Assembly: GCA_031412675.1 (NCBI GenBank) | Contig: JANODL010000152.1 | Coordinates: 5,018-69,017 of the forward strand | Reading direction: 5' to 3' | From: Acidobacteriota bacterium | GTDB lineage: Bacteria > Acidobacteriota > Blastocatellia > Pyrinomonadales > Pyrinomonadaceae | Length of the DNA: 64,000 bases | In this document: piece after piece, positions 1 through 64,000 of the stretch | Position numbering within the stretch: the first letter of the stretch is position 1 | Layout of the letters: the number at the start of each line of letters is the position of its first letter | Notes under the pieces: model-generated | What the model saw: the letters and a program-made list of their open reading frames with translations, nothing else | Told to the model about the DNA's origin: nothing | Databases searched by the model: none | Translations under genes and position numbers: made by a program

Positions 1-223
1 TTTCAGAGATTTTTAATTCTTTGTAAGCCGGTTCGACTTTCCGCAAAACATCGAACGGCGAGAGATTCGCTTTTTTGAGCAATTCCCGAAGTTTTTCCTC
101 TGAAAGCGCATCAATAAAATAATTGACTTTTCGGTAATCAACGCCGTTTTCCTCAAACAATTTGTTCAATTTGCGGCAAGTCGTGCAAGTCGGTTTTTCG
201 TAAACGGTAATTTTCTCTGTCAT
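1..223 (-). CDS. ArsC/Spx-family glutaredoxin-like protein, N-terminal part (C-terminus lies outside the window)
   Basis: Hand translation from ATG at 223-221 gives MTEKITVYEKPTCTTCRKLNKLFEENGVDYRKVNYFIDALSEEKLRELL... The CxxC near the N-terminus and the overall pattern are typical of ArsC/YffB-family proteins. It is missing from the ORF track because the window edge truncates it. Confidence 0.7.
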   Translation of the reverse strand, partial: MTEKITVYEKPTCTTCRKLNKLFEENGVDYRKVNYFIDALSEEKLRELLKKANLSPFDVLRKVEPAYKELKISE

Positions 224-231
224 AAATAGAT

Positions 232-370
232 GATTGGAGCGCAAGCGTCCTCGCTTGCAATGCGTCGCGTTTTTGGCGGCGCAAACATCTGCGATTTATT
301 TTCAGTCTTCGGGTTAAAGAAATACTTGTTCGCTTCGCTCATTGCAAGCGAGGACGCTTGCGCTCCAGTC
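232..370. mobile_element. REPIN/MITE-like element, family 1, copy A
   Basis: Terminal inverted repeats GATTGGAGCGCAAGCGTCCTCGCTTGCAATG (about 232-262) and CATTGCAAGCGAGGACGCTTGCGCTCCAGTC (340-370). Each end contains its own hairpin, GCAAGCG-N3-CGCTTGC. Related copies lie at 9149-9279 and 31011-31203. Confidence 0.75.
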
Positions 371-754
371 TTAAATCATATCGCCGCGCCGCGTTTCAAC
401 CAACTTTTCGTCGTCTTTCAAACAAAACATTTTCGATTTCGTGACAAACCGCACACCCATCGGAATTTCGAGCGAAAACGACGCGCCGCGTCCGGGTGTG
501 ACATCAATCGTCAATTCCGTGTGCTGCCACGTTTCAAACTGATCTTTGGCGATATAAAAATCACAGCCGTCAATTTGCCCGAGCCAAACATCGGCGCGTC
601 CGACGATAAATTCGCCTTTCGCGTAACACATCGGCGAAGAACCGTCGCAGCAACCGCCCGATTGATGAAACATCAATTCGCCGTGCTTGGCGCGAAGTTC
701 GTTAATAATCTTTTTCGCTTCGTCGGTAACGTGAACTCTTGCTACTTCTTTCAT
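371..754 (-). CDS. DUF779 family protein
   Basis: 127 aa carrying the HQSGGCCDGS motif characteristic of DUF779. This family is usually encoded directly downstream of an aldehyde dehydrogenase. Confidence 0.8.
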   Translation of the reverse strand: MKEVARVHVTDEAKKIINELRAKHGELMFHQSGGCCDGSSPMCYAKGEFIVGRADVWLGQIDGCDFYIAKDQFETWQHTELTIDVTPGRGASFSLEIPMGVRFVTKSKMFCLKDDEKLVETRRGDMI

Positions 755-1263
755 AATACTTTCAGTATAAACGAATCAACCCAATTCGACTTAATGCGCG
801 CATATTCTGATTTGTCAGAAACCCTTTTCGCCAGACCCAATTTGTAATCATTATATTCACGCGCAAGTTCGAGATTTTCCCTCAAAACATCGCGGAATTT
901 TAATTTCAAATGCCAATCCGTATTAGCTTCCGTATAAATATGAGCTTGGCAGTAACGAATATTGTCTCTGTCCCGCACGGCGTAAAAATGTCCGATTTCG
1001 TCATCGAATTGACCGCGATATTCGTAACCGAGTTTCCCAAGCGCGTCGGCAACCGCCTTCAAACCTTTCGCGCCGCACAGAATCGCAATGTCCAAAACAG
1101 GTTTCGCAAACACAGTGGTAATCGCCGTGCTGCCGATGTGTTCGACAATCAGCCGCGAATCCGCGACGGCAGTTTCGATGCGTTCACGTTCCGCCAAAAA
1201 ATCATCTTTCCACGCGCTATCGTGGGGCAACAATCGCAACTCGCTTTTGTTCATTCCATACAT
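751..1263 (-). CDS. GrpB family protein
   Basis: 170 aa with LLPHDSAWKDDF...VEHIGSTAI, typical of the GrpB/nucleotidyltransferase-like domain. Its stop overlaps the DUF779 start by 4 nt. The start may instead be the internal Met (MNKSE). Confidence 0.75.
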   Translation of the reverse strand: MYGMNKSELRLLPHDSAWKDDFLAERERIETAVADSRLIVEHIGSTAITTVFAKPVLDIAILCGAKGLKAVADALGKLGYEYRGQFDDEIGHFYAVRDRDNIRYCQAHIYTEANTDWHLKLKFRDVLRENLELAREYNDYKLGLAKRVSDKSEYARIKSNWVDSFILKVL

Positions 1264-1318
1264 AAAAGATTTTTCACTTCATCGGTTATTTTTACTCTTG
1301 AAATGTTTTTCATATTAT

Positions 1319-1348
1319 TTGACAACCCGATCAGGTCGTAATTACAAT
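1319..1348 (+). promoter_or_regulatory. sigma70-like promoter TTGACA-N18-TACAAT for mazEF, probably giving a leaderless mRNA
   Basis: TTGACA at 1319-1324 and TACAAT at 1343-1348. The mazE ATG at 1355 lies only 7 nt after the -10 box and has no Shine-Dalgarno sequence. Confidence 0.5.
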
Positions 1349-1354
1349 GTTATT

Positions 1355-1630
1355 ATGAAAGCAAACATCGTTCAAATCGGCAATTCCAAAGGCGTTCGGA
1401 TTCCGAAAACATTGCTTGAGCAATTGCATTTTGAAAAATCGGTCGAATTTCAGGTTTTGCCCGAAGGTTTGCTTCTGCGTCCTGTTCACGAAGAAAAACA
1501 AAATAATTTGCCGCGCACAGGGTGGAACGAAATGTTTCAAACGGCTTTAGCCGAAGACGGCGACGACGCACAAGAATTTGCCGAGTGGAATCAAGCCGGA
1601 TTGACCGCATTTGACGATACCGAATGGTAA
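1355..1630 (+). CDS. mazE: MazE/AbrB-SpoVT type antitoxin
   Basis: MKANIVQIGNSKGVRIPKTLLEQL..., an AbrB/SpoVT-fold N-terminus with an acidic C-terminus. Overlaps the downstream toxin gene by 7 nt. The longer ORF from 1088 is antisense to GrpB and was rejected. Confidence 0.75.
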   Translation: MKANIVQIGNSKGVRIPKTLLEQLHFEKSVEFQVLPEGLLLRPVHEEKQNNLPRTGWNEMFQTALAEDGDDAQEFAEWNQAGLTAFDDTEW

Positions 1631-1947
1631 TCAAACGATTTGAAATTTATTGGGTCAATCTCGACCCGACCGTCGGACGCGAAATACGGAAAACTCGTCC
1701 GGCAGTCGTTATTTCTCCAAACGAAGTAAATAATGCGCTTGGCACAATTCTTGTCGCCCCCGTAACCTCAAACAAACGAAATTTTCCGACACGAGTTTCT
1801 TTTGAACTAAACGAAAACGAAAACTACATTGCGCTCGACCAAATCCGCGCCGTTGACAAAATTCGTCTCGGTAAAAAAATATCCGTGTTAAATAAGGAAA
1901 TCGCGCAGACGGTTTGTGAAAGGTTACAGGAACTTTTCGCGTTTTGA
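1624..1947 (+). CDS. mazF: MazF/PemK family endoribonuclease toxin
   Basis: 107 aa with FEIYWVNLDPTVGREIRKTRPAVVISP...LVAPVTS, the PemK/MazF signature. Confidence 0.85.
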   Translation: MVIKRFEIYWVNLDPTVGREIRKTRPAVVISPNEVNNALGTILVAPVTSNKRNFPTRVSFELNENENYIALDQIRAVDKIRLGKKISVLNKEIAQTVCERLQELFAF

Positions 1948-1995
1948 AAATTCTTGATTTTTAGTGCGAAATTGGGCGATAACTTTTCGCTAACT

Positions 1996-3027
1996 TTAGT
2001 GATTGACAGTTTCAAAATCTGACCAACGACCGCCTTTGGTTTCATCAAAAACAGGTTTGATAACTAATTCTCCTTTTTTATTGATATAGCCGATTTTTCT
2101 ATCAATCATAACAGCGGCTAATCCGTGAGAAAATATCCCGACTAGATCAAACTTGGGCGTAATTACAAGTTTTCCGTTGAGATTAATAAACCCGTATTTT
2201 CCATCTTTCTTGACAGAAGCTAAACCTTCGTAAAAATGAAACATTTCATCGTATGTCGGGCGCAATATAAATTTTCCGTTTTTATCAATTATTCCCCATT
2301 TGCCTTTTTCATTTACAATCGAACGACCTTCTTGAAAAATCCCGACAGCGGCGTATTTTGGTTCTAAAATTATTTTTCCGTTACGAGTTTTGAAACCCGC
2401 GCCTCTTTTTTCTTCATCCCAAAAAGATTGAAGTTCAGGATTGCTTCGGCTTATTGGATCAACCTTGGTATTTGTTTCTAAAATTTCACCTTTTTTATTG
2501 ATTAAATACGAGGTAAGTTCCAAATCTTGAATAACCGCAGTTCCATTTATAAATCGATAACAAGTTTCATACTTTATTGGGATAGTCACATTTCCGGCAT
2601 TATCAATATATCCGCATTTATCATCAATTTTGACATCCGCCAAACCTTCGCTGAAAGCAAAAGTGTCATCAAATTGATAATCAACTATTAATCTGCCGCT
2701 TTTATCAATAAAGCCGTATTTACCATCTTTTTTAACAGAAACTAATCTTTCGTCAAACCAGTTAGCGTCATCAAATTGAAAACCAATGACAAGCTCTCCT
2801 TTAGTATTAATAAAACCATATTTATCGCCCATTTCAACAGCCGCGAAACCTTCGCTGAAAGTTAATGCGTAATCATACTGAGGTTGAATAACAAACTCAC
2901 CTTGAGGATTAATAAAACCATATTTTCCTTGATAACTAACTCTTGCTAACGCCATTTCTTGAGCATTTAAAGTTACGGCAAATAATGAGAAAACTATTGC
3001 AGTAAGTAAAAGTATTTTTGGTTTCAT
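1996..3027 (-). CDS. secreted WG (KWG) repeat protein
   Basis: Signal peptide MKPKILLLTAIVFSLFAVTLNAQ, then about ten repeats of the form GKYGFI(D/N)xxG.hhI.P.YD....F.EG.A.V. The gene is visibly AT-richer than its neighbours. Confidence 0.7.
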   Translation of the reverse strand: MKPKILLLTAIVFSLFAVTLNAQEMALARVSYQGKYGFINPQGEFVIQPQYDYALTFSEGFAAVEMGDKYGFINTKGELVIGFQFDDANWFDERLVSVKKDGKYGFIDKSGRLIVDYQFDDTFAFSEGLADVKIDDKCGYIDNAGNVTIPIKYETCYRFINGTAVIQDLELTSYLINKKGEILETNTKVDPISRSNPELQSFWDEEKRGAGFKTRNGKIILEPKYAAVGIFQEGRSIVNEKGKWGIIDKNGKFILRPTYDEMFHFYEGLASVKKDGKYGFINLNGKLVITPKFDLVGIFSHGLAAVMIDRKIGYINKKGELVIKPVFDETKGGRWSDFETVNH

Positions 3028-3187
3028 ATTGTTTTTTAGCTTAAGAGTAATTCAATAAGATTCAACAAGTCTTATTGCTGTTGCATTTACCACAAACATT
3101 TATTTAATTTTGAGATAGTCTAAACGTGGATGAACGCAAATCAAAAAAATCTGCATTCATCCGTATCTGTCTGCGGTTAATTGTTCT

Positions 3188-4699
3188 TTAGAAAAATCCC
3201 ATCGCTTTCTTGTCGTAAGAAACGAGCATATTTTTGTTGTTGCGGTAATGGTCGAGCATCATCTTGTGGTTTTCGCGTCCGAAGCCCGATTTTTTGTAGC
3301 CGCCGAACGGCGCGTGTGCGGGATAATTGTGATAGCAATTGACCCAAACGCGTCCGGCTTTGATGGCTCGCGGAACTTGGTAAAGCTGGTGCGCGTCGCG
3401 TGTCCAAACGCCTGCGCCCAAGCCGTAAAGCGTATCGTTGGCGATTTCGATAGCGTCGGCTTCGTCTTTGAAAGTCGTTACAGACGCAACCGGACCGAAG
3501 ATTTCTTCTTGGAAAACGCGCATTTTATTATGTCCTTTGAGAAGCGTCGGCTCAACGTAGAAACCTTCTTCGATGCCTTCGTTTTTGTGCATTTCGCCGC
3601 CGCATAAAACTTCCGCGCCTTCATCGCGCCCGATTTGAATGTAATTCAAGATTTTTTCAAATTGGTCACGGCTTGCCTGTGCGCCAATCATCGTCGAAGG
3701 ATCGAGCGGATGACCGAGTTTGATGGCTTTTGTGCGTTCGATAACGCGTTCGATAAATTTGTCGGCGATTGATTCCTGCACCAAAATCCGTGACGGGCAA
3801 GTGCAGACTTCGCCTTGATTAAGCGCGAAAAGTGCCGCGCCTTCGAGACATTTGTCAAAGAAATCGTCGTCCGCGTCCATCACGCTTTCAAAGAAAATAT
3901 TCGGCGATTTTCCGCCTAATTCAAGCGTTACGGGAATGAGATTTTGCGACGCGTATTGCATAATCAGTCGTCCGGTCGTCGTTTCGCCCGTGAAGGCGAC
4001 TTTCGCCACACGTTCCGATTGAGCGAGCGGTTTTCCGGCTTCCGTCCCGAAACCGTTGACGATATTTAACACTCCCGGCGGCAGAATATCCTGAATCAAT
4101 TCCATCAAAACCATAATCGAAGCGGGCGTTTGTTCCGCCGGTTTGACGATTGTGCAGTTTCCGGCGGCAAGCGCGGGCGCGATTTTCCAAGTCGCCATCA
4201 AAAGCGGAAAGTTCCAAGGAATAATCTGCGCGACCACGCCGAGCGGTTCGTGAATATTGATCGAAAGCGTGTTTGCGTCGAGTTCCGTCGCTTCGCCTGT
4301 TTCAGCGCGAATGACACCCGCAAAATAGCGGAAATGGTCAATCGCCAAAGGCAAATCCGCCGCCATCGTTTCACGAATCGGTTTGCCGTTGTCCCAAGTT
4401 TCGGCGCGGGCGAGAAGTTCGAGATTTTCCTGCATCACGTCGGCAATTTTCCATAAAAGATTGCTCCGCGTTGTCGCCGAAGAATTATTCCATTCGGGCG
4501 CGGCTTTGTGCGCCGCGTCGAGCGCGAGTTCGATGTCTTCTTCGGTCGAACGCGCAATGCGCGTAAAGGGTTTGCCGTCAACCGGCGAAATATTGTCGAA
4601 ATATTCGCCGCCGCGAGGCGCAACCCATTCGCCGCCGATAAAATTTTCGTATTGTTCTTTGAATTTCGGAATGTCGTATGTTTTTTGTACTGCGTCCAT
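3188..4699 (-). CDS. NAD(P)-dependent aldehyde dehydrogenase
   Basis: 503 aa with the ALDH motifs [15 protein letters not shown] and EVCTCPSR (catalytic Cys). AAGGAG Shine-Dalgarno sequence upstream of the ATG. Confidence 0.95.
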
Positions 4700-5105
4700 C
4701 GGTTTTTTTACTCCTTAGTCTTTAGTTGAAAAATTTGCCAATAATCGGGGATATTGGGCGATTTATTTTATTTCAGGTGAAATTTATTTTAGCACTTTTG
4801 ATTCCGGAAATCCTAAAGCGCAAAAGAACAAGTCATTGTGTTAAAACTTTAAAGTTTGTGTTTATTTTGTTAAAAAAATTGGTATGATAGATTTGGCGTG
4901 CGGAAAAAATTGAAATTTTACATCGCTTTAATTGGTTAGAGTTAAATTAAAAGATTAGGTTTTTAATCTGAAAATTATTTGATTCAAGACACGATGGCAA
5001 CGGTTATAACGGTTTTAACCATCCAAAACATTTGGCGCGGAATGACCAAAACTGCAAACGCACCACAATTCGATAAATTTAAGTTTTACCGGAGAAAAAG
5101 GCTTT

Positions 5106-5630
5106 ATGAAAACATCAACGGAAAATTCATCGGAAAATCCGCTCGAAAGAGTTGCGGAGAAGGAACAGGTGTCGGTTTATACCGTAAATTTTACGCAGGT
5201 TATTAATCATAACGCGGAAAAAGAAATTGTTTTAAAGCCGATAAAGGCAGAGGTTTTGGAAAAAACAAATAATCAAGTTTGGCTTTCCAAGATAATATTT
5301 AAGCGGCGCAATGCCATCGGAATCGCGGCGATTTTGGCGATTGGGATTCTGCATTTTGCCTTTCAAATATCGTTTATTCAAACTGAAAGAACACAGGTTG
5401 CCGAAAATCCTGTCAAAATCGAAACGGTTTCTGAACAGCCTGCCGAAACTAAGTCGGCTGAATTTGAAGTAAAAAAAGCAGATATTATTTTGCCGCCGAA
5501 ACCTGCGTCGCAAATCAAACAACGCCAAGCTGAAATTGCGCCTGCAAAGCCGCAACTCAAGAAAAAAGATTCCGTCGAAACCAAAGCCGAACGGCTTCGA
5601 CGGGCTGAAAAAATTCTCACCGGAATTTGA
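5106..5630 (+). CDS. hypothetical single-pass membrane protein
   Basis: GGAG lies 12 nt upstream of the ATG. One hydrophobic segment (AIGIAAILAIGILHFAF). No recognisable domain. Confidence 0.5.
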   Translation: MKTSTENSSENPLERVAEKEQVSVYTVNFTQVINHNAEKEIVLKPIKAEVLEKTNNQVWLSKIIFKRRNAIGIAAILAIGILHFAFQISFIQTERTQVAENPVKIETVSEQPAETKSAEFEVKKADIILPPKPASQIKQRQAEIAPAKPQLKKKDSVETKAERLRRAEKILTGI

Positions 5631-5668
5631 AGTTTTAATTGTTCGGGAATAAAAGAGAATTAAAAAAA

Positions 5669-6598
5669 ATGAACGGATCGAGTTTTACAAATAGAAGTTT
5701 GAAAAGTTTTATCAAAATTACGCTGGCTTGTCTTTTAATTTTGTCGGGCGGAATAAATTTATTTGCCCAATACAAAGGTGCGCCCGTCAAAAAAGAGCGG
5801 CTCATCAAAGCTCTTCGTTCGAGACAACTGCAAACTCGCGATATTGTCGCGGTCATCAAATCTAACGGCGTGGATTTCAGATTAACCGCTGAAACGAGAA
5901 AAAATCTGATTGCCGCCGGAGCGCGTCCCGAACTTATCAAAGCAATCGCCGACAATCTGCGGATTGCGCCGAGCGACGACAGCACATTTGCCAAAACCCG
6001 CAAACCGAATAACCGCCCGAAACCGCTTCCGCCGAATTACGACGAGTTGATTGACCAAGCGATGCTTTCCTACAAAGACCGGAAAAATCCGCAAGACGCG
6101 GTTCGCTTTCTGGAAACGGCGGTGAAGATGAATCCGAAAAAGCCCGAAGCCTATCAAATGCTCGGTTTTGTAAATCTTTACGGTTTGAATAATCTGCTGA
6201 AAGCCGAAGAGGTGATGCGTGAAGCCATCGAAAATGGCGGCAGCGCGGTTTTACGCGTTTATCACGACGATTCGGGCGGTTTTTCAAGCCGCTGTTCGGG
6301 TTCGCTCTACATTTCGCCCGAAAGCATCCGTTTTGAATCGGACGACAATCGCCATACGTTTGAAACGTCAATTTTCAATGTTGATAAAGTCAGACTCGAC
6401 ACCGAAACGAACCGCGACTGGAAAAAACACAGCGTTTTTAATGTTCTGCTCAAAATCGGCAAAGAGAAAACGAAATTTCGTTTTGCTCCAATCACGGGAA
6501 AAACGCAAGAATCGGAAATGGCTGAACGCTTTGTCGTGATTTCAAAAACGAGCCGCAATGTTCCGACGACAACGGCAATTTATTACCGACAATTTTAA
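5669..6598 (+). CDS. hypothetical secreted protein with a TPR/Sel1-like segment
   Basis: The internal ATG at 5669 gives the signal peptide MNGSSFTNRSLKSFIKITLACLLILSGGINLFAQ. The rest is hydrophilic and I could not assign a family. Confidence 0.6.
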   Translation: MNGSSFTNRSLKSFIKITLACLLILSGGINLFAQYKGAPVKKERLIKALRSRQLQTRDIVAVIKSNGVDFRLTAETRKNLIAAGARPELIKAIADNLRIAPSDDSTFAKTRKPNNRPKPLPPNYDELIDQAMLSYKDRKNPQDAVRFLETAVKMNPKKPEAYQMLGFVNLYGLNNLLKAEEVMREAIENGGSAVLRVYHDDSGGFSSRCSGSLYISPESIRFESDDNRHTFETSIFNVDKVRLDTETNRDWKKHSVFNVLLKIGKEKTKFRFAPITGKTQESEMAERFVVISKTSRNVPTTTAIYYRQF

Positions 6599-6607
6599 CG
6601 GCAAAAA

Positions 6608-6690
6608 TTAAAGTGCCGCGCCGACGATGTCCATTTTCGCGTAAACATTTCTTAAAGTTTCACGCGTTGTGAGACGTGCTTTTTCCGCAA
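6608..6690 (-). pseudogene. diverged relic of the trpS 3' end (last ~27 codons plus stop)
   Basis: By-eye alignment to 8148-8231 (the real trpS 3' end). About three quarters of ~84 nt are identical, including a run of 31 out of 32 (CGCGCCGACGATG(C/T)CCATTTTCGCGTAAACAT). It translates to ...AEKARLTTRETLRNVYAKMDIVGAAL* versus the real ...AEKARIIARETLRDVYAKMGIVGATN*. Confidence 0.6.
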
Positions 6691-6738
6691 GTTTTTTACA
6701 AGACTTGTATAAAAAGTTCAACATTCATATTTGGGAGA

Positions 6739-8121
6739 TTAAGGTTTTTCATTTTCAAGTTTTATGAAAACGCCTTGCTTAAAACGCATTTTGATGTTTT
6801 TTATTTGAGTGAAATCAGCAAGCGGATTTTTGTTCAGAACAAGAAAACTTGCTTCATAATTCTCTTGCAGTTTGCCGATTTTTCGAGTCGGGAAAATTGC
6901 TTGCGGCGTTGTTTCGACAGCAATTTTCAGTGTCGTTAGATTATCGAAAATCTTATTTTCCTGAAAGAATAAAATTTCAGGATTGACCGTTTTGCCGAAA
7001 TTATCTAAACCGAACGCGAGCCGCACGCCGCTCTGGTGCATTTCATTGAATAATTTTTTGTATCTTTCGAGAACGCGCTCGAATCTTTCGCGGTTAAGCG
7101 TTCCTTTTCCGCTTGCGTCGTAATCCGTCACGCTGTATATAATGCGCTGCGCCGTCGGAATGACGAAGACCTTTTTTCGGGCGGCGAGCTTGATGTCTTC
7201 GATTGTTAAATCATCCGCCGGTTTGGTTTCGAGTCTGCCGTTCCAACCGTAATTCGGCGCGTGGGCGAAACCGTCAACGCCGATTTTCAGACCGAGCCGG
7301 AAATCGTTCGCCGTTTCAACATGCGCGAAAACGCGTAAATTCGCCTGATGCGCCTTTTGCACGACATATTCGGCAACTTCGGGCGAGAGTCCATTGTTAC
7401 TTTTCTCGCCTGAAGCGGCAGATTTATTGTAATTTTCTGCGTCAAGCAGACCGATTTTTATGACATCGGGTTTGGTGGCGAGAATCTTCTCCCATTTGGC
7501 GTCAACATCTTGTTTCGAGTCGAGAAACCAGTAAGCATTATTTTCGTCGCGGCGGCTTTTTTTGATTTCGTCGATGCGCTTATAAGTTTCCGAATAACTG
7601 TAAATTCCCAGTTCCAGAGGTTCGTAGACCATAAACGGATGACCGTAAGTGCACGTCAGCATCCCGTTTGCATAGCTGACATCGAGTGCCGAAGGCTGAT
7701 TAAACCGCGCTCTGACCGCTTTTGCGCCCGTCGCGTGATTGCCTAAAACCTGCACATAAAATGTGCCTTCTTCGAGATATGCTTTGACGGTTTGGTCGAG
7801 ATTGAAAGTTCCGTCAAGATTGTGTGTGTGGGCATCGGCAAAAGGCGGAATGACGAAGCCGTTTTGAAGATCAACCGTTTCGTCAATTTTCGATGGCGCG
7901 CGCCGTGTGAAAATGCCTTTGACCGAGTAAAATGTCTGACGCTTGAATTTTTTCCCGTCAAACCAGTTTCCGTTGCTGAATTTATAAGTTTTGGAAGCGG
8001 CGACATCAACTTGCGCGTTGACTGCCGCGGAAAAGAAAAGATTCAAAATCAGGACGACTAAACCGATAATTGCTCTGCGCGAGGATGTTTTCATATATTT
8101 GTTTTGCCCAAATCCGGTCAA
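6739..8121 (-). CDS. secreted amidohydrolase family protein
   Basis: 460 aa with a signal peptide, the metal-binding motif FADAHTHN and an amidohydrolase-like C-terminus. The more likely start is the ATG at 8094 (MKTSSRRAIIGLVVL...). Confidence 0.8.
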   Translation of the reverse strand: MTGFGQNKYMKTSSRRAIIGLVVLILNLFFSAAVNAQVDVAASKTYKFSNGNWFDGKKFKRQTFYSVKGIFTRRAPSKIDETVDLQNGFVIPPFADAHTHNLDGTFNLDQTVKAYLEEGTFYVQVLGNHATGAKAVRARFNQPSALDVSYANGMLTCTYGHPFMVYEPLELGIYSYSETYKRIDEIKKSRRDENNAYWFLDSKQDVDAKWEKILATKPDVIKIGLLDAENYNKSAASGEKSNNGLSPEVAEYVVQKAHQANLRVFAHVETANDFRLGLKIGVDGFAHAPNYGWNGRLETKPADDLTIEDIKLAARKKVFVIPTAQRIIYSVTDYDASGKGTLNRERFERVLERYKKLFNEMHQSGVRLAFGLDNFGKTVNPEILFFQENKIFDNLTTLKIAVETTPQAIFPTRKIGKLQENYEASFLVLNKNPLADFTQIKNIKMRFKQGVFIKLENEKP

Positions 8122-8147
8122 ACGATTAATAGAAATCTTGATAATAC

Positions 8148-9137
8148 TTAATTCGTCGCGCCGACGATGCCCATTTTCGCGTAAACATCGCGCAAAGTTT
8201 CACGCGCAATTATTCGGGCTTTTTCCGCGCCGGTTTTTAAAATTTTATTAAGCGTTTCATCGTCAAAATCTTTAACCCGTTCCTGAAACGGCTGAAGATA
8301 TTCGATAACGGCTTCGGCGATTTCGGTTTTCAGATGACCGTAGCCTTTGCCCACGAAATTTGCTTCGCATTCTTCGGGCGTTTTTCCGGTCATCAATTGG
8401 TAAATCGTCAGCAGATTTGTAATTGCCGGACGCGTTTCGTCGAATTTGATCTCGGTTCCCGAATCGGTCACGGCTTTTTTCAGCTTCTTGGTGATCGTGT
8501 CGGCATCATCGAGCAGAAGAATCGAGCCGTTCGCGTTTTCGTCCGACTTCGACATTTTCTTTGTCGGGTCTTGAAGCGATAAAATGTTTGCGCCGACGGG
8601 CGGAATATATGGTTCGGGAACGACAAACGTTTCACCGAAATCGCGGTTGAATCTGATTGCCAAATCACGCGACAATTCTAAATGCTGTTTCTGGTCTTTG
8701 CCGACGGGAACGAGATGCGTTTGATAAAGCAAAATGTCCGCAGCCATCAAAATCGGATATGTAAACAGCCCGACTCCGGCGCGTTCGGCGTTGCCTTTGC
8801 CTTTATCTTTAAATTGCGTCATTCGTTCGAGTTCGCCCATTCTGGCAATAGTTGAAAGAATCCACGCGAGTTCGGTGTGTTCGCTGACATCCGATTGAAT
8901 AAAAATTGTCGAAGTTTCGGGATTAACGCCCGAAGCGAGATAAATCCGCGCCAAATCAAGCGTTTTTTGCTTCAAAATTTCGGGATTTTGCGGCAGCGTG
9001 ATCGCGTGAAGATTAACGATGCAGTAAAAACTTTCGTATTCGTCCTGTAACGCCACCCAATTTTTGAGCGCACCGAGATAATTACCGAGATGAAGATTTC
9101 CAGTCGGCTGTGCGCCGCTGAAGATTCGTTTTTTCAT
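8148..9137 (-). CDS. trpS: tryptophan--tRNA ligase
   Basis: MKKRIFSGAQPTGNLHLGNYLGA... (HIGH-type motif) and KMSKSD. The 14-codon N-terminal extension in the ORF track runs into the repeat element and was rejected. Confidence 0.95.
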   Translation of the reverse strand: MKKRIFSGAQPTGNLHLGNYLGALKNWVALQDEYESFYCIVNLHAITLPQNPEILKQKTLDLARIYLASGVNPETSTIFIQSDVSEHTELAWILSTIARMGELERMTQFKDKGKGNAERAGVGLFTYPILMAADILLYQTHLVPVGKDQKQHLELSRDLAIRFNRDFGETFVVPEPYIPPVGANILSLQDPTKKMSKSDENANGSILLLDDADTITKKLKKAVTDSGTEIKFDETRPAITNLLTIYQLMTGKTPEECEANFVGKGYGHLKTEIAEAVIEYLQPFQERVKDFDDETLNKILKTGAEKARIIARETLRDVYAKMGIVGATN

Positions 9138-9148
9138 AGGAAAAAAAT

Positions 9149-9279
9149 GACTGGAGCGCAATCGGCTCGATTGCAACATCGCGTTTTTCAGCGATGTAAC
9201 GGCGGTTGCCCTGAAAGCAAGTTGATTTTATCTCAACTGTCTTATTCGCGTTTTTCGACGAGCCGATTGCGCTCCGGTC
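9149..9279. mobile_element. REPIN/MITE-like element, family 1, copy B
   Basis: GACTGGAGCGCAATCGGCTCGATTGCAAC ... CGAGCCGATTGCGCTCCGGTC. It lies between the M50 protease stop (9284) and the trpS start (9137), 11 nt from the trpS ATG. Confidence 0.75.
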
Positions 9280-9283
9280 GAGA

Positions 9284-9979
9284 TTAAAACCAAGGCGTAA
9301 CCAAAAGGTAATTAACAATCGCAAAAACGGGTGTCATAATCAGGCGGACGATTCCGAAGTAAATCAAAGCCATCAGAATAATAAAGCCGTATTGCTCCAT
9401 CATATCGAAAAACGGCTGGAAACTCGCGGGTAGAAACGTTGATAGGACCTTGCTTCCGTCAAGCGGCGGAAACGGCAAAAGATTGAAAATCGCCAGCGAA
9501 ACATTGAGGAAAATCATATAATACAACAGCGTTACAAAAATTTTCGGCAAGCCGTCTTGAACATTTTCGGAAGTAAAAATTTGATAAGAAAGCAAAAGTT
9601 TGAAAATTGTAAAACCGATTATCGCCAGTATTATATTTGCCGCAATTCCGGCAATCGAAACCATCACGTTTGCCTGTTTGTATTTCGTCCATTTGCTCGG
9701 GTTGACGGGCGTTGGTTTGCCCCAACCGATGAGCGGAATAGTTGCCAAAGCTCCGCCGACCGCGCCGAAAATGAAACTGATAATCGGTAAAAGCAGAGTC
9801 CCGATCGGGTCGGTATGAGCGACCGGATTGAGCGTCACGCGTCCGAGCAGATAAGCCGTATCGTCGCCGTATTTATAAGACATCCAAGCGTGTCCGGCTT
9901 CGTGGGCGGAAATCGCCAGAAGCAGAACAACCATATAAATCACTAAATTTGAAACTAAATCTATCAAATTTATATCCAT
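9284..9979 (-). CDS. site-2 protease (M50) family membrane metalloprotease
   Basis: 231 aa, polytopic, with HEAGHAW (HExxH) in the first TM region and LLPFPPLDGS (an LDG-type motif). Confidence 0.8.
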   Translation of the reverse strand: MDINLIDLVSNLVIYMVVLLLAISAHEAGHAWMSYKYGDDTAYLLGRVTLNPVAHTDPIGTLLLPIISFIFGAVGGALATIPLIGWGKPTPVNPSKWTKYKQANVMVSIAGIAANIILAIIGFTIFKLLLSYQIFTSENVQDGLPKIFVTLLYYMIFLNVSLAIFNLLPFPPLDGSKVLSTFLPASFQPFFDMMEQYGFIILMALIYFGIVRLIMTPVFAIVNYLLVTPWF

Positions 9980-10181
9980 CGCGTTTTTCTCCGTTAAAAT
10001 ATTACCCGAATTTGCAAGTTATCACTCAATTTTGTTAGTGTCAAAACAAAGAATTTTCGTTGTTTTTAGAATTAAATTGTGCCATTCTTTTAGCGCAAAA
10101 GAAAATTCCAAATTCCATATTTCAAATTCCAAATTATTTCAATCTGGAATCTGGAATCTGAAATCTGAAATCTGAAATAAT

Positions 10182-11393
10182 ATGCAGAATCATCTAGTTT
10201 GCATCGCCAGCGAACACAAAGGGAACGAATTTCTCGAAGAATGTCAGAACGCGGGTTGGCACGTCACGCTTGTGACGCGCAAGGATTTGCTCGATTATCC
10301 GTGGGCTTGGACTTCCGTGAACGAGGTCAAAACCGTCGAACGAAATGCCGCGCCCGAAGATTATGTGCGGGCGATTGTCAATATTGCGGGAAGCCAGCCG
10401 ATTCATCGCGTCGTCGGTTTGGACGAATTCGACGTGTTGACCGCCGCAAAAGCGCGTGAACATCTGCAAATCGAAGGCATCAGCAATTCTTTCGCGCTTC
10501 GTTTCCGCGATAAATTGCGGATGCGGAATCTGGCTTGCGAAATCGGTTTGCCGTGTCCCGAATTCGTCGGCGTGTTTAATCTGAAGGGAATTAACGATTA
10601 TCTCGAAGCGACGACCGCGCCGTGGGTTGTTAAACCGCGCACCGAAGTTTCGGCGTTCGGGATTCGCAAATGCGAGACGGTCGGACAGGTTTGGGACGTT
10701 TTGACCGATTTGGATAATCGCAACACCTGGCGCGATCATCCGTCGCAATTTTTGATCGAACGCTTTATCGAAGGCAAGGTTTATCACGTTGATTCGGTCG
10801 TTCACAACGGCAAAATCGTCGCTTCGGGTGTCAGCGAATACGGCACGCCGCCGTTTAGCGTTTCGCATCACGGCGGCGTTTTTACGACCTTTACCGTTCC
10901 GTATAAATCGAAGGAGCGCAAAGATTTGGAAAGATTAAACAAACAGCTTCTCGAAGGTTTTGAATACAAACAAGGTGTCGCGCACGCCGAATTTTTGCAG
11001 TCGGCGGAAACGGGCGAATTCTTTTTGCTCGAAGTTGCCGCCCGCGTCGGCGGCGCGTATATCGCCAATGTTCTCGAACAGGCGAGCGGCTTTAATCTCT
11101 GGCGCGAATGGGCAAAGCTCGAAACCGCGACGAAGGAAAAACCCTACAAAGCCCCGAAACTCCGCAAAGATTTTGCCGGAATCGTGCTTGCGCTTTCAAA
11201 AGACGACACGCCCGACACGTTGCATTACACCGACGAAGAAATCGTCTATCGCGTCAATAAACCGAAGCACGTCGGCTTGATTTTTCATTCAACTAAAGAA
11301 AAACGCGTCAGCGAACTTTTGCAGACTTACACGACACGAATCACCAACGATTTTCTCGCCGTCGCGCCCGCGAAGGAAAGATACGATGATTGA
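10182..11393 (+). CDS. ATP-grasp domain protein (amino-acid-ligase-like)
   Basis: 403 aa with PWVVKPR...FLIERFIEG...AHAEFL...FFLLEVAARVGG, typical ATP-grasp fold motifs. Confidence 0.85.
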   Translation: MQNHLVCIASEHKGNEFLEECQNAGWHVTLVTRKDLLDYPWAWTSVNEVKTVERNAAPEDYVRAIVNIAGSQPIHRVVGLDEFDVLTAAKAREHLQIEGISNSFALRFRDKLRMRNLACEIGLPCPEFVGVFNLKGINDYLEATTAPWVVKPRTEVSAFGIRKCETVGQVWDVLTDLDNRNTWRDHPSQFLIERFIEGKVYHVDSVVHNGKIVASGVSEYGTPPFSVSHHGGVFTTFTVPYKSKERKDLERLNKQLLEGFEYKQGVAHAEFLQSAETGEFFLLEVAARVGGAYIANVLEQASGFNLWREWAKLETATKEKPYKAPKLRKDFAGIVLALSKDDTPDTLHYTDEEIVYRVNKPKHVGLIFHSTKEKRVSELLQTYTTRITNDFLAVAPAKERYDD

Positions 11394-11424
11394 GATTTGA
11401 GGCGAATTTTGGCAAACTTTAATT

Positions 11425-11658
11425 ATGAACGACTTAATTACAATCTCGCCCGATGTTCAAAGCGGAACGCCTGTTTTTGCGGGAACACGCGTTCCCGTTA
11501 AAAATTTGTTCGATTACTTAAAAGGCGGCGACACGATTGAGGAGTTTTTGGAAGATTTTCCGTCCGTAAAAAGAGAACAAGTCTTGAAATTGCTGAGTTT
11601 AGCCGAACATACATTTACCTTTACGGAAGCGGAAATTTATGAAGAAAGTTTTGCTTGA
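11425..11658 (+). CDS. DUF433 domain protein (putative antitoxin)
   Basis: SGTPVFAGTRVPVKNLFDYLKGGDTIEEFLEDFPSV fits the DUF433 pattern. Overlaps the next gene by 20 nt. Confidence 0.75.
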   Translation: MNDLITISPDVQSGTPVFAGTRVPVKNLFDYLKGGDTIEEFLEDFPSVKREQVLKLLSLAEHTFTFTEAEIYEESFA

Positions 11659-11980
11659 CGAAAATCTTCCAAAACAACTCAAAAAAGATTTTTCCGATGC
11701 TTTTGAAGTTACTACCGTTCCTGATTTGGGTTGGCAGGCAAAGAAAAACGGCGAACTTTTAACGGCAATGGACGAGTTTTTATTGGAATATCTTCTGACT
11801 TCCGATAAAAGTTTGCGTTATCAGCAAAATCTTGAAAAACACAAAGTTAAAATCGTTGTCATTTTAACTCTCGACAATCGTTTGAAAAATTTGATTTCAA
11901 AAATCGGTGAAATTGAAACTAAAATTCTCGAAGCCGACGAATCCGTCAAAATTATAGAAATTGATATTCGTAAAAAGTGA
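11639..11980 (+). CDS. DUF5615-type PIN-like protein (putative toxin partner of DUF433)
   Basis: An N-terminal LLDENLP motif and a size of 113 aa match the DUF5615 family commonly paired with DUF433. Confidence 0.65.
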   Translation: MKKVLLDENLPKQLKKDFSDAFEVTTVPDLGWQAKKNGELLTAMDEFLLEYLLTSDKSLRYQQNLEKHKVKIVVILTLDNRLKNLISKIGEIETKILEADESVKIIEIDIRKK

Positions 11981-12025
11981 AACGACTGGACGCTTAAATT
12001 TATTTCGACTATTCTTACACCTTTT

Positions 12026-13279
12026 ATGATCGCCGAAAATAACTCGCCCGAAACTTTAAACCACGATTTGAATCAATATTTTCCCGAATTGCTCAAGTTT
12101 GAATCAATCGAAGAGACGGAAAAATCGGCACTCTACCAAAAAATCAAGCCGACGGTCGAGCGGATTTTAAATGCCGTTGTGCAGGAAAATTTGTCAGAAC
12201 CGCGAGCGGTAGCGACCGGGCAAACGAGGGATGAATCGGAAAACGAAAATTTCATCCCTCATCCCTCATCCCTCATCCCTCAAAACGCGGTTTCCGCGTT
12301 GGCTTGGAACATCGAGCGCGGCAATATTTACGAAGGAATTGTTGACGCGCTGAAAAATAACGCGCAATTAAAAGACAAAGACGTTTTGCTTTTGACCGAA
12401 CTCGATTATGGAATGGCGCGGAGCAAAAATCGTTTTGTCGCGCAGGAAATCGCAAAGGAATTAAAACTGAATTACGCGTTTGCGCCGGTTTATATCGCTT
12501 TGCAAAAGGGAAGCGGCGTTGAGGAATTTGCCGAGGGCAAAAACACGACTTCGATTCACGGGTTGGCGATGTTTTCAAAATATCCGCTCAAAAATGTTCA
12601 CGCGATTGATTTGCCGAACGGCAAGGATAAAATGTGGGGCAAGGAAAAACGGCTCGGATATTTACGCGCACTCGTTGCCGACATCGAACATCCGGCGGGC
12701 GATTTTCGCGCCGTGACGATTCATCTGGACGCGCATTCTTCGCGCAAACATCGCCATTTGCAGATGAAGATCATTCTCGACGCGCTCGACCAATTGCCGA
12801 AACTGCCGACGCTTCTCGGCGGCGATTGGAACACGACGACCTACAACGCGCAAAACGCGAATCACGCGATTGCGGGTTATTTCTGGCGTGTGATGCTCGG
12901 TGTCAAAAACGTCGTCAAAAATCATCTGCCGCATCCCGACCGACATTTTGAAAAAGATTTGTTCGGCGAAATCGAGCGGCGCGGTTTCGAGTATAAAAAG
13001 TTTAACGAGTTTGGTGTCGGAACGCTTCATTACGACATCGAAAGCATCGAAAAAAATACGAATTTGCGCGATTGGGTTCCCGAATGGTGCTTTCCGTTTA
13101 TATTTTGGGCGGCACGGCGCGTCGGCGGAAAAGTTTCGGGCAGACTCGATTGGTTCGCGGGAAAAGACATTGAAATCAAAGGAAAACCGCAGACAATCGG
13201 CAATTTGGTTGATGAAACCGACACGCCGCTGTCCGACCACGACGCAATCGCTTTGGACTTTACGCTCTCGAAAAGTTAA
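12026..13279 (+). CDS. endonuclease/exonuclease/phosphatase (EEP) family protein; 5' boundary uncertain
   Basis: The EEP core runs from about ALAWNIERG to the C-terminal LSDHDAIALDF motif. The N-terminal ~90 codons contain a (CATCCCT)x4 heptamer array plus a hairpin (12253-12300), so the true start is uncertain. Confidence 0.8.
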   Translation: MIAENNSPETLNHDLNQYFPELLKFESIEETEKSALYQKIKPTVERILNAVVQENLSEPRAVATGQTRDESENENFIPHPSSLIPQNAVSALAWNIERGNIYEGIVDALKNNAQLKDKDVLLLTELDYGMARSKNRFVAQEIAKELKLNYAFAPVYIALQKGSGVEEFAEGKNTTSIHGLAMFSKYPLKNVHAIDLPNGKDKMWGKEKRLGYLRALVADIEHPAGDFRAVTIHLDAHSSRKHRHLQMKIILDALDQLPKLPTLLGGDWNTTTYNAQNANHAIAGYFWRVMLGVKNVVKNHLPHPDRHFEKDLFGEIERRGFEYKKFNEFGVGTLHYDIESIEKNTNLRDWVPEWCFPFIFWAARRVGGKVSGRLDWFAGKDIEIKGKPQTIGNLVDETDTPLSDHDAIALDFTLSKS

Positions 13280-13349
13280 AATCAAAAGTTCTAAATGACT
13301 TTGGACTCAAGACTAAAGACTCAGGACTAAAGACTCAGGACTAAATATT

Positions 13350-13604
13350 ATGGAAGTATCATTTTGCCAGACGCTCAGCTTTAATGCTGACACATTTGAA
13401 TACGACGTTGTTTCGCAGGAAAGCGGCAACGCGACGGTTATTAAATTCCCGATTGACCAAAAACTTTTCAGTCCGGGCGATGTCGTCGTCGTTTTGCAGG
13501 ACTCGGAAATCGTTTTTCACGGAATTATCGGGAAAATCGAAGACGGCGAGGCGTATGCCTCAGACCCGAAAGGCTCGCTGCTCGCGGCGGCAACCATTCA
13601 ATAA
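13350..13604 (+). CDS. hypothetical protein (84 aa)
   Basis: An ORF preceded by a heptamer array and followed by a hairpin (13642-13665). No recognisable motif. Confidence 0.45.
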   Translation: MEVSFCQTLSFNADTFEYDVVSQESGNATVIKFPIDQKLFSPGDVVVVLQDSEIVFHGIIGKIEDGEAYASDPKGSLLAAATIQ

Positions 13605-13682
13605 ACTTGACGCTTTTTGCGATTTAAGCTAACTTGTTTTTGCAGATTTGAAATCTCAAATCTGCTGTTTGAAATGATAAAC

Positions 13683-13759
<77 letters not shown>

Positions 13760-13769
13760 GTTTTTAGAA

Positions 13770-13806
13770 GGCTTTGGCATCGTCTGATGTCAGAGTCTTT
13801 TTTATT
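13770..13806 (+). terminator. intrinsic terminator after tRNA-Ala
   Basis: GGCTTTGGCATC-GTCT-GATGTCAGAGTC forms a 12-bp stem (including three G:U pairs) followed by TTTTTTATT. Confidence 0.6.
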
Positions 13807-14053
13807 GAAATACTTTCACGCGATACTTTCAAAGAATTTTGCGGCTTCTACTTGTCAAATTATCAAATTTAATCACCAAAAATCTTCGCATAAAACTTAA
13901 TTTTATGTGTAACTTTTACGAATATTATGCGTATATCAAATCAGCGCAAAACAAATAAAGCGGGGATTGTTAAATTAAAGCTGAAATTTAGCGCATCTGT
14001 TCGGATTGTAATATTATCTCAAAACTCAATAAAAGCATCCGAAAAGGTTTATT

Positions 14054-14638
14054 TTGAAGCCCCGTTTTAGTCAGATTACCGAAGTAAAAAATCAGGTTTC
14101 AGCCCGAGCCGTATCGAGAATGGCAATCGGGCGGGCTTTGCGCTTCAATGTCAGCGGCAGTGCGGCGGATTATATGATTGCTTATATGAGCCGTCCGCTG
14201 ATGAATTACCGGTCAACCCGTGAGGGCGAAGATTTTACCACGCCCGTCAGTGCGATTTACGGTCCGAAAACGATGATTATCAATGAATATTCGAGTTCGG
14301 GCGGCGACCTTTTGCCGTTTTTGTTCAGACAGAACAAACTCGGCGCACTCGTCGGCAAACGAACTTGGGGCGGACTCGTCGGAATTTACAATTATCCGGT
14401 TCTGATGGATGGCGGACAGGTTTCCGCGCCGCGTGTCGCTTTCAGAAACGCGCAGGGCGAGCTTGGTGTCGAGAACAAAGGTGTTGCGCCGGATGTCGAA
14501 GTTGACCTCGATCCGAAAATCTGGCGCACGGGACGTGACGTTCAGCTTGAAAAAGCCGTCGAAGTGACGATAGCCGAAATTAGAAGAAATCCGGTTCGGA
14601 AACCTGTCAAAGGCGCGTTTCCGAACTATCAAAAGTAA
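14054..14638 (+). pseudogene. C-terminal fragment of a tricorn-like S41 peptidase (5'-truncated)
   Basis: The 194 codons match only the C-terminal catalytic region of ~1000-aa S41 tricorn-core peptidases (SAADYMIAYMSRPLMNY...INEYSSSGGD...KRTWGGLVG...NKGVAPDVEV). It has a TTG pseudo-start, and the upstream 250 nt are AT-rich and non-coding. Confidence 0.65.
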
Positions 14639-14667
14639 GATATTAAGCAGTCAAAATATCTCTGTAA

Positions 14668-14707
14668 ATCTTAAAAGACGAGTTTTCGGACTCGTCTTTT
14701 AAGATTT
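14668..14707. terminator. 17-bp palindromic hairpin
   Basis: AATCTTAAAAGACGAGT-TTTCGG-ACTCGTCTTTTAAGATT. Confidence 0.6.
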
Positions 14708-14765
14708 AGAAATAAACAAAAAACGGCTTCCGGGCGTAAATCTTAGAAGCCGTTTTTCGTTTCGA

Positions 14766-14981
14766 GGTCTGACGGTTTTCAAATATCGAATAATATTCGT
14801 CATTCGGCTGAAAATCGGCAAAGGCGGAATGAGCGCGGTCTGTCCGGCGCGGCGCGGCGACAAGGAATTTGATAAAAAAGTTGCGATAAAACTCATCAAA
14901 CGCGGCTTTGAAACCGACGAAATCATCGCCTTGCTTGTCTTAATTTCAATTGAAGATAAAGCGGTAGTTTTGGGAAATTGA
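14766..14981 (+). pseudogene. N-terminal remnant of a Ser/Thr protein kinase (subdomains I-II only)
   Basis: The hand-translated frame gives FKYRIIFVIRLKIGKGGMSAVCPARRGDKEFDKKVAIKLIKRGFETDEII.... It contains the glycine loop GxGGxxxV and the VAIK lysine motif, has no usable start codon, and stops about 15 codons after subdomain II. Confidence 0.5.
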
Positions 14982-15062
14982 TGATTTCCTAAATAAATCG
15001 GGACACTTGAGTTTAGAAAATTATATACTGATTTTGACAGCTTTTATCAAGGGGAAATCAGA

Positions 15063-16088
15063 ATGCATTTATATCGAGGAAAGTGTTTGCTTTTCTTTTT
15101 TAGTTTTTTGATGATTTGTTCGCAAATCGTTTCGGCGCAAGACAAAAAATTGGGACAAACTTCGGTTGAGGAAACGCAAACAACGACACCGAAGATTGAA
15201 AATTCCGAACCGATTTATTCATCCTTTGCACATTCCGGCGGCGATGACAAATCAGACGGATTTGGTTGGAAGCAAGAGAAAACAGAATTTTCCGAGAGAA
15301 CCGATAAATCGGGAATTAAGGAGATCGAGTATAATTTTCGGGCGATTAAAGTTGAAGAACAAAGTTTCGATTTCAGAAGTTCAACTCTCAGAGATTTAAA
15401 AAAATATCCATTTCAAAAGCAAACTTTGTCTGCCGATTCAAAAAATAAGGCGGAAGACGATGAAACCAAGCCAGTCAAAAGCGAGGGTTTTAACTGGCGA
15501 GGGGCATTCAATCAATCGCTGATGTTTCTCGGCGTTCAGCACGGTTACGCGCTCACCCAGCCGAAAACGCAGCGGGCTTTGAAAGGGAAATTCTGGAATG
15601 ACTATGTAGATTCGGTCAAAGCGTTGGGCGGCTGGAGCGACGGCGGCAGGTTTTTCACCAATTATATCGCGCATCCGATGCAAGGTTCGCTGACCGGATT
15701 TATCTATGTTCAGAACAGTCCGCAGGCGCGTCGCCGGCAATTCGGAATGTCGGGCGATTACTGGCGCAGCCGAATGAAGGCGATGCTTTGGACAGCGGCT
15801 TGGTCAACGCAGTTCGAGATCGGACCGATCAGTCAGGCATCAATCGGCAATGTCGGCTGGAGCGGCAAACAAACGTGGGAAGATATTGTGACGACACCGA
15901 CTATCGGAACCGCGATGCTCATCACCGAAGACGCGCTCGACCGCTATATAATTAAAAGCATCGAACGCTACACCGACAACTTTTACGTCAAAATCTTCAG
16001 CCGGATGATTTTCAACCCGACGCGGGTTTTCGCAAACTTACTGCGCTTCAAACAACCGTGGTACCGCGACCGACCGACGGCGCATTAA
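15063..16088 (+). CDS. hypothetical secreted protein
   Basis: Signal peptide MHLYRGKCLLFFFSFLMICSQIVSAQ followed by a conserved-looking C-terminal half. Family not recognised. Confidence 0.6.
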   Translation: MHLYRGKCLLFFFSFLMICSQIVSAQDKKLGQTSVEETQTTTPKIENSEPIYSSFAHSGGDDKSDGFGWKQEKTEFSERTDKSGIKEIEYNFRAIKVEEQSFDFRSSTLRDLKKYPFQKQTLSADSKNKAEDDETKPVKSEGFNWRGAFNQSLMFLGVQHGYALTQPKTQRALKGKFWNDYVDSVKALGGWSDGGRFFTNYIAHPMQGSLTGFIYVQNSPQARRRQFGMSGDYWRSRMKAMLWTAAWSTQFEIGPISQASIGNVGWSGKQTWEDIVTTPTIGTAMLITEDALDRYIIKSIERYTDNFYVKIFSRMIFNPTRVFANLLRFKQPWYRDRPTAH

Positions 16089-16122
16089 AAACCTAAGCAA
16101 TTAACAAAATTATTTATTGATT

Positions 16123-16202
16123 AGGTCTTTGGTCTTTGGCTTTTGGTTTTTGGAAGAAACATTCAGTTTCAGAACCAAAACCAAAGACCAAAAGCCAAAG
16201 AC
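16123..16202. repeat. heptamer-array hairpin (GGTCTTT/GGCTTTT units versus CCAAAGA units) between convergent genes
   Basis: GGTCTTTGGTCTTTGGCTTTTGGTTTTTGG ... CCAAAACCAAAGACCAAAAGCCAAAGACC. An imperfect palindrome that probably acts as a bidirectional terminator. Confidence 0.7.
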
Positions 16203-16238
16203 CCGATCAGTAACCGAAATTATTAAAACCGGCTGATA

Positions 16239-19200
16239 TTATTTAACGCTCATCCAGTTGTCGCCCGCACCGACTTCGACCGTTAAAGGAACGTCCAATT
16301 CGACCGCCGATTCCATTGATTTTTTGATGATTTCCATTGCTTTTTCGACTTCCGCCTCGGGCGATTCAAAAAGCAATTCGTCGTGAACCTGCATAATCAT
16401 CTGCGTTTTCAAGCCGGCGCGCTCTAAATCTTGATCAACTTTGAGCATCGCAATCTTGACAATATCACTCGCCGTGCCTTGCAACGGCATATTGATCGCT
16501 TCGCGTTCGGCGCGTGTGCGGACATTGAAATTGCGGTCATTGATTGACGGAAAATAACGCCGTCTGCCGTAAATCGAAGTAACAAAACCTTTTTCGCGGG
16601 CGGCTTCGGGCGTGGAATCCATAAATTTTTTCACGCCTTTGTAGGTTTCGTAATAATCTTCGATCACCTTTTTCGCCTCGCTGCGCGTCAGCCCGACTCT
16701 CTGCGAAAGTCCGAAGGCTTCGACCGCGTAGGCAATCGCAAAATTGACAATTTTCGCGAGACGGCGTTTTTCTTTTAATTCGGCTTCGGTTTTCGCACCG
16801 AAAACGAGTTCGGCAGTTTGCGCGTGGATGTCTTCGCCGTTTTGAAAGGCTTCGAGCATTCTTTCGTCGCGTGTAACTTGTGCCAGCAATCGCAATTCAA
16901 GCTGTGAATAATCGGCGGAAATCAATTTAAAACCTTTTTCGGGAATGAAAGCGCGGCGAATCTGCTGACCGAGTTCGGTGCGGTTCGGAATATTTTGTAA
17001 ATTCGGGTCGGTAGAATTATGAACTATAATTCCCTGCGCTAAATATTGTTCTACATCTTCGACCATAATGTCATACATTTGCACTGGATTTTCCTGCCAA
17101 ATTTCTTTTATTTTTACTTCATATAATTGAGTCGCAACTGCCTCGTCTACGAAGTTTTTTTCTAAAGAATTATTTTGAGGGAAAGTTGAAAAAGATTTTT
17201 CAACCCATTCCAGACGAGGCAGAGTTGCGTGATGACTTCTCTGAGTTATATATTTTGAAGCCCAAGTCATAATCGGAAACGGAACTCTGCCGTTCGTCTG
17301 ACGATAAAAGTCATAGATAATCGGTTTTAGCTGATTAATATTAAATTCATTTGGTAAAGTCAGAAGTTCGCCGACACTTTTGAGGCTTTTTCTTTTCAAT
17401 AAATCCAGACAGATTCGAGTTTTTCTTTGACTGATAAATCCGATTCGATTAAAAAATACATCTTTCGACCTGTCGCCAAGAATCTGTAAAGTAAATCTGG
17501 TTGCGTATCCGCGAGGGTCATCCGTTCCTTTTTTAACTGTCGAAGGAATCCCGTAAATTGTCAGAAGCTGCTGAACATCTTCAAGCATTTCAGCACTTAC
17601 GGAACGAACTTGAATTCCACCGCTAAAAGACACACAGCCATCACCTTCAAAATAACCGCGCAAAAAAGCGGAAACAATTTCTTCGGGAGCGGTAAAAATA
17701 CTTTTGGGAACGCGAATGTCGCCCGACTTTCCACCTGCTCCGATTCGAACTAAAGCACTTGCAATATCAATGCCCGATAAATCTAAAGTCGGACAAGTTC
17801 GGGTTTTTCTGAAAGTCGGGTTTTTACCAAAAATCTCACAGCATATTCTTGAAAAATGATTGATTAAAGCCTCATCTTCCCAACCGAACGCCAAGACTAT
17901 CTTTGAAGGCTTGCCGTTGTAATTGCTCGAAACAATATGTCCGTCAGCCATACAATAACCGACAAATTCAGCAAACTCAGGCGACCATTTTGTAGGTAAT
18001 TTAGGTGATTTTTTTGTGCGGTAAGCGGTCGCCCGTTCGATATTCAAATCAAGGTCTTGTCCAAATGCTCCTTGATTGAAACTCATATAGACGACATCGC
18101 CGATGAAAAGATTTTTAGCTTCAATCCATTTACCAAGACTGCGAATTTTATGTTCAGGACTGCAACGCAAAGTAATTCCATTTGAAAACTTAAATGCTAT
18201 CACAGGTTTTAGACCGGTATTTTCCCAAGCCAAAATTCTTTTTAACCCAAACGGTGTTCGGATTTTCTCGCCTACACAAACAGATTCAATTCCTACTAAA
18301 CCGCGTTCGGTATTGACAAAAGTATTAGCCGGTAGACAAGACAATCTTCCGGTCGCGGCGACGGTTTGATTGAGCTTGCCGTGAATCCGTCCGTCCGCCG
18401 CGATTTGCGTCGGCAGAACGTCGGAATATGTCGCTTTGAGTTTGTCGAGCTCGCGGAAATCAATGATAAACTGCGCGATTTCATAAGTCAGCGCGAGTTC
18501 CGTGAGAATGTCTTTGCTCGTCGAGATTTGTCCGGTCGCGGTCTTTCGTCCGGTTTCGATATTTAATTCCTGCAAAATTTCGCCGACTTGTTTGGGCGAA
18601 TTGATGTTGAATTCGTGTCCCGCAATCGCGTAAATTTTTTCGCGCAGAGTGTCGAGTTCCGTCGAAACAAAGTCCGAAAAACCGTTCAGCGCGTCAACGT
18701 CAACTTTCATTCCTGCCATTTCAATCTTGTAAAGCAGAGGAATCAGCGGCAATTCGATTTCCGAATAAACCATTTCGAGTCCGTCCTCAACGATTTTTTT
18801 TCTGAGCATCGGCGCAAGCTGAACGATAAAATCGGCACGTTCGGCGGTTCGATATTGATTTTCCGCCCAGCCTTCGAGAACTTCAAACCTAGCGTCCGCG
18901 CCTAAATTTATCTGCGAGAGCGTTTCCAAATCGCTCTTGCGGCTCGAATCTATCAAATAAGACGCGATGCAAGTGTCGTCCACGACAGCTTCGGGCGTGA
19001 TGCCGATTTTATCCAAAACCGACAAATCATTTTTCAAATCGTGCGAGACTTTTTCGAGAAATCCGTTTGATAAAATATCTTTTAAGGATTCAATCGCGCT
19101 TTCTTTGCCGCCTTCAAAGTTTTCCAAATCAACATAATAAGACGCGCCGGCGGCGGTTGCAATCGCCACGCCGAGCGGCGGAAGTTTGTCGAAACTGCTC

Positions 19201-20285
19201 GCTTTCGGCGGCGAATTCGACGAATCAACTTCAAACGACCAATGTTCCGTTTCCCAAAGCCGCCGCGTCAATTTGTCCAAATCTTCGCGCGTGTTGATCA
19301 GTTGATAATTTCTGGTCACAGGCGCGTTCGGCGCGTCGTCCAAACCATCAAAAAGCGGCATCGAATCGGCAAATTCGCGGGTCAAAGCCGTAAATTCGAG
19401 TTCCCGGAAAAGCGCGTAGGCAAGTTGACGATTCGGCTCATTGTGTTTGAGCGCGTCCAAATCGAGTTCGATGTCCATCGTCGTATGAATCGTGGCGAGT
19501 TCCAACGATTGACGAATGATTTCCTGACTGTTCTGCAAAGATTCGCGGTAGGTTTTATGCGTAACTTTATCAGCATTCGCCATCGCGCCTTCCGCCGAAC
19601 CGTATTCCAAAACCAATTTCAACGCGCCTTTTTCGCCGATTCCGGGCGCACCGGGAATATTATCAATCGCATCGCCCATCAAACCGAGCAGGTCAATGAT
19701 TTTCGTCGGCGGAACTCCGAATTTATTTTCGACCCAAGCCTCGTCGCAATACTCGATCGGCGGCACGGCAACTTTGCGTTTGACGTTCTGCGAATTCTGC
19801 CGCATACAAACAATCAGCGGGTCGCGCACGAGTTGGCACAAATCCTTGTCGTTGGAAACAATCACGGATTGCAGACCTTTTTCGGCAACTTTCTGCGCGA
19901 GAGTGCCGATAATATCATCAGCCTCAAAACCCGGATGCCGCAGAATCGGAATGTTAAAGGCTTCGCAGACGCGGACGATATAAGGCATTTGCGACGACAA
20001 ATCTTCGGGCATCGCGGCGCGGTTGGCTTTGTAATCGGCAAACGAATCGTGGCGAAAAGTCTTTTCGGGCGAATCGAAAACGGCGGCGATATAGTCTGGA
20101 TTTTCGTCCGCAAGCAGTTTGCGAAGCATATTCGTGAAAACAAAAACCGCCTGCGTTACCTGCCCTTTCGAGTTTCGCAAAGGTTCTTGGCGTGCGCCCA
20201 TCGGTGCGAAAAAAGCGCGGAAAATATGCGACATCGTATCAATTAAAAAGACGCGTTCGGGTTTTGATTCGGATTCTTTAGCCAT
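16239..20285 (-). CDS. polA: DNA polymerase I, interrupted by an in-frame intein
   Basis: The 5'-nuclease N-terminus, 3'-5' exonuclease-like region and polymerase motifs (DYSQLELRLLA, QVHDELLFE) are all present. The ORF is 1348 aa, or 907 aa after removing the 441-aa insert. Confidence 0.97.
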   Translation of the reverse strand: MAKESESKPERVFLIDTMSHIFRAFFAPMGARQEPLRNSKGQVTQAVFVFTNMLRKLLADENPDYIAAVFDSPEKTFRHDSFADYKANRAAMPEDLSSQMPYIVRVCEAFNIPILRHPGFEADDIIGTLAQKVAEKGLQSVIVSNDKDLCQLVRDPLIVCMRQNSQNVKRKVAVPPIEYCDEAWVENKFGVPPTKIIDLLGLMGDAIDNIPGAPGIGEKGALKLVLEYGSAEGAMANADKVTHKTYRESLQNSQEIIRQSLELATIHTTMDIELDLDALKHNEPNRQLAYALFRELEFTALTREFADSMPLFDGLDDAPNAPVTRNYQLINTREDLDKLTRRLWETEHWSFEVDSSNSPPKASSFDKLPPLGVAIATAAGASYYVDLENFEGGKESAIESLKDILSNGFLEKVSHDLKNDLSVLDKIGITPEAVVDDTCIASYLIDSSRKSDLETLSQINLGADARFEVLEGWAENQYRTAERADFIVQLAPMLRKKIVEDGLEMVYSEIELPLIPLLYKIEMAGMKVDVDALNGFSDFVSTELDTLREKIYAIAGHEFNINSPKQVGEILQELNIETGRKTATGQISTSKDILTELALTYEIAQFIIDFRELDKLKATYSDVLPTQIAADGRIHGKLNQTVAATGRLSCLPANTFVNTERGLVGIESVCVGEKIRTPFGLKRILAWENTGLKPVIAFKFSNGITLRCSPEHKIRSLGKWIEAKNLFIGDVVYMSFNQGAFGQDLDLNIERATAYRTKKSPKLPTKWSPEFAEFVGYCMADGHIVSSNYNGKPSKIVLAFGWEDEALINHFSRICCEIFGKNPTFRKTRTCPTLDLSGIDIASALVRIGAGGKSGDIRVPKSIFTAPEEIVSAFLRGYFEGDGCVSFSGGIQVRSVSAEMLEDVQQLLTIYGIPSTVKKGTDDPRGYATRFTLQILGDRSKDVFFNRIGFISQRKTRICLDLLKRKSLKSVGELLTLPNEFNINQLKPIIYDFYRQTNGRVPFPIMTWASKYITQRSHHATLPRLEWVEKSFSTFPQNNSLEKNFVDEAVATQLYEVKIKEIWQENPVQMYDIMVEDVEQYLAQGIIVHNSTDPNLQNIPNRTELGQQIRRAFIPEKGFKLISADYSQLELRLLAQVTRDERMLEAFQNGEDIHAQTAELVFGAKTEAELKEKRRLAKIVNFAIAYAVEAFGLSQRVGLTRSEAKKVIEDYYETYKGVKKFMDSTPEAAREKGFVTSIYGRRRYFPSINDRNFNVRTRAEREAINMPLQGTASDIVKIAMLKVDQDLERAGLKTQMIMQVHDELLFESPEAEVEKAMEIIKKSMESAVELDVPLTVEVGAGDNWMSVK
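17016..18338 (-). mobile_element. intein with LAGLIDADG homing endonuclease domain inside polA
   Basis: The extein junction is ...AATGRLS|CLPANTF...GIIVHN|STDPNLQNIP. It has Cys1, a block B-like SPEH, two LAGLIDADG motifs (FVGYCMADGHI, FLRGYFEGDGCV), a block F/G (MYDIMVEDVEQYLAQGIIVHN) and a +1 Ser. It is 1323 nt, in frame, and AT-richer than the flanking polA sequence. Confidence 0.9.
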
Positions 20286-20410
20286 TTGGCTTTGATGATA
20301 AAAAATGTCGTTGGCGGTTACAAGTTGAGAGGTAAGAAAGTTGCCTAAATGTAAATTATGAATATAATTATGCGGTCAGATATTTTATCAGGGCATGTAT
20401 TTGGGAATTT

Positions 20411-20962
20411 ATGCCGAGAACTTTAACCTCAGAATCGTTTACAAAATTACTCGAAACTCTGTCTTCAAATGAAGCGGAGGCGGCGGTCGTCTATACCGAT
20501 TTACACGAATCGCTGGTCAGATATTTTCAATTGAAAGGCATTTCCGAGCCTGATAAAGCGGCTGATGAAACGATTGACCGCATTCCCGAAAGAATCAATA
20601 AATATACAAAAAACGAAGACGTAAAATATATCGCCTTCAGCATCGCAAAATTCGTCTTTCTCGAAAAAATTCGCACGGAGCAAAAACAAACTCGCGCCGC
20701 CGATGGTTTTTATTTGAAAAACGGCGCGATGAAAAAGTTTGATGAAACTGACAATCTTGAATCGCTCCGCGAATGCTTCAAAAAATTGTATCGGCACGAA
20801 CAGGAATTGCTCGTAAACTATTTTTCGGACTTAACGGCAGAACGAATTTCTGAAAATCGTCAGAAATTGGCAGACCGTGAAGAAATTGACTTAAATGCTC
20901 TAAGGAATAGAGTTTCGCGGCTTCGCAGACGGCTGGAAGATTGTCTTAACAAAAAAAAATAA
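20411..20962 (+). CDS. putative ECF-like sigma factor / regulatory protein
   Basis: 183 aa, helical, with a basic C-terminus (NRVSRLRRRLEDCL) resembling a sigma region 4. It precedes an anti-sigma-like membrane protein. The assignment is weak. Confidence 0.4.
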   Translation: MPRTLTSESFTKLLETLSSNEAEAAVVYTDLHESLVRYFQLKGISEPDKAADETIDRIPERINKYTKNEDVKYIAFSIAKFVFLEKIRTEQKQTRAADGFYLKNGAMKKFDETDNLESLRECFKKLYRHEQELLVNYFSDLTAERISENRQKLADREEIDLNALRNRVSRLRRRLEDCLNKKK

Positions 20963-21024
20963 TTTTTTTTTCGCGGCTTGCGTGATTTTTTTGAAAAAAA
21001 CGACATTTATAGATAGAGGCTTAT

Positions 21025-22014
21025 ATGAAAAATATCAGCGACGACCAACTCAGAGCTTATTTTCTCGGCAAATTGCCCGAGCCGGAAGCGGAGATTCTCG
21101 AAATCGAATGTGTTTCAAAGGCAGAATTAATCGAACAAGCACAGGTCGTCGAAGGAGAATTGGCGGACGATTATCTGCGCGGAAATCTTTCGGCGGCAGA
21201 CGCGTCTTTGTTTGAAACAAATTATCTGATAACCGAAGCGCGGCGCGAAAAATTGCGTGTTGCGGAAGGTTTGTGGAAAATTGCGAGCGAACCGAAAACA
21301 CAAACTGCTTCGGTCGTGGCGGTTTCGGCAAATTCGTTTTGGCAGACGCTTTTCGGCAAACGAAAAGCCTTTCAGTTTGCTTTCGGCGGTTTGCTTTTAT
21401 TGCTTGTTTTCGGCGCAGTTGCTTTTTATTTGCTGACTTTGACGGTTGATAAAAACGACGTTGCCGAGGTCAAAGACGCGAATCAATCTCCGAAAAACGA
21501 AACTCCGGTAATTCAAATTCCCGACAATCAAACGCTTCAAAATTTCGAGCCAGAAGACCAAAACCCGAAAACCGCTTCGACAAATTCAACCGTTCAAAAT
21601 AAAGAATCTGTTAAAGATTCAAACTCGCCGCAGAAAACTCAGCCCGAAATAAAACCGATTTCGACACCGAAAAATGTCGAACCGAATAAGTTTGCGTCGG
21701 CGATGGTTGTCAAACTTTTGCCGGGAAGTTTGCGCGATGACGGAGAACAATCTGTGACAATCGCGCCGAGTGTGAAAAATTTACAATTGCTTTTGAGTCC
21801 GTCAGGCGCACCGAACAACTATAAAATCTTTCGTGCGGTCGTGAAAACTCCCGAAGACGGCATAATCTTTACGTCGCCGAATTTGAAAGCGTTAAGTTTT
21901 ACGCTTCCCGCCGAAAAACTGGAAAACCGAACCTATATAATTTCGCTCGAAGGACAAAACCTGCAAAGCGAGTTTGAATCAATCGCCGATTACACTTTCC
22001 GCGTTCGCCGCTAA
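21025..22014 (+). CDS. putative anti-sigma-like single-pass membrane protein
   Basis: The N-terminal LRAYFLGKLPEPEAEILE... motif resembles anti-sigma N-domains. It has one TM helix (FAFGGLLLLLVFGAVAFYLL) and an extracytoplasmic C-terminal domain. Confidence 0.45.
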   Translation: MKNISDDQLRAYFLGKLPEPEAEILEIECVSKAELIEQAQVVEGELADDYLRGNLSAADASLFETNYLITEARREKLRVAEGLWKIASEPKTQTASVVAVSANSFWQTLFGKRKAFQFAFGGLLLLLVFGAVAFYLLTLTVDKNDVAEVKDANQSPKNETPVIQIPDNQTLQNFEPEDQNPKTASTNSTVQNKESVKDSNSPQKTQPEIKPISTPKNVEPNKFASAMVVKLLPGSLRDDGEQSVTIAPSVKNLQLLLSPSGAPNNYKIFRAVVKTPEDGIIFTSPNLKALSFTLPAEKLENRTYIISLEGQNLQSEFESIADYTFRVRR

Positions 22015-22074
22015 AATATAGTTTGGACAAGTTTCACAAAGGAAAAACAAGATTCAGAGCTAAAAACTTTCTTT

Positions 22075-22211
22075 GCCGGGAGCGCACGCATCCCTGCGTG
22101 CTGAACGCAGAGCGTTCAAAAAGCCTTGTTTGTCAATTCAGGTTTCTTCTTAACAAACGCTTTTACGCCGCGAAGCGCGACGTAGTACGCAGGGATGCGT
22201 GCGCTCTTGGC
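22075..22211. mobile_element. REPIN/MITE-like element, family 2, copy D
   Basis: GCCGGGAGCGCACGCATCCCTGCGTGCT ... AGTACGCAGGGATGCGTGCGCTCTTGGC. Each end carries the hairpin GCACGCA-N4-TGCGTGC. A second copy, internally inverted, lies at 42388-42524. Confidence 0.75.
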
Positions 22212-22233
22212 GATGACGTTATTTGTTTTTCAA

Positions 22234-25200
22234 TTACTCGCCGTTGAGCGTAAATCCCGACCAATAGCGCGGATTGCTGAAACGGGGAATTCGGCGCAAT
22301 TCGTTTTGGGCAGTACGGAGCGCGGCAGACGGCGTTTGACCGTCTTTGAGCATTGCGCGATAAAATCTTTTCATCAATTCGGCGGTTGCCGCGTCTTCGA
22401 CCTTCCACAAACTCGACACTACGCCGGACGCGCCCGCATACATAAATCCGCGAGTCAGCCCGACAATTCCTTCGCCGTCAATTTCTTTGCCGAGCGCAGT
22501 TTGACACGCGCTTAAAACTACCAAATCCGTATTTAGATGAAGCGAATACAAATCAATGACGCGCAAAAAACCGTTTTGCGGATTGCGGTTTTTGTCGTAG
22601 AGCGAAAGCACCAAACCCGATAATTCGGGGTTTTGCCGATTCAAAAAACCGTGCGTGGCAAAATGCAGAATGCGATAGGAATTAAAATCGCCGCGTAAAA
22701 AATTCTGCCGCGAGGCATCGGTGCCTAACGCCAAAATCGTCTGTTCGGGCGCAAACTTGCCGATTTCACGCGCTTCGATGCCGCTGAACGGCAGACGCGC
22801 CAGACGGTCAAGTCCGAAATCGCGTAAAGCCATCGCTAAATTGTCCGATAAATCTTTGACGTTCGACGGATTTTTCGGATTCGGAGATTTGATGACAAAA
22901 CGCTCGTCGTCTTCCTGAAAAATCGGGTCGGCAAAAACCGCCAGCAATTTGTCGCTCGATTTTTGGCGGTTGGCTTTGTTTTCGCGCAAAAAAGCAAGAC
23001 TCGCAAAAGACGGCGCGTTGACGATTTCGATGGTCGCAGAAATCGGCTGATAAACCGCGTTCGGCTTGAAAGTTAAGGCGGAAAAAGGAATCAACTGCAA
23101 TGTGCCGTCGGCAATCACGACAATTTGTTTGACGTTTTTAACTTCGTTCGCAATCGGCGATAAAATTTTGCGGCTCAGATTTTTTGATTTTTCGACGACT
23201 GCTTTATCATTTTTGGCTTGGCGGTCGGTCAATGCCAGATAAAATTCGCGGGCAGTTTGGTTGATAACGGCTTTTGACGGCAATTTAGCGAGTCTAAGCG
23301 AATTTTTACGAATCACCCAAACGTAGCTTTGTTCTGTGCCGAGCGCGAATTCAAAAATCGCCGTATCTTCGTCAATCAGTTTTTGAGCATCGGCAAGCGC
23401 GAAATTTTTCGATTGATTGATTGCCGAAAACTGCGGATTTTTCTGACGGATGTTTTCTTGTAAAACCTGATATTCTTCGAGGTTTTTATTTAATTCCGCC
23501 TCAGCTTCATTTTGCAGAACCGTATTTTTTGCTTTTGAGGCTTCGGTATATTTGAGTTCGGCGGCGGCAATCGCTTCGAGCAAAACTTGTTCTTGAGCAA
23601 AGAAATCTTTCGGTGCAAATTCGCTCAAATTCAAGCCGCTTTCAATCAGATTTTCCAACAAACTGCGTGCCCGAATTTTTTCGTGACTTTGCCACGCTTG
23701 TTCCAAAAGACTGATATCCGCCGTTTTTTCATAAAGTTTGATCAGCACTTCGATTTCCAACTCGTAATATTTTTTCAAAATCGAAAGATAACTCGTCCGC
23801 AGATTTTTCCCCAAAAACTGAGCGCGGATAACTTCCGAATTGCTGATGGCGAGTTCGATATTTTGCCGCGCCGTTTCAAAATTTCCCGCCCGATTTTCAA
23901 GATTGGCAAGATTGTAAAGCGAATCGGCTTCGGCGTAACGGTCTTTGGTTTGGCGGTTTATCTCGACTGCTTCGGTAAATAATCGGCGGGCATCGTCAAT
24001 CTGTCCGAGCGCAAAATAAGTTTTTCCAAGCACATTTAACGCGGCTTGAATTTTAACCGGATCAATCTCACGATAATTTTCAACGGCAATTTTCGATATT
24101 TTCAAGGCTTCTGCGAATCGTTTGGTTTCATAATAAATCGAACCGAGCCGCACGCGAATATAGCCCGAATAAAGAGTTCGTTTGACTTCTTCGGTCAGAA
24201 TTAAAGCCCCGTGCAGATAGCGTTCGGCTTCCGCGTATTTTTTTTGATTTGCAAGGATTCCGCCGATGTTGCTTTTAATAAAAGCCAGACGATACGGATT
24301 TTCATAATTCTTAACAATTTCATAACGGGCAAGTGCGATTCGGTTATATTTAAGAGCATTTTCCAAATCGCCCGAATTGCTGTAAAGCGAAGCGAGATTC
24401 GCTTGAGTCCGGTAATTAGTCAAAGGATTTTTGTCTTCTTCAAGACGCAACGATTCGCGGCAGGCTTCAAAGCCTTTTTGAAAATTTCCCGTGTCGTTAT
24501 ACATCCGGCACAAAGATGTCAAAGTCGCGGCTTCATCTAATTTATTGTTAAATTTTCGGTGTAATAACAAGGCTTCGTCAAAATAGCCCTGACTTTTTTC
24601 AATATAGTAAGTGCGCGGATTTTCGAGACTGTCGTAGTCGCGCAATTCATCGGCGAGATAAGTCAAACAGATTGCTTTTCCGGCTTCGTCATCTGTTTTT
24701 GACCAAATACCGAGAGCTTTTTCATAAAGTTCGAGGGCTTTCGCTTTTGCGCCGAATTCGTTGCCGTTAATGTATGCGAGATGAAAAAGCACATTTGCCT
24801 GTCCTTGGAAATCGTCGGTTTTTTCAAACAGCGCGAGGGATTTTTCGAGTCTTTCAATCGCTTGCGCCGCTTTCTCCAGACGATTTTCCGCGCCGAGTAA
24901 AATTTCACGCGCCGTGCCGAGAAGTTTCATCGCTTCGGCGCGTTTCAAATCGTTTTCTTTGGCGAGGCGTTCGTCTTTAAGAAGAATCGTGTAGCTTCCG
25001 CCGAAATTTCCCGGTCGGCGCGAATCGAGTTCGATGCGGTATTCGCCCGTCTTTTCGGCGACGAAAAACAATCTGTCGAATCCGGTAAAACCGCCCGGCG
25101 CGTTTGAAACCGATATTTTTTCGCCGTTCGGCGCAAAAGCCGCCAACGCAATATCAACGCCGCGTCGTTCGCAGGTGATTTCGATAATTTCATTTTCCTG

Positions 25201-25389
25201 CGCCGACACGGAAAAAATGTGCTTCGCGCCGTTTTTGAAATCACGCAAAACCGGCGCGTTTAATAATAACGGAGCGGTTTCCTGTAAATTAAAGCCGAGA
25301 ATTGCTTTGCTTAAAAATAAGAAGCAGAAAATTGTGAACACAAAAATTTTCTTTTTTTGACTCATATCCGCAAAAAAAACTGTTCTCAC
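22234..25389 (-). CDS. TPR repeat - CHAT domain protein (caspase-like protease)
   Basis: 1051 aa with an N-terminal signal/TM, a beta-rich domain, many TPRs and a C-terminal CHAT domain with a His (ILHFATHG) / Cys (VVLSACQTALG) dyad. The start may be the internal MSQKKK at 25365. Confidence 0.9.
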   Translation of the reverse strand: MRTVFFADMSQKKKIFVFTIFCFLFLSKAILGFNLQETAPLLLNAPVLRDFKNGAKHIFSVSAQENEIIEITCERRGVDIALAAFAPNGEKISVSNAPGGFTGFDRLFFVAEKTGEYRIELDSRRPGNFGGSYTILLKDERLAKENDLKRAEAMKLLGTAREILLGAENRLEKAAQAIERLEKSLALFEKTDDFQGQANVLFHLAYINGNEFGAKAKALELYEKALGIWSKTDDEAGKAICLTYLADELRDYDSLENPRTYYIEKSQGYFDEALLLHRKFNNKLDEAATLTSLCRMYNDTGNFQKGFEACRESLRLEEDKNPLTNYRTQANLASLYSNSGDLENALKYNRIALARYEIVKNYENPYRLAFIKSNIGGILANQKKYAEAERYLHGALILTEEVKRTLYSGYIRVRLGSIYYETKRFAEALKISKIAVENYREIDPVKIQAALNVLGKTYFALGQIDDARRLFTEAVEINRQTKDRYAEADSLYNLANLENRAGNFETARQNIELAISNSEVIRAQFLGKNLRTSYLSILKKYYELEIEVLIKLYEKTADISLLEQAWQSHEKIRARSLLENLIESGLNLSEFAPKDFFAQEQVLLEAIAAAELKYTEASKAKNTVLQNEAEAELNKNLEEYQVLQENIRQKNPQFSAINQSKNFALADAQKLIDEDTAIFEFALGTEQSYVWVIRKNSLRLAKLPSKAVINQTAREFYLALTDRQAKNDKAVVEKSKNLSRKILSPIANEVKNVKQIVVIADGTLQLIPFSALTFKPNAVYQPISATIEIVNAPSFASLAFLRENKANRQKSSDKLLAVFADPIFQEDDERFVIKSPNPKNPSNVKDLSDNLAMALRDFGLDRLARLPFSGIEAREIGKFAPEQTILALGTDASRQNFLRGDFNSYRILHFATHGFLNRQNPELSGLVLSLYDKNRNPQNGFLRVIDLYSLHLNTDLVVLSACQTALGKEIDGEGIVGLTRGFMYAGASGVVSSLWKVEDAATAELMKRFYRAMLKDGQTPSAALRTAQNELRRIPRFSNPRYWSGFTLNGE

Positions 25390-25776
25390 AAAATTTAATA
25401 ATTTTATGACGGTCTGATGTATGTATTAAATTGCTAATTAACCGAAAATTTAAGCGAAAGGGAAAGTATTTGAAAATATCGGCGGTAGTCTTATTAAAGT
25501 TTTAACAGCAATTCATAGTTGAAAATTAACATTTTTTTACCATAAAAACAAAAGGTTTGGCGGAAAAAAGCAGTTTTTGAGTGATGTCGGTTTAATCGGG
25601 TTTTGAAATCGAAAGAGAATTTTTTGTGAATAATTTCCCGAACACGGTTTGACAATAAAAAAGTTCGTGCGATATTCTTACTATTCGTTTTGTTGCGAGG
25701 TTTGTTATTTGAATGCATAAATCGAAAGTATTTTCTTGTTGTCAGTAGAAATAGTTTCAACACAAACCACTTATGT

Positions 25777-25852
<76 letters not shown>

Positions 25853-25933
25853 TCTTTTTTTAGAAAATCTGCATCTATCAGTTAAACCGATTCGCTTTCA
25901 TCAGAAGCGAATTTTTTATTTTATAGAGAAGAA

Positions 25934-27730
25934 ATGGTAAAAAAAATATTATTTACAATCGTTTTCGTGTTGTCGGTGGTTGGCTTTGCCAAAGCGCAAA
26001 CCGCGCCGACGGGAACCGATACGGTTTTGATTCTGCCGTTTGAAAATACCTCGCAAAGAGCCGAATTTAACTGGGTTGGCGAAAGTTTTGCCGATTCTCT
26101 GTCGGATTTATTGAAAGTTCCGAGTTTGAATGTCGTTTCAAACGATGAGCGCAAAATCATTCAGCAGCGTTTGCGCGTTCCTTTGACGAGTTTGCCGAGT
26201 CTGGCAACGTCTCTGAAGCTGGCGCGGGAAAGCAAAGCGACGCTTTTGATTGCGGGAAAATATAATATTGTTCCCGCGCAAGGCGAAACGGCGGCAATCG
26301 TCAGCGTGACGGTGAAAATTGTCCGCGTCAACGAGGGCAGATTTTTGAGCGAGGAATTTGCCGACGGAAGACGAATTACACGCGACATTTATTTGAACGA
26401 TGCTTTGCAAAATCTGCAAACCGTTCAAGGACAAGTTGCTTATCAGATTTTGTATCAGCGCGACAAGGCTTTGCCGTTTGCTCAAAATCAGTTTATCGAA
26501 GCCGCCAATAAAGTCCCGGCGCGGGCTTTTGAAGCATACATTAAAGGTTTGCTGGCTTCGGAAACCGATTCGCAAATGCGCGAAAATTATTTGAAAAACG
26601 CGATGCGGATTTATGCGGAAGAAAAGAGCGGCGCAACTTTCGCAGATGCCGCGCTCGAACTCGGACATCTTTTTCTGAATCAGCGCAAATTTGGCGAAGC
26701 GATTGATTATTTCTCGCGGATTCCGCAAGACTCGACGTTTTATCCCGAAGCCGCGTTTTATACGGGTTTGATTCACTGGCAGCAGCAGAATTACGAACAG
26801 GCTTTGGCGGTTTTGCGACCGCTTGCAGAAGATTTGAAATTAACGAGCGTTTACAACACAATCGGCGCAATTGCGATTCAGGCTTCGCGTGCCGAGAAGA
26901 AAAACAAGGGCAATTCTGCCAAACTTTTGACCGAGGGAATTGATCTTTTGAAAAAAGCTCTGGATTCCGCGCCCGACGAGTCGAATGTGCGATTTAATTA
27001 CGGATTTGCGCGTTTCTTGAATTTGCAATATGCCGAAGCCGCGCAGGAATTGCGTCCGGTTTTAGCGAGCAGTCCGAAAGACGGCGAGAGTTACTTTCTT
27101 CTGGCGAAAACTCTCGAATTGCTGAAAGACGGTTCCGCCGCCGATTTTGACAATCAGGCGCGAAGATTTTTGACCGAAGGCGACCGCTACGCGAAACTTC
27201 AAACCGAATGGGCGCGTTCGCGCACGACCGATACGATTGGAATGCGTGTCATTCAGCCGCCGCGCCGCGATTTTGTCGGTGTGATTTTGCTCAAAAATCA
27301 AACCCGAACGGTGCAAACGCCGGTCAATGAAACCGAAGCGATGCTTGTGCAAGCGCGTCAATTTTATAAAGACGGACGCGATGACGAGGCAATGACGGTT
27401 TTACGGCGCGTTCTGGTCAGCGAACCGATGAGCGCGGAAAGTTATTATCTTTTGGGAATGATTCATTTGCGGCGCGGCGATAAAGAGCAATCGGTGAGCA
27501 GTTTGAAAACCGCTCTGTTTTGGGATAACCGTTTGATAAATGCCTATATCGCATTGGTTAAAATTTATGTTGAGAAAGGCGATTGTCTGCAAGCGAAAAA
27601 CTATATGACTTCCGGTCTCGAGTCTTTGAATCAATTGGAAAGAGATTCGACCTCGACCTCGCAGATTGAAGAGAAAAAACAGGAAGTCGAAGGTTTGCAG
27701 AGACTCGTCGAAAGATGTTCTACCAAGTAA
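25934..27730 (+). CDS. secreted TPR repeat protein
   Basis: Signal peptide MVKKILFTIVFVLSVVGFAKAQ and multiple TPR-like helical repeats (e.g. YYLLGMIHLRRGDKEQSVSSLKTAL). Confidence 0.8.
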   Translation: MVKKILFTIVFVLSVVGFAKAQTAPTGTDTVLILPFENTSQRAEFNWVGESFADSLSDLLKVPSLNVVSNDERKIIQQRLRVPLTSLPSLATSLKLARESKATLLIAGKYNIVPAQGETAAIVSVTVKIVRVNEGRFLSEEFADGRRITRDIYLNDALQNLQTVQGQVAYQILYQRDKALPFAQNQFIEAANKVPARAFEAYIKGLLASETDSQMRENYLKNAMRIYAEEKSGATFADAALELGHLFLNQRKFGEAIDYFSRIPQDSTFYPEAAFYTGLIHWQQQNYEQALAVLRPLAEDLKLTSVYNTIGAIAIQASRAEKKNKGNSAKLLTEGIDLLKKALDSAPDESNVRFNYGFARFLNLQYAEAAQELRPVLASSPKDGESYFLLAKTLELLKDGSAADFDNQARRFLTEGDRYAKLQTEWARSRTTDTIGMRVIQPPRRDFVGVILLKNQTRTVQTPVNETEAMLVQARQFYKDGRDDEAMTVLRRVLVSEPMSAESYYLLGMIHLRRGDKEQSVSSLKTALFWDNRLINAYIALVKIYVEKGDCLQAKNYMTSGLESLNQLERDSTSTSQIEEKKQEVEGLQRLVERCSTK

Positions 27731-27889
27731 TGTTCCAAATAGTGTAACTCTTGCGCTGAGAAACGCCGGGCAGAAGTAAAAAGATCGTTAGTTTGAAAAT
27801 GTTGAAAGATTTGTTAAAGTGCGGTATTTACAGCGTTTTAATGACAAAAAGCAAGTTTGAAACACAAAGTTTTAAGTTTGAAATTCTTT

Positions 27890-27905
27890 TGGCACGCTAT
27901 GTGCA
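27890..27905 (+). promoter_or_regulatory. sigma54 (-24/-12) promoter
   Basis: TGGCACGCTATGTGCA versus the consensus TGGCACG-N4-TTGCW. GG and GC have the correct spacing and only one specified position is mismatched. It lies in an AT-rich intergenic region, and three AGTTTGAAA direct repeats lie upstream (27790, 27854, 27875). Confidence 0.55.
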
Positions 27906-27914
27906 TTAGTGTAA

Positions 27915-28064
27915 AGCGGCTAGCTTGATGCAGTTAATCGAGACCCCGCCGCCAACACTTCTCCGAGCGCGGTTTGCCACTGCACTCGACCACCTTCCGA
28001 GCGTTCCTTCAGTTGTCCTTCCGATTGTGAGCCTAGTCAGCAATGACTAGGCTCTCCTGCTTTT
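27915..28064 (+). ncRNA. candidate sigma54-dependent small RNA (or 40-aa micro-ORF transcript)
   Basis: A GC-rich block in an AT-rich spacer that starts about 12 nt after the -12 element. It ends in a perfect 11-bp stem with a GCAA tetraloop (28029-28054) followed, 6 nt later, by TTTT. It contains several CU-rich motifs (CCTTCC x2, TCCTTC, CTCCTG). Not matched to a known RNA family. Confidence 0.4.
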
Positions 28065-28332
28065 AAAGCCTTTATTTACTGAATATTAAGAAAAATCAAT
28101 GATTACTTGGGTTTGGTCATACCTTTTTGAATCGGTTTCAAGTAAAGGTTTCAATTTGACTGAATGAATACCGAATTATGTAACCGAATGACAAAAATCG
28201 TCATATTTGATTGACAAAATTTGTGCGCCCGTTCAGCCTGACCGTTCAATCTGAATGAAGCTATTTCAAATTGATTGAAATTGACGGATTTGGCTCACAA
28301 CTCACCGAATTTTTTGCTAAACTGTTGGCGAG

Positions 28333-29901
28333 ATGAATAAATTGTCGCGCCTCCGAAAAAATCTGCTTTCGCCTTTAAGCGCGGTTTTATCAATTGTTTC
28401 CGCATTACTTTTAATTTTGGCGTTTCCCGGTTTTGAATTTTCGCTGCTTGCGTGGTTTGCACTCGTGCCGTTATTTTTTGCAATCGAGCGTGAAAAAGAA
28501 TCGGTTGTTAAATCATTTCTGGTCGGCTGGCTTTTCGGATTGGTTTTCTTTTTCGGAACTTGCTGGTGGCTGACTTTTGCGCCGATCACTTACGCCGGAA
28601 TGCCGTGGCTTTTGACTTATTTCTTTATGTTCTGCGCGGCTTCGGTCGTCGGGATTTTTCCGGCAATTTTTAGCGCGCTTTTTTCGATTCTGCTTAAAAG
28701 ATTCGGCAGTTACGCGATTTTGTCCGCCCCGATTCTCTGGACATTCACGGAATTTTTGCGAATTTGGCTGACGGGCAATAATTGGAACGCGATTGGGTAT
28801 TCGCAGGCTTTCAATTATCTTTTGCTTGGCTTTGGAAGTTTCGGAGGCGTTCTGTTGGTAAGTTTTATTTTAGTGGCAATTAACGCTTGCTATGCTGTTC
28901 CGTTTATTAAAAGAACAAAAAATAGTGCTTGGCTTGCTCTCGTTCCCCAGTTAATACTTCTACTTGCAATTCTCCTGAACTTTTCCGCACCGATAATAAA
29001 AAAAGAGGAAGACATAAGAGCTAAAGTAATTGCCGTTCAGCCGAATGTGCCGATGAATGGTTTGACACTTGAAAAATATCAGCAATTGCTCGAACGCCAC
29101 GTTCAACTCGCCGAAAACGCCTTGAAACAACGAACGACGGGCAAAGAACAGCAAACGACCATAATCTTTCCCGAATCGCCGATGATTTTTCAATACGGGC
29201 GCGACGAAGATTTGCAGAAGTTTCTGCGCGATTTTGCCGTGCGGAACAATGCTTCGGTTTTGTTCAATTCCGCCGAATTGACAGCGGAAAAGCGTTTTCT
29301 CAATTCCGCCGTGATGGTCAACGAAAAAGGCGAAAAAACGGCGCAATACGACAAAATTCATCTGCTTCCGTTTGGCGAATACATTCCGTTTCCCGAACCG
29401 CTGGCGAGTCAGATGCCCGCGTTTGTCGGAAATTTCGAGTTCGGCAAGGAATACGATTTATTGCAGTTCGGTGAAGCAAAAGGCGGCGTGATGATTTGTT
29501 TTGAATCGCATTTCGGCGAGCTTTCGCGTGAATACGCATTACGCGGCGCAGACGTTTTAATCGAAATGACGAACGACGGTTATTTGGGAAACACGGCGGT
29601 TTTGCGCCAACATCTCGCCAATTCGGTCTTTCGCGCCGTTGAAACAAATCGTCCGCTTCTGAGAGTCACGAATGTCGGCGTGACGGCTTATATCAACGAA
29701 CGCGGCGAAGTGTCGGACGCGGCTGAAGTTTATACGGAAGCAACGCGGGTTTGGACGGTTTCAAAGTCGGACGGCAAGCAAACAATTTATGTAAAATACG
29801 GCGATTGGTTCGCGTGGCTTTGTTCACTGGTCAGTTTAGCGTTATTATTTGGAAGTTATTTTTATAAGAAAACGCAGATTGTTACAGATTCGCACAAGTA
29901 A
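28333..29901 (+). CDS. lnt: apolipoprotein N-acyltransferase
   Basis: 522 aa with about 7-8 N-terminal TM helices and a C-terminal CN-hydrolase domain (VIAVQPNVP, IFPES, MICFES). Confidence 0.9.
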   Translation: MNKLSRLRKNLLSPLSAVLSIVSALLLILAFPGFEFSLLAWFALVPLFFAIEREKESVVKSFLVGWLFGLVFFFGTCWWLTFAPITYAGMPWLLTYFFMFCAASVVGIFPAIFSALFSILLKRFGSYAILSAPILWTFTEFLRIWLTGNNWNAIGYSQAFNYLLLGFGSFGGVLLVSFILVAINACYAVPFIKRTKNSAWLALVPQLILLLAILLNFSAPIIKKEEDIRAKVIAVQPNVPMNGLTLEKYQQLLERHVQLAENALKQRTTGKEQQTTIIFPESPMIFQYGRDEDLQKFLRDFAVRNNASVLFNSAELTAEKRFLNSAVMVNEKGEKTAQYDKIHLLPFGEYIPFPEPLASQMPAFVGNFEFGKEYDLLQFGEAKGGVMICFESHFGELSREYALRGADVLIEMTNDGYLGNTAVLRQHLANSVFRAVETNRPLLRVTNVGVTAYINERGEVSDAAEVYTEATRVWTVSKSDGKQTIYVKYGDWFAWLCSLVSLALLFGSYFYKKTQIVTDSHK

Positions 29902-29912
29902 TTTATAAGACA

Positions 29913-31011
29913 ATGGAATTAAACGATTTACAGACAAAATACGAAGAAATAAAAGAGAAAGTTACCCAACTTGGGAGGTTTCTTTGACGCGCCTCGGAAA
30001 CAAGCGGAACTTGAGAAATTAGAAAAACAAATTTCCGAACCCGATTTTTGGAACGATTCGGAAAAAGCCCAAAAAATCGTTCAGCAGCGAAGCCGGATTG
30101 AAAAGGCTCTGGAACAGCAGGAAAATTTTGAAAAGTCGGTTTCCGACGCGGAAGTTTTAATCGAATTTGCCGCTTCGGACGAAAGCTCTTTCAAGGAACT
30201 TGAAAATTTAATCAATCGTTTGGAAGGCGAAGTTTCACTTGCCCAAACGCAGAGCTTGCTGTCGGGCGAAACCGATCCGAACAACGCGATTTGTTCGATT
30301 CAATCGGGCGCGGGCGGCACCGACGCGCAAGATTGGGCGCAGATGCTTCTCAGAATGTATCTGCGTTGGGCTGAACGCAAGGGTTTTAAGGTCGAGATAA
30401 TAGATGAACAATCGGGAAGTGAAGCGGGAATCAAGTCGGCGACTTTTCGCGTCGAAGGCGATTACGCTTACGGACTTTTGGCAAATGAAGCGGGCGTGCA
30501 TCGCCTTGTGAGAATTTCGCCGTTCAATTCGGGCGGAAGCCGCGAAACTTCGTTTGCTTCGATGTTCGTTTCCCCCGAAATTGACGAAAATATCGAGGTT
30601 GATATTCAGGACAAGGATTTGCGGATTGATACTTATCGCTCGTCGGGCGCGGGCGGTCAGCACGTCAATGTGACTGATTCGGCGGTCAGAATCACGCATT
30701 TGCCGACAAATATTGTCGTCACTTGTCAGAATCAACGTTCGCAGATTCAGAACCGCGCCGTCGCAATGCAGGTTTTGCGTTCAAAACTATACGAACTCGA
30801 ACTCGAAAAACGCCGCGCCGATTCTGCCGATCTGGAAGCGACCAAACAGGATATTTCGTTCGGTTCGCAGATTCGCAACTACGTTTTGCATCCGTATCGC
30901 CTGGTTAAAGACACGCGGACAAAGTTTGAAGTTTCGGACGTTGAAGCCGTGTTAGACGGCGACATTGACGATTTTATAAAGGAATTTTTGATATTTAAAA
31001 AAGGCGTTTAG
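29913..31011 (+). CDS. prfB: peptide chain release factor 2, with programmed +1 frameshift at CTT TGA C (29982-29988)
   Basis: ORF0 is MELNDLQTKYEEIKEKVTQLGRFL* and has an internal SD-like GGGAGG just upstream of CTTTGAC. The +1 frame continues DAPRKQAELEKLE... and contains the SPF and GGQ motifs. Confidence 0.95.
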
Positions 31012-31203
31012 ACTGGAGCGCAAGCGGCTCGCTTGCCTGAGCGTTTGCTTCAAACGCGAAAAAGCGTCGGTCAACTCGAAACTTAATATGAAACGAAATG
31101 CTCGAGCGCACATAGTTTCGCTTAATTTTAACTCTTTGAGTAATGAACACTTTTTCGCGTCAAAAAACGACGCTCAGGCAAGCGAGCCGCTTGCGCTCCA
31201 GTC
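31011..31203. mobile_element. REPIN/MITE-like element, family 1, copy C
   Basis: GACTGGAGCGCAAGCGGCTCGCTTGCCTGAGCG ... CGCTCAGGCAAGCGAGCCGCTTGCGCTCCAGTC, a perfect 33-nt TIR. It abuts the prfB stop codon and ends 14 nt before the ftsK ATG. Confidence 0.8.
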
Positions 31204-31217
31204 TTGAGTTTACAAAA

Positions 31218-33737
31218 ATGGCGACGACAGCGACAAGAAAAAGACAAACTTCGACGAAACCTAATTCGCGCAGCAATGAAATTATCGCGGTAATTTTACT
31301 GGCTCTGGCAGTTTTAGTTTTTCTTTGTCTGGTTTCTTACAATCCGATGGACCCGACTTTTAACACGGTTTCGTCGCAAAAAGTTCAAAATTTGATTGGC
31401 GTGGTCGGCGCGAATTTTGCCGAATTTTTAGTTTCGATTGTCGGTCTGACTGCGTATCTTTTGCCCGCTTTGATTGTTTTAATGGCGTGGCGCGTTTTTC
31501 GCGCAAAAGATTTACGGCTTTCGCTCGCACAGCTTTTCGGTTATTTTCTTTTCGTTTCTTCGGTTTCGAGTCTTGCCGCGCTGTTTGGTTTTCAAGGCGG
31601 AATGTTAGGCGCGTTTTTCTATAAAATTTTCTTCGGTTTGCTCGGCACGATCGGCACGACGATTCTTTTGGCGGTTTTTACAATCACCTCGCTTTTGCTC
31701 ATCACGAGTCTTTCTTTAGCCTCTTTGTTCGGAAGTTTCGGAATGGCTTTTGAAAATTTCGGGATTCATTTTAACGAATGGCTGACAAAAAGACGCGAAC
31801 GCAGTGCCGAAAGAAAAGCGCAAGTTACCGAAAAAACGGATAATGTATCCGAACCGCAAGCCGTCAAGACGGACAAAGCAAAACCGACAATTTCGTTGGG
31901 CGACATCGTTCCCGCCGCAACCGAAACAAAAAAAGTGAAGATTCGTGAAACGGTTGCCGCGCTTTTTGAAGATCTGAAAAAACCGCCTGAAAAGACGGAA
32001 GAAAAACCTGAAATAATCGAAGAAGAGATTGTTTTGGAGTTGCCCGAAGAAGAGGCAATCATTCCGACAATCTCGGCTTCGGAAGAAAATTTTGAAGAAC
32101 CCGAACAGCTCTTTGAAATTGAAAACGAGCGCGTTGATTTGGTCGCCGAAAGCGAAAAAATCCCGATTACGCCGATTCAGCAAACAGACGAATTGAACGA
32201 AGAATTTCTCGAAATTCCCGAAGCGGAAGCCGAAATCATTCAGCCGAAAAAGCCGCAGAATTTTGAAAATTATATTTTGCCGCCGACTGACTTTTTAACG
32301 CCGGCAATGGCGCGAATCGAGCAAAAAGACGAAGAACTTCTCGCCATCGCGCAGGAATTAACCGATAAAACCAAAGAGTTTAACGTCACCGGACGCGTGA
32401 TGCACATCTGTCAGGGTCCGGTCGTCACGACTTACGAATTCAAACCCGATCCGGGCGTGAAATATTCGCGTGTGACGGGTTTGGCGGACGATTTATGTCT
32501 TGCCTTAAAAGCCGAATCAATCCGCATTGACCGCATTCCGGGCAAGGCGTTTGTCGGCATCGAAGTTCCGAACCGCGAACGCGAAACGATTCAACTGCGC
32601 GAAGTTATCGAATCGAAAAAATTCAAAGATTCAAATTCGATGCTTTCCATCGCGCTCGGCAAATCAATTGACGGGCTGAATTACGTCGCGGATCTGGCGA
32701 AAATGCCGCATTTGCTCATCGCGGGCGCAACCGGCGCGGGAAAATCGGTCGGCGTTAATACGCTTATCGTTTCGATTTTGTATAAAGCGAAACCCGACGA
32801 AGTAAAGCTCATTATGGTTGACCCGAAACAGGTCGAACTCGGTATTTACGCCGACATTCCGCATCTTGCCACGCCGATTATTACCGACCCGAAACGCGCC
32901 GCGATTTCGCTGAAATGGGCAGTCGGGCAAATGGAAAGACGTTATAAAGATTTGGCGGGTTGGGGCGTTCGCAATATTGACGGTTATAACGAACAAGTTA
33001 AAAAACGCAACGACAGCGGACAATTCGACGACAATGGCGAACCTTGGAAAAAATTGCCGTTTATCGTGATTATCATTGACGAACTCGCCGATTTGATGAT
33101 GGTGGCGGGCAAGGATGTCGAAGAATCAATTACAAGATTGGCGCAAATGGCGCGTGCCGTCGGAATTCATCTGGTTTTAGCGACACAAAGACCTTCGGTT
33201 GATGTCATTACGGGTTTGATTAAAGCGAATTTTCCGTCGCGCATTTCGTTCCGCGTTTCGTCAAAAGTAGATTCGCGCACGATTATTGACGCAAACGGCG
33301 CGGAAAGTCTGCTCGGCAAAGGCGATATGCTTTTTCTGCCGCCCGGAACGTCGAATTTGATCCGCGTTCACGGTGCGTTTGTGGATGAGAAGGAAATTCA
33401 TAAAATCGTCGAACATGTCAAAGCGCAGGGCAATCCCGAATACGACACGACCATCACGAAAACCGACGATGAACTCGACGATTCGGGCGATTTGCCGGGC
33501 AAAAAAGACCCTTTGTTTTGGGACGCGGTAAAAAGTGTCGTGTCGGCAAAACGCGCTTCGACTTCGCTTTTGCAGCGTCATTTACGCATCGGTTACGGAC
33601 GTGCCGCCGCGATTTTGGACGCGATGGTGCGCGAAGGCTACATCGGCGAAATGGACGGCAGCACACGCGCCCGTCCGATTTTGCAGAAGGCTTACGAAGA
33701 TTTGCAAGACATCGAAGAAATGAATAATCAGCAGTAA
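31218..33737 (+). CDS. ftsK: DNA translocase FtsK
   Basis: N-terminal TM helices, an acidic linker, a motor domain with Walker A GATGAGKS, and a gamma domain LLQRHLRIGYGRAAAILD. The start was moved to MATTATRK because the 25-codon extension in the ORF track lies inside the repeat element. Confidence 0.95.
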   Translation: MATTATRKRQTSTKPNSRSNEIIAVILLALAVLVFLCLVSYNPMDPTFNTVSSQKVQNLIGVVGANFAEFLVSIVGLTAYLLPALIVLMAWRVFRAKDLRLSLAQLFGYFLFVSSVSSLAALFGFQGGMLGAFFYKIFFGLLGTIGTTILLAVFTITSLLLITSLSLASLFGSFGMAFENFGIHFNEWLTKRRERSAERKAQVTEKTDNVSEPQAVKTDKAKPTISLGDIVPAATETKKVKIRETVAALFEDLKKPPEKTEEKPEIIEEEIVLELPEEEAIIPTISASEENFEEPEQLFEIENERVDLVAESEKIPITPIQQTDELNEEFLEIPEAEAEIIQPKKPQNFENYILPPTDFLTPAMARIEQKDEELLAIAQELTDKTKEFNVTGRVMHICQGPVVTTYEFKPDPGVKYSRVTGLADDLCLALKAESIRIDRIPGKAFVGIEVPNRERETIQLREVIESKKFKDSNSMLSIALGKSIDGLNYVADLAKMPHLLIAGATGAGKSVGVNTLIVSILYKAKPDEVKLIMVDPKQVELGIYADIPHLATPIITDPKRAAISLKWAVGQMERRYKDLAGWGVRNIDGYNEQVKKRNDSGQFDDNGEPWKKLPFIVIIIDELADLMMVAGKDVEESITRLAQMARAVGIHLVLATQRPSVDVITGLIKANFPSRISFRVSSKVDSRTIIDANGAESLLGKGDMLFLPPGTSNLIRVHGAFVDEKEIHKIVEHVKAQGNPEYDTTITKTDDELDDSGDLPGKKDPLFWDAVKSVVSAKRASTSLLQRHLRIGYGRAAAILDAMVREGYIGEMDGSTRARPILQKAYEDLQDIEEMNNQQ

Positions 33738-33842
33738 AAAGTTTTCTACAGAACTTCAGAAGTATTCTGTGGTTTTTTAGTCATTTTGAGTAAAGTCGCT
33801 GATTTTGAAGTAAGTAAATCAAGAACATTATGACTTGCGGAG

Positions 33843-33891
33843 TTTTCCACAATTCCTGTGGAAAACGGCTGTGGAAAACTGCTTTTCCACA
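33843..33891. promoter_or_regulatory. cluster of four DnaA boxes (TTTTCCACA)
   Basis: TTTTCCACA (33843-51), TGTGGAAAA (33857-65), TGTGGAAAA (33870-78) and TTTTCCACA (33883-91). All fit TTWTNCACA, are spaced 4-5 nt apart and are followed by an AT-rich tract. Confidence 0.6.
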
Positions 33892-33973
33892 CAGTTAAAT
33901 GTTGCAGTTTAATGAACTTTTAGCATTTTGCACACAATAAATGCAAAAAAAAAATGATGAATGCAAAGAAAAA

Positions 33974-34318
33974 ATGAATTCCAGTAAATTACATTATTTC
34001 AACATTTACCGTTTCATAATTAAACTTTTAGCTTTACTGGTTTTTTGCTTTTTGATTGTTTCTTGTAACAAAAAAGAAACACAACAAATTTCAACTGTTG
34101 AAAATAAAGTCAAAGTTGCCGAAAACGCTGTTAATATTAACACGGCTTCGGTCGCAACACTCGAAAAATTGCCGAATGTCGGGGCGAAACTGGCGCAAAG
34201 GATTGTCGAGCATCGTGAAAAATACGGAAAGTTCCGTCGTGCTGAACATCTGATTTTGGTGCAGGGAATCAGTGACAAACGCTTTCGGCAGATGCAAAAT
34301 TTGATAAAAACCGAATAA
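33974..34318 (+). CDS. comEA: ComEA family helix-hairpin-helix DNA-binding protein (lipoprotein-like signal)
   Basis: NINTASVATLEKLPNVGAKLAQRIVEHREKYGKFRRAEHLILVQGI is the ComEA HhH signature. The start was chosen at MNSSKL, which gives the lipobox LIVSC. The longer ORF begins at 33941. Confidence 0.8.
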   Translation: MNSSKLHYFNIYRFIIKLLALLVFCFLIVSCNKKETQQISTVENKVKVAENAVNINTASVATLEKLPNVGAKLAQRIVEHREKYGKFRRAEHLILVQGISDKRFRQMQNLIKTE

Positions 34319-34332
34319 AATAATTTCCGCAA

Positions 34333-37101
34333 ATGTCTGCCACGGAAAAACAAAATTCAACTGCTGATTTTTCGCTCTACCCTTTGTTTTGGCTCGCCGT
34401 TTGTTTTGCGTTTGGCATCTTGGCGGGAAATTATTTTGCAACGAATTGGAAAATTCTGTTGATTCTTTGTTTGATTTGCGGATTGCTAACGGGAATTTTT
34501 ATAAAACAAAAATTCGCTGTCCTTTTTATTTCGCTTTCATTTCTCGCCGCCGGAGCCTTTTGCTTTCAAATAAAAAATCAGACAATCTCCGCCAATCGCC
34601 TCAAAAAAATCTACGATGAAAAGCGCATCAATTCGGGTGAATTCGTTGAAATCGAGGGCATCCTGCGCGGGAAGTTTGAAGAAGCAGTCGGCGGATTTTT
34701 CATCGAAGTTGAATCTCAAAAGCTGATTTATAAGACAGCAGAAGAAAAAGTTTCGGGCAAAATCAGACTTTTCGCGCCTGTCCCAAACGAACAAATTTCA
34801 AATGAATACGGGCAATTGAACTTACAATACGGCTCACGAATCCGCGTTGCGTGCAACCTCTTGCGCGAAGATAATTTTCAAAATCCGGGCGTTGTTTCGC
34901 GCAAGGAAATTCTCGACCAACAACAGATTGACGCGACCGCGACAATCAAAAGCCCGCTTCTCGTCGAAAATCTCGGTGAGGAAAATAATCTTGCGGCTTT
35001 GGCATGGCTTTATGAAATTCGCAAAAGTTTAATCAAAGATTTCCGCGAAAAATTCAGTGTTTCGACCGCCGGAATTATGATTGCTTCGCTTCTCGGCAAC
35101 AAATATTTTCTCGACAAACAAACCGCCGAGCTTTTCCGCGAAGGCGGCACATTTCACGTTCTCGTCATTTCGGGCTTGCATATCACGTTTATCGGCGGTT
35201 TGACGCTTCTGCTTTTACGGTTTTTTACGCGCAAAAGATTCTGGCAATTTGTGATTGCTTCAACTTTTTTGTGGTCTTATTCAATTGCCGTCGGCGCGGA
35301 TGTTCCGGTCATTCGGGCGACGATTATGTTCACGATTTTACTTTTCTCGCAGGTCATTTATCGCAATGGTTCGCTTCTCAATTCGCTCGGATTTTGCGCT
35401 TTGATTTTGCTTGTCTGGCGACCCGAAGACCTTTTTTCGCAATCGTTTCAACTGACCTTTGTGAGTGTTCTGGCAATCGTTGCGTTCGCGTTTCCGCTGA
35501 TTGAACGCTTGCGAAAAATCGGCGAATGGCGACCGACTGCCGAAACGCCTTTTCCGCCGAATGTTTCCGTTTGGCTTAAAAAATTTTGCGAAATGCTCTA
35601 CTGGCGCGAAACTGCCTGGCAGATTCAAGCCAAGCAACAAATCTGGTCGGCGAAAATCTTCAAATCGCCGTATTTGAAGATTCTCGAAGCAAAAGGATTA
35701 CAAAGCGTTTTTCGGTATCTTTTTGAAGGGTTTTTAGTTTCGCTGATTGTCCAAATATGGCTTTTGCCTCTGACAGTTTTCTATTTTCACCGTGTTTCGA
35801 TTGCTTCGATTTTGCTCAATTTGTGGGTCGGTTTTTTTATCGCGCTTGAAAGTTTCGCGGCAATTATCGCGCTGACTTTCGCGCAATTCAGCGATATTTT
35901 GGCGTTGCCGCTGATAAAATTAACCGAAGTTTTGAATTGGATTTTGTTGTCGCTGCCGAATCTTTTTGTCGAAAATAATTGGGCGAGTTTTCGCGTTCCG
36001 GTTTATTCGGGAGCAATGAAAGCAGTTTATTTTCTGTATTTTGTGCCGGTTTTGATTTTGACGATTTTGCTTTATCGTTGGAATCCGTTTGATTTGATTT
36101 CAAGTTTCACGTCTAAAATTTCAGATTCCGAAAAAGATGATTCATCAGGTCGAGGTTTTATAATTGCGCCAAATTTAGCTTTAAAGTTTTCGGCATTTAT
36201 TCTTTCAATTTTCATCGGAATAATCATTTTTCATCCATTCAGCGCACCGCGACCTGACGGCAGATTGCACGTTGATTTTCTCGATGTCGGGCAAGGCGAT
36301 GCGGCACTTGTTACTTTTCCGAACGGCAAAACTTTGCTCGTTGACGGCGGCGGAAAGCCGAATTTTAATAATCTTTACGTCAGGCGCGAAACGGAAGAAC
36401 CCGAGATTTTTGAACCTGACGCGATGACTATCGGCGAAGCGGTCGTTTCGCAATTTCTGTGGGAAAAAGGCTACTCGAAAATTGATTATATTCTGGCGAC
36501 ACACGCCGATGCCGATCATCTGCAAGGATTGACGGAGGTGGCGAAAAACTTCCGCGTCCGCGCCGCATTTTTAGGCAGAACGCCTGAAAAAGACGAAGAT
36601 TTTGCCGAACTTTATAAAGTTTTGCAGAAACGAAAAATCGAAATCGTCAAATTAAAACGCGGTGATCTATTGAATTTTGACAGTCTAATCGTCGAAGTTT
36701 TATATCCCGAAGCCGACGATTCGCCCGAAGCCGTTTCGGACAATAATCACTCTTTGGTTTTACGCATCATTTTCGGCACGAAAAAGTTTTTGCTGACAGG
36801 CGACATTGAAAAAGAAACGGAAAGTTTTTTGGCACAAAATCCACAATTTTTGCAATCGGATGTTGTCAAAGTTGCACATCACGGAAGCCGGACTTCTTCG
36901 ATTCAACCTTTTATTGACGCGGTAAAAGCTGATTATGCAATAATTTCTGTGGGCAAAGTTTCGCCGTTCGGACATCCGCACAGAGAAGTTTTGGAAAGAT
37001 GGAAAAACGCAAATGTAAAGATTCTGACGACAGGCGAACGCGGTACGATCTCCGTTTCGACCGACGGAAAGGATTTGATAATCAACAGATTTTTGCCCTG
37101 A
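34333..37101 (+). CDS. comEC: DNA internalization competence protein ComEC/Rec2
   Basis: 922 aa with a polytopic competence domain and a C-terminal metallo-beta-lactamase domain (LDVGQGDA, HADADH, VAHHGS). Confidence 0.9.
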   Translation: MSATEKQNSTADFSLYPLFWLAVCFAFGILAGNYFATNWKILLILCLICGLLTGIFIKQKFAVLFISLSFLAAGAFCFQIKNQTISANRLKKIYDEKRINSGEFVEIEGILRGKFEEAVGGFFIEVESQKLIYKTAEEKVSGKIRLFAPVPNEQISNEYGQLNLQYGSRIRVACNLLREDNFQNPGVVSRKEILDQQQIDATATIKSPLLVENLGEENNLAALAWLYEIRKSLIKDFREKFSVSTAGIMIASLLGNKYFLDKQTAELFREGGTFHVLVISGLHITFIGGLTLLLLRFFTRKRFWQFVIASTFLWSYSIAVGADVPVIRATIMFTILLFSQVIYRNGSLLNSLGFCALILLVWRPEDLFSQSFQLTFVSVLAIVAFAFPLIERLRKIGEWRPTAETPFPPNVSVWLKKFCEMLYWRETAWQIQAKQQIWSAKIFKSPYLKILEAKGLQSVFRYLFEGFLVSLIVQIWLLPLTVFYFHRVSIASILLNLWVGFFIALESFAAIIALTFAQFSDILALPLIKLTEVLNWILLSLPNLFVENNWASFRVPVYSGAMKAVYFLYFVPVLILTILLYRWNPFDLISSFTSKISDSEKDDSSGRGFIIAPNLALKFSAFILSIFIGIIIFHPFSAPRPDGRLHVDFLDVGQGDAALVTFPNGKTLLVDGGGKPNFNNLYVRRETEEPEIFEPDAMTIGEAVVSQFLWEKGYSKIDYILATHADADHLQGLTEVAKNFRVRAAFLGRTPEKDEDFAELYKVLQKRKIEIVKLKRGDLLNFDSLIVEVLYPEADDSPEAVSDNNHSLVLRIIFGTKKFLLTGDIEKETESFLAQNPQFLQSDVVKVAHHGSRTSSIQPFIDAVKADYAIISVGKVSPFGHPHREVLERWKNANVKILTTGERGTISVSTDGKDLIINRFLP

Positions 37102-37228
37102 AAAACAGAAAAACACCGGAAGATTAATGTTTTAAAAATCTTCGAGCGTTCCTTAGTCAGCCTGTAATACTTTAAGTATCACTTTAAGGATTTAAAAAGT
37201 CAAGCATTTTTCAAAAAAAAATCTCAAA

Positions 37229-38884
37229 TTAATGTTTAAAATGCCGAATACCCGTGAAGACCATCACAATATTGTGCTCGTTTGCAGCTTCGATTGATTC
37301 GTTATCTTTGATTGAACCGCCGGGTTGAATAATCGCCGAAACACCGAAACCGGCGGCTTCGTCCACATTGTCGCGGAACGGAAAAAATGCGTCGGACGCG
37401 AGCGCGGAATTTTTCAAAGTTAAATCAAATCTTTCCGCCCGCATCGCAGCGATTCTGACGGAATCAACGCGGTTCATCTGTCCCGCACCGACACCGATTG
37501 TCCGAGTTTCATTGGCGAAAACAATCGCGTTTGATTTAACGTGTTTGCAAACTTTCCACGCCAGAAGCAGAGCGCGAAGCTCTTCGTTCGAAGGTTTTCT
37601 TTCCGTGACAAACTTCAAATCGCTTTCCGACACGCGGTAAATATCTTTCGACTGGACGAGAAATCCACCCGAAATTTGTTTGTATTCGAGATTGTTTTCG
37701 CTTTCGCTTTTTTCGACGCGCAGAACGCGCAGATTTTTCTTTGTCTTGAAAATTTCCAACGCATCTTCATCAAAATCAGGCGCAACGACGACCTCAGTGA
37801 AAACTTCGTTGACGGATTTGGCAACCTTTGCATCAACTTTACGGTTGAACGCGACGATTCCGCCGAAAGCCGAAACCGGATCGGTCGAAAGTGCGCGGCG
37901 ATAGGCTTCTTCGTTATTCGCGCCTGTGCCGACTCCCGAAGGATTGGTGTGTTTGATGATCGCAACCGCCAATTCTTCGAAATCCTGCACCAAATTCCAA
38001 GCCGCTTCCGCGTCAACATAATTGTTAAAAGACATTTCCTTGCCGTGAAGTTGTTCCGCCTTTGCAATTCCGCCCGATTCGTTTGATTCATAAATCGCGG
38101 CTTTCTGATGCGGATTTTCGCCGTAGCGCAAGTCGGTAACTTTTTCGAGTTCGATTGTTTCAAATTCGGGCAAATCTTCGCTTTCCGAGTCTTCAATAGT
38201 TTCCTCAAAAATCTCTGAAGATTCGATAATAATTAAATTTCCAAGCGGATTAAACGGTTCGAGAAATTCCAAATCCGCGTTTGAAAGCTGTTTGGCAAGA
38301 TACGAAGAAATCGCCAAATCGTAGCTTGCGGTGCGCGTATAAGCTAAAGTTGCAAGGCGTTGGCGCGTTTTCAAACTCAAACTTCCATCGTTTTCTTTTA
38401 ATTCTTCCAAAATGCCGTCGTAAAGTTTCACATCCGTCACAACGGCGACATCGCGCCAATTTTTCGAGGCGGAACGAATCATCGCGGGTCCGCCGATGTC
38501 AATGTTTTCGACGGCTTCGGCGAGCGAAACGTCTTCTTTGGCAATCGTTTCCTGAAACGGATAAAGATTGACGACGACCAAATCAATCGGCTCAATGCCG
38601 TGTTCATTCATTGATTCGACGTGATTTTCGTTGTCGCGCAACGCGAGAAACGCGCCGTGAATTTTCGGATGCAAAGTTTTCACGCGTCCGTCCATCATTT
38701 CGGGGAAATTCGTGATTTCGGCAACTTCTGTAACTTCGATTCCGTTTTCGCGGAAACTTTTTGCAGTTCCGCCGGTGGAGATGATTTCTACGCCAAATTC
38801 GCGTAATGATTTGGCAAATTCCAAAATGCCTGTTTTGTCTGAAACGCTGATTAAAGCGCGTTTGATTTTTCTTAATTCACTCAT
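37229..38884 (-). CDS. purH: bifunctional AICAR transformylase / IMP cyclohydrolase
   Basis: The MGS-like N-terminus (RALISVSDKTG...STGGTA), the YGENPHQ motif and the AICARFT C-terminus are all present. The linker between domains is longer than usual and acidic. Confidence 0.97.
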   Translation of the reverse strand: MSELRKIKRALISVSDKTGILEFAKSLREFGVEIISTGGTAKSFRENGIEVTEVAEITNFPEMMDGRVKTLHPKIHGAFLALRDNENHVESMNEHGIEPIDLVVVNLYPFQETIAKEDVSLAEAVENIDIGGPAMIRSASKNWRDVAVVTDVKLYDGILEELKENDGSLSLKTRQRLATLAYTRTASYDLAISSYLAKQLSNADLEFLEPFNPLGNLIIIESSEIFEETIEDSESEDLPEFETIELEKVTDLRYGENPHQKAAIYESNESGGIAKAEQLHGKEMSFNNYVDAEAAWNLVQDFEELAVAIIKHTNPSGVGTGANNEEAYRRALSTDPVSAFGGIVAFNRKVDAKVAKSVNEVFTEVVVAPDFDEDALEIFKTKKNLRVLRVEKSESENNLEYKQISGGFLVQSKDIYRVSESDLKFVTERKPSNEELRALLLAWKVCKHVKSNAIVFANETRTIGVGAGQMNRVDSVRIAAMRAERFDLTLKNSALASDAFFPFRDNVDEAAGFGVSAIIQPGGSIKDNESIEAANEHNIVMVFTGIRHFKH

Positions 38885-38896
38885 AAAATAAGTTTT

Positions 38897-38974
38897 GAGT
38901 CCCGCCTTCAGGCGGTTTTACTTCGACTGAAAGTAAATTGTAATTACTGGAAAAGCCGCCTGAAGGCGGGACTC
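38897..38974. repeat. inverted REP doublet in the purH 5' leader
   Basis: GAGTCCCGCCTTCAGGCGG (38897-38915) and its exact reverse complement CCGCCTGAAGGCGGGACTC (38956-38974). Each unit is itself a CCGCC-TTCA-GGCGG hairpin. Confidence 0.7.
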
Positions 38975-38990
38975 TGAACAATTTAAAAAT

Positions 38991-39014
38991 AAAAAAGCGG
39001 TCTATTTTGACCGC
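38991..39014 (-). terminator. canonical intrinsic terminator on the minus strand upstream of purH
   Basis: The minus strand reads GCGGTC-AAAATA-GACCGC followed by TTTTTT. Confidence 0.6.
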
Positions 39015-39267
39015 CGTTTGTGCTAAAACATTATGCAAGCGAAATCTGAGAACAAGCCGTGTTCCCCGATAAATACTGTCGCAAAAGATTTTTCGAGTCG
39101 TGCCATTCGCTCTAAAAGAAGAAGCGTCCCAGAAACAAAAGACTCAACAAGAAAGCTAAAGTATATATGACAACTTTGATAAGACTCATAAAATTTTTTA
39201 TTCTTAAACCGTTGAAAACCTAAAACGCTTACGACCAAACTGTTATTTTAGTTCCGCGATTTATTCG

Positions 39268-40728
39268 ATGTCAAAACCATTCAAACCGATTTATTACGCC
39301 GCCTTCGCTTTCGCGTTGATTTTGCAAATATTTAGCAACACGACGGCGCAAACTGTCGAAGTGAAAATAAAAATTACGAATTCAAACGCTTTTATCGAAG
39401 GCAACTTTAAAGACGCGGAAAAAGCGGAAAATGTTACAAACTTTTCTTTTCTGAAATCCTACACAAACATCGAAAATCTCGGCGCACGCTTTTTCGATGT
39501 CAATTTATTCGATAAAAGCGGGCAAAAAATAAATTATAAAAAACTCGCGGACGGCGAATTTTTGGCGGAAAGCAGTTTCGCGGCGTGGAACTATAAAACC
39601 GATTTAAGCGTTCCGAAGAATCCATCGGCGATGGCGCACGTTTCGTGGATTTCGGACGAGCAGGGAATTTTGATGTTGAGTGAATTATTGCCGGAATTTT
39701 CTGAGAAAACTTCGGCGCGAATGACGGTTGAATTGCCGAAAGATTGGCGCATTTCGACAACCGAAAAGCGTTTGGGCGAAAATGTTTTTGAAGTCGCCGA
39801 TGTTGAAAAAGCGGTTTTTTATATTGGTAAAAGTTGGCGCGAAAAGGAAATTATCGTCGGCAATTCAAAATTGAATCTGATAATTTCGGGCGAATGGCAG
39901 GTTTCCGATGATGAAACTGCACAAACGGCGCGGGAAATTTTTGCTTTTTACGAGAAACTTTTCGGCGGAAAATCTTTTGAAAAGGTGCAGATTTTTCTCG
40001 GGAAATTTCCGCGTGAAGTAAAAGTCGGTCGTTGGGAAGCCGAGACACGCGGCGCAAATGTGACGATTTTTTCGTCGGAGATGAATTTTAAGACGCAATC
40101 TTTGCAGAGGCTTCACGAACAATTACGCCACGAGATTTTTCATTGGTGGCTGCCGAACGGCGTGAATCTTTCGGGCAATTACGATTGGTTTTACGAAGGT
40201 TTCGCGCTTTATGCGTCGCTGAAAACTGCTCTGGCAATGAAGCAGATTCGTTTTGAAGATTTTCTCGACACGCTCTCTCGCGCTCATTCGATTGATACTT
40301 TACAGAGTCAAAGAACGTCACTTATCGAAGCCTCGAAAAATCGTTGGAACGGCGCAAACACGCAGGTTTATGCACGCGGAATGCTCGTCGCATTTCTAAC
40401 GGACATCGCGCTTTTGCAGAAATCGAAAGGCAAAAATTCTTTGCCGGACATTTTGCGTGAAATCTATCAAAAGCATAATTTTTCTGCACAGAGAGAGGAC
40501 GGCAACACGGCGATTTTGAATATTTTGCAAACTCGCGGCGAGCTTCGACCGATTATTGAAAAATACATCAAAGGCGCGGAAAATATCGTCTGGCAAACCG
40601 ATTTGGACGCGGTTGGCATCGAATCGGCGACGGAAAATTTCGCGACGAAATTAAAGGTTAAAGCCAATCCGAACGGTCGGCAAAAGGATTTATTGGACAA
40701 GTTAGGTTATAATAACTGGCGAAAATAG
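39268..40728 (+). CDS. secreted gluzincin-type zinc metallopeptidase (M1/M61-like)
   Basis: Signal peptide, an HEIFH (HExxH) motif, and a downstream Glu in WFYEGFALY about 18 residues later. Confidence 0.7.
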   Translation: MSKPFKPIYYAAFAFALILQIFSNTTAQTVEVKIKITNSNAFIEGNFKDAEKAENVTNFSFLKSYTNIENLGARFFDVNLFDKSGQKINYKKLADGEFLAESSFAAWNYKTDLSVPKNPSAMAHVSWISDEQGILMLSELLPEFSEKTSARMTVELPKDWRISTTEKRLGENVFEVADVEKAVFYIGKSWREKEIIVGNSKLNLIISGEWQVSDDETAQTAREIFAFYEKLFGGKSFEKVQIFLGKFPREVKVGRWEAETRGANVTIFSSEMNFKTQSLQRLHEQLRHEIFHWWLPNGVNLSGNYDWFYEGFALYASLKTALAMKQIRFEDFLDTLSRAHSIDTLQSQRTSLIEASKNRWNGANTQVYARGMLVAFLTDIALLQKSKGKNSLPDILREIYQKHNFSAQREDGNTAILNILQTRGELRPIIEKYIKGAENIVWQTDLDAVGIESATENFATKLKVKANPNGRQKDLLDKLGYNNWRK

Positions 40729-40743
40729 CCTGGAATTATCAAA

Positions 40744-41892
40744 ATGAATTTTAAGAAAGTTTTTCTTTTATCAGCAGTTTTATTGGTCAGCACGTTTTTG
40801 AGCGGCTGCGGTTTTATCGGCAATTTATATAATAGTGTGGTTTCGGTTGCCGGTCTAAGCACGACTTGCACAGTAATCGCCAAGAAAGCCAACATTCGCA
40901 CGTCTTATGCGGTGGTCGCGCAAGATCTTTTGGAAGTCAAACGCGGCGACGTGCTTGATATTGTTGACCAGGTGGAATTTGAAAAGACCTTCTGGTATCG
41001 TGTTCGCGCCCACGACGAAGACCAGACCGAAGGCTGGATCGAAGCCCAAAACATCATCACGAGCGATGTCCTTGAAAAGTCGAAAAAACTCGCCGAAGAA
41101 GACAAGGAAGCACCGCCGCAGGCAAACGGTTTGCTACGCAACAAAACGAATTTGCGTTTAACGCCCGAACAGCGCGAGGACAATGTGCTGGTCAAACTCG
41201 ATAACGGTTCGACGTTTGAAATAATGGCTTGGAAATTCGTGCAAAAGGCGGAAGACACGACCGAGGACGCGAACAAACCGGACGCGAATAAATCAAGAGC
41301 TAAAACAAAAAACGCCGAAATCGAAGCCGCGAAAACCGAGAACGAACCCGAAAAGATGGACGAAAAATACGATATTTGGTATAAAGTCCGCCTTGACCCG
41401 TCGGTTTCGCCCGCGCCTTCGGGTTGGATTTTCGGTCGTCAAGTCGAGCTTCAAGTTCCGACCGACATCGTTTTTTATCAGCAAAACAACAAAAAATTCG
41501 TCACGTGGCAGAGAATTGACGGCGTTGACACATCGCTCAAAGACGACCCGAAAGTTACGTCAAAACCGAGCAGTTGGGTGATTCTTTCGCGCACCAACGT
41601 GGTCAAAGCCGTCAACGGCGAAGAACCCGATTTCGACGGCGTTCTGCTTCTCGGCTACGACAAATACGACCAATCGCATTACCGAATTTACCCGCTCATC
41701 GGCGAAGTCTGGGGCAAACTTCCGCTCAAAATTGTCGGCACGGGCGACAGCCGCACATTTACGCTTCGTCTGCGTAATAAAAACAGCGGACAGATCGAAG
41801 ACAAACAGTTTGTCGTCACCTTCGACAAGAGCCGCTACAAACTCAAACTGCCCGAAGATATGGCGAATTACGAAACGAAGGAAGGTAAGTAA
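40744..41892 (+). CDS. lipoprotein with SH3b-like domains
   Basis: Lipobox FLSGC. Two segments resemble bacterial SH3 (ANIRTSYAV...GDVLDIV...WYRV...EGWI and TNLRLTP...WYKV...SGWI). Confidence 0.6.
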   Translation: MNFKKVFLLSAVLLVSTFLSGCGFIGNLYNSVVSVAGLSTTCTVIAKKANIRTSYAVVAQDLLEVKRGDVLDIVDQVEFEKTFWYRVRAHDEDQTEGWIEAQNIITSDVLEKSKKLAEEDKEAPPQANGLLRNKTNLRLTPEQREDNVLVKLDNGSTFEIMAWKFVQKAEDTTEDANKPDANKSRAKTKNAEIEAAKTENEPEKMDEKYDIWYKVRLDPSVSPAPSGWIFGRQVELQVPTDIVFYQQNNKKFVTWQRIDGVDTSLKDDPKVTSKPSSWVILSRTNVVKAVNGEEPDFDGVLLLGYDKYDQSHYRIYPLIGEVWGKLPLKIVGTGDSRTFTLRLRNKNSGQIEDKQFVVTFDKSRYKLKLPEDMANYETKEGK

Positions 41893-41953
41893 AAAGTAAA
41901 AAAGCAAAAGGTAAAATTTAAGACCAAAAACCAAAGTCCAAAGACCACCAAAA

Positions 41954-42253
41954 ATGAGCGAAGAACTCGATTTAGAAAATCCTTTCGGCGAATCGTTTGA
42001 ATTAGAGATTACCGATTCGCTCGATTTACACGCCTTTGCGCCGCGTGATGTCAAAGCCGTCACCATTGCCTATCTCGAAGAAGCCCGTAAAAAAGGCTTT
42101 CGCCTCGTGCGGATAATCCATGGCAAAGGCATCGGCGTTCAACGCGAAACCGTCCGCAAAGTTCTGGAAAACACACCATTTGTCAAATCCTTCAAAACCG
42201 CCGACGAACTTTCGGGCAGTTGGGGCGCAACGATTGTGACCCTTCACGATTGA
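41954..42253 (+). CDS. Smr domain protein
   Basis: LDLHAF...VRIIHGKGIGVQRETVRKVLE is typical of Smr/MutS2 C-terminal domains. Confidence 0.8.
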   Translation: MSEELDLENPFGESFELEITDSLDLHAFAPRDVKAVTIAYLEEARKKGFRLVRIIHGKGIGVQRETVRKVLENTPFVKSFKTADELSGSWGATIVTLHD

Positions 42254-42387
42254 ATAATTGAAAATTCTTAATGTCAATCAAGAATAGAAAAACTCTGCAT
42301 GCTTTGTGACTTGGCGTGAAACTATTTTTGGTAGCGAACTAAAAGTAATGCTTTGAAAAATGCTTTATCGGAACAAGAACTTTCATC

Positions 42388-42524
42388 GCCGGGAGCGCAC
42401 GCATCCGTGCGTGCTGCGTCGCTAGAAAAAGCGGCGTAAAAGCGTTGCTCGATCTTGACTCGACATTCAGCGCAATGATTCGCGCTCGTGCGCTCAGCAC
42501 GCAGGGGATGTGTGCGCTCCCGGC
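42388..42524. mobile_element. REPIN/MITE-like element, family 2, copy E
   Basis: GCCGGGAGCGCACGCATCCGTGCGTGCTG ... CAGCACGCAGGGGATGTGTGCGCTCCCGGC. The internal GCGGCGTAAAAGCGTT matches the reverse complement of the interior of copy D. Confidence 0.75.
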
Positions 42525-42675
42525 GAACCACGCTTTTCTTTTTCAAACACCCTGAGAGAATCTCGAACAGCCTGACTTTCTGTTCACTACCCTACCTTTT
42601 AATGTCAGACGCGGAAATAGACCGGAAGTCCTGCTTGTGATCTATCGCGTGTACGGTGCTACTTCTTAATAATCT

Positions 42676-42945
42676 TCACCTGTCTTCGATGACATCCGCC
42701 CAGACTTCTTCTTCATCTTCCGTTTCGAGTTCGTCGTAGATGGCTTCAATCAAGTCGTTTTGTTCGATGATTTGCGATTCGGTGTCTTTCAAACGATTTG
42801 TCAGATATTTGCAATGCTTTTCGAGTTCGTGAATGCGGCGTTTGCGTGTGCGGTCAAGACGTTCGAGATACGCCATATAGAAAAATTGCAGACCTGCCAC
42901 GCCCGCCAGACTCAGTGAAAGACAAATTAAACCGTATAACAACAT
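42676..42945 (-). CDS. small membrane-anchored coiled-coil protein
   Basis: The internal start gives MLLYGLICLSLSLAGVAGLQFFYMAYL..., a TM helix followed by a charged helix. The upstream 34 codons in the ORF track lie in a heptamer array and were rejected. Confidence 0.5.
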   Translation of the reverse strand: MLLYGLICLSLSLAGVAGLQFFYMAYLERLDRTRKRRIHELEKHCKYLTNRLKDTESQIIEQNDLIEAIYDELETEDEEEVWADVIEDR

Positions 42946-43133
42946 CTCGATTTCGGATTTCGGATTTCGGATTTCGGATTGTTTGAAACACCAAAAACGT
43001 AATTGAAAATGAATCAATCCGCGGCGCAAACCAATCTCAAATCCCAAATCTCAAATCGTAAATCCAATTATACTCTTGACCTCTGCGCTTGGAAAAGTAA
43101 AACTTTAATAAAAACCTAAAAAGGAGAAAAAAA

Positions 43134-44021
43134 ATGTACGAAGACATCAGCAGTTCAGAACCGACCGCGCCGCGTTTAGACCGCCGCGAATTCTTTGCGA
43201 CCTCGATTTTCGCGGCAGGAATGTTCGCCGCCGCCGTTTCGCCGATTCAGGCGCAGACAAAAATTACGACCGACAACAAAGGTTTGATCGAAGGCGAAGT
43301 GAAAATTCCCGTCGCGGACGGCGAAATTCCCACGTATCGCGCAATGCCCGACACAAAGAACAAAAAGTTTCCCGTCGTGATGGTCATACACGAGATTTTC
43401 GGCGTTCACGAATGGATTCAGGACGTTTCGCGCCGTTTTGCAAAGTTGGGCTATATGGCTGTCGCGCCCGCGCTCTATGCGCGTCAGGGCGATGTTAAGA
43501 CGATTACCGAAATCCGCCAGCTTCAGCGTGATATTTTCTCGAAAATCCCCGATACGCAAGCGATGAGTGATTTGGACGCGACCGTTGCGTGGGCGAAAAA
43601 GAACAGCGGCAACACGAAAAAACTTTCAATCACGGGTTTCTGCTGGGGCGGACGCATCGTTTGGCTCTATTCGGCGCATAACAAAAACATTGACGCGGGC
43701 GCGGCTTGGTATGGACGGCTTGTTCCGAATCCGACCGGAGCGAAAAACGAGGTTCAGCCGACGATGCCGATTGATGTCGCCAAAAATTTGAAAGTTCCCG
43801 TTCTCGGACTTTACGGCGGATTAGATCAGGGAATTCCGCTCGATTCGGTGCAGAGAATGCAGGACGAATTAAAGAAAGGCAAATCAAAATCCGAAATCGT
43901 CGTTTATCCGAATGCCCAACACGGTTTCCACGCCGATTATCGTCCGAGTTTTAACAAGGAATCATCGGAAGACGCATGGCAGAAATTGCAGAATTGGTTC
44001 AAGAAAAACGGCGCGTTATAA
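43134..44021 (+). CDS. dienelactone hydrolase family protein with Tat-type signal
   Basis: RREFFATSIFAAGMFAAAV is a twin-arginine signal, GFCWGG is the nucleophile motif, and there is a C-terminal His motif. AGGAG Shine-Dalgarno sequence upstream. Confidence 0.85.
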   Translation: MYEDISSSEPTAPRLDRREFFATSIFAAGMFAAAVSPIQAQTKITTDNKGLIEGEVKIPVADGEIPTYRAMPDTKNKKFPVVMVIHEIFGVHEWIQDVSRRFAKLGYMAVAPALYARQGDVKTITEIRQLQRDIFSKIPDTQAMSDLDATVAWAKKNSGNTKKLSITGFCWGGRIVWLYSAHNKNIDAGAAWYGRLVPNPTGAKNEVQPTMPIDVAKNLKVPVLGLYGGLDQGIPLDSVQRMQDELKKGKSKSEIVVYPNAQHGFHADYRPSFNKESSEDAWQKLQNWFKKNGAL

Positions 44022-44080
44022 AAAGTGAAAAAACGATTGGAATGAAACTTTCTAAAAATACGAGAATTCCAAAGCGTTTT

Positions 44081-44170
44081 TAACGCAAAGACGCAAAGAT
44101 GCAAAGGCGCAAAAGTTAAAATAATTATTAGAATCTCTTTGCGTCTTTGTTCCTTTGCGTCTTTGCGTTA
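44081..44170. repeat. heptamer-array hairpin (CGCAAAG words)
   Basis: The outer 18-bp stem is perfect: TAACGCAAAGACGCAAAG (44081-98) pairs with CTTTGCGTCTTTGCGTTA (44153-70). The inner part is imperfect. Confidence 0.7.
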
Positions 44171-44183
44171 ATTAATTAAGATT

Positions 44184-44618
44184 ATGACAAACGAAAATTT
44201 ACAACTGATTTACACGCTTCTTTGCGACGATGTGCGGATCGAGATGGGCAACAAAATCTCTCTGATGGGAGTTTTTCAAAACATTATGGTCGAGAAATTG
44301 CCGATTTCATTGATAAAATTTGCGGTTGTCAATCATTGGCGCGGCGCGGGCAATCATCACACCGAAGTGCGGATTCTCTCGCCGAACAAAAGCAATCTGG
44401 TCGTCACATCCCAACCGACGCATATCGAACTCGCCCCGGGCGGTTTTACCGACAATGTTTCGTTTTTCGTTAATGTCGTCTTTCCGTCGGCGGGAACTTA
44501 TTGGGTTCAAACGCTTGCCGATGCACGTCTGCTCGAAGAATTTCCGCTGATTGTCACAGATGTCAATAATGTCGAATCAATGCAGACAACCGAGGAGATT
44601 TCGGAAACCATCAATTAA
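44184..44618 (+). CDS. hypothetical protein (144 aa)
   Basis: A clean ORF bracketed by two large heptamer hairpins. No family recognised. Confidence 0.5.
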   Translation: MTNENLQLIYTLLCDDVRIEMGNKISLMGVFQNIMVEKLPISLIKFAVVNHWRGAGNHHTEVRILSPNKSNLVVTSQPTHIELAPGGFTDNVSFFVNVVFPSAGTYWVQTLADARLLEEFPLIVTDVNNVESMQTTEEISETIN

Positions 44619-44750
44619 AGTAAAAAGTAAAAAGTAAAAAGTAAAAAGTAAAAAGTAAAAAGTAAAAAGTAAAAAATTGCGTCTTACCTGAAACTAATTT
44701 CGAGTAAGACGCAATTAAATTTTTGCCTTTTTACTTTTTACTTTTTACTT
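44619..44750. repeat. composite palindrome: (GTAAAAA)x7 array, 13-bp central hairpin, (CTTTTTA)x3 array
   Basis: AAGTAAAAAGTAAAAAG... (44619-44676), then AATTGCGTCTTAC-loop-GTAAGACGCAATT (44675-44716), then TTTTTGCCTTTTTACTTTTTACTTTTTACTT. It lies between convergent genes. Confidence 0.8.
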
Positions 44751-45378
44751 ACTTATCGTCGTCTTTCGGCAAATTCAGCGTAATCGCTAAACGATAAACG
44801 CCTGCGCTGTCCACTTCGATTTCTTTTGAACCGCTGACACCTTTGAGCGAAGCCGTAACGCGGAATTTTGCCGTTCCTTCGGGTTGGCGGAAAGTGAATT
44901 CGCCGCTCACGTTGGTATAACCGCTCCCGACTTTTTTGGTCGAACCGTCCGAACTTATCCGTTCAATCTCGATCTTCGCGCCCGTGATGCTTCGTCCGTT
45001 TTGATTATAAATACTTCCGTTGATCAAAACGAGCGTCCCTTGATCAACCATCAAAACCAGATTGTCGCCCAAATTAACGGTGCCTTTCTTTTTGATTTCG
45101 ACGTTGTATTTGATGCCCGCGCCGTAGCCTGATTTTTCAAAGACAAAATTGTAAGTTCCGGTTTGCAGTCCCGTTATTTCAAAAGTGCCTTTCGCGTCGG
45201 TTTTAACGGTTCTCACATCTTTTCCGTCAAGCCGTGCGGTAATCGTCGCGCCGCCGATGCCGTCGCCTTTGACGTTACGCACTTTTCCTTTTACGCCGCC
45301 CGTTTCCTGTGCGAAAGCCGCGACGCTCAAAACTGTCAATAAAAAGGCGAAAACCGCCGTTTGTTTGAAAATCTTCAT
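44749..45378 (-). CDS. secreted carboxypeptidase-regulatory-like (CarboxypepD_reg) domain protein
   Basis: Signal peptide followed by two repeats of the G.V.G.V....G.gi.GA.I..........T...G.F.i..L..G.Y pattern. Confidence 0.7.
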   Translation of the reverse strand: MKIFKQTAVFAFLLTVLSVAAFAQETGGVKGKVRNVKGDGIGGATITARLDGKDVRTVKTDAKGTFEITGLQTGTYNFVFEKSGYGAGIKYNVEIKKKGTVNLGDNLVLMVDQGTLVLINGSIYNQNGRSITGAKIEIERISSDGSTKKVGSGYTNVSGEFTFRQPEGTAKFRVTASLKGVSGSKEIEVDSAGVYRLAITLNLPKDDDK

Positions 45379-45383
45379 AAAAT

Positions 45384-46370
45384 CTATGCGTTTGCAATTT
45401 CGGATTTGAATTCCTTGCGAAATTCGTTTGCAACATCATTGATGATATTTTCAAGCGTAAGGGTTGGCTGATAGCCGATCAAAAGTTTGGCTTTATCTAA
45501 ACAGGGAACGCGCCGCTGCATATCTTCAAAGCCTTCGCCGTAGGCTTCATCATACGGAATAAACTGGATTTTACTTTGACTGTTCGTCATTTCGATGGCT
45601 TTTTCCGCGAGATTTTTTATCGTAATTTCTTCGGCGTTGCCGATGTTCGTCACCTGTCCGAAACAAGTCGGAGTTTCGAGCAGTTTCGGCAAAGCCGCGA
45701 CGACATCGAGAACGTGACCGAAACAGCGCGACTGACTGCCGTCACCGTGAACGGGAATCGGTTCATTCTTCAAAGCGGCTTTAATAAAACGCGGCACGAC
45801 CATTCCGTATTGTCCTGTCTGGCGCGGTCCGACCGTATTGAAAAGACGAACTACCGCGACCGGCAGACGCGATTCCTTCCAATGCGCCAACGCAAGAAAT
45901 TCATCCAATTCTTTCGCGCAAGCATATGCCCAACGATGTTTGCTCGTGGAACCTTTCAAAATATCGTCGTCCTCGCGGAAGGGAACGCTCGTTCCTTTGC
46001 CATAAACTTCCGAAGTCGAAGGAATCAAAACGCGCTTGCGGTAACGCGCACAAAATCCGAGAATAATGTCGGTTCCCTGAAAAATCGTTTCGATGGTTTT
46101 GACGGGCTGCTCCATAATCAAACGAACGCCGACCGCGCTTGCCATATGGAAAACTCTGTCCGATTCGCGAATCAGTTCTTCCATCAGTTTGATGTTCAAA
46201 ACCGTGTCAATAATCAGCCGAAAGCGTTCTTGCCCTTCGAGATGTTCGACGTTTGAATAGCGTCCGGTCGAGAGATTGTCAATAATCGTTATTTCGTGTC
46301 CTTCGCCGTGCAGTTTGTCCGCCAGATGTGATCCGACAAAACCTGCACCGCCTGTAATTAAAATTTTCAT
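45384..46370 (-). CDS. NAD-dependent epimerase/dehydratase (extended SDR)
   Basis: Rossmann motif ITGGAGFVGSH and catalytic YACAK (YxxxK). 328 aa. Confidence 0.85.
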   Translation of the reverse strand: MKILITGGAGFVGSHLADKLHGEGHEITIIDNLSTGRYSNVEHLEGQERFRLIIDTVLNIKLMEELIRESDRVFHMASAVGVRLIMEQPVKTIETIFQGTDIILGFCARYRKRVLIPSTSEVYGKGTSVPFREDDDILKGSTSKHRWAYACAKELDEFLALAHWKESRLPVAVVRLFNTVGPRQTGQYGMVVPRFIKAALKNEPIPVHGDGSQSRCFGHVLDVVAALPKLLETPTCFGQVTNIGNAEEITIKNLAEKAIEMTNSQSKIQFIPYDEAYGEGFEDMQRRVPCLDKAKLLIGYQPTLTLENIINDVANEFRKEFKSEIANA

Positions 46371-46373
46371 AAA

Positions 46374-46655
46374 CTATTTTTTTCGCTTACGGCTCAAAAC
46401 TTTCCCTGCTTCGGAGAGTTTTTCTTCCTGAAATTCGTATTCTTCGATATTAAACCTTAAGACTTTGGTAATGTGGTCTAAATGTATTTGAGTTTGCTTT
46501 TGCAGTTCGCGCATTTCGGCAATGTCCCGATCGTGTCTTGCGCTTTCGCGTTTAGATATAAATTCGGATTTAGCCTGCGAATCGGCAATATACTTAAAAG
46601 TTTCTTCGATAGTCGCAAATTTTTCGTTAAATTTTTCAACAATTTCTTTTTTCAT
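46374..46655 (-). CDS. hypothetical coiled-coil protein (93 aa)
   Basis: An ORF tightly packed between two SDR genes. Charged and helical, with no recognisable family. Confidence 0.45.
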   Translation of the reverse strand: MKKEIVEKFNEKFATIEETFKYIADSQAKSEFISKRESARHDRDIAEMRELQKQTQIHLDHITKVLRFNIEEYEFQEEKLSEAGKVLSRKRKK

Positions 46656-46669
46656 AAATTATCTATCAG

Positions 46670-47632
46670 CTAAACTTTTGCAGTTCTATTGTCCGATGTT
46701 TTGATGCGTTCCGCAAAATACGCAACCGTCTTTTTCAAACCTTCCGCCAAAGGAATCGTCGGTGACCAGCCTAATAATTCCTGCGCCCGCGTAATATTCG
46801 GTTGACGCTGTTTCGGGTCGTCCTGCGGCAGCGGAAGATAGGTAATTTTTGTTTCTCTGCCAACCGCTTTGGCGACTTCCTGCGCGAGTTCATTCATCGT
46901 AAATTCGCCCGGATTGCCGATGTTGACAGGCAAATGTATGTTATCCGCTTCCGTATTCATCAAACGGATAAAACCTTCGACCAAATCGTCAACGTAGCAA
47001 AATGAGCGCGTCTGTTCGCCTGTTCCGTAAATCGTCAAATCTTCGCCGCGCAAGGCTTGCACGATAAAATTCGAGACGACGCGCCCGTCGTTTTCGAGCA
47101 TTTTCGGACCGTAAGTATTAAAAATCCGCACGATTCGCGTGTCAACCTTGTTCTGACGGTGATAATCCATAAACAAAGTTTCGGCAACCCGCTTGCCCTC
47201 ATCGTAGCAGCTGCGAAGCCCGATGCAATTGACGTTGCCGAAATAATCTTCGGTCTGCGGATGAATTAAAGGATCGCCGTAAACTTCAGAGGTCGAAGCC
47301 TGAAAGATTCTTGCATTCACACGCTTTGCCAAACCGAGCATATTAATCGCACCCATCACGCTCGTTTTGACGGTTTTGACGGGATTGTATTGATAGTGAA
47401 CGGGCGATGCGGGACACGCGAGGTTGTAAATCTGGTCAACTTCGAGCAAAATCGGTTCGGTTACGTCGTGCCGAATCAGTTCAAAACGATGATTGTCGAG
47501 CAGATGAAAGATATTTTCCTTTCTACCCGTAAAAAAATTGTCGAGGCAGATAACCTCATTGCCTTCGTTCAGAAGCCTTTCGGAAAGATGCGAGCCGATA
47601 AAACCCGCGCCGCCCGTGATAAGTATTCTCAT
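46670..47632 (-). CDS. UDP-glucuronate decarboxylase (UDP-xylose synthase)-like SDR
   Basis: [12 protein letters not shown]...[11 protein letters not shown]...[20 protein letters not shown]...STSEVYGDP is the classic UXS pattern. Confidence 0.9.
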
Positions 47633-47643
47633 AATTTAAAAAT

Positions 47644-47712
47644 GGAGAGTGGAGAGTGGAGAGTCAAGGAAAATTCTTAAACTCTCCACTCTCCACTTTT
47701 AACTCTCCACTC
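47644..47712. repeat. heptamer-array hairpin (GGAGAGT words)
   Basis: GGAGAGTGGAGAGTGGAGAGT (47644-64) pairs with ACTCTCCACTCTCCAC (47681-96), and a third partial unit lies at 47702-12. It lies between the S9 peptidase stop and the UXS start on the same strand. Confidence 0.75.
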
Positions 47713-50017
47713 ATTTTAAGTGTTTTTCAAAGAAACTCAAAATTCGTTCGTATTCATCCATCCAGCTCGACGGACGCGCGAAGCCGTGATTTTCCGAAGG
47801 ATAGAGCATCGCTTCAAAATACGGCGTTTTTTCGAGCCGCATAAGTTTTTCGATCAACTGAAGCGAATCCTGCGCGGGAACATTGTCGTCCACCAGACCG
47901 TGCAGAATCAAAAGCGGTTTTTGCAGATTTTCGGCGTATGCAATCGGCGATGAACGCTTGTAGCCTTCGACGTTTTTGTCGGGAAAACCTAATCTCTCAG
48001 CCGTATAGACAGGCGACGAAGCGTAATAGTTTTTCCAATCGAAAACAGGTCGCAGTGCCGCCGCCGCCGCAATCTTATCAGGCGCACGCATCACGAGCAT
48101 TCCCGCCATAAAACCGCCGTAACTTCCGCCGTAAACCCCAACTCTTTTCGCGTCAACCGCATAGTTTTTGACCGCATAATCAATCGCGTCGAGATGATCG
48201 TCGTAATCCTTGCCGCCTAAGAAGTCGTGAACATCCGTGCGCCAATCGCGTCCGTAACCCGCCGAACCGCGATAATCTATGTCCAAAACGACGTAGCCTT
48301 TTGTGGTCAGCATCTCGTTGAACATAAACTCGCGGTAATAATTGTTCCAGCCGTTGATCGTATTTTGCAGATAACCCGCGCCGTGAACAAAAATGACCAT
48401 CGGATATTTTTGTTTCGCATTAAAATTAGACGGCAAATAAACCTTCGATTTCACAAATTTTCCGTCGCGGGTCGGAATATCAACAAATTTCGGCTCGTTC
48501 CATTTTATTTGTTTGAAACTTTCAGGTGTCGTTTTTGTAATTTGGCGCGGCAAAATCCCTTCGGAATCACATTTCGCGCAAACCTGAAAAGTTACAAGCT
48601 CAGTTGGGAAATTCCACGCCGAAGCCTCGTAAAGCAGAACATTATCTTCGGACTGTGAAAATTCGGAAATCTGCGGATTGTTTTTCATTCCTTTTCCGAA
48701 TGTGAAGTATTGTCTGAATCCGCGTTCATTTCCAAGGTAAAATTCCCGTGTTGCGGTGTCGGCTTGCGTTGAAGAAAAAATGAATGTAACGGCTGAATTC
48801 CATTTTGCCCATTCGACCTGCCAGTTTCCTTTCGTCAATTGTTTGACATCAACTTTTGTCGTAAAACCTGCGTCCGACGGATTTTCCTGACGGATTTCAC
48901 CCGACGGATTCGGTTCTTTCTTGGCGCGTTCGAGCGTTGCCAAGTAAAGATGATTAAAACCGTCGCGTTCGCTGCCGAAAAGAATCTGCGAATCGTCTTT
49001 CGGGTTCGGTTCGACAAGCGACGAAAGCGGCGCGATCCATTTTTCATCGGTTTCTTCCGTCAACAGAATCGTCTGTTCGGCTTTGCTTCCGACATCGTGA
49101 ACGTAAAAAAGCCGGCGGCGTTTCAAATCTTTGTCAACACGGTCAACGATCAGCGAAGAATTGTCCGCCGCCCAACGCAAACCGCGCACAAACCCGACAC
49201 CTTCGGCTTTCGGGAGATTTATTTCAAACGGTTTTTCGCGGCTGCCGTCCGTTAAATTGACAAAAATCTTCTGTTCGGTAAATCCGCGCCGCGTCGAATT
49301 TGCCTGCACGAATTCATCGAGATAATTCGGCACGAACAAAACCTTTTGCTTTGAACCGTCGCTCAAAACGTAAGCAATCAATTTTCCGTCTTTCGTCGGA
49401 TTGACGTTAAAAATCGTCAAAAAGGCTGTCGGATTCGCTTCTTTCGTAACTTGTATGAGCGAAGTTTCCTTGAGATTCAAGACAAAATAATTTCCGCCCG
49501 ACGCATACAAAATAGAATCATTCGTGAGCCAACGCGCACCTGCTTCAACACCTTGCGTGCGCGTGATTCGACGCGCTTTGGCATCTTTGTTTTCCAAATC
49601 GAGAACGTAAATATCCGTGTTTTGCAGAAACAAAATCCGTTTTGAATCGGGCGAAAATTCAACGCCGAACAGATTTTTCTCACGCGCTTTGACAAAATCG
49701 TCGCGGACGATCAAACCGTAATCCAATTTGCTCGCGGGCGGCAGAGTTCTCTGTTCATAATTGGCTTCGGCATTGACCAAAATCCGCGAATTATTGCCGT
49801 CCGAATTGACGATATAAAGATTGCGCGGCTCTTTGCCCTCGGCGTTCCACGCATAAACGACAAATTTCCCGTCGGGCGAAAGTTTTTCCGCGTCGGGACG
49901 CATTCCCGCCAAAGAAGGCTCACGCATAATCTCTTTGACCGTCAGGTTTTGAGCGTTTGCGCTCAAAACAAGGCAAAAGGCAAAAGTAAAAAAGCAAAAA
50001 GCGGATAGTTTTTTCAT
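47711..50017 (-). CDS. S9 family peptidase (prolyl oligopeptidase / DPP-like)
   Basis: 768 aa with a signal peptide, a beta-propeller N-terminal region and an alpha/beta hydrolase C-terminus carrying the nucleophile motif GGSYGGFMA. Confidence 0.9.
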   Translation of the reverse strand: MKKLSAFCFFTFAFCLVLSANAQNLTVKEIMREPSLAGMRPDAEKLSPDGKFVVYAWNAEGKEPRNLYIVNSDGNNSRILVNAEANYEQRTLPPASKLDYGLIVRDDFVKAREKNLFGVEFSPDSKRILFLQNTDIYVLDLENKDAKARRITRTQGVEAGARWLTNDSILYASGGNYFVLNLKETSLIQVTKEANPTAFLTIFNVNPTKDGKLIAYVLSDGSKQKVLFVPNYLDEFVQANSTRRGFTEQKIFVNLTDGSREKPFEINLPKAEGVGFVRGLRWAADNSSLIVDRVDKDLKRRRLFYVHDVGSKAEQTILLTEETDEKWIAPLSSLVEPNPKDDSQILFGSERDGFNHLYLATLERAKKEPNPSGEIRQENPSDAGFTTKVDVKQLTKGNWQVEWAKWNSAVTFIFSSTQADTATREFYLGNERGFRQYFTFGKGMKNNPQISEFSQSEDNVLLYEASAWNFPTELVTFQVCAKCDSEGILPRQITKTTPESFKQIKWNEPKFVDIPTRDGKFVKSKVYLPSNFNAKQKYPMVIFVHGAGYLQNTINGWNNYYREFMFNEMLTTKGYVVLDIDYRGSAGYGRDWRTDVHDFLGGKDYDDHLDAIDYAVKNYAVDAKRVGVYGGSYGGFMAGMLVMRAPDKIAAAAALRPVFDWKNYYASSPVYTAERLGFPDKNVEGYKRSSPIAYAENLQKPLLILHGLVDDNVPAQDSLQLIEKLMRLEKTPYFEAMLYPSENHGFARPSSWMDEYERILSFFEKHLK

Positions 50018-50571
50018 AATTTAGTCTTCTTCATCACTCAAAGCCTCGCGCAAGGCTTCGAGTTCGGGCAAAACAAGCAAATCTTTCGTGCGTCCGGCGG
50101 CGCGTTTGGCATTTATTAAATCGTCGAGTTGGCAAAAATATTTTGAATTGATTATAAAGTATCTATGCCCGAAAATCCGCACGACAGAGAAGATTCGGAA
50201 AAAGAAAACGATAAAAACGCCGAAAAATCTGCGCGGCGCGAAGACCAAAAGCGGCGAAGTTATTATTACGACGACGCACACGGTTACGAAGTTTATCAGC
50301 CGGAGGAAGAAAAAGAGGAGAAAAGGAGCGGAGGAGAAGAGGAGATAAGTTCTTAAGTGATAAGAAACTGTTTTAAAACTCGAAAGCTGTTGAAAATCTC
50401 GAATTATCAACTTTCAATTAGCAATTAGCAATTAAATTCAGAAGTAATAATCGTTTAATAACCTCAAAAGTAATTGGTAATTGATAATTGATAATTGATA
50501 AAGCGGTTTTCACCTTTAATCATTTTGAGTTTTCAAACTGCTTTTTAGAAAAATCTCCTCTTCTCCTCTTC

Positions 50572-51855
50572 TCAATTACTAGGTGCGTTTCTGCCCGGGC
50601 GTGTGATGGCGGTTCTTTTTTCGCCGTTTGTGCTGTCGGTGATTTCGAGTTTTATCCGGCGAAAACTGCCGTCACGGTTGCTGTTGGTCGGCGCGTATGA
50701 AATTACATACTGCGTGCGGAATTCGTCCGAAATTTCGGCGGCGATTTTCGGCAAAGCGTCAATCGAATCGGGGAAATAAACTTTGCCGCCCGTTTCCTGC
50801 GCGAGCCGTGTGAGAAATGTGCGGGCTTTTTGACGGCGGCTGATGCCTGTTTCGGAATCGGGCGTGTCGCTCAAATCATTTGTAAATCCGATGGCGTAAA
50901 TCTGCACGTAAGAATTTCGCAAAAGCTCGAAAAGCAGTTTTTCGTTGAACTTGCTGCCGCGATCATCGCCGTCGGTGACGAGAATCAGCGCACGCAGTTT
51001 GATGTTTTCTTTTTTCCGCGAATTCTGATATTTTTCGACCATTTCCGCCGTTCGATAAACCGCGTCAATAATTGCCGTCTGTCCGCCCTCGACAAAAAGA
51101 TTATCGAGCGCGTTGTTCACCATATTTTTATTAGAGGTAAATTCCTGCACAACCTCGATTTTGTCTGCGCTGACAAAACGCACGACCGATGCTTCGTCCT
51201 GCGGACGATTTGTGCCGATAATGATTTTGCCCGCTTCGACAACTTTTTGAAGCTGTGTGCGAAGCGAGCGCGAATTATCAATAACCAATGCGTTGAAAAT
51301 TGGAACCTCGGTCGTTGCGACGGAAGTTATCGGCTGCAGAACGCCGTCTTCATAAACTTTAAAAGACGATTCTTTCAAGCTGTTGACGGGACGATTAGTG
51401 CCGTTCACAACGCGGACGTTAAGACTGACTTCCTCGGTATCAATTTTAAGAACTTCGTTATCGTCTTCGGACGAGTCCGCCGTTGCCGCCGGAGTCGGTA
51501 ACGGATTGACGTTCGGATTCGTGTTTGAAGTTGGTGTTGAAGATTGAACAACGGTTTTTGAAGTTTGAATCGGCGTTGGAACAGGTTTCACCGCAGTTTT
51601 TACTGCTTGTATCGTTTTGCCGAGAATCCATCCTCTAGTCGCTCCGTCGGCAGTCGAAACGTAAACCCAGCCGTTTGCTTCGCGTCCCTGTTCAAACGTA
51701 ACTTTTTCGCCTTTTTGCACCGTTTTAAGTCTTTCGCCGTTATAATCAGGCTGTTTACGCACATAGGTTGATGTCACCGTTACTTCCGCCTGGCGTTGAG
51801 CAAAAACCGAAAAAGCAAATAATAAAGTAAAAAACGTAATAGTCAAAATTTTCAT
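50572..51855 (-). CDS. secreted SH3-like + VWA domain protein (acidobacterial VWFA-type)
   Basis: The start was chosen at MKILTITFFTLLFAFSVFAQ. It has an SH3-like N-terminus, a Thr/Pro linker, and a VWA core (ALVIDNSRS...LILVTDGDD) with a C-terminal ...QYVISYAP... tail. Confidence 0.8.
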   Translation of the reverse strand: MKILTITFFTLLFAFSVFAQRQAEVTVTSTYVRKQPDYNGERLKTVQKGEKVTFEQGREANGWVYVSTADGATRGWILGKTIQAVKTAVKPVPTPIQTSKTVVQSSTPTSNTNPNVNPLPTPAATADSSEDDNEVLKIDTEEVSLNVRVVNGTNRPVNSLKESSFKVYEDGVLQPITSVATTEVPIFNALVIDNSRSLRTQLQKVVEAGKIIIGTNRPQDEASVVRFVSADKIEVVQEFTSNKNMVNNALDNLFVEGGQTAIIDAVYRTAEMVEKYQNSRKKENIKLRALILVTDGDDRGSKFNEKLLFELLRNSYVQIYAIGFTNDLSDTPDSETGISRRQKARTFLTRLAQETGGKVYFPDSIDALPKIAAEISDEFRTQYVISYAPTNSNRDGSFRRIKLEITDSTNGEKRTAITRPGRNAPSN

Positions 51856-51961
51856 CACACACCCCTTGTATTTATACCGTGAATTTCGCTTTGATAACTG
51901 ATTCAACGGTTTTACTGCTATTGAAATAGATACTAAAAATCAAAAACCTGTCTGCCTTCCT

Positions 51962-54505
51962 CTACGGGTTGACAGTCACCGTGACCGAACCGGCGGCAGT
52001 TCCGCCTTTGCCGTCGTTGATTATATATTTAAAACTGCCGCTCCCGCGAAAGTTTTGATTCGGCGTGAATTTTACTCCGCCGCCCACAATTTCCACGTTG
52101 CCGTTAACGGCATTTGAAACATCCGACAAAACCATTGTATCGCCGTCAATATCCGTATCGTTGGCGACTACGTTAATGATGACAAAAGTATTTTCTTTGG
52201 TTGCCGCGCTGTCTGAATTTGCCGTCGGCGCATCATTAACCGGCGCGATTTTAAGCGAAATCGTCGCTGTTTCGGAATCAGCCGTGCCGTCATTAACCTT
52301 AACGGTAAAACTGTCAGAGCCGTTAAAATCAGGTTTCGGCGTATAAGTTAAGTTTGAACCTGCGCCGCTCAAACTTCCGTTTACCGGATTCGCCACAATC
52401 GAATACATCAGCGTATTCGAGGGTAAATCAATATCGCTCGCCTTCAAAACAAATGAAACAGCCCGATCTTCAATTCCGGTGATTTCGGCATTATTGACAA
52501 CCGGCGGTTTATTGACTTCCTTGACCGTAATCGTCACGGTTTCTTCGGCAGACAAAGAAGGCGTACCGTTATCCGTTACGCGAATCGTCAGGTTATAACT
52601 GCCCGCACCCTGCGCTTCGCTCGGTGTCCAATTAAACGCGCCGGTTGCCGGATTAATGCGCGCGCCCGGCGGAGCATTAATTAGGCTGTAAGTTAAAGTG
52701 TTCGCGGGCAAATCAGAATCAGTTGCTCCTGCCGTAAAAGTCAGCGGAGTTTCTTCATCAATCGTTTTATTGCCGATACCGGCGAACTCAGGCGCAACAT
52801 TGATTTCGTTGACGCGAACATTGAATGTTCGGGTATCGGTCAGATTCGGTGCGCCGTTGTCCGTTACGCGAACCGTGACCGGGAAATCGCCCGCACCCTG
52901 TGCTTCAGTCGGTGTCCAGGTCAGTAAGCCCGTTTTTGAATTGATCGTCATTCCCGCCGGCGTGCCCTCACCGAGCGAATAAGTCAGAACATTTGTCGGG
53001 TCGTCCGTATCCGAACCATTCGCCGACAGGGAAAGCGTTTTAAGCTCATCAATGGTTTGCGAGTTAATTACGGACAGAATCGGCGGACTGTTGACTTCTT
53101 GAGCCGTCAATTTGACCGGAACGTCGGCGCTCGCCAGACCGTCGGAAACGCGGACGGTAAAATTATAGGTCGAGCCATTACCCTGTGCTTCGGTCGGAGT
53201 CCAACTAAACACGCCTGAAGTCGGATTAATTAATGCTCCGACAGGCGCACCGATGAGCGAAAATGTTAAAGGTTGGTTAGGAATATCCGCGTCCAAAGCC
53301 GCCGCCGTAAAAGTATAGACGGCAAGTTCATTGATGGGCGCCGAAGCCGGGACATTTGAAATCTGCGGAGCGACATTAACTTCCTTGACCGCGACGCTGA
53401 TTGTTCGGCTCGCGGTTGCCGAACCGTCCGAAACATTGACTCGAAACGAATAATTTGCGGGTCCCTGCGTTTCGGCGGGAATCCATCTGAATATTCCTGA
53501 AATCGGGTCTATTTTCGCGCCGGAAGGGGCTTCGCTTAAACTAAACCGCAATGCGTTTAACGGAGTGTCAATATCGTTTGCGATTGCCGCAAAGCTCAAC
53601 GGCGTGAGTTCGTCCAAAATCGCAGACGGCTGTAAATTGGAAAGCGTCGGCGCATCGTTAATCGAATTAACTTTAATTATCACCGTCGCCCCGACGGAAT
53701 CAACCTGTCCGTCATTTGCCTTATAGGTAAAACTGTCAGTGCCGTTGAAGTCGGCTTCGGGCGTGTAGCTGAATGAACCGTCGGCATTTAACGACAGAGT
53801 TCCGTGTTTGGGCGGCGTTTCCGGCTTTGCTGAGGCAACTGTTAAATTATCGTCCTCCTCATCCTTATCGTTGGCTAAAACGCCGCGTCCGCCGTCCGTT
53901 TTCAAAATTGTGTCTTCATCTATTAAATAAGAATCCGCAACGGCTTGCGGCGCGGTGTTAAAGGTAAAAGAGTTGAAAAATTTATCAACCGGCGGAGTGT
54001 TGATGATGTCTTCGGGCAAGACCGCCAACAGCATGTAAAACCGTCTGCCGATAAAAAACATCCGGAGACGTTCGATGCGGAATTTCGTCAATACCTGACC
54101 TTCAAAGCCCGTTATTGTGCCGGTCGGGATTTTTATGTGCAGCTCGCGTCCTTTCGCTTTGCCGCTCGTAAAATCTTCTTCTTTAAGAAGTTGTCCCCGG
54201 CTTGCCGTAATGAAATCTTTTTTAACTTTTTTGTAGTGAGCCTTCGCGTCGGGCTTGAGCGAAATCAAAAAAGCCTTCGGAGCGTCCCTGTAAACAACGG
54301 CAAAATAGCCGTAAAAATCGCTGTAGGAATAGCTGCCCATCTTGTTGCCCGGTTCTACTGCTTCCTCGTCAGGCTTCATTTCACCGGGTGCGAGAACGCT
54401 CCACGATTTGCCTGTCGGACTAAAATATTTCCACGCCCATTCCTGTGCCAAAACACCGCCGCTTAAAATCAATATAAAAGCCAACGATGATAAAAACTTA
54501 TACAT
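51962..54505 (-). CDS. large secreted adhesin-like protein with tandem Ig/cadherin-like repeats
   Basis: 847 aa with a signal peptide, a ~190-aa N-domain and then about 8 repeats of ~95 aa (EVN.AP......L.F.A.A.D.D.P.N.LT(F/Y)SL...P.GA.INP..G.F.WTP.E.QG...). NDAPT-type repeats occur at both ends. Confidence 0.8.
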   Translation of the reverse strand: MYKFLSSLAFILILSGGVLAQEWAWKYFSPTGKSWSVLAPGEMKPDEEAVEPGNKMGSYSYSDFYGYFAVVYRDAPKAFLISLKPDAKAHYKKVKKDFITASRGQLLKEEDFTSGKAKGRELHIKIPTGTITGFEGQVLTKFRIERLRMFFIGRRFYMLLAVLPEDIINTPPVDKFFNSFTFNTAPQAVADSYLIDEDTILKTDGGRGVLANDKDEEDDNLTVASAKPETPPKHGTLSLNADGSFSYTPEADFNGTDSFTYKANDGQVDSVGATVIIKVNSINDAPTLSNLQPSAILDELTPLSFAAIANDIDTPLNALRFSLSEAPSGAKIDPISGIFRWIPAETQGPANYSFRVNVSDGSATASRTISVAVKEVNVAPQISNVPASAPINELAVYTFTAAALDADIPNQPLTFSLIGAPVGALINPTSGVFSWTPTEAQGNGSTYNFTVRVSDGLASADVPVKLTAQEVNSPPILSVINSQTIDELKTLSLSANGSDTDDPTNVLTYSLGEGTPAGMTINSKTGLLTWTPTEAQGAGDFPVTVRVTDNGAPNLTDTRTFNVRVNEINVAPEFAGIGNKTIDEETPLTFTAGATDSDLPANTLTYSLINAPPGARINPATGAFNWTPSEAQGAGSYNLTIRVTDNGTPSLSAEETVTITVKEVNKPPVVNNAEITGIEDRAVSFVLKASDIDLPSNTLMYSIVANPVNGSLSGAGSNLTYTPKPDFNGSDSFTVKVNDGTADSETATISLKIAPVNDAPTANSDSAATKENTFVIINVVANDTDIDGDTMVLSDVSNAVNGNVEIVGGGVKFTPNQNFRGSGSFKYIINDGKGGTAAGSVTVTVNP

Positions 54506-54550
54506 TTAAAAAACTTCCCCTTGAACAATAATTTTATAAAAAAGCTCTCA

Positions 54551-55588
54551 TTACAGCTTTTTCGCGCGGAATTTTCCGCGAGCGCGAACGACTGCGTCGC
54601 TGCGATTAACTTTGACGATGATGTTGTTGACATCGGTCTCTTTGACGGCATTTCTCGAGTAAAACCCGAGCCGGTATTGCTGTCTGACCTCGGCGGCAAT
54701 TTGCTTGAAAATTTGACTCAGTTGCGGCGCGTCGCTCATATAAAAGCGACCGGCGGTCGTGTCCGACATTTCCTGCAAAACATTGACCGCTTCAGCACTG
54801 GTTACGGTGTCAATCAGTTTTAATTCTTCCGCCGTATTGGCATCTCTCGGCAAAGCGATTTTTATCGAATATTTTTTCTTCTTTTTATTCGGCTTTTTTT
54901 CTTCCGGTTGTTTGATTTCCGGCTGTTTGATTTCCGATTCTTGCTTGACCGCGCCTTTTGAATCAACTACCACTCTGCCGGTTTGATAAAAAATCGAATA
55001 AATAATTACGTCCGATTCTTCGAGCTGGCTGAATAAATTTCTTCTTGAAACCGGGCTTCCGTAATCTTTACCGTCCGAGAGCAAAACGATGACTTTGCGT
55101 CCTTGAGCTTTGACAAAACCCTCACGCGCGATTTTGTCAACCGCGCTAAAAACGACGGAGCCTTCGCCTGTCCCGGTTTGAATTGTTTCGAGTGATTTTG
55201 CCAACACGTCGCGGTCTGAGGTAAGCGGTTCGAGGATTCTCACTTCCGAATCGAAAGTCGCGATTAAACATTTGTCGTTTTTATTCAGGAGTTCGATAAA
55301 ATCTTTCGCGGCTTTACGAATTTGGTCGAGGACAGCCTTCGTACTTTCGCTCGTGTCAATCAATAAAGCGATGCTGACCGGCTCGTCTTCGGTCGCAAAA
55401 AAGGTAACCTTTTGTTCTTTGCTGTCTTGATAAATCCTGAAATCATCCTTTTCCAAACCCGAGATGTAACGCCCTTCGCGGTCGCTCACGCTGACCGGAA
55501 CGCTAACGAATGTTTTGTCCGATTGGGCATACAGGACATTCTGAAAACCTAGTAGCAATAAACAAAGCAAGATTAAAATAATTCTCAT
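54551..55588 (-). CDS. secreted VWA domain protein (acidobacterial VWFA-type)
   Basis: Signal peptide, a VWA core (ALLIDTSES...VLLSDGKD), a Lys/Glu-rich repeat (KQPEIKQPEEKKP) and a C-terminal QYRLGFYS tail. Confidence 0.8.
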   Translation of the reverse strand: MRIILILLCLLLLGFQNVLYAQSDKTFVSVPVSVSDREGRYISGLEKDDFRIYQDSKEQKVTFFATEDEPVSIALLIDTSESTKAVLDQIRKAAKDFIELLNKNDKCLIATFDSEVRILEPLTSDRDVLAKSLETIQTGTGEGSVVFSAVDKIAREGFVKAQGRKVIVLLSDGKDYGSPVSRRNLFSQLEESDVIIYSIFYQTGRVVVDSKGAVKQESEIKQPEIKQPEEKKPNKKKKKYSIKIALPRDANTAEELKLIDTVTSAEAVNVLQEMSDTTAGRFYMSDAPQLSQIFKQIAAEVRQQYRLGFYSRNAVKETDVNNIIVKVNRSDAVVRARGKFRAKKL

Positions 55589-55843
55589 AGTTTTCCGTTA
55601 AGACTTAAAGTATAAGGCTTACGATGTGTCTTTTCAATATTTAGTTGAATGCGAATAATTTAATTATGAAAAAATTAACCTGCCGCAAGCTGGTTTTAGC
55701 GGTTATTTTCAGGTAATTTTCGAACGAATAAACCTAATCGGGCGAATCCTGAAACTTTCGGCGTTCTTTTTTCTTTTCATCATTTAAAATCATTGCATTT
55801 CACATTTTAAAGGCATAAAATTAGGCACACTGGCAAGATATTT

Positions 55844-56506
55844 GTGAAAAAAGAACAAGAACCCTTAACGATTGAAAAAATAAAACAGGCGCACGCCGAA
55901 AGACGCGACGAAATTCGCGCTCGCCTTAAAGAATTTGATAATGTTTGGAAACAGGAAAGCGACTTGCGGCTCTGGGAAGAGATGGTTTTTTGCTTTTTTA
56001 CGGGCGGCTGTTCGGCAAAAATGGGGCTTCGTTCGGTTGCAGCCGTGCGACCGCTTTTGCTTGAAGGAACGCACGAAGAATTGATGAACGCGCTTGTCGG
56101 TAAACACCGCTACCCGCGAGCGCGGGCGGGTTATATCGTTGCTTCGCGCACATTTTTGCAGGAACATTGCAATTTGCAGTTGCGTAAGAAACTTGAGAGT
56201 TTTGAAAATCCATTGGAACGCCGCGATTGGTTGGTCAAAGAAAAACGCATTAAAGGCTTGGGTTACAAGGAAGCAAGCCATTATTTGCGGAACATCGGTT
56301 TGAGAGGTTACGCCATTTTGGACAAGCATATTTTACGCTCTTTGGCGGAACTGAAAATAATTGATGACCCAAAGCCACCAAATACGCGTTCGAGGTATCT
56401 AACGATTGAAAATAAGTTGAAAAACTTAGCGTTGCTGTCCGAGATTGATTTCGACGAGCTGGATTTGGTCTTATGGTCAATGAAAACCGGCGAAATTTTA
56501 AAGTAA
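55844..56506 (+). CDS. N-glycosylase/DNA lyase (Ogg2-type 8-oxoguanine glycosylase, HhH-GPD)
   Basis: GTG start. WEEMVFCFFTGGCSAKMG ... IKGLGYKEASHYLRNIG ... AILDKHI matches the archaeal/bacterial Ogg2 pattern with the catalytic Lys and Asp context. Confidence 0.8.
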   Translation: MKKEQEPLTIEKIKQAHAERRDEIRARLKEFDNVWKQESDLRLWEEMVFCFFTGGCSAKMGLRSVAAVRPLLLEGTHEELMNALVGKHRYPRARAGYIVASRTFLQEHCNLQLRKKLESFENPLERRDWLVKEKRIKGLGYKEASHYLRNIGLRGYAILDKHILRSLAELKIIDDPKPPNTRSRYLTIENKLKNLALLSEIDFDELDLVLWSMKTGEILK

Positions 56507-56539
56507 AAACTAAAAATTCAAGGAAAGGAGTTATAAATT

Positions 56540-58126
56540 ATGAAATTTAGAATTCTTGTTAATGGTGTTTTCCGGTTTCCTTTCCAAACAAAGCATTTAG
56601 CCGTTTTCGTCTTAACTGTTTTGTTCATTATCGGTTTGCCTGCCCTCGGGTTGGCAGGCGATGACGTGCAGCAAATCGAAGAAGATACCCGTCAACAAAT
56701 CAAACAAGCGGAAAAATTAGCCAAAAAAGGCAACGTCGCCGAAGCCGAAAAGATTTTGCGTAAAATAATCGAGCGCAATCCGTCGCATTCGACCGCCAAA
56801 CTAAAACTTGCCTACATACTTCTCAAGCAAAAGCAGTTGCTCGGAGCCTACGAATTGTCGTTTGAAATCGCTAAAAACGAACCGAAAAATTCGTATGCCT
56901 ATGCCGTTTTGGGCGCAACGCTTTTAAGTGCGGGAAATTTTAAGGAAGCTGACAAAATTTTAGTCGCCGCGATAACTTTGAAGAAAAGCGAAGCCTTAGC
57001 TTGGGCAGGACTCGGAATGTTGGATTTTTACGAAAACCGCATTTCGGATTCGATAGAAAATCTGAAGACAGCGGTTTATTTCGACAGCGACGAGCCGGAT
57101 TATATCTTTGCGCTTGCCCAAGTTTCGGCGCGGGCTGAAAAATACAAGGAAGCGGCAGATGCCTATAACATATTTTTGCAGGTTTCACCGCAAACCGACA
57201 CCGAAAGACGCGACCGCATCAAAGGACTTATCAATTTTCTCCGCTTTTTGGGCGCAAAACGCTCGCTCTATAATTTGGACGGCGGCTCCCGAACAGTAGT
57301 TTCGTTCGATTTGATGAGAGACCGTCCCGTCATCAAACTCAAGGTCAATAACAAAGAAGAGCCGCTGAAATTTGTTTTGGATACCGGCTCGGGAATTTCC
57401 GTTATCTCCAGAGAAACGGCAGAACGCTTGAAAATCAAACCGATTACACGCGGCGGATTGGCACGGGCAATCGGCGGCAACGGAAAATTTGAAATCGTCT
57501 ACGGCTTTTTGAAATCGGTTAATATCGGCGATGTTCAAATAAAAAGCGTTCCGGTTTATATCCGCGAATTTCATTCCAACGATGAAAAAATTGACGGCTA
57601 CATCGGATTGTCGCTGATTTCAAAATTTTTGACGACGATTGACTACGGTGAATTGACCTTTTCGTTGGTTAGAAAAGACATTGCGGACGAACAGAATCTC
57701 GTTGAAAACAAAAGTTTGTTTTTACCGCTTCGACTGACTTCGAGCGGATTTTTGAGCGGCGAAGTTCAGCTTGAAGGGGTCGAAAATTCACTCAATTTTA
57801 TTGTTGATACAGGCGCGAGCATTTCGGTTATTTCCGATGAAGTCGCTAACCTTTCGGGAATCAGCCGCTTTGTCCGCAATGAAAAAATGCGGGTTGTCGG
57901 AGCCGCCGGCATAACGGAAAACGTGTCATCGTTTTTGCTTCCGCGCATTACTTTCGGCACTAATTCGCGTGAAAGCATCACGGCAATCGCGCTTGATTTG
58001 GACATCATCAACGAGGCTTCGGGTTTTCGTCAGGCGGGAATTTTGGGCGGAAATTTTTTGAAGAATTATCGTTTGACGTTTGATTTTAAAAACTCGAAAG
58101 TAATTTTTACGCCGATCAGAAAATGA
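56540..58126 (+). CDS. TPR protein with two retropepsin-like aspartyl protease domains
   Basis: An N-terminal TM/signal, TPRs, then two D-T-G sites (FVLDTGSGISVIS and FIVDTGASISVIS). Confidence 0.75.
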   Translation: MKFRILVNGVFRFPFQTKHLAVFVLTVLFIIGLPALGLAGDDVQQIEEDTRQQIKQAEKLAKKGNVAEAEKILRKIIERNPSHSTAKLKLAYILLKQKQLLGAYELSFEIAKNEPKNSYAYAVLGATLLSAGNFKEADKILVAAITLKKSEALAWAGLGMLDFYENRISDSIENLKTAVYFDSDEPDYIFALAQVSARAEKYKEAADAYNIFLQVSPQTDTERRDRIKGLINFLRFLGAKRSLYNLDGGSRTVVSFDLMRDRPVIKLKVNNKEEPLKFVLDTGSGISVISRETAERLKIKPITRGGLARAIGGNGKFEIVYGFLKSVNIGDVQIKSVPVYIREFHSNDEKIDGYIGLSLISKFLTTIDYGELTFSLVRKDIADEQNLVENKSLFLPLRLTSSGFLSGEVQLEGVENSLNFIVDTGASISVISDEVANLSGISRFVRNEKMRVVGAAGITENVSSFLLPRITFGTNSRESITAIALDLDIINEASGFRQAGILGGNFLKNYRLTFDFKNSKVIFTPIRK

Positions 58127-58198
58127 GTAAAGAGTGGAGAGTAGAGAGTAAAGAGTTTGGCTTGACTCTCCACTCTCCACTCTCTACTCTCTACTCTT
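58127..58198. repeat. heptamer-array hairpin (GAGAGTA/GGAGAGT words)
   Basis: GTAAAGAGTGGAGAGTAGAGAGTAAAGAGT ... GACTCTCCACTCTCCACTCTCTACTCTCTACTCTT. It uses the same word family as 47644-47712. Confidence 0.7.
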
Positions 58199-58201
58199 AT
58201 A

Positions 58202-58660
58202 ATGAAACAAACTTTATATCTCGAAACGTCGGTGGTTGGTGCGTATCTTGATAACGGCGAACCGTTTCGGCGCGATTTGACGATTCGCTGGTGGGAACAC
58301 GAACTCTCGGAATATCAAGCCTACAGTTCAATTCTCGTCGAGCGCGAACTGGAACGGGTTGCCGAACCGCATCGGACAGGCTATCTCAATCTGGTCAAAC
58401 CGCTCAAAAATCTCGAACTCGTCGAAGAAGTTGCAATTTTAGCCGAAGGTTATATTTCACGCGGAATTTTTCACCGCAAATTTATTGCCGATGCCCTTCA
58501 CGTTGCCTTTGCTTCGTTTTACAAAATTGATTATCTGGTGACGTGGAATTTCGGGCATCTGGCAAACGTCCGCAAACAGGCGCGAATCAGACTTTTCAAT
58601 ACCGCCGCCGGATTTTTTTCGCCCGTTATCGTGACACCCGAATTCTTAGTGCATAGTTAA
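58202..58660 (+). CDS. PIN-like domain protein (putative VapC-type toxin)
   Basis: 152 aa. An N-terminal LYLETSVV motif, a central acidic residue, DALHVA and TWNFGHL segments resemble PIN-fold proteins. The assignment is tentative. Confidence 0.5.
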   Translation: MKQTLYLETSVVGAYLDNGEPFRRDLTIRWWEHELSEYQAYSSILVERELERVAEPHRTGYLNLVKPLKNLELVEEVAILAEGYISRGIFHRKFIADALHVAFASFYKIDYLVTWNFGHLANVRKQARIRLFNTAAGFFSPVIVTPEFLVHS

Positions 58661-58663
58661 ATT

Positions 58664-58736
58664 GAATGGTGAATGATGAGTTCAAATCCGTTTTTTTATT
58701 CATCATTCATCATTCACCATTCACCATTCACCATTC
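58664..58736. repeat. heptamer-array hairpin (CATTCAC words)
   Basis: GAATGGTGAATGATGAG (58664-80) is complementary to part of TTCATCATTCATCATTCACCATTCACCATTCACCATTC (58699-736). Confidence 0.7.
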
Positions 58737-58783
58737 GATTTCGGTTGACTATTATTGACTGACGATTGACAATTAAAGCTGTA

Positions 58784-58978
58784 ATGTATCGTCGTCCGAA
58801 ATTTTTAGAAGTATTATTGGAAATCCGTCAAGAAATGGCGCGGGAAGCCGATTATGACGTGGATTTATTCGCCGAAATGGTGCGCGGCGGAAATTTTTCG
58901 CCGGGCGGAAAGCGGTTTAATTTGACCGAAACCAAAATCGAGAATAATCTTGACAGCAAAAAAGCTAAAGAATCGTAA
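58784..58978 (+). CDS. small hypothetical protein (64 aa), possible partner of the PIN-like gene
   Basis: MYRRPKFLEVLLEIRQEMAREADYDVDLFAEMVRGG... It has an ATG start and a helical N-terminus. No family recognised. Confidence 0.4.
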   Translation: MYRRPKFLEVLLEIRQEMAREADYDVDLFAEMVRGGNFSPGGKRFNLTETKIENNLDSKKAKES

Positions 58979-58987
58979 AGTTCAGTA

Positions 58988-59776
58988 ATGGAAATAACTT
59001 TTGACGCAATCGGTCTGGAAATTCCGAACGAAAACGCCTTTCATGATTTGGCGGAAGATGTCGGTAAGCGCGGCGAAGTTTCGATTTTGGCGCGTAAAGA
59101 CGGAGTTTTGCACGGTCGTTGTTTGAAATTCGGCGCGGGACTCGAAGTTTGGACGCTGTTTTACGAATCGGGCAAAGGCGAAATGACTTACGCCGATTGC
59201 CGTCCGGCGTTTCGCGCCCGTTACGCGCAAAAAGTTTCGCCGTGGGCTTTGACCGAATCCGACAAAGAAGGCAAATCCGTCATTCACGGCTTTATCGAGG
59301 ACACGAACACCGAAGTTTTATTTCAACTGCAAAATTTAACCGAAGTCGGCACGCACTTTCTTGAACAGACAACTCTCAATGTCGGGCTTTGCGGGTTGGC
59401 GTATCGCGCCGAAATTTTTGATAAAAACGCGGAATCGCGCTGGCAGTCTTACGATGAAACGACGGTCAACGTGATCGAAGACGAAAATGATTGGAACGTC
59501 GCCGGACGGATACTCGCCTTTAACGCGCTTCAAAATCCGCAATCGGGTAACGATTTATACTGGATTTATGTCGGAATGGGCGGACTTCAGCTTGAGATTC
59601 TGGTCAATCAGCGAGCCTTGCGCGGCAAAAAACCGCGAATCGGCGCGTTTATCGAAGCCGATGTCTGGCTGCAAGGACATATTTTGAGCGAAACCGCCAA
59701 ACGAAACGGCTATGAGGGCGTTGATTGGTCAGTCCGTCCGGCTGATTACTGGAAGAGTTTCAAAAAACCAAACTAA
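58988..59776 (+). CDS. hypothetical protein (262 aa)
   Basis: A long clean ORF with no recognisable motif. Confidence 0.55.
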   Translation: MEITFDAIGLEIPNENAFHDLAEDVGKRGEVSILARKDGVLHGRCLKFGAGLEVWTLFYESGKGEMTYADCRPAFRARYAQKVSPWALTESDKEGKSVIHGFIEDTNTEVLFQLQNLTEVGTHFLEQTTLNVGLCGLAYRAEIFDKNAESRWQSYDETTVNVIEDENDWNVAGRILAFNALQNPQSGNDLYWIYVGMGGLQLEILVNQRALRGKKPRIGAFIEADVWLQGHILSETAKRNGYEGVDWSVRPADYWKSFKKPN

Positions 59777-59777
59777 T

Positions 59778-59845
59778 GGATTTGGGATTGAGGATTGCGG
59801 ATTTGGGATTTATTTTTCAAATCCGCAATCCTCAATCCCAAATCC
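59778..59845. repeat. perfect 27-bp hairpin built from GATTTGG/GATTGAG/GATTGCG heptamers
   Basis: GGATTTGGGATTGAGGATTGCGGATTT (59778-59804), a 14-nt loop, then AAATCCGCAATCCTCAATCCCAAATCC (59819-59845). It begins 2 nt after a stop codon and ends 10 nt before the next ATG. Confidence 0.85.
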
Positions 59846-59854
59846 CAAATCAAA

Positions 59855-60436
59855 ATGCGTCGTTATTTGCCCCTTGTTTTAATTCTGATTATTCTTGCCG
59901 CCGCGTCAGCCGTTGGAGCTTATTATTTTAAACAATATTGGATTCACCGCTACGATGAAGTCATTGCGCGGCAGGCGAAAGTTTATAATCTGGACGAAAA
60001 ACTGGTTTGGAGCGTGATTTACGAGGAAACCTATTTTCGCGCTTGGAAAATCGGCGGCGCGGAAGAAGTCGGTTTGATGCAGGTCACGCCGACCGTGGCG
60101 CGGATATGGGCAAAGGAAACGGGCTTTCAGGAATTTGAAAAGCAAACCGCCGAAAACGTCAACGAATTTTTGCGCGACCCCGAAAGAAATATTCAAGTCG
60201 GCTGTTGGTATCTCGAAAAATCGCGCGAAAAGTATCGCGGCTACGCGGCGCAGGACGCGATGACTTTGGCGGCTTACAACGCGGGCGCAAGCCGTGTCGA
60301 GGAATGGACAAAAATTTCCGCCAATCCTTCGCAAATGAGCGAACAATCGTTTATCGAAAAAATTAATATTGCTTCGACAAAATCCTACGTTACCTCGATT
60401 ATCGAGCGTTACAAAGAAATCAAAAGAGCAAAATGA
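59855..60436 (+). CDS. lytic transglycosylase (SLT domain), membrane anchored
   Basis: The start at MRRYLPLVLILIILAAA gives a TM anchor. The catalytic region is EETYF...EEVGLMQVTP and AYNAGASRV. The upstream 20 codons in the ORF track lie in the hairpin. Confidence 0.85.
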   Translation: MRRYLPLVLILIILAAASAVGAYYFKQYWIHRYDEVIARQAKVYNLDEKLVWSVIYEETYFRAWKIGGAEEVGLMQVTPTVARIWAKETGFQEFEKQTAENVNEFLRDPERNIQVGCWYLEKSREKYRGYAAQDAMTLAAYNAGASRVEEWTKISANPSQMSEQSFIEKINIASTKSYVTSIIERYKEIKRAK

Positions 60437-61776
60437 AAATTTTAACTGCGCGCTACGTTGTGCCGATTTCGTCCGCGCCAATCGAAAACGGCGCGGTCGC
60501 GTTTGAAAAAGACAAAATCATTGCAGTCGGAAACCAAGCCGAAATCATCGAAAAATTTCCCGAAGCCGAAGTCGAAAGTTTAGGCGAATCGGCGATTTTG
60601 CCCGGATTTGTCAACTCTCATTCGCATCTTGAAATTACCGCGATGCGCGGTTTTGTGGACGAATTCGACGACGATTTTGCTTCGTGGCTTTTAAAACTCA
60701 ACAAGGTTCGCGGCGAAGTTTTGACCGACGAAGACGTTCAAAACGCCGCCATTTTGGGTGCAATCGAAGGCGCACACGCGGGCGTGACAACTTTCGGCGA
60801 CATCGGACGTTTCGGCAAAAACGGCTTTGAAGCCTTAAAGGCGGTCGGTTTGCGCGGCGTTGTTTTCCAGGAAACCGAATTTTCGCCCGACGACAAAACT
60901 GCCGGCGCGGATTTTGCCAAGCTCAAAGAAAAATTTCTCGAACTAAAAGAAACCGAAACAAATCTCGTCAAAGTCGGACTTTCGCCGCATTCGCCTTACA
61001 CGGTCGGCGCACGGCTTTTTGAAAACATCGCCGCTTACGCGATTGAAAACAACGTCAAAATCTCGGTTCACGCCGCCGAATCGGACGAAGAAAGCGAATT
61101 GATGCAAAAGGGAACGGGATTTTTTGCGGGAATTTATGCAAAATACGGCTTTGAATGGCACACGCCAAATTGTTCGTCCATCGAATTGCTCGACAAGCTC
61201 GGCGTTCTGCGTGCCAAACCGCTTCTCGCGCATTGCGTCAAAGTTTCGGAGCGCGACATTGAACTTATCAAAAATTCGGATTCACGCATCGCGCATTGCC
61301 CAAAATCAAACGCCAAATTCGGACACGGCATCGCGCCGTTTGAAAAATTTCTCGACGCAAACATAAAAACAGGTTTCGGAAGCGATTCGATGGCGAGCAA
61401 CAACACTTGCGACATCTTGGAAGAAGCGCGTTTTGCAACGCTTTTTGCCAGAAATCTGCCCGGGCGGAAACGATTCTTACAGCCAAAAGAAATCATCGAA
61501 ACCGCAACGCTCGGCGGCGCAAAAGCCTTGGGTTTGGAAAACGAAATCGGAACTTTGGAAGTCGGAAAACAAGCCGATTTTACAGTCGTTTCACTCGAAA
61601 ATATCGCCCAAATGCCGGTTCACAATGTTTATTCGGCTTTGCTTTTCGCGTCAAACGCACGCGATATTCGTCTGACAATCGTCGCGGGCGAAGCGATTTT
61701 CCGCAATGGCGAATCGTGCAAAATTGACGAGGGCGAAATTAAGGCAAAAATGAATGAAATCCGCCGAAAAATGTAG
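60433..61776 (+). CDS. amidohydrolase-family deaminase (MTA/SAH-deaminase / chlorohydrolase-like)
   Basis: LPGFVNSHSHLE, SVHAAES, LAHCV and GFGSDS are metal-binding motifs of the ATZ/TRZ-like subgroup. It overlaps the upstream gene by 4 nt. Confidence 0.8.
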   Translation: MKILTARYVVPISSAPIENGAVAFEKDKIIAVGNQAEIIEKFPEAEVESLGESAILPGFVNSHSHLEITAMRGFVDEFDDDFASWLLKLNKVRGEVLTDEDVQNAAILGAIEGAHAGVTTFGDIGRFGKNGFEALKAVGLRGVVFQETEFSPDDKTAGADFAKLKEKFLELKETETNLVKVGLSPHSPYTVGARLFENIAAYAIENNVKISVHAAESDEESELMQKGTGFFAGIYAKYGFEWHTPNCSSIELLDKLGVLRAKPLLAHCVKVSERDIELIKNSDSRIAHCPKSNAKFGHGIAPFEKFLDANIKTGFGSDSMASNNTCDILEEARFATLFARNLPGRKRFLQPKEIIETATLGGAKALGLENEIGTLEVGKQADFTVVSLENIAQMPVHNVYSALLFASNARDIRLTIVAGEAIFRNGESCKIDEGEIKAKMNEIRRKM

Positions 61777-61782
61777 GAAATC

Positions 61783-61865
61783 AAACAACGATTAACGCCG
61801 AATTAGACGGATTACTTTTTGAAATCAGTTCAAAAATCTGTGCAAATCAGCGTTAATCGTTGTTT
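61783..61865. terminator. 16-bp inverted repeat between convergent genes
   Basis: AAACAACGATTAACGC (61783-98) pairs with GCGTTAATCGTTGTTT (61850-65). The loop is about 51 nt, so terminator function is uncertain. Confidence 0.4.
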
Positions 61866-62539
61866 CAAACAATCGTCATAATTTCTTCGAGCGGTTTGCG
61901 TTTGATGTCGGGAACTTTGGCGTTTTCCGCCGGATAGCCAACCGGAATCAGCACGAACGGCACTTCGGTTTTCGGGCGACCTAAGATTTCCTGTAAAAAT
62001 TTCATCGGACTCGGCGTGTGCGTGAGCGTTGCCAAACCCGCATTATGCAATGCGGCGAGCAGAAATCCGACGGAAATTCCGACCGATTCCTGCGAATAAT
62101 AAGTCGGTTCGGTTTCGCCGTTTTCAACAATTGAAGTAATCCGAAAAACGACAATCAAAACGGGCGCGATTTCGAGAAAAGGTTTGTTTTCGTCCGTTCC
62201 CAAAGGCGCAAGGCGGCGCAGCCATTTGTCCGACATTCGCTTATGATAGCTTTCAAATTCCTCACGTTCGGCGGCTTCGCGGATTTTGCGTTTTGTTTCC
62301 GCATCCGTCACAACGACAAAACGCCACGGTTGCATATTTGCGCCCGACGGCGCAGTTCCGGCGGTTTGAATCGCTTCTTCAATCAGTTCAAACGGCACGT
62401 CTTTGGCGGAATATTCGCGCACCGTTCGGCGGCGGTTTAAAGTTTCGTAAAACTCACAAGCGCGGCGGATTTGTTCGGTTTCGTCGGCGATTTGTTGAAA
62501 TTCAAGCGGGATAAATTTGGGTTCGGGCAAGTTGTTCAT
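61865..62539 (-). CDS. nitroreductase family protein (iodotyrosine-deiodinase-like subgroup)
   Basis: RRTVREYS...APSGANMQPWRFVVV is the nitroreductase signature. 224 aa. Confidence 0.85.
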   Translation of the reverse strand: MNNLPEPKFIPLEFQQIADETEQIRRACEFYETLNRRRTVREYSAKDVPFELIEEAIQTAGTAPSGANMQPWRFVVVTDAETKRKIREAAEREEFESYHKRMSDKWLRRLAPLGTDENKPFLEIAPVLIVVFRITSIVENGETEPTYYSQESVGISVGFLLAALHNAGLATLTHTPSPMKFLQEILGRPKTEVPFVLIPVGYPAENAKVPDIKRKPLEEIMTIV

Positions 62540-62545
62540 AAGTTC

Positions 62546-63244
62546 TTACGGTAAATAATTATCTAATTTCAAGACAAATTTATTCCTTTCCGCGTCGAAA
62601 TAATACGAAGAAACCGCGCCGTTTTCGATGTCGCACGACCGATCAATCGCCATAATTTCCTCTTCGGTCAATTTTTCGACAACGTAGCGAAAAACGCGGA
62701 TAACGACCTCGTGCGTGATGATTAAAACCTTCTCATCGTGAAAGTTCAGACATAAATCGCGCCAAAAAGAACGCAGACGCAGACCGACATCCGCCCAATT
62801 TTCGCCACCGAGCGGACGATAATAAAATTTCCCTAAAGACTCGCGTTTTTCGCATTCTTCGGGAAATTTCTGCATCGCGCCGAGCCGTGTCAGACGGTCG
62901 AAAATTCCGAGTTCGCGTTCGCGGAGTCTTTCGTCCTGATGGATTTCGATGTTTTGAAACTTGGCATTTTCAGTAATCAAACGCGCCGTTTCAAAAGTGC
63001 GACGATAAGGCGAAGCAAAAATCACGGTCGGCTTCACGGGCTGAAATTTAAACCAGCGACCGACGGAAATCGCTTGCCCGATGCCAGTTTCGGATAAAGG
63101 AATATCCATCTCGCGCTCATCGTAATCAATCGTCAAAAGTTTTTCGGCTTCCGCCTTTTGCCGCGCCAGATTTGCCGTGCTTTGTCCGTGACGAATCAGC
63201 CAGAGCGATTTCGGGTTTGAGATTTGAGATTTCGGATTATTCAT
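62546..63244 (-). CDS. histidine phosphatase (phosphoglycerate mutase) family protein
   Basis: LWLIRHGQSTAN is the RHG motif and a downstream His lies in LIITHEVVIR. The ATG at 63244 was chosen. The first ~12 codons lie in a heptamer array. Confidence 0.85.
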   Translation of the reverse strand: MNNPKSQISNPKSLWLIRHGQSTANLARQKAEAEKLLTIDYDEREMDIPLSETGIGQAISVGRWFKFQPVKPTVIFASPYRRTFETARLITENAKFQNIEIHQDERLRERELGIFDRLTRLGAMQKFPEECEKRESLGKFYYRPLGGENWADVGLRLRSFWRDLCLNFHDEKVLIITHEVVIRVFRYVVEKLTEEEIMAIDRSCDIENGAVSSYYFDAERNKFVLKLDNYLP

Positions 63245-63245
63245 T

Positions 63246-63689
63246 TCAAATTGCAATTGTCATCTCTGCCAATTTTGCCAGTAAGTTTTCTTCGGTCAAT
63301 TCACTATAATTCAAAAAATGAAAGTCAAAATTATTTGGATACTCTTGATTTAGCTTCTTTCCCAAAATTTGAATACTTTCAGTACGAATTGCGTATTCAG
63401 CTTCTACCTCTTGATTATTAATGGTCAGTAACAATTTAATTTTTATATTTTCCTTTAGCCACTCCGTATTATTGAACAACCAAAAATACTTGGAAATGCT
63501 TTCAACAGGTCGTTTATTGTTTTCATATTCAAAAAGTAAGACTCTATCGGAGTGATAGAAAGCATCGTCCGGCATAATTCGATAATTGCGACCGTTTAAC
63601 TGCAACATACAGCCTTTTTTATGGGCTGGGAAATCTTGTGTAGTCTTAAAATATTGAATAACTATTTGTCTTGTTTCTTCAATCGTCAT
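63246..63689 (-). CDS. hypothetical protein (147 aa), AT-rich gene
   Basis: A clean ORF tightly packed between xth and the phosphatase gene. Its GC content is much lower than its neighbours by eye. It contains a possible D...ExE..K segment (SDRVLLFEYENNK). Confidence 0.55.
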   Translation of the reverse strand: MTIEETRQIVIQYFKTTQDFPAHKKGCMLQLNGRNYRIMPDDAFYHSDRVLLFEYENNKRPVESISKYFWLFNNTEWLKENIKIKLLLTINNQEVEAEYAIRTESIQILGKKLNQEYPNNFDFHFLNYSELTEENLLAKLAEMTIAI

Positions 63690-64000
63690 TATATTTCAAA
63701 TTCGGCAACGACGGGCGTGTGATCTGACGGGCGTTCCCATGTGCGCGGTTCTTTATCGATCCAGCAGCCGACGCATTTTTCCGCCAAACTTTTGCTCGTC
63801 CAGATATGATCAATCCGCAGACCGTGATTTTTCGGGAATGCGCCTTCGCGGTAATTCCACCACGAAAATTCCTGTAAATCGCCGTTGATTTGGCGGAAAA
63901 CGTCAACAAAACCCCATTGTTTGACGTGATGAATCGCAGCGCGTTCGGGCTTTGAAAAATGCAGTTTGCCTTCCCATGCTTTAACATTCCAAACGTCCAA
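63689..64000 (-). CDS. xth: exodeoxyribonuclease III, C-terminal part (N-terminus lies outside the window)
   Basis: ...GLRIDHIWTS...RPSDHTPVVAEFEI is the typical ExoIII/EEP C-terminus. Confidence 0.9.
   Translation of the reverse strand: MDVWNVKAWEGKLHFSKPERAAIHHVKQWGFVDVFRQINGDLQEFSWWNYREGAFPKNHGLRIDHIWTSKSLAEKCVGCWIDKEPRTWERPSDHTPVVAEFEI

Follow-up and report, generated by a model that had tools for sequence, protein, structure and literature searches.

REPIN/RAYT systems have been described in Pseudomonas and Enterobacteria, those of E. coli being the BIMEs and the REPtron, where REPs paired in inverted orientation form a long hairpin, the REPINs lie extragenically and mostly between co-directional or convergent genes, and a single-domain Y1 transposase is flanked by its cognate REPs (Bertels & Rainey 2011, PMC3116915). 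The TnpA-REP proteins of subclass 2.4 (Bertels group 4) are marked by the motifs NH[IFV]H, WQ and YIxNNP and are scattered over various phyla (Table 1 in Quentin et al. 2018, PMC6006769). The acidobacterial TIRYT, or class 3 TnpA-Y1, are Y1 transposases with flanking repeats of secondary structure that occur in up to hundreds of copies (Di Nocera et al. 2013, PMC3733652; Quentin et al. 2018). The elements described here, located in a window (the whole stretch of DNA that was analysed) of 64 kb, are a REPIN/RAYT system by most of the defining features, the GTAG foot excepted, in place of which GGAGC(GC) was found.

The original prediction had placed three elements of 131-193 bp in spacers of the window, and all three were present when the sequence was read. 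The elements and the genes beside them were as follows.

2-223, minus strand: gene of glutaredoxin fold, cut by the window edge (Pfam PF00462, E 6e-7)
232-370: REPIN copy 1, 139 bp, arms 232-262 and 340-370
371-754, minus strand: DUF779 gene (Pfam PF05610, E 2e-47), its stop codon TAA (371-373) abutting copy 1
8148-9137, minus strand: trpS (Pfam PF00579, E 9e-79)
9149-9279: REPIN copy 2, 131 bp, subtype AATCG
9284-9979, minus strand: M50 peptidase gene (Pfam PF02163)
29971-31011, plus strand: prfB downstream of its frameshift site (Pfam domains PCRF and RF-1)
31011-31203: REPIN copy 3, 193 bp, arms 31010-31067 and 31147-31204
31218-33737, plus strand: ftsK (Pfam FtsK domains)

A search of the window with the 16-mer GACTGGAGCGCAAGCG, allowing up to 3 mismatches, returned six matches forming exactly three inverted pairs, where 0.47 matches were expected by chance (100 shuffles) and none of the 100 shuffles reached six. 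Inverted termini were thus confirmed in all three copies, with arms of 31 nt in copy 1 (97% complementary) and 58 nt in copy 3 (86% complementary) according to the repeat finder, and of ~21 nt in copy 2 by reading the sequence. Each REP module had a 9-nt foot, GACTGGAGC, and behind it a 7-bp stem GCAAGCG/CGCTTGC with a loop of 3-4 nt, and was complete in five of the six window arms. In copy 1, for example, the left REP hairpin occupied 241-258 with the foot GATTGGAGC just before it. A hairpin GCAAGCG-N3-CGCTTGC had been proposed for every terminus, which was borne out for the five complete arms once a loop of three or four nucleotides and a GCAATCG stem in copy 2 were admitted, while the right arm of copy 2 was degenerate. 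Copy 2 carried GCAATCG in both arms, the left hairpin being compensated (CGATTGC) and the right one decayed (GCAATCGGCTCGTCGAA). The GTAG tetranucleotide of classical REPs was absent from the foot, where the nearest resemblance within GACTGGAGC was CTGG/GGAG.

Likeness among the three copies was limited to the terminal 25-55 nt. When they were aligned in both orientations the centres did not align, and there was neither a common internal sequence nor a consistent orientation. Within each arm of the longer copies there was another small hairpin as well as an A/T run. With two inverted modules around a variable centre, the whole element is able to fold as one long hairpin, and the REPIN architecture first suspected, in which a pair of inverted REP-type hairpins closes a single long one, was recovered with arms of 21-58 nt and predicted folds of -62 to -107 kcal/mol. 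The predicted RNA folds reached -70.4 kcal/mol (z -9.7) for the transcribed minus strand of copy 1, -62.3 kcal/mol (z -7.9) for the minus strand of copy 2 and -107.4 kcal/mol (z -14) for copy 3.

The window also held two copies of a second family in addition to the three of the first.

22075-22211: family-2 REPIN, hairpin GCACGCA-TCCC-TGCGTGC, compensated, right foot degenerate
42388-42524: family-2 REPIN, second copy, GCCGGGAGCGCACGCATCCGTGCGTGC ... GCGCTCCCGGC

Family 2 had the GGAGCGC foot of family 1 but a different prefix (GCCG) and stem (GCACGCA/TGCGTGC), and its architecture was similar, including the second hairpin and the A-run.

The genes on either side of each copy were co-directional as proposed, and Pfam supported the identities given to the DUF779, M50, trpS, prfB and ftsK genes, while the gene called ArsC-like matched Glutaredoxin and not ArsC. 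In the direction of transcription the elements ended 8, 11 and 14 nt before the downstream ATG in copies 1, 2 and 3, in agreement with the distances first read. Two copies abutted the upstream stop codon, with 0 nt between stop and element in copy 1 and a 1-nt overlap in copy 3, the corresponding distance in copy 2 being 4 nt. The first G of copy 3 was shared with the prfB stop codon, TAG giving its G to GACTGG. The spurious N-terminal extensions expected in the open reading frames were found at 8148-9179 for trpS and 31143-33737 for ftsK. On the mRNA, the tract AUUUUUUU was seen by reading the sequence directly after the copy 2 stem and before trpS.

No Shine-Dalgarno-like sequence was seen before the glutaredoxin-fold gene, trpS or ftsK (224-231, 9138-9148 and 31204-31217). 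The leaders of these three downstream genes were short and A/U-rich, and the distance from stop to start in relatives was often only 1-5 nt. Taken together, these features of the leaders and junctions suggest that initiation in the lineage of the window may be coupling-dependent or independent of a Shine-Dalgarno sequence.

Orthologous spacers were compared for presence or absence of the elements, a check put forward with the original prediction. The order prfB-ftsK was kept across Pyrinomonadaceae, and the spacer was without an element in seven relatives with FtsK identities of 81-89%. At these empty sites the gap to the ftsK start was ~20 nt, or 31-36 nt from the end of the prfB alignment, and prfB was ~4 codons longer than in the window. 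A family-1 REPIN was found at the same spot in one relative (L201, FtsK 88% identical to that of the window), where the prfB stop codon was again a TAG with its G common to the element. Both flanks and both arms were common to these two filled sites, and the centres differed in length and sequence. The order M50-trpS was likewise kept, with a spacer of typically 1-15 nt in 11 genome loci and the best 24 metagenome loci, as in TAA CTTTTATTT ATG in L357 and TAG TTT ATG in many loci, and within this set an element of the copy 2 type was present at this junction in the window only. Both spacers were therefore empty (1-36 nt) in close relatives, which identifies the elements as insertions, polymorphic at two of the three window loci, prfB-ftsK and M50-trpS. 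With many copies found elsewhere, this was the reverse of the pattern that the original prediction had set against itself, namely a lack of other copies and conservation at the same locus.

Palindromes unrelated to these elements were observed at the M50-trpS junction in other lineages (L278, L358, L359 and L361). The M50-trpS spacer of L278 (MAG SZAS-13), at ~700-1100, contained three tandem units of ~100 nt (CCCCCAATAATTCCCCTCCTTCAAAAGGAGGGGTGGCGCGCCAGCGCCGGGGTGG...), a different repeat.

Many intergenic spacers of the window contained a further type of hairpin, in which tandem 7- or 8-mers are arrayed in inverted orientation to form the two arms.

10103-10178: tandem-array hairpin
16124-16203: tandem-array hairpin
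42949-43065: tandem-array hairpin
44083-44168: tandem-array hairpin
44617-44750: tandem-array hairpin
47643-47712: tandem-array hairpin
50415-50501: tandem-array hairpin
58125-58197: tandem-array hairpin
59778-59851: tandem-array hairpin

Each had its own unit, such as GGATTTG x5 / CAAATCC x5 or AAAGTAA x8, and they folded at -43 to -55 kcal/mol (z -8 to -12). Similar hairpins with other units occurred in the orthologous prfB-ftsK spacer of L204, L211, L215, L224, L231, L232 and L236, and also in L359. We know of no described family like them, and their form raises the question of an origin by slippage on a hairpin and of a role as terminator. A direct repeat of 86 nt (79% identity) was also noted at 6603-6688 and 8143-8228, the latter covering the 3' end of trpS and the former lying in the spacer after the ORF 6739-8121, and is possibly left over from a duplication of the end of trpS.

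Outside the window, one genome per species was scanned with the pattern GGAGCGCAAGCG-N3/4-CGCTTGC. The module was present in at least 116 loci (L001-L116) next to unrelated genes in many genomes, as would be expected of the dispersed repeat first proposed, and nearly all were Acidobacteriota MAGs named Blastocatellia, Pyrinomonadales or Pyrinomonadaceae. The few loci from other phyla among the matches listed could be chance matches or MAG binning errors. The GCAAGCG stem was dominant in L001-L116 by construction, since the search pattern contained that hairpin. When arms were chosen by the foot alone, 112 of 172 distinct arms paired at seven of seven positions.

The matches listed included 84 paired elements, which fell into size classes of 60-80 nt (43 elements), 120-155 nt (31) and 180-234 nt (6). 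The smallest class had just two hairpins within a 9-bp outer stem, and many of its members paired two compensated subtypes, AAGCG...CGCTT with AACCG...CGGTT, which resemble the Y/Z REP pairs of E. coli BIMEs. The longer classes, to which the three window copies belong, had a second small hairpin and an A-run in each arm (e.g. AATGAGCGCGGAGCGCGAAAAA) and a variable A/T-rich centre.

Sixty-eight elements among the matches listed had a called gene on both sides under a crude longest-ORF rule, including 44 in co-directional, 15 in convergent and nine in divergent spacers, and none of the 68 was intragenic. Co-directional elements lay a median of 9.5 nt from the upstream stop and 63.5 nt from the first possible downstream start, and the stop was nearer than the start in 35 elements and the start in nine (sign test p = 1e-4). 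The stop codon was completed by the first bases of the element in seven of the 44 (TGA|CTGG, TAG|ACTGG). A position 8-14 nt before a start codon, which the original prediction took as a hallmark of the elements, is therefore true of the window copies but not a trait of the family, members of which sit beside the upstream stop. The distances in the window follow from insertion into operon spacers that are just 1-36 nt in relatives. REPs of other phyla are likewise described as lying right after stop codons (PMC3733652).

Partial tandem copies of the foot (GACTGGACTGGAAGTGACTGGACTGGAGCGACTGGAGCGC) were observed at 4437-4480 of L005 and in the left flanks in L004, L027, L029, L049 and L069, and some elements were nested in the foot of another copy, e.g. 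in L004, with flanks GGAGC|element|GCTCC. Judging from their arrangement, cleavage or insertion that recurred at the foot may have left these traces.

No transposase had been noticed in the window, and tblastn returned the same result, with no RAYT encoded in the 64 kb (best E 0.048), so that the cognate enzyme was seen in relatives alone. A motif screen of the fetched loci identified ORFs for Y1 transposases adjoining the elements in L004, L005, L023, L035 and L094. The RAYT matched Pfam Y1_Tnp (PF01797; E 1.5e-9, 38.5 bits against a cut-off of 23) and the NCBIfam equivalog NF047646, 'REP-associated tyrosine transposase' (95.1 bits, cut-off 80), while the IS200 model gave 24 bits for the RAYT proteins, below its cut-off of 55. 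The HUH motif and the catalytic tyrosine were recognized in PNHLHFL ... YIENNP, and the sole relative in the PDB was E. coli TnpA-REP (4ER8, E 1.9e-9). By motifs only, the RAYT would fall into subclass 2.4 or Bertels group 4. A class 3 or TIRYT acidobacterial transposase was considered as the cognate enzyme and ruled out, as the YIENNP and WQ motifs together with a score above the NCBIfam RAYT cut-off indicate class 2.

A RAYT gene with the same REP on both sides, a further feature to be looked for, was found in related Pyrinomonadaceae (L005/L117, L118-L122 and L133). Upstream of the L005 gene were a REPIN and a single REP ending 9 nt before the ATG, and downstream a REPIN started right after the stop codon, the TGA of which overlapped GACTGG. 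In L133 the RAYT gene lay inside a single pair of REPs with the polarity of REPIN arms, an arrangement resembling a full-length parent element of the miniature ones. The MAG VAR_34_metabat_1, among those closest to the window, contained both an FtsK fragment 89% identical to that of the window (L222) and a RAYT flanked by family 1 (L121).

A scan with the L005 protein gave 80 RAYT loci. All RAYTs at least 62% identical to that of L005 (L117-L122, L133) had the GACTGGAGC foot in their flanks, and the repeats flanking more distant RAYTs kept the core GGAGCGC and differed in prefix and stem. Among the 217 distinct arms defined by a GGAGCGC within 450 nt of the RAYT gene at these 80 loci, 133 (61%) had a perfect 7-bp stem, compared with 0.3% of shuffles. 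Across the RAYT loci there were 17 different, perfectly complementary stems behind an invariant GGAGCGC foot. A constant foot and a covarying stem would be expected if recognition depended on the foot and on the shape of the hairpin and not on the stem sequence. Different REPs with their own RAYT paralogues were present within one MAG (L140/L142), and likewise in L136/L156. Family 2 of the window would presumably have a RAYT paralogue of its own, by analogy with other families with the GGAGCGC foot.

We consider it most likely, with a probability of about 0.85, that the three elements are non-autonomous REPINs, for which a RAYT gene located elsewhere in the genome supplies the enzyme that cuts and copies them in single-stranded form. 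A RAYT of the L005/L121 clade would reside in the source genome and mobilize the window copies in trans, recognizing the foot and the hairpin, cutting the single-stranded hairpin at its foot and copying the REPINs as has been proposed for Pseudomonas and E. coli. On this model the RAYT would bind and cleave the REP as single-stranded DNA.

A possible though rather doubtful alternative is that the window copies are fossil REPINs that are no longer mobile, the RAYT having been lost or no longer recognizing them, and persist because excision is rare or because the host has put the hairpins to use. The unrelated centres of the three copies and the broken right hairpin of copy 2 fit such an age, as does copy 3, which is orthologous to the L201 element and thus older than the split from a relative with FtsK just 88% identical and a diverged centre, and the 64-kb window encodes no RAYT. 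However, copies 1 and 3 have arms with 97-100% complementarity over 31-35 nt, which speaks for recent copying or ongoing maintenance, and closely related MAGs retain intact RAYT genes flanked by the family-1 REP (L121). The density of arms also argues against fossils, as the window had ~94 per Mb and the Pyrinomonadaceae loci fetched for unrelated reasons 13-16 per Mb.

As non-autonomous REPINs inserted into operons, the elements could also act at the RNA level, and the effects on translation or mRNA stability in the original prediction are plausible on the basis of the modelled folds. The elements would be co-transcribed within the DUF779-grx, M50-trpS and prfB-ftsK operons with stems of 21-35 bp. 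By analogy with E. coli REPs, these stems may block 3'-exonucleases and so protect upstream mRNA ends, the perfect duplexes of 21-35 bp could be substrates for RNase III, and ribosomes terminating 0-4 nt before the stem may stall, which would lower the products of the DUF779, M50 and prfB genes. REPs located at most 15 nt from a stop codon in E. coli reportedly reduce expression of the upstream gene via stalled ribosomes (Mol Cell, 2015). The tract AUUUUUUU gives copy 2 the form of an intrinsic terminator ahead of trpS, and this stem and U7 may partly terminate transcription before that gene.

REPINs might further be tolerated or used in translationally coupled junctions as a translation-dependent switch and would then not be neutral junk, a proposal that we regard as unlikely. 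The distance from the M50 stop to the trpS start is 1-13 nt in relatives, whereas in the window it is 146 nt in sequence and ~15 nt at the closed base of the stem, so that looping out of the hairpin could preserve the coupling of termination to reinitiation. The base of the stem would be melted by a ribosome that terminates 0-4 nt ahead of it, and the A/U-rich leader of the essential gene downstream (trpS or ftsK) would be freed. If this were true, the adjacency to stop codons and the stops donated by the elements (7/44) would be its footprint.

A classical MITE of the terminal inverted repeat type, i.e. an element derived from a DDE insertion sequence by internal deletion, Correia-like and mobilized via its GACTGGAGCGC termini, is very improbable. 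Perfect terminal inverted repeats and a length of 130-190 bp resemble those of MITEs, but no target-site duplication was detected in the 84 elements among the matches listed, where flanking 2-5-mer matches equalled the permuted control (k=3: 3 vs 1.8). Such an absence is in keeping with HUH/Y1 transposition and speaks against a DDE-type MITE. A weak preference for flanking bases was seen, Y...R, which lengthens the palindrome by one base. All long elements bounded by these termini contained a RAYT among the loci examined, and each arm is a self-folding hairpin with a covarying stem, as expected for recognition of single-stranded DNA by a Y1 enzyme but not for DDE sites. Correia elements of Neisseria and ERIC are also hairpin repeats of 100-190 bp that are co-transcribed with their neighbours and possibly processed by RNase III. 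A TA target duplication or a DDE-type origin, and the lack of a RAYT, set them apart from the elements described here.

Rfam at gathering thresholds identified two tRNAs in the 64-kb window, as did ARAGORN, and no family at the elements. Promoter and terminator consensus scans around each copy gave nothing above shuffles at the element ends, long stems being invisible to such scans, and the simple terminator scan flagged just small internal hairpins of copy 3 and no site ending at an element terminus. Host-encoded, locus-specific RNA structures (attenuators, terminators or processing sites) that are not mobile DNA are therefore hardly credible, since, for all the stability of the hairpins inside operons and the AUUUUUUU tract directly after the copy 2 stem, the same spacers are 1-36 nt and free of elements in close relatives and the same termini stand beside unrelated genes in many genomes. 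An integron attC site, with conserved ends and a variable centre, was also rejected, as the termini GACTGGAGC...GCTCCAGTC lack the attC core (R''/R', RYYYAAC ... GTTRRRY, downstream of cassette ORFs) and the neighbouring genes have housekeeping functions and keep their synteny.

The non-autonomous REPINs of the window add a REPIN/RAYT system to Blastocatellia, one of the major soil lineages of Acidobacteriota and represented mostly by uncultured MAGs, and the 80 RAYT loci with an invariant foot and 17 compensated stems make up a natural data set for following the joint change of a Y1 enzyme and its DNA hairpin. For annotation, the repeats cause false N-terminal extensions, as in trpS and ftsK, and can supply stop codons, as in prfB here and in the RAYT gene itself; they probably also break MAG assemblies. 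The insertions into junctions of 1-10 nt before trpS and ftsK offer a simple test case for the tolerance of operons to very stable hairpins of 130-190 nt. The kind of element is known, but no earlier description of REPs from Blastocatellia, Pyrinomonadaceae or Chloracidobacterium was found among the papers searched. The Y1 transposases with repeated flanks that had already been reported from other Acidobacteria are of a different class.

A Y1 transposase with repeated flanking structures is common to the system described here and to the acidobacterial TIRYT or class 3 TnpA-Y1 (PMC3733652; Quentin et al. 2018). Class 3 is distinguished by YV..EQ as its Y motif, by W[TA] and by a CnGA foot, whereas the enzymes here have YIENNP and WQ and reach the RAYT equivalog cut-off. 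The motifs of subclass 2.4 were matched by NHLH/NHIH, FWQHE and YIENNP, and the RAYT length of ~200 aa is similar to the subclass median of 194 (PMC6006769). Subclass 2.4 REPs are described as forming long hairpins, the foot being GT[AG]G or a 'double foot' (PMC6006769), while those here have a GGAGC(GC) foot and a 7-bp stem. The inverted pair of REPs that closes a long hairpin, the extragenic location mostly between co-directional or convergent genes, the single-domain Y1 transposase flanked by cognate REPs, the absence of a target-site duplication and several REP families per genome, each with a RAYT paralogue, are all shared with the systems of Pseudomonas and Enterobacteria (PMC3116915). 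The elements of the window differ from these in their host, an acidobacterium of the Blastocatellia, in the foot, which is GACTGGAGC / GGAGCGC and not GTAG, in a centre that varies in sequence and length even within 64 kb, and in the second hairpin and A-run in each arm of the longer classes.

Follow-up and report, generated by a model that had tools for sequence, protein, structure and literature searches.

Bacterial DNA polymerase I has been named as an intein host (PMC4760082, PMC5874633), and a literature search for the phrase "PolA intein" returned no paper. Solved endonuclease-bearing inteins include the archaeal TliVMA and PhoVMA (7qss, 7qsu, 7qst), PI-PfuI (1dq3) and PI-PkoII (2cw7) as well as PI-SceI (1vde) from yeast, with V-ATPase, ribonucleotide reductase and family-B polymerase as their hosts. 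Here we analysed a putative intein in the polA gene of a soil-dwelling Acidobacteriota bacterium of the family Pyrinomonadaceae, contained in a 64,000-nucleotide stretch of DNA (the window). It shares with the archaeal inteins and PI-SceI the predicted fold, in which a Hint domain is interrupted by a double-motif LAGLIDADG endonuclease, and also an additional domain preceding the C-terminal splicing part, a likeness that does not imply equivalence to the Stirrup or DNA-recognition domains. When the window's intein was compared with these solved inteins by phmmer, E-values ranged from 7e-9 to 8e-6. Identity to them is only 12-17%, and their hosts and target sites differ from those in the window. 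The Mycobacterium tuberculosis RecA intein (PI-MtuI) resembles the window's in being bacterial, of class 1 and hosted by a DNA-repair protein, but the match is restricted to the splicing domain (intein residues 33-94, E 4e-6, and the C-terminus), and both the host and the insertion site differ.

More similar inteins are present in public genomes. We observe PolA inteins at the window's site in Acidobacteria bacterium 13_1_20CM_3_53_8 (MNJR01000059.1, here L001), in a Pyrinomonadaceae bacterium (DASVXV010000165.1, here L002) and in the metagenomic proteins P0001-P0018, all of which share with the window the insertion point TGRLS↓C...HN↓S (arrows mark junctions) and a three-part architecture. 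These inteins are 428-449 aa long, homologous to that of the window (E down to 1e-147) and 48-61% identical to it (57-61% for L001 and L002), and they share its catalytic residues, with the exception of P0001, in which Tyr replaces the second catalytic Asp, so endonuclease decay does occur in this same-site family. The exteins of the L001 and L002 hosts are 60-72% identical to those in the window, whereas far closer relatives are intein-free. Additionally, L001 has another intein at PIQG↓TASD that is absent from the window: the PLQG↓TASD site of its polA is uninterrupted, and a tblastn search of the window for a second intein, with its own intein and the second intein of L001 as queries, found only the polA insert.

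When a broader set of family-A polymerases is considered, the TGR(L/M/Y)S...PNLQN motif is interrupted by an intein in 22 of the 148 best-matching representative clusters, all family-A polymerases. Inteins at or beside this motif are carried by P0030, P0033, P0034, P0036, P0040, P0049 and others, several of these enzymes being without the 5'-3' exonuclease domain and several having Cys at +1, and their identity to the window's intein is about 22-32%. In Staphylococcus Silviavirus phages (ON814136.1, annotated as DNA polymerase I) the intein is found 4 residues upstream, as GTA↓C...HN↓TSRLSSNNPNLQN. The first-pass annotation of the window had considered PolA inteins to be uncommon; they are indeed rarer than those of DnaB or RNR, yet not new, being present in the literature (PMC4760082, PMC5874633) and in Acidobacteriota genomes. 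From these sequence comparisons, we regard the window's intein as a new divergent allele whose kind and insertion site were both represented in public genomes before.

Structure of polA and the insertion point

The polA ORF, identified from the ORF listing and by profiles, lies on the minus strand (16239-20285, stop codon included) and encodes a precursor of 1348 aa that is divided into N-extein, intein and C-extein. The precursor is assigned to DNA polymerase I by NCBIfam PRK05755 (E 3.6e-281), with the match split in two at profile position ~633, and contains the Pfam domains 5_3_exonuc_N, 5_3_exonuc, DNA_pol_A_exo1 and DNA_pol_A. The N-extein (residues 1-649; 18339-20285, minus strand) ends in ...TVAATGRLS, and the C-extein (residues 1091-1348 and stop codon; 16239-17015, minus strand) begins with STDPNLQNIP, its Ser+1 codon being at 17013-17015 on the same strand; polymerase motifs A, B and C are all in the C-extein. 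Between the two lies an in-frame insert of 441 codons without a stop codon (residues 650-1090; 17016-18338, minus strand), and the junction sequence of the precursor is ...ATGRLS↓CLPANTF...AQGIIVHN↓STDPNLQNIP. Both the 1348-aa ORF and the placing of a 441-codon insert exactly between GRLS and STDPNLQNIP had been proposed at first reading, and we recovered both at the same coordinates.

Splicing in silico yields a product of 907 aa, which aligns without gaps to the E. coli Klenow fragment across the junction and is also gap-free against Taq and Bst Pol I at the junction. The 16 residues ATGRLSSTDPNLQNIP at the spliced junction are all the same as in E. coli Klenow, consistent with the earlier claim that this extein motif is contiguous in intein-free enzymes. 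In the Klenow alignment, the insertion point falls at Ser670↓Ser671 (E. coli numbering), two residues past Arg668 and upstream of motif A Asp705, which agrees with the proposed location in a catalytically important Pol I motif. Arg668 of Pol I belongs to a motif that contacts the primer terminus. Furthermore, intein-free relatives of 907 aa agree with the spliced product residue for residue across the junction. The N-extein is 97.7% identical in amino acids to that of the intein-free relative P0161, and among the extein codons there are 140 synonymous and 30 non-synonymous differences between the two (dN/dS 0.09), indicating strong purifying selection on the host polA extein.

Splicing blocks and assignment of the insert

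The intein (441 aa, precursor residues 650-1090) was delimited by profiles, an AlphaFold2 model and Foldseek; its parts, like the gene, are on the minus strand. The N-terminal splicing (Hint) region spans intein residues ~1-100 (18039-18338), all beta-strand in the model, and includes Cys1 (codon 18336-18338) and block B, S60-P-E-H63 (18150-18161), with Ser at the position where TxxH has Thr. Blocks F and G, MYDIMVEDVEQYLAQGIIVHN (17016-17078, TIGR01443), form intein residues 421-441, MYD423IMVE...GIIVH440N441↓S, with Asp423, His440 and Asn441. One block F position is His in Ssp DnaB; the window's intein and 6 of its 9 relatives have Glu there, with P0015, P0001 and P0018 having Gln, Asn or Gly instead.

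The Intein_splicing profile (PF14890) matched at 38.8 bits (gathering score 35.8), the match beginning only at profile position 43, and intein_Cterm (TIGR01443) scored 20.3 against a cut-off of 15.6; TIGR01445, for the intein N-terminal region, reached 16.2, under its cut-off of 24.5. Sequence matches to solved structures were obtained for the V-ATPase inteins 7qss and 7qsu, PI-PkoII, PI-PfuI and the Mtu RecA intein. C1, S60 and H63 are invariant across 9-10 intein family members, and the full set of C1, S60, H63, D132, D233, D423, H440 and N441 is invariant in alignment A2, with members that are 48-61% identical. Cys59, which adjoins block B, is an invariant residue as well; a Cys1-Cys59 disulfide switch would be speculation.

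Overall, we find an in-frame insert with Cys1, block B, the block F Asp, a His-Asn end, Ser+1 and a Hint profile and fold, and on the basis of sequence and model we consider this insert to be, very probably, a canonical intein of class 1 in which a double-motif LAGLIDADG endonuclease is nested, lying in motif 2 (TGRLS↓STDPNLQNIP) of the chromosomal polA. The hallmarks of this class listed in the first-pass annotation (Cys1, SPEH, two LAGLIDADG motifs, ...AQGIIVHN and Ser+1) were all recovered, and the profile searches that it had proposed for Hint and LAGLIDADG domains returned PF14890, TIGR01443 and PF14528.

Other assignments were rejected. An intron of group I or II that encodes a LAGLIDADG ORF would have a structured RNA, and its ORF need not be in frame with the exons; this does not agree with an insert that is in frame and has Hint blocks, and Rfam across the whole window found two tRNAs only and no group I or group II intron. 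BIL domains occur in variable, non-conserved proteins, often without a +1 nucleophile, class 2 inteins are without the position-1 nucleophile, and class 3 inteins have a WCT triplet and are without Cys1; the host here is the conserved Pol I, and Cys1, Asn441 and Ser+1 are present.

Endonuclease, helical domain and predicted fold

The LAGLIDADG homing-endonuclease domain is predicted at intein residues ~113-300 (17439-18002) by PF14528, phmmer and Foldseek. PF14528 (LAGLIDADG_3, E 4e-17) matches the second half of the endonuclease, and by phmmer intein residues 102-272 align to the endonuclease of the TliVMA intein, which covers the first half. Motif 1 is FVGYCMADGHI (intein residues 125-135; 17934-17966) and motif 2 is FLRGYFEGDGCV (intein residues 225-236; 17631-17666), and both have a conserved acidic residue towards their end, Asp132 in FVGYCMAD132G and Asp233 in FLRGYFEGD233G. 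In Foldseek, the endonuclease model matched I-DmoI with an E-value of 2.5e-6 and a target-normalised TM of 0.65-0.71. The conserved catalytic Asp residues, together with the predicted fold, support the initial description of the endonuclease as apparently intact. The candidate endonuclease target, taken from P0161 as the nearest intein-free allele, is GCAACCGGACGTTTGAGT↓TCGACCGACCCGAATCTGCAA.

The model places a helical domain of ~100 aa (intein residues ~301-404; 17127-17438) after the endonuclease and before the C-terminal splicing region, with five helices between intein residues 304 and 403. It occupies the same position as the Stirrup domain of PI-PfuI (1dq3), which aligns to intein residues 168-358, the likeness being one of position only, and it is the least conserved part of the intein family. 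The AlphaFold2 model of the whole intein has a pLDDT of 83.4 and a pTM of 0.86, and its top Foldseek matches are TliVMA, PI-PfuI, PI-PkoII and PI-SceI (E 2e-20 to 1e-14, TM 0.5-0.63); the Hint part matches the mini-inteins gp41-1, Ssp DnaB and MchDnaB-1 with a probability of 1.00.

Composition, distribution and signs of mobility

Next, we consider the composition of the intein. Its GC content is 39.2%, compared with 49.5% and 48.3% in the exteins, and its GC3 is 0.31, compared with 0.56 and 0.53, the 29 long ORFs of the window having a mean GC3 of 0.51 (SD 0.06). The insert is therefore AT-richer than both exteins, as had been noted from the sequence, and the intein-extein difference in GC3 has the same direction in L001 and L002. 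Between the window's intein and those of L001 and L002, dN is 0.32-0.40, and dS is not given because synonymous sites are saturated.

The distribution of the intein is patchy. The closest PolA relatives, which are 97, 94 and 90% identical, are intein-free, and no intein occurs in any of the top 55 PolA matches, which extend down to 78% identity. Among the best 120 PolA matches none has an intein at the window's site; three have one at a different site and the other 117 are without. No phage donor was found: IMG/VR matches did not exceed 32%, and those in the GenBank phage collection, at only 21-25%, lay in different hosts or at a neighbouring PolA site.

At the junction, we observe that the most divergent 375-nt stretch between the window and P0161 spans -40 to +335 around the insertion point. 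Its C-extein part (16681-17015, minus strand) is the extein DNA most diverged from P0161, and its N-extein part (18339-18378, minus strand) holds a cluster of synonymous differences within the 18 nt that immediately precede the intein, where the window has AGA TTG TCT and P0161 has CGT TTG AGT. Mismatches amount to 13.6% in the tract and 6.4% elsewhere (Fisher's test, p-value 5.5e-6), the tract peak was reached in 0 of 2000 shuffles (max-scan permutation), and dS is 0.51 in the tract compared with 0.24-0.27 elsewhere. In the control pair P0161-P0162, divergence is mildly raised over this tract too (12.0% vs 9.0%, p-value 0.07), and part of the excess could therefore be local rate variation. 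The diverged tract adjoining the insertion point looks as a co-conversion tract would. Patchy distribution, foreign composition and the diverged tract at the junction are all signs of past mobility of the intein. As signs of recent homing they are indirect, the nearest intein relatives being only 57-61% identical and no donor having been found.

Proposed mechanism and alternative readings

From sequence and model, we infer the following course of splicing, DNA cleavage and target choice. The polA gene would be translated as the 1348-aa precursor, in which both intein ends would fold together into one Hint domain. Cys1 would perform an N-S acyl shift at the Ser649-Cys650 bond, the Ser+1 hydroxyl would attack the thioester to give a branched intermediate, and cyclisation of Asn441, aided by His440, would release the intein. 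An O-N shift would then form a Ser-Ser peptide bond, giving a normal Pol I of 907 aa, in which the motif TGRLSSTDPNLQNIP is contiguous, and a predicted spliced junction peptide LS-STDPNLQNIPNR. The freed 441-aa intein would cut an intein-less polA across the insertion point by means of Asp132 and Asp233, and in homing, repair by recombination from an intein-bearing copy would bring in the intein along with adjacent extein DNA.

A different fate is conceivable for the endonuclease, in which the intein splices but the nuclease is inactive, leaving a fixed, vertically inherited passenger late in the homing cycle. We consider this a real but lesser possibility. Between the window and L001/L002, extein identity and intein identity are of the same order (60-72% vs 57-61%), which fits long co-residence; moreover, no near-identical copy of the intein was found among 5.8 billion proteins or in IMG/VR, and P0001 documents the loss of an active-site residue (Asp to Tyr). 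However, in the window the two catalytic Asp and the motif residues around them are intact, and they are invariant in alignment A2, PolA relatives of 97% identity are intein-free, and the diverged tract adjoins the junction. The strongly non-host GC3 of 0.31 also counts against a passenger, since a composition that is still non-host argues against very long residence. The idea that the insert does not splice, so that polA would be inactivated or the insert would be a product of misassembly or an intron mistaken for coding sequence, is hardly credible to us: low insert GC could come from misassembled foreign DNA, but the 441 codons are in frame, without a stop and bounded to the exact residue in a contiguous universal motif, every splicing residue is present, the same architecture is found independently in other genomes, the extein dN/dS is 0.09, and the Rfam scan gave no intron of either group. 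On exact boundaries, intact frame, replicated architecture and dN/dS, an assembly chimera or pseudogene was rejected.

With the insert read as a splicing intein, its location raises the matter of regulation. As the insertion is two residues from Arg668, within the primer-terminus motif, the precursor should be inactive, and the intein might have been co-opted as a conditional switch, responding to redox, temperature or DNA damage, that gates the supply of active Pol I. In favour of such a switch are this location, the conditional splicing known from other inteins of replication and repair proteins (PMC5874633) and the clustering of inteins at functional motifs of replisome proteins (PMC4760082). 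We nonetheless judge it very unlikely: the sequence points to no sensor, Ser at +1 leaves no Cys1-Cys+1 disulfide possible, and most close relatives are without the intein, which is therefore not a conserved regulatory feature of the lineage. Similarly, we think it improbable that the intein is at once a currently active homing element, with an uncharacterised specificity for the TGRLSS/PNLQN coding region, which is universally conserved in family-A polymerases, and a conditionally splicing gate on Pol I after translation.

Implications for polA and its intein family

The importance of the polA intein is modest. Motif 2 of family-A polymerases is an intein site in many bacterial and phage-like enzymes, and inteins at this motif fit the published clustering at functional motifs of replication proteins (PMC4760082). 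The window and its 97%-identical intein-free relative, with the tract at the junction, form a clean study case for homing and co-conversion; if active, the endonuclease would be a rare cutter aimed at a highly conserved sequence, and the intein could be used as a splicing module tolerating Ser at -1 as well as at +1. With ≤61% identity to any other, this divergent allele joins a small PolA intein family, and the gene is correctly annotated as an intein-containing polA with a mature product of 907 aa, not as an oversized polymerase.

An intein with a homing endonuclease interrupts DNA polymerase I

The polA ORF (window 16239-20285, minus strand) encodes 1348 aa, of which precursor residues 650-1090 (441 aa; window 17016-18338, minus strand) form an insert bordered by ...TVAATGRLS and STDPNLQNIP.... 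The host protein is DNA polymerase I (NCBIfam PRK05755, E 3.6e-281), with the profile match broken in two at profile position ~633 and with the Pfam 5'-3' exonuclease, 3'-5' exonuclease and DNA_pol_A domains present. In intein numbering, we find CLPANTF at 1, SPEH at 60-63, FVGYCMADGHI at 125-135 and FLRGYFEGDGCV at 225-236, whereas the C-terminal end is ...AQGIIVHN, followed by Ser. The first-pass annotation had called this insert a LAGLIDADG intein from the sequence alone, and its coordinates, length and all quoted motifs proved correct upon checking the ORF and its translation. The insert is, as it had also stated, AT-richer than its surroundings, with a GC content of 39.2% versus 49.5% and 48.3% in the exteins and a GC3 of 0.31 versus 0.56 and 0.53 (mean across 29 long ORFs of the window 0.51, SD 0.06).

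When the insert was removed in silico, the resulting 907-aa protein aligned without gaps across the junction to E. coli Klenow, Taq and Bst Pol I, the motif being contiguous once the insert is deleted, and its ATGRLSSTDPNLQNIP is identical in E. coli. Counted from the Klenow alignment, the insertion point is Ser670/Ser671 of E. coli Pol I, a numbering confirmed because motif A Asp705 (SADYSQ) aligns downstream where expected. Arg668 is a primer-terminus contact of Pol I, and the junction lies 2 residues past it; before splicing, the precursor should therefore lack polymerase activity. A 334-aa ORF on the plus strand (window 19242-20246), antisense to polA and wholly within the N-extein, is most likely a by-product of polA coding-strand composition and not a gene.

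Hint-type splicing profiles score above their curated cut-offs (PF14890 Intein_splicing, 38.8 bits versus 35.8; TIGR01443 intein C-terminal region, 20.3 versus 15.6), as does PF14528 LAGLIDADG_3 (E 4e-17), with the N-terminal region profile TIGR01445 remaining under its cut-off (16.2 versus 24.5). Among solved structures, its sequence comes closest to two V-ATPase inteins that carry an endonuclease (7qss and 7qsu), to PI-PkoII and PI-PfuI, and to the Mtu RecA intein. An AlphaFold2 model built from an alignment of 11 family sequences was confident (pLDDT 83.4, pTM 0.86). In it, the N-terminal region (residues 1-87) is entirely beta, residues ~113-300 form an alpha/beta core, 304-403 contain five helices and 405-440 make up a beta hairpin region at the C-terminus. 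Searching the PDB with this model using Foldseek returned TliVMA, PI-PfuI, PI-PkoII, PhoVMA and PI-SceI (E 2e-20 to 1e-14, TM 0.5-0.63), while the endonuclease core matches I-DmoI and the Hint part several mini-inteins. Rfam found no intron RNA in the window. Profiles, predicted fold and motifs thus support the earlier reading, and the polA insert is a real intein with a homing endonuclease that, judging from its sequence and model, would splice and cleave.

Architecture, catalytic residues and comparative signals are seen directly in the data, and standard class-1 splicing is the most likely mechanism. Cys1 would form the thioester, Ser+1 would carry out trans-esterification, Asn441 would cyclise with His440 assisting, and an O-N shift would be the last step, yielding Pol I of 907 aa and a free intein of 441 aa, whose LAGLIDADG domain (Asp132, Asp233) would then cut intein-less polA at the junction.

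A divergent family occupies the same site

Searched by word index, 5.8 billion proteins gave only 12 matches, 11 of them PolA fragments with an intein at the identical point (41-59% identity). HMMER, run exhaustively over 1.84 billion cluster representatives, yielded six close same-site clusters (P0013-P0018, 49-55%). Scanning GTDB with one genome per species, we observed two alleles at this site, L001 (MNJR01000059.1, Acidobacteria bacterium 13_1_20CM_3_53_8; 61%) and L002 (DASVXV010000165.1; 57%), each from an Acidobacteriota MAG. Across family members at 48-61% identity to the window intein, Cys1, Ser60, His63, Asp132, Asp233, Asp423, His440 and Asn441, and likewise the FLRGYFEGDG motif, are invariant in a nine-sequence alignment that leaves out the metagenomic protein P0001, in which Asp233 is replaced by Tyr (ten-sequence alignment). 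This invariance of catalytic residues at such divergence indicates long-term selection on both splicing and endonuclease functions. The window intein is a new, divergent allele of a known kind of element.

Three proteins of the representative library (P0019, P0020, P0021; 887-1023 aa) consist of two tandem modules 30-34% identical to the full-length window intein. Cys1 and the terminal His-Asn are missing in most module copies, the LAGLIDADG motifs are degenerate (e.g. FLRGYFESTGSV, FLRGYLERRLLF) and there is no recognisable extein; the proteins resemble free-standing derivatives of inteins that have decayed or been domesticated.

Signs of mobility

The spliced extein best matches intein-free PolA proteins from Pyrinomonadaceae, 904-911 aa long (97, 94, 90, 89% identity and lower); among the 120 best PolA matches only three carry one, an intein at PIQG|TASD and not at the window's site in each case. 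The genes neighbouring polA in the window are present on both sides in the contig of the 94% relative (P0162), and on one side only in that of the 97% relative (P0161). Extein DNA of the window and P0161 is 92.6% identical; 140 codons differ synonymously and 30 non-synonymously (dN/dS 0.09). Divergence peaks in a 375-nt stretch from -40 to +335 around the insertion point, with 13.6% mismatches versus 6.4% elsewhere (Fisher p 5.5e-6; max-scan permutation, observed value reached in 0 of 2000 shuffles), a co-conversion-like signal to be read with the caveat that divergence in this tract is also mildly raised between P0161 and P0162, the control pair (p 0.07). The dS between window and P0161 is 0.51 in the tract and 0.24-0.27 elsewhere.

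In the N-extein (precursor residues 1-649) the window's closest relative is P0161 (97.7%), whereas across the first 110 C-extein residues P0161 shares 98.2% identity with P0162 but 92.7% with the window, a gene-tree switch. The junction codons of the window (AGA TTG TCT|TCT...TTA) are AT-richer than those of P0161 (CGT TTG AGT|TCG...CTG), matching the AT-rich intein. Taken together, these signals are consistent with an intein acquired through homing or recombination, its flanks being co-converted. No donor allele was found among the 5.8 billion proteins or in IMG/VR.

Other insertion sites and hosts

Among the 148 best representative clusters, 22 carry an intein at TGR[LMY][SAG]|C...HN|[SC]..PN.Q, all of them family-A polymerases; several are without the 5'-3' exonuclease domain and look phage-like. 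Further PolA insertion points lie ahead of motif A (A|C...HN|CDYS), inside motif B (AK|C...HN|T..FG..YG) and at PIQG|TASD. In Staphylococcus Silviavirus phages the intein insertion point is shifted 4 residues upstream relative to that of the window. In phage vB_SauM-V1SA22 (ON814136.1; L009:702-4451, annotated 'DNA polymerase I') the intein lies at ...STGTA|CITGDS...IVNHN|TSRLSSNNPNLQN, and the C-terminal part of the polymerase has its own annotated CDS farther downstream, which means that this gene is interrupted more than once. Bacterial DNA polymerase I has been named as an intein host (PMC4760082, text; PMC5874633, table), and our literature search found no paper describing the TGRLS|STDPNLQNIP site.

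The PolA of L001 (3997-9375) holds two inteins in one 1777-aa reading frame, one at the window's site and a second, a 419-aa LAGLIDADG intein, at HPIQG|CLPYQ...GVISKN|TASD, with Lys and not His as penultimate residue; in the window polA, unlike L001, PLQGTASD is uninterrupted. Three Pyrinomonadaceae-like PolA proteins (P0216, P0245, P0280), whose exteins are ~80% identical to those of the window, contain the PIQG|TASD-site intein alone. The best non-polA matches in the one-genome-per-species scan were ribonucleotide reductase genes of Chloroflexi MAGs (L003-L008), whose reading frames are 1424-2099 aa long and contain two or three inteins apiece; one such intein is ~28% identical to the window intein.

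Elsewhere in the window, a 194-aa ORF (14054-14638, plus strand) adjoining tRNA-Ala (13683-13759) aligns to the Peptidase_S41 profile over its C-terminal half alone (positions 80-165 of 165). Downstream of polA, the 97% relative's locus (L010) encodes a tricorn-type protease of 1085 aa, the gene overrunning the locus end, together with kinase and ECF-sigma genes that are missing from the window; the ORF is therefore probably a remnant of rearrangement or deletion. A 343-aa protein made up of WG_beta_rep repeats (1996-3027, minus strand; Pfam E 1e-81) stands out by its GC3, 0.25 versus the window mean of 0.51. Its gene is the sole strongly AT-shifted long ORF besides the polA insert, and may be horizontally acquired.

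Overall, the window polA intein is of modest importance. Pol I was previously on record as a host of inteins, and public data already contain inteins at this site; what the case adds is the recurrent use of this motif across family-A polymerases, close intein-free alleles and a co-conversion-like tract.

Follow-up and report, generated by a model that had tools for sequence, protein, structure and literature searches.

A conserved small RNA family preceded by a sigma-54-type promoter, predicted from comparative analysis of Blastocatellia genomes

The window analyzed here (the whole 64-kb stretch of DNA) carries an intergenic region between a TPR gene and lnt in which a predicted small RNA (sRNA) of ~149 nt lies behind a sigma-54-type promoter. 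The features of the locus are as follows.

25934..27730, + strand: upstream TPR gene with a predicted secreted product (Pfam TPR families and translation; the N-terminus resembles a signal peptide)
27731-28332: spacer between the TPR gene and lnt, 602 bp
27853..27884, + strand: decayed heptamer array AAGTTTG/AAACACA/AAGTTTT/AAGTTTG, containing two of the three AGTTTGAAA repeats
27890..27905, + strand: sigma-54-type promoter TGGCACG-CTAT-GTGCA, with the -24 GG at 27891-2 and the -12 GC at 27903-4
27916..28064, + strand: predicted sRNA, ~149 nt (+1 placed from the -12 position, 3' end from the U-run)
27917..27948, + strand: 5' domain, in which P1 (27917-19 with 27946-48) closes SL1 (RNAalifold)
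27924-29 with 27937-42, + strand: SL1 stem, loop of variable length
27950..28003, + strand: predicted long-range helix P3 (CGCC 27950-53 with G-GCG 27999-28003), enclosing SL2
27956..27964, + strand: upstream CU-rich motif CACUUCUCC, identified from sequence, 5' of SL2
27965..27987, + strand: SL2 (27965-73 with 27979-87)
27992..28022, + strand: near-invariant pyrimidine-rich segment ACCUUCC-GAGCG-UUCCUUC-AGUUG-UCCUUCC, candidate seed or binding region
28029..28054, + strand: 3' hairpin with an 11-bp stem and a GCAA loop (terminator-like scan)
28055..28064, + strand: 3' tail, pyrimidine spacer UCCUGC followed by UUUU
28333..29901, + strand: downstream lnt (apolipoprotein N-acyltransferase; TIGR00546, 262.7 bits), outside the RNA

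The initial annotation had described a GC-rich block in this AT-rich, 602-bp spacer, and the composition bears this out, with a GC content of 0.56-0.57 in the block versus 0.31-0.41 in the flanks and a negative GC skew. That annotation had also failed to match the block to SRP RNA, 6S RNA, tmRNA or RNase P. A scan of both strands against Rfam 15, a comparison that includes Qrr, GlmY/Z, RsaE, 6S, SRP, tmRNA, RNase P, the Acidobacteria motifs and lnt, likewise assigned the block to no family; at gathering thresholds only two tRNAs were found in the window, and at E values up to 10 merely chance-level matches to eukaryotic families touched the edges of the block. In the literature we found no paper describing this RNA or any sRNA of Blastocatellia, and no characterized regulatory RNA for this group.

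The block is conserved among relatives. In 80 Blastocatellia/Pyrinomonadaceae genomes, which were collected solely via the Lnt protein (54-80% identical) and without use of the RNA sequence, the RNA recurs in 72 at 78-96% nucleotide identity. It is thus far more conserved than the flanking genes (compare 54-80% for Lnt), and the rest of the spacer fails to align in most loci. A pattern scan located the RNA in at least 120 metagenome contigs. It is also carried by complete chromosomes, among them OZ252034.1, OZ244558.1, OZ244585.1, OZ243957.1 and OZ252004.1. With a covariance model, the window contains a single copy scoring 179 bits, and 80 metagenome loci score 83-186 bits. On the basis of these comparisons, the RNA constitutes a so far undescribed family that is near-universal in Blastocatellia (Pyrinomonadales) of the Acidobacteriota.

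The covariation analysis proposed in the initial annotation revealed that three helices covary. Of the 31 pairs in the modeled structure, 16 show compensatory changes, and 98.4% of the cells are paired, versus 29-44% when the partners are slid; none of 500 shuffles reached the observed values. SL1 displays compensatory changes in three of six pairs (98.6% of cells paired). In SL2, three of eight pairs have compensatory changes and many changes convert G·U to G-C (98.5% paired). The 3' hairpin has compensatory changes in all 10 modeled pairs. The columns of P3 are all invariant, and covariation thus neither supports nor refutes this helix. Two further pairings were discarded because they were no better than shuffles: a helix closing the 5' end onto the 3' end (76.7% paired) and a CAGUUG/CGAUUG hairpin around the third CU motif (68% paired). 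The folding z-score is -4.05 for the + strand and -1.27 for the - strand. Moreover, read on the opposite strand, 280 G·U cells would be A·C and pairing falls from 98.4% to 86.5%; the G·U pairs thus place the RNA on the + strand. With comparative conservation and covarying helices on this strand, and with an open reading frame that is not conserved (see below), the annotation of a small-RNA gene is well supported, and we consider it very probable that the RNA is transcribed as a discrete species.

As originally annotated, the promoter TGGCACGCTATGTGCA occupies 27890-27905; its GG falls on 27891-2 and its GC on 27903-4. It agrees with TGGCACG-N4-TTGCW at 15 of 16 positions, the sole mismatch being GTGC for TTGC, and its GG and GC are exactly 10 nt apart, the spacing required for sigma-54. 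Allowing up to one mismatch, one such match is seen in the 64-kb window versus 0.46 expected, and 39 of 100 shuffled windows contain at least one, so that the match alone is not significant within the window; its significance comes from conservation. Every RNA copy carries TGGCACG-N4-(G/A)TGC(A/T) with fixed spacing. A search of 1.42 Mb of related loci for TGGCA[CT]G-N4-[TGA]TGC[AT] yielded 169 occurrences, always preceding RNA copies, and none away from the RNA, hence no other sigma-54 promoter of this pattern. While TGGCAC and TGC are retained, the 4-5 nt between the boxes and the ~12 nt leading to +1 are variable. The RNA itself becomes conserved again at the predicted +1, 12-14 nt past the -12 GC; sigma-54 transcripts are expected to start ~11-13 nt past this GC. 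The drift between and after the invariant -24 and -12 elements is what the sigma-54 reading of the initial annotation would lead us to expect. Transcription of the RNA probably depends on sigma-54. A motif scan (GAFTGA, Walker A, RpoN-box) detected neither rpoN nor genes for enhancer-binding proteins in the 64-kb window or in 200 loci, and our literature search returned no paper on sigma-54 in Blastocatellia; publications on related genomes make no mention of these genes.

Three AGTTTGAAA repeats upstream of the promoter had also been noted. They are indeed present (27790, 27854 and 27875), but we reject them as activator sites, since the sequence is not conserved in relatives and corresponds to species-specific heptamer arrays. 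In relatives such arrays form inverted pairs, with the right arm occupying this position, and arrays of this kind occur in many intergenic regions of the genome. The 150 nt upstream consist of species-specific heptamer arrays and the TPR-gene terminator. The one conserved upstream motif, CCAAATAGTGTAAC, occurs once in the window and at a fixed distance of 152-157 nt from the promoter; it was set aside because most of it codes for the C-terminus of the TPR protein (..RCS(T)K-stop), for which another clade uses different synonymous codons. In the upstream regions of the related loci, we found no conserved activator site, typically an inverted repeat 80-200 nt upstream.

At the other end of the RNA, the 3' hairpin was annotated with a GCAA loop. 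Its 11 pairs at 28029-28054 are present and the stem is conserved, but the GNRA tetraloop is not conserved in homologs. TCCTGC and then TTTT follow, so that the TTTT run lies 6 nt past the hairpin as had been reported. All homologs have 6-7 nt between the 3' stem and the U-run, whereas the TPR-gene terminators of these loci have no gap between the two. Owing to this distance, the hairpin is not a textbook terminator, and efficient intrinsic termination is uncertain.

Across loci, the TPR gene's 3' end consistently accompanies the RNA; with few exceptions, the TPR gene precedes the RNA wherever enough upstream sequence exists, and this link is retained where lnt is located elsewhere. In relatives, the intrinsic terminator of the TPR gene sits between its stop codon and the sRNA promoter. 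In most loci lnt is found on the same strand, 3' of the RNA, at distances of 206-1066 nt, and this gap contains its own conserved promoter/operator-like block. The RNA is found without a downstream lnt in three loci (L128, L109 and L141), and lnt is found without the RNA in three lineages (L004, L008 and L011). The genes flanking lnt-less RNA copies provided no functional hint. Four loci harbor a tandem second RNA copy, each with its own promoter and its own 3' hairpin. Judging from this arrangement, the RNA gene stands alone, with a predicted promoter and a 3' hairpin/U-run of its own, and is not tied to one downstream gene.

The CCTTCC/TCCTTC/CTCCTG motifs of the original description are all present, and TCCGAGCG is duplicated at 27961 and 27996. 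These CU-rich motifs are the most conserved part of the RNA and are predicted to be single stranded, resembling a seed. Positions 27993-28007, 15 consecutive nucleotides, do not vary among the 74 sequences, a set assembled independently of the RNA sequence, and ~31 nt are near-invariant. The three CCUUC motifs within 27992-28022 have predicted mean unpaired probabilities of 0.85-0.90, and the two discarded pairings, which would bury such motifs, found no support. A fourth motif, CACUUCUCC upstream of SL2, has a mean unpaired probability of ~0.8-0.99 (74 homologs) and forms, together with the GAGCG that follows it, the first copy of an internal repeat, CUUC(U)CCGAGCG. A fifth lies in the 3' tail. 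The linkers between the motifs are as invariant as the motifs themselves, and this invariance exceeds what simple anti-Shine-Dalgarno seeds would need.

Searches for targets gave no clear candidate. The 1.4 Mb surrounding the locus shows no enrichment of 10-mers with complementarity to the invariant stretch (42 seen versus ~60 expected), and those at start codons belong to a phage-type integrase and scattered genes. Around the starts of tpr, lnt and ftsK, pairing with the RNA is no better than in internal control regions, and we found no conserved complementary site in the neighboring genes. The prfB frameshift site looked stronger, but was discarded because only the universal GGGAGG is conserved and 5.5% of random 23-mers perform equally. 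About one in five genes of the window has a recognizable Shine-Dalgarno sequence.

The reading that we favor, with somewhat more confidence than doubt, is that of a non-coding sRNA gene of ~149 nt with a sigma-54 promoter, whose product acts in trans through CU motifs that pair with ribosome-binding sites. The RNA would form its own transcription unit starting from the RpoN -24/-12 promoter at 27890-27905, switched on by some enhancer-binding protein; the terminator region of the TPR gene would insulate this unit from that gene, and the transcript would end at the conserved 3' hairpin followed by the short pyrimidine spacer and the U-run. The exposed CU motifs would then pair in trans with ribosome-binding regions rich in purines (GGAAGG- or GGGAGG-type), and this would block the start of translation and possibly destabilize the mRNA. 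With so small a share of window genes bearing a Shine-Dalgarno sequence, only a subset of mRNAs would be affected. Both elements of this mechanism have precedents, as long invariant pairing regions are found in known sigma-54-dependent sRNAs (e.g., Qrr), and pairing of C- or CU-rich sRNA motifs with Shine-Dalgarno sequences is a known mode of action (e.g., RoxS/RsaE). Taken by itself, the step of base-pairing with ribosome-binding sites is plausible, and we put it forward tentatively.

The exposed motifs would be compatible with another role, in which four to five CCUUC motifs sequester an RNA-binding protein specific for single-stranded pyrimidine tracts, with a logic that would be modeled on CsrB/RsmZ for CsrA or CrcZ for Hfq/Crc. 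The CCUUC motifs are repeated at intervals of 11-13 nt, near-identical and predicted to be single stranded, the internal repeat suggests a modular build, and the failure to find a complementary target in ~1.4 Mb around the locus also fits this view. However, linkers drift in known sponges and are invariant here, there are merely four to five motifs, and we know of no bacterial protein with CCUUC specificity; titration is thus an unlikely explanation. A bolder proposal, and one that we regard as rather improbable, is that the RNA differs both from a usual sRNA with few targets and from a usual sponge: it would mimic the pyrimidine-rich 3' tail of 16S rRNA, or titrate a pyrimidine-tract protein, and a sigma-54 activator would thereby reprogram translation globally. 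The first motif, GACCACCUUCC, resembles the 16S 3' tail (GAUCACCUCC), and as a mimic the four to five exposed motifs would rival ribosomes in binding those mRNAs, a minority in this lineage, that still use Shine-Dalgarno sequences. Because the constant neighbors are a secreted TPR protein and lnt, such reprogramming would possibly be a response to the state of the cell envelope. A sponge of the CsrB/RsmZ type itself, marked by many GGA motifs that lie mostly in hairpin loops of the transcribed strand, is a different matter. The reverse complement of the invariant stretch contains three GGA motifs (GGAAGG, GAAGGA), which would suit a CsrB-like RNA on the minus strand, but it is only there that GGA motifs occur, and the G·U evidence excludes that strand. 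The minus-strand fold is also unremarkable, there is no conserved promoter downstream of 28066 and no U-run after the hairpin on that strand, and the conserved promoter faces the + strand, all of which makes a minus-strand RNA extremely improbable.

The position of lnt on the same strand downstream in most loci, together with the "lnt" RNA motif known upstream of lnt in another phylum, raises the possibility of a cis-acting 5' leader (riboswitch or attenuator), the 3' hairpin being a regulated terminator and read-through producing the lnt mRNA. The long gap with its own promoter/operator-like block, the loci in which either lnt or the RNA is present without the other, and the tandem copies with their own promoters and hairpins all speak against a leader, as do the absence of covariation in an alternative anti-terminator pairing and of a match to any Rfam cis-regulatory family. 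A leader is therefore very unlikely. A further reading is a conserved DNA element, such as a protein-binding region, from which no stable RNA is made; compensatory changes that preserve pairs, and G·U pairs on one strand only, would not be expected of a DNA site, and we regard this as highly unlikely. The initial annotation listed a 40-codon open reading frame from 27928, and this frame does exist in the window without a Shine-Dalgarno sequence, although it can also be called at 27925-28050 from TTG. As a conserved gene it was rejected. Its start codon lies inside the covarying SL1 stem, and among 168 distinct homologs an in-frame ATG is found in 3 and no in-frame start codon at all in 33. The length of the frame in the homologs varies from 0 to 55 codons, and 1-nt and loop-length indels lie upstream of the invariant block. 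We see next to no prospect that the locus encodes this 40-residue peptide or another small protein.

Our results may have implications beyond this locus. Acidobacteria rank among the most abundant bacteria in soil, and the RNA is near-universal in Blastocatellia and common in soil metagenomes. Its promoter type points to sigma-54 and an activator, which would provide a concrete entry to post-transcriptional control in Acidobacteria, and the more than 160 natural variants are a clean set for the analysis of structure and seed. Should pairing between the CU motifs and ribosome-binding sites hold true, the "C-rich seed" mode known from Firmicutes would extend to a distant phylum, one in which few genes use the Shine-Dalgarno-type sites that such seeds target.

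Among known systems, Qrr1-5 of Vibrio (sigma-54 with LuxO) are alike in being short stand-alone sRNAs behind a sigma-54 promoter, in having a very long invariant stretch of ~30 nt for pairing (a candidate role here), and in occurring in additional tandem or paralogous copies with their own promoters. They differ in that they belong to another phylum and give no Rfam sequence or structure match, and in that the invariant stretch here consists of CU repeats. GlmY/GlmZ, NrsZ, CrcZ and NfiS share the dependence on sigma-54 and an enhancer-binding protein that we infer here, and GlmY/GlmZ and CrcZ/CrcY also form paralog pairs; in contrast, their activator sites are known and conserved and none was found in our loci, and there is no sequence relation. 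RoxS/RsaE and other C-rich sRNAs of the Firmicutes likewise present several C- or CU-motifs (exposed by prediction in our case) for G-rich Shine-Dalgarno sequences, but show no homology, use UCCC where the RNA described here has CCUUC(C), and are transcribed from sigma-A-type promoters under the control of ResD/Rex or SrrAB. The "lnt" RNA motif of Chlorobi is a candidate cis-regulator that, like our RNA, is situated upstream of lnt on the same strand. For our block, Rfam gave no family match at E values up to 10, and its association with lnt is lost in several lineages whereas that with the TPR gene holds. Finally, according to a preprint, CT-rich motifs near sigma-54 promoters silence translation by pairing with a Shine-Dalgarno sequence; these insulators are cis-acting and lie no more than 25 nt from the Shine-Dalgarno sequence of the gene that follows (bioRxiv 10.1101/086108). 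The two systems share short CT-rich motifs associated with sigma-54 promoters, but the motifs of the RNA described here lie in a structured RNA with a predicted 3' terminus of its own, hundreds of nucleotides from the next gene.

Comparison of the TPR gene-lnt spacer with its relatives indicates that the RNA gene flagged there is real, conserved and structured. The locus comprises the following features.

25777-25849, tRNA gene adjoining the TPR gene on its upstream side
25934-27730, gene for a secreted TPR protein, upstream flank of the RNA
27890-27905 (+), predicted sigma-54 -24/-12 promoter, TGGCACGCTATGTGCA
27916-28064 (+), predicted sRNA gene, about 149 nt
28029-28054 (+), 3' hairpin of the RNA
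28333-29901, lnt, downstream flank of the RNA (TIGR00546, 262.7 bits)

One related locus (L006, 266-1426) carries a phage-type integrase where the window has the tRNA gene, and this site may be a hotspot for integration.

Relatives were gathered by a Lnt protein scan with one genome per species. All 80 loci obtained belong to the Acidobacteriota, class Blastocatellia, and are mostly Pyrinomonadaceae MAGs (Lnt 53-80% identical). The block is found in 72 of them at 78-96% nucleotide identity (blastn, query 27880-28070), always on the lnt strand and a few hundred nucleotides upstream of lnt, and the remainder of the spacer can be aligned solely among the closest relatives. It is missing from eight loci: in five the sequence upstream is too short, and L004, L008 and L011 have another gene upstream of lnt. 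An alignment of 74 copies contains 39 invariant columns and, at 27993-28007, 15 consecutive invariant nucleotides, CCTTCCGAGCGTTCC; since this set was gathered via Lnt alone, the invariance does not follow from how the copies were chosen. Searched with a covariance model derived from this alignment, the window yields one copy (179 bits). A 20-base pattern taken from the invariant stretch matched at least 120 contigs when metagenomes were scanned; among the matches listed (80 loci), all hold a copy of the RNA (83-186 bits), and 72 of these copies are full length and 8 truncated where the contig ends.

The block was described as GC rich within an AT-rich spacer, and its GC fraction is indeed 0.56-0.57 versus 0.31-0.41 for the spacer. 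As RNA, the plus strand folds far better than shuffled sequences (z = -4.05) and the minus strand does not (z = -1.27). The duplicated TCCGAGCG and the CU-rich hexamers are present, as is the 3' hairpin, with an 11-bp stem and a GCAA loop followed by TCCTGC and then TTTT. RNAalifold, run on the 74-copy alignment, predicts these helices.

SL1, 5' stem-loop, closed by helix P1
SL2, second stem-loop
long-range helix, in invariant columns only
3' hairpin, compensatory changes in 10 of 10 pairs

The covariation analysis proposed in the initial annotation reveals compensatory changes in 16 of the 31 pairs overall. Standard pairs occupy 98.4% of cells; shifting the partners by 1-3 columns lowers this to 29-44%, and none of 500 shuffles reached the observed values. 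G·U pairs account for 280 cells, and reading the minus strand as the RNA lowers pairing to 86.5%. A hairpin enclosing the third CU motif (the CU motifs are CCUUC-type pyrimidine stretches) and a helix closing the 5' and 3' ends, both tested on the homologues, were not supported.

The promoter match taken alone is not significant in the 64-kb window (1 match, 0.46 expected). The proposal of a sigma-54 promoter is nevertheless supported by the relatives, as TGGCAC(G)-N4/5-(G/A)TGC(A/T) precedes the RNA in every copy. A search of the window together with 1.42 Mb of loci finds TGGCA[CT]G-N4-[TGA]TGC[AT] 169 times, always before an RNA copy and never elsewhere. The nucleotides between the two boxes, and about 12 nt after them, vary among species; such a pattern, with boxes kept while their neighbors vary, is what selection on a sigma-54 promoter would be expected to produce. 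A short palindrome, GCACG...CGTGC, is present at the promoter in many copies, and frequent variants such as TATGC or GATGC destroy it, retaining the sigma-54 determinants only. Given the -12 C at 27904, transcription would be expected to start near 27916; the invariant GGC of the RNA starts at 27918. Neither rpoN nor genes for enhancer-binding proteins were found in the 64-kb window or any of 200 loci, and a search of the related loci for a conserved activator site upstream of the promoter found none. The AGTTTGAAA repeats noted upstream are present at 27790, 27854 and 27875 and are not conserved in relatives.

TGGCAC follows the TPR stop codon at a nearly constant distance of 152-157 nt, although the intervening sequence is not conserved. 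The sole conserved upstream "motif," CCAAATAGTGTAAC, was dismissed, as most of it encodes the conserved C-terminal end, ..RCS(T)K-stop, of the TPR protein. In the window this end reads ..RCSTK-TAA (stop 27728-27730) and is directly followed by TGTTCCAAATAG, which corresponds to the ..CSK-stop ending of relatives (27714-27750); the window therefore has two successive versions of the TPR gene 3' end. Between stop codon and promoter, most relatives carry a pair of inverted arms, each 30-35 nt long and separated by about 65 nt. Each arm consists of about five tandem copies of a species-specific heptamer, and the arms remain mutually complementary, as in (GAGAGTG)5/(CACTCTC)5 of L012 and (GGATTTT)n/(AAAATCC)n of L002. 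In a more distant clade the TPR gene clearly has its intrinsic terminator between the arms. In the window the inverted arrangement is lost and a decayed array alone remains (27853-27884). Hairpins of this kind indicate that transcription from upstream is probably halted before the sigma-54 promoter.

L002 3424-3553, L012 1658-1794, L003 2332-2461, L014 3397-3520, inverted heptamer arms between TPR stop and promoter (window equivalent 27750-27885)
16124-16203, 42949-43065, 44083-44168, 44617-44750, 47643-47712, 58125-58197, 59778-59851, also 10103-10178 and 50415-50501, heptamer-armed hairpins elsewhere in the window

Long hairpins of this type (dG -31 to -55 kcal/mol) lie directly after gene ends in many intergenic regions. 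Their stems consist of tandem heptamer (once octamer) arrays with a repeat unit that differs locus by locus; some of the hairpins, e.g., 44617-44750, enclose an ordinary inner hairpin. Because these hairpins are common between the genes of this genome, the arrays are a general feature outside the logic of this promoter. The hairpins are reminiscent of the STRR heptamer repeats found in cyanobacteria and are not known to have been described in Acidobacteria. Contigs L125, L122, L091, L101 and L126 end within a few nucleotides of the RNA 5' end; breaks in metagenome assembly probably fall in the heptamer repeats directly upstream.

A reading of the block as an lnt leader is contradicted by several features. 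The RNA and lnt are 206 to 1066 nt apart, and the gap has its own conserved palindrome-rich block; the RNA occurs with the TPR gene and no lnt in L128 and in other contexts in L109 and L141, and three genomes (L004, L008, L011) have lnt without the RNA. Each tandem RNA copy also has its own promoter and 3' hairpin. The block at 28186-28280, conserved in 20-25 loci about 60-150 nt upstream of lnt, contains a palindrome, ATGACAAAAATCGTCAT (28200-28216), then TTGACAAAATTTGT and inverted TTCAATCTGAA/TTCAAATTGA elements, and is probably the lnt promoter/operator. The 40-codon ORF exists in the window, but its frame is not kept among 168 distinct homologues, which argues against a protein gene: it has ATG in only 3, lacks a start codon in 33 and varies in length between 0 and 55 codons, and the ATG of the window sits in the covarying SL1 stem.

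The most conserved part of the RNA (27992-28022) is ACCUUCC-GAGCG-UUCCUUC-AGUUG-UCCUUCC. Its three CU motifs have an unpaired probability of 0.85-0.90 (mean of 74 homologues), and a fourth (27956-27964) is likewise exposed, as is the 3' spacer (28055-28060). CCUUCC is perfectly complementary to GGAAGG and, with one wobble, to GGGAGG; a Shine-Dalgarno sequence is recognizable by eye upstream of the start in about one-fifth of the 50 long ORFs of the window. The most economical reading of these sequences is that a sigma-54 activator would switch on the RNA, which would act in trans as an sRNA and, on some mRNAs, occlude purine-rich ribosome-binding sites. In 1.4 Mb of locus sequence, 10-mers complementary to the invariant stretch are not enriched, and the start regions of neighboring genes pair with the RNA no better than controls. 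The prfB (release factor 2) gene, 29913-31011, carries the programmed +1 frameshift usual for this gene (GGGAGG 29973-29978, CTT TGA C 29982-29988), an ordinary site conserved in 119 distinct related sequences; it was rejected as a target since the match is not specific. The linkers are no less invariant than the CU motifs, and the motifs are evenly spaced; titration of a protein by the RNA is therefore a serious rival to occlusion of ribosome-binding sites.

Some loci hold second copies of the RNA. L055, L062 and L065 each have two tandem copies.

L055 3144-3290, L062 2283-2436, L065 2814-2962, L197 6964-7111, tandem second copies of the RNA

Each second copy has a TGGCAC..TGC of its own and lies 310-510 nt upstream of the main one. 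Those of L055, L062 and L065 keep the first CU motif and have the second or third altered (TTCCACCAG, GTCCAACC), which would fit paralogues with changed specificity.

The interpretation as a sigma-54-dependent sRNA is thus supported as far as sequence comparison reaches. The initial annotation matched the block to no known family, and likewise no Rfam 15 family fits it on either strand; an "lnt" RNA motif is known from Chlorobi, and the Rfam scan gave no match of the block to it. No published sRNA of Blastocatellia was found in the literature searched. The RNA appears to represent a new family, an sRNA made from a predicted sigma-54 promoter, and is a solid, widespread and undescribed regulatory RNA candidate, with an unusually long invariant CU-repeat region, in a soil phylum that is major but little studied. 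With Qrr it shares the predicted promoter type, the long invariant stretch and the presence of multiple copies, and with RoxS/RsaE the putative C-rich seeds.
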